This document shows positions 1-11,336 of a stretch of 11,336 nt of DNA, one piece after another. Every line of letters begins with the position of its first letter. Within the stretch, counting starts at the first letter, position 1. The translations under genes were made by a program, and so were the position numbers. Source of the DNA: a virus. Lineage: Duplodnaviria > Heunggongvirae > Uroviricota > Caudoviricetes. Location: the IMG/VR virus record IMGVR_UViG_3300006899_000574; one strand, written 5' to 3'. Below the pieces are notes generated by a model that saw only the letters and a program-made list of their open reading frames with translations, did no database searches and was not told the origin of the DNA.

Positions 1-906
1 TTCACGTCGGATATCATAGTTGATCAGGGCACGCATCACAAGCGCGTGGTCTGGGGCCAGCGCAAAGATGCACGCGGAAGAGATGACGGCACACTGGACC
101 CGAACTTCATTCTGTATCGCATCTACGAGCACGTCATGGATCGTGGTGAGTGGGATGAAACCATCGAGCACACGACGAAATCCGGGAACAAAGGTTTTTG
201 GACACTCCCCTGGAAACACACAGAAAGTTATCGCTGGATCAAAGATACGGCCAACGGCGCGGGCTTCACGAAGCCGTTCATGCCGTCACAGAACGGGCAG
301 TATGTGATGAATGTCATCAGTCGCGAAGACGACTGGTGCGCGACAAACAAGCACTCGAAACTTCTGGGAACTCGTTTCGAATCCTACGTCAAAGATGGCG
401 AAGAACGTATCACCACCAAGGCCGGGATCTCTGCGACTCTCTACAACGAAATTTGTGCCGCGACATATGAACATCACCTGCACTGGTGCATGGATCTCTG
501 CATTGAGAAGGACATGCGCAAGGAGAAGGCCACCGATCAGTATCCCAAGCCTTTCTACAAAGTTCGGAAACCTACCGATCTTGAAATCCCGGATGAAGTC
601 AGAGCGAAATTCCGTGGCGATCTGCGGATTGAAAACAATCGTATTGCGATGATGCCTCTTACAGAAGAAGAGGAGCAGTACGGGATGTTCGATCTCGATC
701 GCATCTTCCAGCCGAACTACATTTTCATTCTGGAAAATTTCGGCGCACGCATCGCAAGGGTTGATGAAGAGACCGGGAGCCAGTTCTTTCCTGAACTGGA
801 GACTCTGGCTCAGGCGCAACGCGACGGCCGCTCAACGACTCCTGCTCAGGCTCCAGAGAACACAGCAGTGCCTTCTTCCGCTGAAGAAGAAGACATTCCG
901 TTCTAG
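1..906 (+). CDS. Putative single-stranded DNA-binding protein (5'-partial)
   Basis: Frame 1 is open from base 1 (FTSDIIVDQGTHHKRVVW...), so the GTG at 46 is probably not the start. It ends in a Pro/Ala/Thr linker plus acidic tail ...SSAEEEDIPF, typical of SSB C-termini, and lies just upstream of the polymerase. The OB fold itself is not recognised. Confidence 0.65.
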   Translation, partial: FTSDIIVDQGTHHKRVVWGQRKDARGRDDGTLDPNFILYRIYEHVMDRGEWDETIEHTTKSGNKGFWTLPWKHTESYRWIKDTANGAGFTKPFMPSQNGQYVMNVISREDDWCATNKHSKLLGTRFESYVKDGEERITTKAGISATLYNEICAATYEHHLHWCMDLCIEKDMRKEKATDQYPKPFYKVRKPTDLEIPDEVRAKFRGDLRIENNRIAMMPLTEEEEQYGMFDLDRIFQPNYIFILENFGARIARVDEETGSQFFPELETLAQAQRDGRSTTPAQAPENTAVPSSAEEEDIPF

Positions 907-908
907 TC

Positions 909-1463
909 ATGAAGCCTGTTGATGATTTCGAACAATTCAGCGCCTCCTGCTTTCGTGGGAGGTGTCTGCGCAACACGATATATAATGCCAAGACCTGCTC
1001 GCGCGACGGCAAGCAACGGCAGTGCCACGGCAAGTATCTGGAAAAAATCCAGAAGACTGCCGAGAAACGTCAGGCGAATAAAGGTCGCCCAGGAAATCCA
1101 GACCCTGAGTATGATGCTCTGGTAGAGGCCTGCTGGAAGCGAGATGCGGGGTACGTGCCAGCCGAGAAGCACATGCCGAAATCCTGGAAGCGCTACTGCA
1201 AAATCTGGAAATGCCTGACACCGGAAGAACGTCAGGTGGCAGAGCGCCAGACGGGCTTTTACCTCAATGCGCATCTCGATGTATCACACATCAAGGGCAA
1301 GGGACCATTCCCGGAATTGAAATACGTTCTGGAAAACGTGATCCTCGCGGGGAGATTTTTCAGCAATCGTCTTGACACCTACACTGATCCCGTAGACGGT
1401 AGTTCAATCAGTGATGACGAACGACAAGCATGGTTTGAGCGCGCGCGAGACTTCTCGCCTTAA
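909..1463 (+). CDS. Putative HNH-like (beta-beta-alpha-metal) endonuclease
   Basis: WKRD...C..C segment, then LDVSH(127)IKGKGPFPELKYVLEN(143)VILAGRFFSN, resembling the H-I-x-PEL-x-N-x pattern of phage HNH/NinG-like nucleases. Cys-rich N-terminus. Confidence 0.5.
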   Translation: MKPVDDFEQFSASCFRGRCLRNTIYNAKTCSRDGKQRQCHGKYLEKIQKTAEKRQANKGRPGNPDPEYDALVEACWKRDAGYVPAEKHMPKSWKRYCKIWKCLTPEERQVAERQTGFYLNAHLDVSHIKGKGPFPELKYVLENVILAGRFFSNRLDTYTDPVDGSSISDDERQAWFERARDFSP

Positions 1464-1480
1464 CAGCTGGAGAGACTTCG

Positions 1481-4162
1481 ATGTTTGAAAACCTCGAAGT
1501 CAAGTCCAAGTGTGCGGGGTGCGCACTTCGTAAGAACAAGAAGTTTCCCTGCGTACATGAAGCGCAGTCTCCGTGGCTGATACGTCTGGAGCGATCCCGC
1601 GCGCTGATCGTCTTCGAACAGCCCCGCACGCAAAGAGGTCAGGCCTGGGTGAAAGCCGTTGTCCAGCATATTGAACGCGGCATAGGAGTCCAGGCTGACG
1701 CCATTGTTGGTCTGGAGTGCGAGACGCGGACTCCTTCTCTCGACGAAGAGAAGGAAAGGAAGACAAAAAAACAAGACCCGGTTGAGACCCTCCCAAATCC
1801 CTTCTATCGAATTTTTCAGGCCTGTGCCGTCATCACCCCGGATATCGTGGAGAACTATGATATCGTCATCACGCTGGGCAAGGCCATCATGGCGGTAACT
1901 CGCACAGACGATCTGCTGACCTGGGAAGATTTCGCCGAGACGAATTTCAATCAAACGTTCTTCTATATAGAAGGACTCACTGCCCGCAAGCGCGTGTACC
2001 CCCTGCCTTCGGATCTCGATTTCCTGTGGAAGGACAACTTTGAGAACAACACTTTTGTGCCGCGTCAGTTCACGAAGATCAAATCGTATCTGGACGGCGG
2101 CATGCAGGAGGCCGAGTTTCCGGAGTTCAGATACGAAATTGTAGCCGACCCCAACGCATTCTTACGTGAGTGGAAAGACAATAAGCTTGAGATCGGCATC
2201 GACATCGAAACCAATGGTCTCGACCCCTTCAGAGACGGCGCTATGATCAAGTGCCTCACTCTGGCGTTTGACACCACGACGGGATACTACCTGGAGTTCA
2301 GCGAGATCGATGTCGGTCTGCTATCTGAGTTTCTGTATGGCAGAAAGCAGGTATACGCCAACGGCGCATTTGACGTGCTGTGGCTTGCGTATTTCGGCGT
2401 AAGGAATCTCGAACTCAGTGATGACGTCGTGCGACTGTTCAAACTCCTCTACTCGGAGCGCAGGAAAAACAGTATCAAGAGCCTGGCGTGGTTGATTGGA
2501 GTCGGAGGCTACGACCGCGAGCTGGAGGAACTGAAAGATGAGTATGGAGACATCGACTACTCGCAGATAGATGAGTCGGTTCTGGCTCCGTATGCCTGCA
2601 TGGACCCGGTTGTCGCGTTGCGGCTGAATCTCCTCGGGCACGAGCTGTTGAAGGGCCAGCCCGTAATCCGGCGAGCGTATCAAACCATCCTCGGCGCGTC
2701 CCCTGCCTTCCGCGATATGGAAACCCGAGGAGTCCATCTCAATACCGACTATCTTTCCAAACTCAACGCCGACACACTTGCTCAGGAACAGCAGGTGGTA
2801 GCAGAGCTGGCATCTGAGCTACAGCTTGATGTTGCCGATGTCTCATCGAATGAAAAACTCGCTTACTCCCTGGAGCACGTCGTAAGGCTCCCCGCACTGG
2901 CTCGCGTAGTGAAGGGCTACTATCAGACGGGAGAATCAATCCTGCTTCGCTGGAGCAAACAGGGACACGGAATTGCCGACAAGCTCCTCAAATACCGCAA
3001 GTTGAGCAAACTGCGGCAGGCGTTCCTCGGAGACCCAAATGGAGCGAACACCAGCTATATCGATCTCATGGGCACCGAAGTCTCCACAGAATCTGATGCC
3101 GATATAGGACTCGTGAAGAGCATACGAAGCGATGGGCTCATCCATCCTCGATATATGGATGGCATGGCGAAGTCCGGCCGCATGAAGTGCTATGGCCCCA
3201 ACATCTCCCAGTTCCCGGCTCAGAATGAAGAAGGCCGGCTGTTCAAGCCAGTGCTGGGCCTTCCGGGTGATGACTGGTATTTCCTCAACATGGACTTCTC
3301 TGGAGTACAGTTGCGCATCATCGCCGTCAAGTCCATGGACCCTGCGATGATCAACGCCTTCGTGAAGCTGAGCGGCGATCTACACAGCGTAACCGCGCAA
3401 GCCGTGTTCTTCCCCAGGATGAGTCTCGAAGAGTTCATGAAGCTCAAATCGCAGGAACCATATAAAAGCTACAGGTTCAAAGCAAAGTCGATTAACTTCG
3501 GATTTTCCTTCGGCCTGGCGGAGACAACATTCGCCGTGCAGTTACAGGATGAATGGACTGAGGAGGATCTTCACACTTACATCGAGATCAACTCTCCAGA
3601 GATCATCAAGGACAACCTGTGGCTGAGTGCATCCGCAGACATACGTGGGAAGTTCTTCTCAAAATACGCGAAGCTCCTGCCATGGATTGAAAGCAACCGC
3701 ACACGAGGGATTCGAGCGGGTTACATTGACGACGTGCATACGGGCTACAGGCGCCACCTGCCTTTCCTTCAGGTGCCGTCAAAGAAAGGCAGACGCAAGC
3801 CATACGCTCCAGGGGACGATGAGAACACCTCGCGGTTCTTCAACCTCCTGAACGTCACCACCAACACGCAGGCGCAGAGCCATGAAGCACTGCATGTCTA
3901 CAAGGCGATGAAGCGTATTCATGAGGAACTCACGACTCGCAATCTCCGATCTCGAATGTTCGCCATGATCCACGACTACCTGGGATTCTATGTCCACAAA
4001 TCGGAGATCAAGCAGGTCTACGAGATCGCCGTGAATGCCGCAGAGGACCGCTCACTGGTGGTGCCTTTTGTAGTAGAGACATCCATCGGGAAAATCTGGG
4101 AGAGCGGAGACGAGGTCACCAGAGACAACATTGATGAAGTCGCAAGAAACCTTGCGGCATGA
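1481..4162 (+). CDS. polA: Family A DNA polymerase with 3'-5' exonuclease and N-terminal UDG-like domain
   Basis: ExoI IGID(241)IE(243)TNG, ExoII NGAFD, ExoIII YACMD; SGRM...PNISQFP; motif A D(605)FSGVQLR; motif B R(665)FKAK(669)SINF(673)GFSFG; NTQAQ; motif C IH(831)D(832)Y. GGAG SD upstream. No 5'-3' exonuclease domain. Confidence 0.95.
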   Translation: MFENLEVKSKCAGCALRKNKKFPCVHEAQSPWLIRLERSRALIVFEQPRTQRGQAWVKAVVQHIERGIGVQADAIVGLECETRTPSLDEEKERKTKKQDPVETLPNPFYRIFQACAVITPDIVENYDIVITLGKAIMAVTRTDDLLTWEDFAETNFNQTFFYIEGLTARKRVYPLPSDLDFLWKDNFENNTFVPRQFTKIKSYLDGGMQEAEFPEFRYEIVADPNAFLREWKDNKLEIGIDIETNGLDPFRDGAMIKCLTLAFDTTTGYYLEFSEIDVGLLSEFLYGRKQVYANGAFDVLWLAYFGVRNLELSDDVVRLFKLLYSERRKNSIKSLAWLIGVGGYDRELEELKDEYGDIDYSQIDESVLAPYACMDPVVALRLNLLGHELLKGQPVIRRAYQTILGASPAFRDMETRGVHLNTDYLSKLNADTLAQEQQVVAELASELQLDVADVSSNEKLAYSLEHVVRLPALARVVKGYYQTGESILLRWSKQGHGIADKLLKYRKLSKLRQAFLGDPNGANTSYIDLMGTEVSTESDADIGLVKSIRSDGLIHPRYMDGMAKSGRMKCYGPNISQFPAQNEEGRLFKPVLGLPGDDWYFLNMDFSGVQLRIIAVKSMDPAMINAFVKLSGDLHSVTAQAVFFPRMSLEEFMKLKSQEPYKSYRFKAKSINFGFSFGLAETTFAVQLQDEWTEEDLHTYIEINSPEIIKDNLWLSASADIRGKFFSKYAKLLPWIESNRTRGIRAGYIDDVHTGYRRHLPFLQVPSKKGRRKPYAPGDDENTSRFFNLLNVTTNTQAQSHEALHVYKAMKRIHEELTTRNLRSRMFAMIHDYLGFYVHKSEIKQVYEIAVNAAEDRSLVVPFVVETSIGKIWESGDEVTRDNIDEVARNLAA

Positions 4163-4171
4163 TCTCCGTGC

Positions 4172-4339
4172 ATGCTATTTGACCCCGTCGCAGTGGTATC
4201 CGAACTCCGGAAACACCCCGATTTGATGCTTAACGACGACCTGTATGTCTACAGCTACGATGTCGAAACCGACGTCCTTTACGCTAGGGGAATTGCAGGC
4301 GACTGTGAGCTTGAAATCCGGGTAAGAAAAAATAGTTGA
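4172..4339 (+). CDS. Small hypothetical protein (55 aa, MLFDPVAVVSELRKHPDLML...), not in the supplied ORF track
   Basis: ATG at 4172 to TGA at 4337-4339 fills the gap between polA and the promoter exactly. Plausible composition, no clear SD. Confidence 0.55.
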   Translation: MLFDPVAVVSELRKHPDLMLNDDLYVYSYDVETDVLYARGIAGDCELEIRVRKNS

Positions 4340-4364
4340 CCGACTCCCCACCGCCTGATATAGT
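4336..4364 (+). promoter_or_regulatory. Sigma70-type promoter with extended -10
   Basis: TTGACC (4336-4341), 17-nt spacer, TG at 4356-4357, TATAGT (4359-4364). Predicted start near A4371. Confidence 0.8.
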
Positions 4365-4365
4365 T

Positions 4366-4457
4366 GCTTCAGCTGGTAGAGCGCGAAAAATTCCTGTAGG
4401 AGACAGTTACGTCATTTTCCAATGACGAGGTCGCGGGTCCGAGTCCCGCCAAACGCC
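4366..4457 (+). ncRNA. tRNA-like RNA, candidate Y RNA-like element; not a canonical tRNA
   Basis: D-loop AGCTGGTA (4371-4378) then GAGC; anticodon-like hairpin 4410-4427; variable AGGTC; T-arm GCGGG-TCCGAGT-CCCGC (4433-4449). There is a 26-nt insertion after the D-arm, no pairable acceptor stem and no CCA. It sits directly upstream of a TROVE fragment. Confidence 0.7.
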
Positions 4458-4494
4458 CCTGCTATCATACATCTCATGGGAGGAGGTTTTCCGC

Positions 4495-4704
4495 ATGGCT
4501 TCAGTCAACAAGACAGTTATCGGAGAACCTGTGGTCACACACGGTGGCACACCGGGAGCACCGACATCCAACCTCAACCTCTTGCGCAGAAGCGTGCTTT
4601 CGTGTCTGCTGTGGGAAGACGAATTCTACGAATCCGGAGAGCAGATTGCGTCACGTATTGCTACCCTGGCACAAAAATGTGACTACGAAGAGAGCCAGGC
4701 ATGA
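4495..4704 (+). pseudogene. N-terminal fragment (69 aa) of a Ro60/TROVE-domain RNA-binding protein
   Basis: THGG...LRRSVLSCLLWEDEFYESGEQIASRIATLAQK matches the bacterial TROVE N-terminus as I recall it (THEG...LRRSVLACLLWE..FYEDG..IA.RI..L). It stops after 69 aa with no continuation in other frames. Perfect SD AGGAGGT at 4481-4487. Confidence 0.8.
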
Positions 4705-5318
4705 GCGCAGAAGCGTTAGTCAATTTGTCTCACGCCTATCTGGAGCCTCACCGGCATTACCACACATTGTCGCACATCGTGTGGATGCTGGAGCGCGCCA
4801 GGCACTGGGAATTTCCCCTGACTTCCGAGCTTCTGCACGCCATCTGGTATCACGACTGTGTGTATCGCGTCGGGGTGGAATCCGGAGTGAATGAGCGGCA
4901 GAGCGTGGATAAATTTACCGCAGATTTTCCACAGGCAGAATCCCGAGAAGTGGAGCTGGCGATTCTATCGACCATCCTGCATATCCCGCTGTCATCTCTG
5001 GCGCGGTTTTTGATTGATCTCGATCTCGCGATCCTGGCAGAAGAATTCAATATCGAAAATTCTGCGCTATGTGGGAACTCCCATAAGACGCCCAGCCCAG
5101 CGTACCCCTACGACGCTTACCTCGTTGGTATCCGTAAAGAATACAGTGCCTACAATGACCGTGCCTGGATGGCGGGAAGGACCAGATGGATTCGCGGCAT
5201 GTTGAAGCGCAAACGCATATTCCACACAGTAGACGGCTTTCGCGACTGCGAACTCAAGGCCAGAGAAAATCTCGAAATGGAGTTGCGCCTGTACGAACTA
5301 CAAGCGGTCAGTGCTTGA
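4701..5318 (+). CDS. HD-superfamily metal-dependent phosphohydrolase (COG4339-like)
   Basis: AYLEPHRHYHTLSH, AIWYHD, NERQS, DLDLAIL, IRKEY, GR, IFHT and ARENL motifs; ATGA overlap with the TROVE fragment. Confidence 0.85.
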   Translation: MSAEALVNLSHAYLEPHRHYHTLSHIVWMLERARHWEFPLTSELLHAIWYHDCVYRVGVESGVNERQSVDKFTADFPQAESREVELAILSTILHIPLSSLARFLIDLDLAILAEEFNIENSALCGNSHKTPSPAYPYDAYLVGIRKEYSAYNDRAWMAGRTRWIRGMLKRKRIFHTVDGFRDCELKARENLEMELRLYELQAVSA

Positions 5319-5550
5319 CCGTGAACGAGCAGATCGCGCAAAGTCTGCGGGCGCCCTAATGCCAGGCATGAAACGAACCAAAGCATCTCCCGCAAAGAAA
5401 CCCAGGAAATCTGCGAAGAAGAAGCTCCTCCCGCCATCTCCCGAGCCTGTGTTCCAGGAATGGCCTCTTGTTCCCGCAGAGCCGCTTTCCGACTGGGAGC
5501 GCTTCTGGCTTGCGGTGTCTGACTTCTGGGAGAAACTCCGCGACCGCTGA
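5311..5550 (+). CDS. Hypothetical basic Lys/Pro-rich protein with Trp-rich amphipathic C-terminus
   Basis: ORF fills the gap up to the convergent holin stop. Start is uncertain (GTG 5311, ATG 5359 or ATG 5368). Confidence 0.55.
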   Translation: MLDRERADRAKSAGALMPGMKRTKASPAKKPRKSAKKKLLPPSPEPVFQEWPLVPAEPLSDWERFWLAVSDFWEKLRDR

Positions 5551-5856
5551 CTACTTATCCCAGGGTGCTTCCTGGTTTTCCTCTGCACGGCTTGCGTGTC
5601 GTAGAGTGGTGTCAGCTTCTCGGTGCTCGGGAGCCGTGTATTCCGGACTTCCTGGCAGTGCGCGAGCCGCGCCGTAAGTAGCGAAGTTGATGCCAATGAG
5701 TGCCAGCAAAACATACATCTCGGTGTCGCTGAGCATGTGTTGTGGGTCCCCACTGACGACGTGATAAATCATCGAGCCGCCGAGAATCACAGCGGCCCCG
5801 ATGTTCACGACTTTCATGAAAGATTTTCTGAATCCTGTTTTATGCGGTTTGCTCAA
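5551..5856 (-). CDS. Putative holin (two predicted TM segments)
   Basis: Basic N-terminus, hydrophobic VVNIGAAVILGGSMIYHVV and MYVLLALIGINFATYGAA, charged C-tail. Directly downstream of, and overlapping by 17 nt, the lysin gene. Confidence 0.55.
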   Translation of the reverse strand: MSKPHKTGFRKSFMKVVNIGAAVILGGSMIYHVVSGDPQHMLSDTEMYVLLALIGINFATYGAARALPGSPEYTAPEHREADTTLRHASRAEENQEAPWDK

Positions 5857-6643
5857 AGCTGACTCCGAGAGCCGCTGAAAACTCTTGAGTCACGATGCCG
5901 TCCTTCACTCCGCATGCCTTCACTTTCAAGAAAGTCTGCGGTCCAAACACGCCATCGGCTTCGAGCTTCAGTGCTGTCTGTAGCTTAGTTACAGCCGCGC
6001 CACGACTTCCGATGCGCAGTGCCGGCCGGGCAACCAGGTCATCGAATTCCAGCCAGAGACCGGCGTAGATTGTGTCTTCAGGCTTTGCGGCAAACCAGGC
6101 TTCGAAAGCCGCCCAGTCTGCGGAGCTACCTTTTGCAGTAGCGGGGTAGCGACTCATGTTGCCGTTCAGAGTCGTACAGCCGGCGCTGAATGGCGCATAG
6201 CCATGAAAGTTGTTGCCCACGCGACCTTCTGCGCCGTACTGGATGTAGTCGTCGGCATTGCCGAGCACGGCGTCACGAGTGCGGTGGATCAGTGTGGTGC
6301 CCTGTTGCACGAGGCCCGTATACCCCAGGTGGTTGCCGCGCACCCACATCTGTGGCTGGTATTGAGACTCGACGTAGTTGCAGTTCGACTTGCCTTGAGC
6401 TTGCTCCTCCAGGTATTTTGTATGCGGGATACTCCTCCCCAGGCCGCAAACCTTTACGCCATTGGCATCACAGCCCACCACGACGTCCATGAGGTTGGCG
6501 CCGGTATTCAAAACACGCTGGAGGTTGCCCTGCGTATCAGGGCCTGTATGTCGGAACACAACGATAGCCGGGTATCTGAGATCCAGGCAGTTGTTGGCGG
6601 CAATTTTTTTGATGAGATCAAGATTGATGTCGGAAATTTTCAT
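5840..6643 (-). CDS. Putative endolysin: YkuD/L,D-transpeptidase-like catalytic domain plus C-terminal peptidoglycan-binding domain
   Basis: NFH(147)GYAPFSAGC(156) resembles the His...S-x-G-C catalytic motif; the C-terminal LRIGSRGAAVTKLQTALKLEADGVFGPQT is a PG_binding_1-type signature. Confidence 0.75.
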   Translation of the reverse strand: MKISDINLDLIKKIAANNCLDLRYPAIVVFRHTGPDTQGNLQRVLNTGANLMDVVVGCDANGVKVCGLGRSIPHTKYLEEQAQGKSNCNYVESQYQPQMWVRGNHLGYTGLVQQGTTLIHRTRDAVLGNADDYIQYGAEGRVGNNFHGYAPFSAGCTTLNGNMSRYPATAKGSSADWAAFEAWFAAKPEDTIYAGLWLEFDDLVARPALRIGSRGAAVTKLQTALKLEADGVFGPQTFLKVKACGVKDGIVTQEFSAALGVSFEQTA

Positions 6644-6646
6644 ACG

Positions 6647-6675
6647 ACGTTAGGACGGCAGGCGGCCCTCAGCAA
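6647..6675 (-). promoter_or_regulatory. Possible leftward promoter for the lysis genes
   Basis: On the minus strand: TTGCTG (6675-6670), 17 nt, TAACGT (6652-6647). The lysin ATG is only 3 nt further on, closer than usual, and has no SD. Confidence 0.3.
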
Positions 6676-6686
6676 TTGAAATCAGG

Positions 6687-6714
6687 TTGACTTTGTTACG
6701 GCCGTCTGTAGGAT
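6687..6714 (+). promoter_or_regulatory. Sigma70-type rightward promoter
   Basis: TTGACT (6687-6692), 16 nt, TAGGAT (6709-6714). The expected start coincides with ATG 6721. Confidence 0.65.
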
Positions 6715-6720
6715 GGCGAC

Positions 6721-6960
6721 ATGGAAACCCCCTTACTTGTGGCTGTGCTTGTTGTGCTGTCAGTGCTTACCTATCGACGTTACCGCAAGCCCGTGTATCA
6801 CGACCTCACGAAGACCGCGACCCTGGCTCAGCGTGCGGAGTCCAGACAGCCCCAGGGAGAGCTACTGCCCTCGCGTCCTCTAACGGAAGGCCCGCCGAGG
6901 CCCCGGCCGCCGGCAAAACGCCGTATCACAGAAGAAGTTTTCTCATGGAAAAGAAAATGA
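6721..6960 (+). CDS. Small membrane-anchored hypothetical protein (79 aa)
   Basis: N-terminal hydrophobic LLVAVLVVLSVLTY followed by RRYRK, Pro-rich tail; its stop overlaps the next ATG (ATGA 6957-6960). Confidence 0.65.
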   Translation: METPLLVAVLVVLSVLTYRRYRKPVYHDLTKTATLAQRAESRQPQGELLPSRPLTEGPPRPRPPAKRRITEEVFSWKRK

Positions 6961-7739
6961 ATTCAGCACACGACCTCATCCTTGATGCCGACGAACTGCG
7001 GAAATTCATCAACTGGCTTCCGGATCTCGAACGTTCCGAGACCTACTACGTGAGCCTGCTGGCGCGCCGGAAGTATTGTTCCGAAGAAAATCGCGGACTG
7101 GTGAAATCGGAGTCCGAGATCCGCAGAACTACTTGTACGAAGGAAACCATGTTCCGGAGCATTGCACAGTTCGAATGCCGACGTGGTGCGTATGACGTGC
7201 CAGAGGAGAGTCTCGCGGTGTACGTCACGCCAAACCCTCGCGATCAAGATCGGGCTCTGCGGAACCTGCTCATGCGCTGTGCAGACGCAGTTTGTCGAGG
7301 ATACAGGGAAAACATGGCGATGACGTTATCCGAAATCCACAAGGCACACGGCAAAAAAAAGTTTGTCAGTTTTGATTTCGACGGCCCGCTTCCTCGAAAT
7401 CTCTCCTCTGCGGTAAATCTGGACGCTGTGGATGTCGTGCAGACGCGCGGGGGCTTTCATGTGCTGGTGCGTCCAGCAGACGTTGTAACAGGACTCAAGG
7501 ACTCCTGGTGGCGAGAGATCCGTCAGTTGCCGGGTTTTGACGTCTGCAAGGGAGATGATATGTTACCTGTACCCGGGTGTTTTCAGGGCGGCTTCATACC
7601 ACGCCTGCTTTCAGCAGATGAACTTGTAGCCAGACTTCAGGACGAGCGTAAGATCGCAGATGTATGTTGCTACTCCTGCTTTGCCGCAGGTCAAGCTACA
7701 GGAGACTGCAAGTTCGCATTCAAGAAGGAGTGCAAGTAG
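6957..7739 (+). CDS. Archaeo-eukaryotic primase (AEP) superfamily primase-polymerase-like protein (260 aa)
   Basis: Motif I FVSFD(140)FD(142), motif II QTRGGFH(168)VLV, motif III GD(200)D(201)MLPVPG; Cys-rich tail. Start placed at the ATGA overlap; the TTG at 6687 in the ORF track is the -35 box. Confidence 0.7.
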   Translation: MNSAHDLILDADELRKFINWLPDLERSETYYVSLLARRKYCSEENRGLVKSESEIRRTTCTKETMFRSIAQFECRRGAYDVPEESLAVYVTPNPRDQDRALRNLLMRCADAVCRGYRENMAMTLSEIHKAHGKKKFVSFDFDGPLPRNLSSAVNLDAVDVVQTRGGFHVLVRPADVVTGLKDSWWREIRQLPGFDVCKGDDMLPVPGCFQGGFIPRLLSADELVARLQDERKIADVCCYSCFAAGQATGDCKFAFKKECK

Positions 7740-8261
7740 ATGGAATGTTCGTTCTGCGGGAAGACCGATGGAGCCGTAAAACTCATCATACGCGGCCCCG
7801 CCGCCTGTATTTGCAATGAGTGTGTAAAGATATGTAAAGAGATCGTTGAGCACGAAAACAAAAAGGAGCAAACAGCATCCATGGAAAACCAAAACCCAAT
7901 CGACATTAGGAAAGAATATACAACCAGAGACGGTGGAAACGTCAGGATACTATGCGATGACGGCCCTGGAGACACGCCTGTAGTGGCGATTGTAGGGTAC
8001 GGACCAACCATAAGCTCTGTCGTAATGTACACCCGGGGAGGCCGTGCTGTACACCCAGATTCTCGGATTCTCGACTTGATCGAAGTCCGTAAGAAATTCC
8101 GGCGGGAAGTATGGGTGAATGTCTACCCGGAGGGTATGCATAATGGAGACATTTTAGCCTATGGTAGCAAATACGTAGCAGATCGCATGTCATCAGTCAA
8201 CGAACGACGAATAGCCTGTATTCCCGTAATCATAGAAGGCGAAGAGGGTCAGGGATTATGA
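7740..8261 (+). CDS. ClpX C4-type zinc finger protein fused to a phage domain of unknown function
   Basis: CSFCGK...[17 protein letters not shown] is the ClpX N-terminal ribbon signature; there is no AAA+ domain. The C-terminal part (YTTRDG..VRI...DLIEV...EVWVNVY) resembles recurrent phage hypothetical proteins. Confidence 0.8.
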
Positions 8262-8368
8262 GAAAGACCCTGAAGAGGATTAGAGCCGTATTGGGGTTGG
8301 ATCTCTGGAGTTCTAGCGATATCTACTATATGGGTAGCTGTCCTCTTATTTGCGGTTCGTTCAGTTAG
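8258..8368 (+). CDS. Short ORF (36 aa), possibly the frameshifted 5' part of a membrane-anchored protein
   Basis: ATGA overlap with the upstream stop; [13 protein letters not shown]... A +1 shift at the G4 run (8293-8296) joins a hydrophobic frame that is continuous with 8394..8906. Confidence 0.35.
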
Positions 8369-8393
8369 AAGATATTTTGAAAGAAGGAAATCT

Positions 8394-8906
8394 ATGAACC
8401 AACAAGAGCAAATCCAAAAACTTGAGGAGTCCAATAAGGAACTCCAACGCCAGATTGAGTTACAGGCGAAACAAATAGAGGCACTGAAAGCCGCCTCTGT
8501 TCAGAACGATGATGAGAGATTTGCTCCCTATAAAGAAGCGGGGTGGGCAATCATCAAGCGTTTAGATGACCCCTGTCATAGTATTTGGGGAGCATACAAC
8601 AATCCCAGCAGGCAGGATTATTACGCCTATCAAACACGAGAACAAGCGGAATGGGAGAACAAAGCAACTCAGGTCCGCCGCAAATTACAGAAAATCTGTG
8701 CGGTGCTTGGCCCTGCGACCGACCTAACGTCATCCTTTTCTGTGATAATTAGAAGAACAGAAGAATTCGTAGTACCCTATTATCCAGTAAGATTCGCCCG
8801 CTACGCAGATGCGCAGAAAGCTGAAAGGATTCTTGGATATGATCTTCAATATCTTGACTGGAATAATTCACCAGAAGCACGGGATGCGCGGGAAGGCAGA
8901 GTATGA
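8394..8906 (+). CDS. Hypothetical protein with N-terminal coiled coil
   Basis: AGAAGGA SD-like sequence; heptad-like QIQKLEESNKELQRQIELQAKQIEALK. Confidence 0.75.
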   Translation: MNQQEQIQKLEESNKELQRQIELQAKQIEALKAASVQNDDERFAPYKEAGWAIIKRLDDPCHSIWGAYNNPSRQDYYAYQTREQAEWENKATQVRRKLQKICAVLGPATDLTSSFSVIIRRTEEFVVPYYPVRFARYADAQKAERILGYDLQYLDWNNSPEARDAREGRV

Positions 8907-9127
8907 TCAGGCATTACATTACACACATTCAAAAGATGCCAGAAGGTGACACTCTATATCCATCGGGGTATCTGATTACAGGGGACGGAGAAGGCGATTT
9001 TTCGAATCGCTCTGATGCCACAACTACGGAATGTCTTGAAGATTACGTCGAGGAGTGCGAAGAACAACTTCGTCTCGCGCTTCAGATGCTTGACGACTAC
9101 AGAAGAAAGAAAAGAGGTGACACATGA
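8903..9127 (+). CDS. Hypothetical protein (74 aa)
   Basis: ATGA overlaps at both ends. Confidence 0.7.
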   Translation: MIRHYITHIQKMPEGDTLYPSGYLITGDGEGDFSNRSDATTTECLEDYVEECEEQLRLALQMLDDYRRKKRGDT

Positions 9128-9384
9128 AAAGACTAACACTCGCGATTTTTGCAATCTTCGTCACCCCACCGCTGACGTATCTGGCGCTGACCTGGCCGCC
9201 TCTGAACCTGGAGGCCCAGAGTTCACGTAGTTCACTGCTCTACACTTTTCATCGTGAAGCTGAAAGTTATGGAGGTTGCGACTTCACCGTCATAAAGCTT
9301 GCCGACGGCACAGTTGTTGGCACATGCTTCTGTCAGAGAGGATTCGATGACGGTCCGAAATGCGGTATATCGGTGTCGAGGTGA
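9124..9384 (+). CDS. Signal/TM-anchored small protein with four Cys
   Basis: SD GAGGTG, MKR plus hydrophobic stretch, ATGA overlap. Confidence 0.7.
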   Translation: MKRLTLAIFAIFVTPPLTYLALTWPPLNLEAQSSRSSLLYTFHREAESYGGCDFTVIKLADGTVVGTCFCQRGFDDGPKCGISVSR

Positions 9385-9389
9385 TCACT

Positions 9390-9653
9390 ATGAAGAAATT
9401 AATAGTTGCTCTAGTATTCGTTCTTGGTTGTTATCCCCGGCAAGACAACAGCAAGGTTGTGAAATCCCAGGACACAATCGAACAGGCACAACGACTGCGG
9501 GATGATACTGTCTGCTACAAAATAGCACGTAATCGTTGTCATTGCTGTAACGGATCTTCCTATACAGGAAGATGCGAGTATGGCAACCATGCCCGCGAAT
9601 TCACAGAATATTGTAATGCCTTGAAAGAGGGAGGGTATACTGTATATGAATAA
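9390..9653 (+). CDS. Putative Cys-rich lipoprotein (87 aa)
   Basis: SD GAGGTG (9378-9383) supports a start at 9390 rather than 9360. MKKLIVALVFVLGC is a type II signal with a lipobox-like VLG-C; six more Cys follow. Confidence 0.7.
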   Translation: MKKLIVALVFVLGCYPRQDNSKVVKSQDTIEQAQRLRDDTVCYKIARNRCHCCNGSSYTGRCEYGNHAREFTEYCNALKEGGYTVYE

Positions 9654-10101
9654 CGCAAAGCTACTCGACCAACTTCTCTCTATCGGAGAGAACCTGCGCA
9701 CGCAGGATAACCGCATCACAGATGCGCCAATGTTCGTCGTCCAACAGAAGGTTCGCGACTACGGATACGATGACGACTACGCGGACAACTGGGAATGGAT
9801 TTCCCAGAAAAACGGTGACCCTGCGGTGATCAATAATCCGCGACTTGCGGCCCGTCTGGATCGGATTTGGGAGCACGGGGACCAAGACTGCCTGAAAGAC
9901 AAATACCACAGAGTTGGCTACAGAGACCGCTGGGAATTTGTGACAGCCTGCTTCACTGAGCAGGGTTGCAAAGACTACCTGGCGCAAGACCGCCATAACC
10001 TGGGTCGTGAGGTCCGCATTTATGCGGCAGGCTCCTATCGAAACGTAGAATTCAGAGTGATTCGCAACTTCCTCATGGACATGCGGGTAGAGAATGTATG
10101 A
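9646..10101 (+). CDS. Conserved phage protein, similar to domains of Ead/Ea22-like proteins
   Basis: LRTQDNRIT..PMFVVQ...WEFVTACFTEQGCKDYL...RHNL...RIY..GSYRN.E...IRNFL is a pattern I recall from lambdoid/P22-type accessory proteins. GGAGG SD. Confidence 0.7.
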   Translation: MNNAKLLDQLLSIGENLRTQDNRITDAPMFVVQQKVRDYGYDDDYADNWEWISQKNGDPAVINNPRLAARLDRIWEHGDQDCLKDKYHRVGYRDRWEFVTACFTEQGCKDYLAQDRHNLGREVRIYAAGSYRNVEFRVIRNFLMDMRVENV

Positions 10102-10616
10102 ACGCAAAGCAAGAGATACATGAAACGCTCAGGCGTTGCGTGAGATACGCCCGCCCACTGAGTCAGTCAGAAGAGGACCGCATCCGCAAAATCCTCGACA
10201 CCCACACACTGGAGCCGATAGGAGACGGGGTGCCGCTGGCCCAGGAATGCGCTGACCTGATCGAAGAAGCAGAGCGCCGAGCAAAGGAAAACGGGAGACG
10301 AGATATTGCATATCGGAATGCAATCCAAAGGCTGAAGCTATTCCTCAAGGATCGGAAGACTTCATTCTTTGCGGGGAAGGAGCCGATTGACGATCGTCCT
10401 TTCGATCCGACGCTGTGCGGCTTTGCGCGTATTAGCGGGCACCCAATCTGGCACAGAAACGATTATTCTATCATAGTGAGCAAGATTGAAAACCAAACAG
10501 CAAAACAAATCACAGTTAAGGAGCTGATGGGAGGCCTGGTTATCTGCGTAGCCCCATGGCCCGCTACCCAATCAGACGGTGAGCGCCTGCTCAAATTGCT
10601 GGGGGTGCTGAAATGA
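10098..10616 (+). CDS. Hypothetical protein (172 aa)
   Basis: ATGA overlaps at both ends; no recognised motif. Confidence 0.7.
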   Translation: MNAKQEIHETLRRCVRYARPLSQSEEDRIRKILDTHTLEPIGDGVPLAQECADLIEEAERRAKENGRRDIAYRNAIQRLKLFLKDRKTSFFAGKEPIDDRPFDPTLCGFARISGHPIWHRNDYSIIVSKIENQTAKQITVKELMGGLVICVAPWPATQSDGERLLKLLGVLK

Positions 10617-10843
10617 GAGTAGAATTCACGGTTGAAAATAGCGATCATTCTGGTCCAGTGCTGGATATCCACGCCACGAATGCTGAGGACGCTTATGAAC
10701 TGGGGCGCATCTATGAGAAGATCTGCAACGTGGGCGGAACTGTATGGAGTGCGAATTCACAAACAAGTGTGATGTTACGGGTCCCCCTTCTTATTATGGA
10801 CGAAATCGGTCTTGCGGTGACATACAAGGAGGAAAAGAAATGA
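10613..10843 (+). CDS. Hypothetical protein (76 aa)
   Basis: ATGA overlaps at both ends. Confidence 0.65.
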   Translation: MRVEFTVENSDHSGPVLDIHATNAEDAYELGRIYEKICNVGGTVWSANSQTSVMLRVPLLIMDEIGLAVTYKEEKK

Positions 10844-11205
10844 CACCCTCTGAAATTTCACTGGCATTTGCGCGGGAGGTGGCGGGGTATCCAGACGGGG
10901 TGACTGTCGGGGGTGGCCCGTTTTGCGCGAAGACGGGTGTGTGCCTCCCCGACTATGCCAACGACCTAACCGCAGTGGACATAGCGATACAAGCCGCCGG
11001 TCTTGAATGGGAGAAGAACCACAGCTCATGGCTACCATCCATAGGCGCAAAGAAGATTCGCGTTGGGACATTCTCCGTTCGGAAGATCCCCAAAGAGAAG
11101 GAGCCCTCTGGGTTCTGGTATGCAGTAGATCAAGAGCCTGGTTGGGCACCCTACCACGCCCTCTGCCTCGCCGCCATCAAATGTGTAAGGGAGAGTAAGA
11201 GATGA
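10840..11205 (+). CDS. Phage ABA-sandwich/BC1872-like protein (121 aa)
   Basis: SD AAGGAGG (10826-10832) supports a start at 10840. LPDYANDLTAV and C-terminal APYHALCLAAIK resemble the P.Y.tD..aA and AiClAAl motifs of this family. Confidence 0.5.
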   Translation: MTPSEISLAFAREVAGYPDGVTVGGGPFCAKTGVCLPDYANDLTAVDIAIQAAGLEWEKNHSSWLPSIGAKKIRVGTFSVRKIPKEKEPSGFWYAVDQEPGWAPYHALCLAAIKCVRESKR

Positions 11206-11336
11206 AATGTCTCCGCAGAATCCGCGCATGGTGGCTCATGCATAAGATGGACCAGTATCACTGGAACACCGTAACCGCCGCATGGGGGCCATGTTGCGTG
11301 CGCAAGCCAGGAGTGCCTGCCATTCGGTTTTACAGG
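11202..11336 (+). CDS. Hypothetical protein, 3'-partial
   Basis: ATGA overlap, GGAG SD-like sequence; MKCLRRIRAWWLMHK... is open to the window edge. Confidence 0.55.
   Translation, partial: MKCLRRIRAWWLMHKMDQYHWNTVTAAWGPCCVRKPGVPAIRFYR

What the first reader, a model, noticed from the sequence alone, without database searches (positions are those of the whole stretch)
4336..5550. Candidate system: strong promoter, tRNA-like RNA, mini-Ro60 and HD phosphohydrolase in one phage operon
Seen: one near-consensus promoter followed, without gaps, by a tRNA-mimic RNA, a TROVE N-terminal fragment with a perfect SD, a translationally coupled HD enzyme and a small basic ORF. Established: bacterial Ro60 (Rsr) genes neighbour tRNA-mimicking Y RNAs and often RNA-repair genes (rtcB); some HD domains (HD-Pnk) heal RNA 2',3'-phosphate ends, though that is a different HD subfamily. 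Inference: a phage-reduced Y RNA/Ro60 module repurposed for RNA end healing, as a decoy for host tRNA-cleaving defences, or to interfere with the host Ro60 RNP. Simple decay is the null hypothesis.
Basis: partly seen in the sequence, partly recalled or inferred. Interest (0 to 1): 0.8.

Follow-up and report, generated by a model that had tools for sequence, protein, structure and literature searches.

The report
Relic of phage Ro60/Y-RNA module
A phage operon holds a 335-base leftover of a known RNA-protein system (a scrambled Y RNA plus the first 66 codons of Ro60) between a promoter and an HD phosphohydrolase gene. It is most likely a recombination scar that now serves as leader for the HD gene, not a new RNA machine.

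Summary
The parts exist, but the "tRNA-mimic" is not a tRNA or an intact Y RNA. Window 4366-4461 comes from a phage YrlA-type Y RNA. It keeps a D-arm, the 5'-strand motif, the V hairpin and a T-arm, in permuted order. It lacks both strands needed for the Ro60-binding stem and has no acceptor stem. An otherwise invariant T-loop U is C.

The 69-aa ORF is the N-terminal 66 residues of a widespread phage TROVE+vWA family of about 450 aa: one helical hairpin, with no ring, no Y-RNA surface and no vWA.

The HD protein keeps every family-invariant residue and has an HD/PDEase fold. Its substrate is unknown. One 40%-identical relative sits between T4-type Rnl1 and Pnkp.

The closest HD relative (74%) has the same promoter and HD gene but no RNA or ORF. 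None of 80 viral full-length TROVE loci has this HD within 3 kb. Other short TROVE ORFs are singletons. The arrangement occurs in one phage lineage (six contigs).

One point argues for function: two copies differ by 16 synonymous and 2 non-synonymous changes. All 18 cluster in one 142-nt tract, which suggests recombination.

Verdict: decay or recombination scar about 0.6; functional mini-module about 0.2. The scan had already noted phage Ro60/Y-RNA loci on other DNA.

The parts
4336..4364 (+). sigma-70-like promoter, TTGACC-17-TATAGT with extended TG; predicted start about 4370-4372
   Evidence: 10 of 12 matches. The -35 and flank are shared with L001. Function was not tested.
4366..4382 (+). 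D-arm-like element (GCTT / CAGCTGGTA / GAGC), homologous to the D-arm of phage YrlA; its 5' stem strand lies upstream of the predicted transcript start
   Evidence: L091 lacks 4366-4372.
4383..4409 (+). Junction of Y-RNA end motifs. It holds the linker GCGAAAAA, a TTCC remnant of the 3'-strand motif, TGTAG of the 5'-strand motif, and the lower-stem 5' strand GAGACAG+TTA. The partner strands (about 13-16 nt and about 11 nt) are missing.
   Evidence: Alignment to eight circularly permuted YrlAs; consensus A3.
4410..4427 (+). V (anticodon-arm-like) hairpin of YrlA
4433..4449 (+). T-arm, loop TCCGAGT; position 4439 is C where all 16 aligned YrlAs and copy L091 have T
4450..4494 (+). Leader with SD GGGAGGAGG (4478-4486). 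The YrlA acceptor-like hairpin, D-arm and 3' strand expected here are absent.
4495..4704 (+). 69-aa ORF equal to residues 1-66 of the phage TROVE+vWA (Ro60-like) family plus a 3-residue tail; predicted N-terminal arm plus one helical hairpin
4701..5318 (+). HD-superfamily phosphohydrolase, 205 aa; its start overlaps the stop of the 69-aa ORF (ATGA)
5359..5550 (+). Small lysine-rich ORF (63 aa from the ATG, 79 aa from GTG 5311); not conserved in L002 or L001
   Evidence: no family hit.
5560..5583 (+). Terminator-like hairpin plus T run that closes the unit

Best explanation
Window 4366-4700 is a relic of a phage Ro60/Y-RNA cassette. It sits as an indel between a conserved promoter and an HD phosphohydrolase gene. 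It carries the junction of Y-RNA 3' and 5' parts, with the Ro60-binding strands deleted, and then the Ro60 leader, SD, ATG and first 66 codons.

Inferred mechanism: transcription from the promoter at 4336-4364 reads the RNA relic as a structured 5' UTR. Ribosomes load on the inherited strong Ro60 SD and translate 69 codons. They stop at a TGA that overlaps the HD ATG, so HD is expressed by translational coupling. The relic has no Ro60/Y-RNA activity of its own.

The working gene of the unit is the HD enzyme, a metal-dependent phosphoesterase of unknown substrate. One context hint points to RNA-end or nucleotide processing.

Shown: homology, the missing parts, the indel and the distribution. 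Inferred: promoter use, coupling, and lack of independent function.
For: 1. The ORF matches only the N-terminus of TROVE+vWA proteins of about 450 aa. No other TROVE remnant exists in the window.
2. 78 of 80 viral TROVE loci carry Y RNAs on the same strand, nearly all just upstream. The YrlA consensus has 20 of 30 covarying pairs.
3. The window element scores 25.2 bits, below all 204 listed family hits (25.5-139 bits). Only the 5' motif, V hairpin and T-arm truly align.
4. Alignment to eight permuted YrlAs shows the same two gaps each time. They remove the lower-stem 3' strand and the terminal GGTGG strand.
5. An invariant T-loop U is C at 4439. Copy L091 still has T.
6. L001 (HD 74% identical) has polA, the small ORF, the promoter and HD, with no RNA or ORF.
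7. No HD homologue lies within 3 kb of the 80 viral TROVE loci.
8. Of 164 loci with a TROVE N-terminus, only 2 outside this lineage are truncated. Nine other short forms are singleton clusters on single contigs.
9. According to PMC12135203, Y RNA binds helices alpha8-alpha10, and the N-terminal helix only locks onto the C-terminal helix. The 69-aa model is an arm plus one helical hairpin.
10. Strong SDs are usual in the family's leaders, so the perfect SD is inherited.
Against: Window and L091 copies of the ORF differ at 18 sites: 16 synonymous and 2 non-synonymous, pN/pS 0.039, P about 1e-8. Both share the same truncation. No full-length TROVE more than 69% identical to the ORF was found in 5.8 billion clusters or in the scanned metagenome contigs. 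So the peptide itself may be under purifying selection.

The ORF keeps every family-invariant N-terminal residue. The unit is present unchanged in several samples.

No expression data could be obtained. Which state is ancestral, insertion here or loss in L001, is unresolved.
Confidence: 0.6

Rival explanations
1. The 69-aa Ro60 N-terminal peptide is a functional small protein kept by selection. It would act with the co-translated HD enzyme, or as a competitor for the N-/C-terminal lock of a full-length Ro60 of the host or of another phage. The Y-RNA-derived leader would be part of the cassette.
For: pN/pS is 0.039 between two copies that share the same truncation. No close full-length donor is known. 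All invariant residues are kept. Coupling to HD is exact. The AF2 model is a confident helical hairpin, mean pLDDT 83. An independent 70-aa N-terminal ORF (P0063) lies in a 38.9-kb phage-like contig. An HD relative lies in an Rnl1-Pnkp island.
Against: All 18 differences lie in 4530-4671: third positions 16 of 48 inside against 0 of 21 outside (P 0.0015), and flanks 2 of 122. That is the signature of an imported recombination tract, and its donor may have been a full-length gene. The arrangement is absent from L001 and from all other HD or TROVE relatives examined. Other short forms are singletons with different end points. The fragment lacks every known functional surface of Ro60.
Confidence: 0.2
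2. The RNA relic works on its own as a tRNA-like decoy or processing signal, for example for anticodon nucleases, RNase P or tRNA-modifying enzymes, independently of Ro60.
For: The D-arm, the anticodon-arm-like hairpin and the T-arm are recognisable. 4373-4494 differs at only 2 of 122 sites between window and L091. Phage tRNAs and tRNA-like RNAs are known counter-defence tools (background cited in PMC11482910).
Against: There is no acceptor stem. The predicted start at 4370-4372 cuts the D-stem, and L091 lacks the D-stem 5' strand. The invariant T-loop U55 is mutated. Fold energy is ordinary. Rfam tRNA is below threshold and ARAGORN finds nothing. The low divergence of the flank fits recent recombination equally well.
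Confidence: 0.07
3. The tRNA-like stretch is the 3' half of a host tRNA gene kept as a phage attachment site, or a decayed phage tRNA gene, unrelated to Ro60.
For: 4410-4456 looks like an anticodon arm, variable loop, T-arm and 3' acceptor strand. Some TROVE genes sit next to true tRNA genes (L039, L043, L083).
Against: The Y-RNA-specific 5'-strand motif (TGTAG..CAGTTAC) precedes it. It matches L014 at 16 of 19 positions, by my own count on the sequences. The covariance model built from YrlAs hits it at E 1.4e-5. It lies at the usual distance upstream of a TROVE start codon. No integrase was found in the window.
Confidence: 0.03
4. The arrangement is an assembly chimera.
For: L091, a short 527-nt contig, joins the cassette to unrelated AT-rich DNA.
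Against: The same promoter-RNA-ORF-HD order is found in five further contigs from separate JGI, Logan and ENA samples: a 73-kb and a 6.6-kb contig identical to the window, a 75-kb contig, and two 98%-identical variants.
Confidence: 0.01

Closest known systems
Bacterial and phage Rsr (Ro60) with YrlA/YrlB Y RNAs (Chen et al. 2014, PMC4201824; Rfam RF02553)
   Same: The RNA lies directly upstream of, and on the same strand as, a TROVE reading frame. It shares the YrlA 5'-strand motif, V hairpin, T-arm and D-arm sequences. The N-terminal protein motif is the same.
   Different: The order is D-arm, then 5' motif, then T-arm, where YrlA has the T-arm before the D-arm. Both partner strands of the Ro60-binding stem and the acceptor-like hairpin are missing. 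Only 66 of about 450 codons of the protein remain. An HD gene follows in place of the rest.
Thermus phage phiLo phiRo60 with Yrl1/Yrl2 (PMC12135203; PDB 9KOP, 9L5Y)
   Same: A phage-encoded Ro60 homologue with adjacent Y-RNA-like genes, the same kind of module from which this relic derives.
   Different: phiRo60 is a complete HEAT-repeat ring plus vWFA. It binds RNA through alpha8-alpha10 and recruits PNPase. The window peptide ends after about alpha2. No sequence match to PDB chains was found.
Y RNAs in tRNA topology with open acceptor ends (L010 here; earlier scan note e1-1696948)
   Same: Same linear order as the window element: D-arm, Ro-stem motifs, V hairpin, T-arm, 3' acceptor strand.
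   Different: L010 has a 7-bp acceptor stem with CCA and a complete Ro-stem hairpin, and scores 41 bits on Rfam tRNA. The window element has neither stem.
Phage RNA-repair sets (T4 Rnl1 + Pnkp) and HD-Pnk end-healing enzymes
   Same: A 40%-identical HD homologue (P0005) lies in a phage island downstream of Rnl1 and a YAcAr SLOG gene, and its end overlaps the start of a T4-type Pnkp gene.
   Different: The window has no ligase or kinase. The HD here is a stand-alone 205-aa protein of an uncharacterised clade. Similarity to the HD of HD-Pnk could not be tested. This is one lineage only, so the link is a hint.
Bas63 gp130, a Ro60-like phage protein that counters the ppl defence (PMC11482910)
   Same: It shows that phage Ro60-like proteins can be counter-defence factors.
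   Different: By the paper's account gp130 closely resembles Ro60 in overall structure. Nothing suggests that an N-terminal 66-residue piece keeps that activity.

Membership tests
YrlA-type Y RNA (Rfam RF02553; Chen et al. 2014) | Encoded next to, and on the same strand as, a TROVE/Ro60 gene | tested here: met
   35 nt separate the element from the TROVE-derived ATG. 78 of 80 viral loci show the same linkage. Here the TROVE gene is only a 66-codon stump.
YrlA-type Y RNA (Rfam RF02553; Chen et al. 2014) | Ro60-binding stem formed by conserved 5' and 3' strands | tested here: not met
   The lower-stem 3' strand and the terminal 5' GGTGG strand are absent. Eight permuted alignments show the same two gaps. 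No such helix appears in the fold.
YrlA-type Y RNA (Rfam RF02553; Chen et al. 2014) | tRNA-like domain in the order T-arm, acceptor-like hairpin, D-arm | tested here: not met
   The D-arm (4366-4382) precedes the T-arm (4433-4449). No acceptor-like hairpin is present. The model's 3' half aligns only spuriously over the SD and ATG.
YrlA-type Y RNA (Rfam RF02553; Chen et al. 2014) | Score comparable to family members under a covariance model | tested here: not met
   Own model R1: 25.2 bits, against 25.5-139 for the 204 listed family hits and mostly 50-139 for complete YrlAs. Rfam YrlA gives no hit at E<=10, while control L030 gives 35.4 bits.
tRNA | Cloverleaf with a 7-bp acceptor stem, found by tRNA finders | tested here: not met
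   ARAGORN finds 0 genes. Rfam tRNA scores 16.3 bits against a gathering score of 29. No complement to CAAACGC lies upstream.
Ro60 / TROVE (PF05731) + vWA | Conserved N-terminal motif (T-H-x-G ... LRRSV..CLLWE..FYE.G..IA.RI) | tested here: met
   All invariant and nearly invariant N-terminal columns are kept. E is 3e-13 to a full-length member.
Ro60 / TROVE (PF05731) + vWA | Closed HEAT-repeat ring with the Y-RNA-binding helices (alpha8-alpha10) | tested here: not met
   The ORF ends at residue 69. No further TROVE similarity exists in the window. The model is an arm plus one helical hairpin. The binding site is taken from PMC12135203.
Ro60 / TROVE (PF05731) + vWA | C-terminal vWA domain with MIDAS | tested here: not met
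   Absent from the window. Most full-length relatives tested show a VWA-type Pfam hit.
HD-superfamily metal-dependent phosphohydrolase | H...HD...D metal-binding motif | tested here: met
   H21, H25, H51-D52 and D106/D108 are invariant in 24 homologues and present here. The protein matches phrog_19425 'phosphohydrolase' at 2e-24.
HD-superfamily metal-dependent phosphohydrolase | HD/PDEase helical fold | tested here: met
   The AF2 model has pLDDT 93. VIA-align gives PDE9A Z 12.6 (184 aligned, rmsd 3.6), HD hydrolase 2pq7 Z 12.6, YedJ 9.6 and YpgQ 9.5. The top 20 rows are all PDE or HD-superfamily entries. The Foldseek PDB search has no hit at E<=0.001.
HD-Pnk type RNA 2',3'-phosphoesterase | HD domain fused to, or demonstrably homologous with, the HD of HD-Pnk; end-healing activity | not testable with these tools
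   No reference sequence or solved structure was reachable. The only link is gene context in one relative.
sigma-70 promoter | -35 and -10 hexamers at 17-nt spacing that drive transcription | tested here: inconclusive
   The sequence match is 10 of 12 with extended TG. Such a match is expected once by chance in the region.

The most novel reading that the evidence does not exclude
A minimal cassette would be kept by selection and move between phages as a counter-defence or RNA-repair unit. It would consist of a Y-RNA-derived leader, a 69-aa Ro60 N-terminal peptide under purifying selection, and a translationally coupled HD/PDE-like phosphoesterase. The peptide would either target the HD enzyme or poison Ro60 rings of the host or of competing phages.
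Probability: 0.17. Interest if true: 0.65.

Novelty: new member of a known kind. Interest (0 to 1): 0.3.

Why it matters
As it stands, this is a worked example of how phage mosaicism leaves a partial Ro60/Y-RNA cassette in front of an unrelated gene. It also shows how an inherited SD and start codon can be reused as a coupling leader. It warns against reading tRNA-like or TROVE-like fragments as systems.

If the purifying-selection signal holds up, it would be the first sign that the N-terminal lock helix of Ro60 has a life of its own. The HD clade, uncharacterised and once found between Rnl1 and Pnkp, is a reasonable candidate for a new phage RNA-end or nucleotide phosphoesterase and is worth an assay in its own right.

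Tried and rejected
- Pfam, NCBIfam, PHROGs and PADLOC on the 69-aa ORF and the small ORF gave no hits. Sequence search of the PDB with the ORF and with HD gave nothing useful.
- Rfam on the whole window gave nothing at E<=1.
- DNA search of the INPHARED phage collection with 4100-5900 and with the L091 flank found no match.
- IMG/VR scans with the HD protein, the PolA C-terminus and two RNA patterns found no relatives. A GTDB genome scan with the relic pattern found none.
- No genome is held for the window, and the 73-kb source record could not be searched. A full-length Ro60 elsewhere in this phage is therefore not excluded.
- Complex prediction on HD plus the 69-aa peptide returned 'no answer' (score 0.13, mark 0.32). 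This is not evidence either way.
- Bacterial contexts of two HD homologues were uninformative.
- The AlphaFold Swiss-Prot search gave only generic HD domains, such as the GlyRS beta subunit, GlnD and YedJ.
- No paper mentions COG4339.
- Two reviews (PMC5062991, PMC10870794) are not held.
- The idea that L001 keeps a tiny YrlA remnant (GTAGCCTTGTTGC) was dropped, because model R1 gives no hit there.
Full report
**Setting**

The window is part of a phage-like contig. It carries a family-A DNA polymerase at 1481-4162. Most other ORFs have no family match. It is 100% identical to part of a 73,074-nt JGI metagenome contig and to a 6.6-kb contig from a second sample. No genome is held for it.

**What is at 4336-5550**

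- A sigma-70-like site, TTGACC-17-TATAGT with an upstream TG, lies at 4336-4364. It matches 10 of 12 positions. One such site is also what shuffles of the region give.
- A 69-aa ORF runs 4495-4704. Its SD GGGAGGAGG ends 8 nt before the ATG.
- The TGA of that ORF overlaps the ATG of a 205-aa ORF at 4701-5318.
- A lysine-rich ORF ends at 5550. A terminator-like hairpin follows at 5560.

**The 69-aa ORF is a Ro60 N-terminus**

Pfam finds nothing, even at E 10. An exhaustive phmmer search of 1.84 billion representatives gives 519 hits. The ORF aligns end to end with residues 1-66 of proteins of about 430-490 aa, best full-length E 3e-13.

Ten such proteins all carry Pfam TROVE, and most also have a VWA-type domain. 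In a 23-sequence alignment the ORF keeps every invariant N-terminal residue and departs only in its last few residues.

The family is common in viruses: 575 IMG/VR stretches encode it. tblastn with full-length members finds no other TROVE piece in the window.

AF2 models the peptide as an extended arm (residues 1-25) and one helical hairpin (26-38, 48-61), mean pLDDT 83. In the solved phage phiRo60, Y RNA binds at helices alpha8-alpha10, and the N-terminal helix merely interlocks with the C-terminal helix (PMC12135203). The fragment therefore lacks the ring, the RNA site and the vWA domain.

**The RNA is a broken Y RNA, not a tRNA mimic**

- ARAGORN finds nothing.
- Rfam tRNA reaches 16.3 bits against a gathering score of 29.
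- Rfam YrlA is silent even in a 221-nt search at E<=10. It does detect a control YrlA in L030 at 35.4 bits.
- The fold is no more stable than shuffles, z -0.89.

Upstream of the full-length TROVE genes I found the classic YrlA layout of Chen et al. 2014 (PMC4201824). It runs: 5' strand GGYGTAG..GGTTACTTC, V hairpin, T-arm, acceptor-like hairpin, D-arm, 3' strand GYTTGTTCCCC.

Sixteen of these RNAs give a consensus with 20 of 30 covarying pairs. A covariance model built from them finds 204 Y RNAs, all on the TROVE strand, in 78 of 80 viral loci. Scores run from 25.5 to 139 bits.

The window scores 25.2 bits, E 1.4e-5. Only the 5' motif, the V hairpin and the T-arm truly align. The model's 3' half is stretched over the SD and the start codon.

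The D-arm lies upstream of this piece. Its flank, GGTAGAGCGCGAAAA, matches the 3' part of the YrlAs in L081 and L059.

I aligned 4366-4461 to eight YrlAs that I had circularly permuted (D-arm to 3' end, then 5' end to T-arm). The same picture came out each time: collinear, with two gaps. One gap of about 13-16 nt removes the 3' strand of the lower stem. The other, of about 11 nt, removes the terminal CC, the spacer and GGTGG.

So the element equals the junction between two tandem Y RNAs, or a permuted Y RNA like the one in L010. The L010 RNA has a 7-bp acceptor stem, CCA and a complete Ro-stem hairpin. In the window, exactly the Ro60-binding strands are missing, and the 3' acceptor-like strand CAAACGC has no partner.

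The T-loop reads TCCGAGT. The second base is T in all 16 aligned YrlAs and in copy L091. The predicted transcript start at 4370-4372 would also cut off the 5' strand of the D-stem.

**The unit is an indel and is lineage-restricted**

HD homologues are few (30 hits). L001, whose HD is 74% identical, has the same polymerase, the same small upstream ORF (65% identical) and the same TTGACCGA promoter box. The HD gene then follows about 50 nt later, with no RNA and no ORF.

L002 and L177, about 98-99% identical to the window, have the same arrangement as the window. L002 diverges completely just after the HD stop, so the small basic ORF is not a conserved member.

None of the 80 viral TROVE loci has a homologue of this HD within 3 kb. 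Of 164 loci with a TROVE N-terminus, only two outside this lineage are truncated. One is split by an insert of about 700 nt and one ends at 116 aa. Nine other short N-terminal ORFs from the protein search are singleton clusters on single contigs, with different end points and unrelated tails. There is no mini-TROVE family.

**The one signal for function**

L091, a 527-nt ENA contig, encodes the same truncated ORF with the same tail and the same junction to HD. It differs from the window at 18 ORF positions: 16 synonymous and 2 non-synonymous, pN/pS 0.039, binomial P about 1e-8.

No full-length TROVE more than 69% identical to the ORF exists in the 5.8-billion-cluster collection or in the scanned metagenome contigs.

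However, all 18 differences fall in 4530-4671. Third positions differ at 16 of 48 sites inside the tract and at 0 of 21 outside (P 0.0015). The 122 nt upstream differ at only 2 sites. The window and L002 are similarly mosaic: about 4% divergence in HD against 0.3% upstream.

This pattern is that of a recombination tract, and its donor could have been an unsampled full-length gene. I therefore treat the signal as real but ambiguous.

L091 also joins unrelated AT-rich DNA at window 4372|4373. That is either a chimera or a second genomic context. The join coincides with the predicted transcript start, which I cannot explain.

**The HD protein**

- It matches phrog_19425 'phosphohydrolase' at 2e-24.
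- It keeps all invariant residues of its family: H21, H25, H51-D52, N64-E65, D106/D108.
- AF2 gives pLDDT 93.
- Foldseek on the PDB gives no hit at E<=0.001.
- The exhaustive VIA-align search puts cyclic-nucleotide PDE catalytic domains and HD hydrolases on top. PDE9A has Z 12.6 (184 aligned, rmsd 3.6), 2pq7 has Z 12.6, YedJ 9.6 and YpgQ 9.5.

For a helical protein these Z values show the HD/PDEase fold and nothing finer. The substrate is unknown.

One context hint exists. P0005, 40% identical, lies in a phage island made of Rnl1, a YAcAr SLOG gene, three small ORFs, the HD gene and a T4-type Pnkp gene. That island is seen in four samples of one phage. Two bacterial contexts were uninformative.

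**How it most likely works**

The relic is carried as the 5' part of the HD mRNA. The inherited Ro60 SD and ATG load ribosomes, which terminate on the HD start codon. Strong SDs are the rule in this family's leaders. HD's own upstream sequence is a poor SD, and so is L001's, so coupling may raise HD output.

This explains why the start, frame and stop are intact. It does not explain amino-acid conservation, which is why I keep a 0.2 rival.

Parsimony slightly favours insertion of a 335-nt fragment, one event. The alternative, decay of a complete module, needs several deletions here plus total loss in L001. The direction is not settled.

**Comparison with what is known**

Phage Ro60/Y-RNA modules are known (PMC4201824; PMC12135203; PMC7824862). 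A Ro60-like phage protein counters the ppl defence (PMC11482910). Earlier notes of this scan describe many such loci on other DNA.

This locus is a degenerate member of that kind. It fails the defining tests for YrlA, for tRNA and for a functional Ro60.

**Verdict**

Interest is low to moderate. It comes mainly from the unexplained selection signal and from the uncharacterised HD clade.

Noticed in passing
L039:2130-2202 (+): A 73-nt match to Rfam tmRNA (65 bits, E 6e-23). It covers only the tRNA-like ends, with the 310-nt mRNA and pseudoknot part absent, and it ends in CCACCA. This 'mini-tmRNA' lies about 800 nt upstream of a phage TROVE gene.
   Followed up: no
L010:89-219 (+): A Y RNA in true tRNA topology: 7-bp acceptor stem with CCA, D-arm, a Ro-stem hairpin inserted before the anticodon-like arm, and a T-arm. 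It scores 41 bits on Rfam tRNA and lies 48 nt upstream of a full-length TROVE gene. Two YrlB-like hairpins follow the gene.
   Followed up: partly
L003:1376-5235: A phage RNA-repair island: T4-type Rnl1, a YAcAr SLOG protein, three small ORFs, an HD protein 40% identical to the window's, and T4-type Pnkp (kinase + HAD phosphatase). The end of the HD gene overlaps the Pnkp start.
   Followed up: partly
L091:1-182 and window 4372|4373: A divergent copy of the cassette joins unrelated DNA of about 30% GC exactly at the transcript start predicted from the -10 box. This is either an assembly chimera or a second genomic context.
   Followed up: partly
L001:1-1326: The PolA of the closest relative carries an intein-like insert (weak Pfam Intein_splicing hit, E 1.9e-4, below the curated cut-off). 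I did not see this insert in the window's PolA, but made no formal comparison.
   Followed up: no
L107:2501-3991: A TROVE gene interrupted by an insert of about 700 nt between residues of about 165 and 169, with both halves in the same frame.
   Followed up: no
L009:3020-3653: The 1-kb gap upstream of the closest full-length TROVE relative holds three YrlB-like hairpins (Ro-stem only) and no tRNA-like YrlA.
   Followed up: no
window 7740-8261 (+): A 173-aa phage protein whose only recognisable part is an N-terminal ClpX-type C4 zinc finger (Pfam 3.6e-13).
   Followed up: no
window 4701-5318 vs L002: Mosaic divergence within one phage species: about 4% in the HD gene (20 synonymous, 4 non-synonymous) against 0.3% in the 680 nt upstream. 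The homology breaks completely right after the HD stop.
   Followed up: partly
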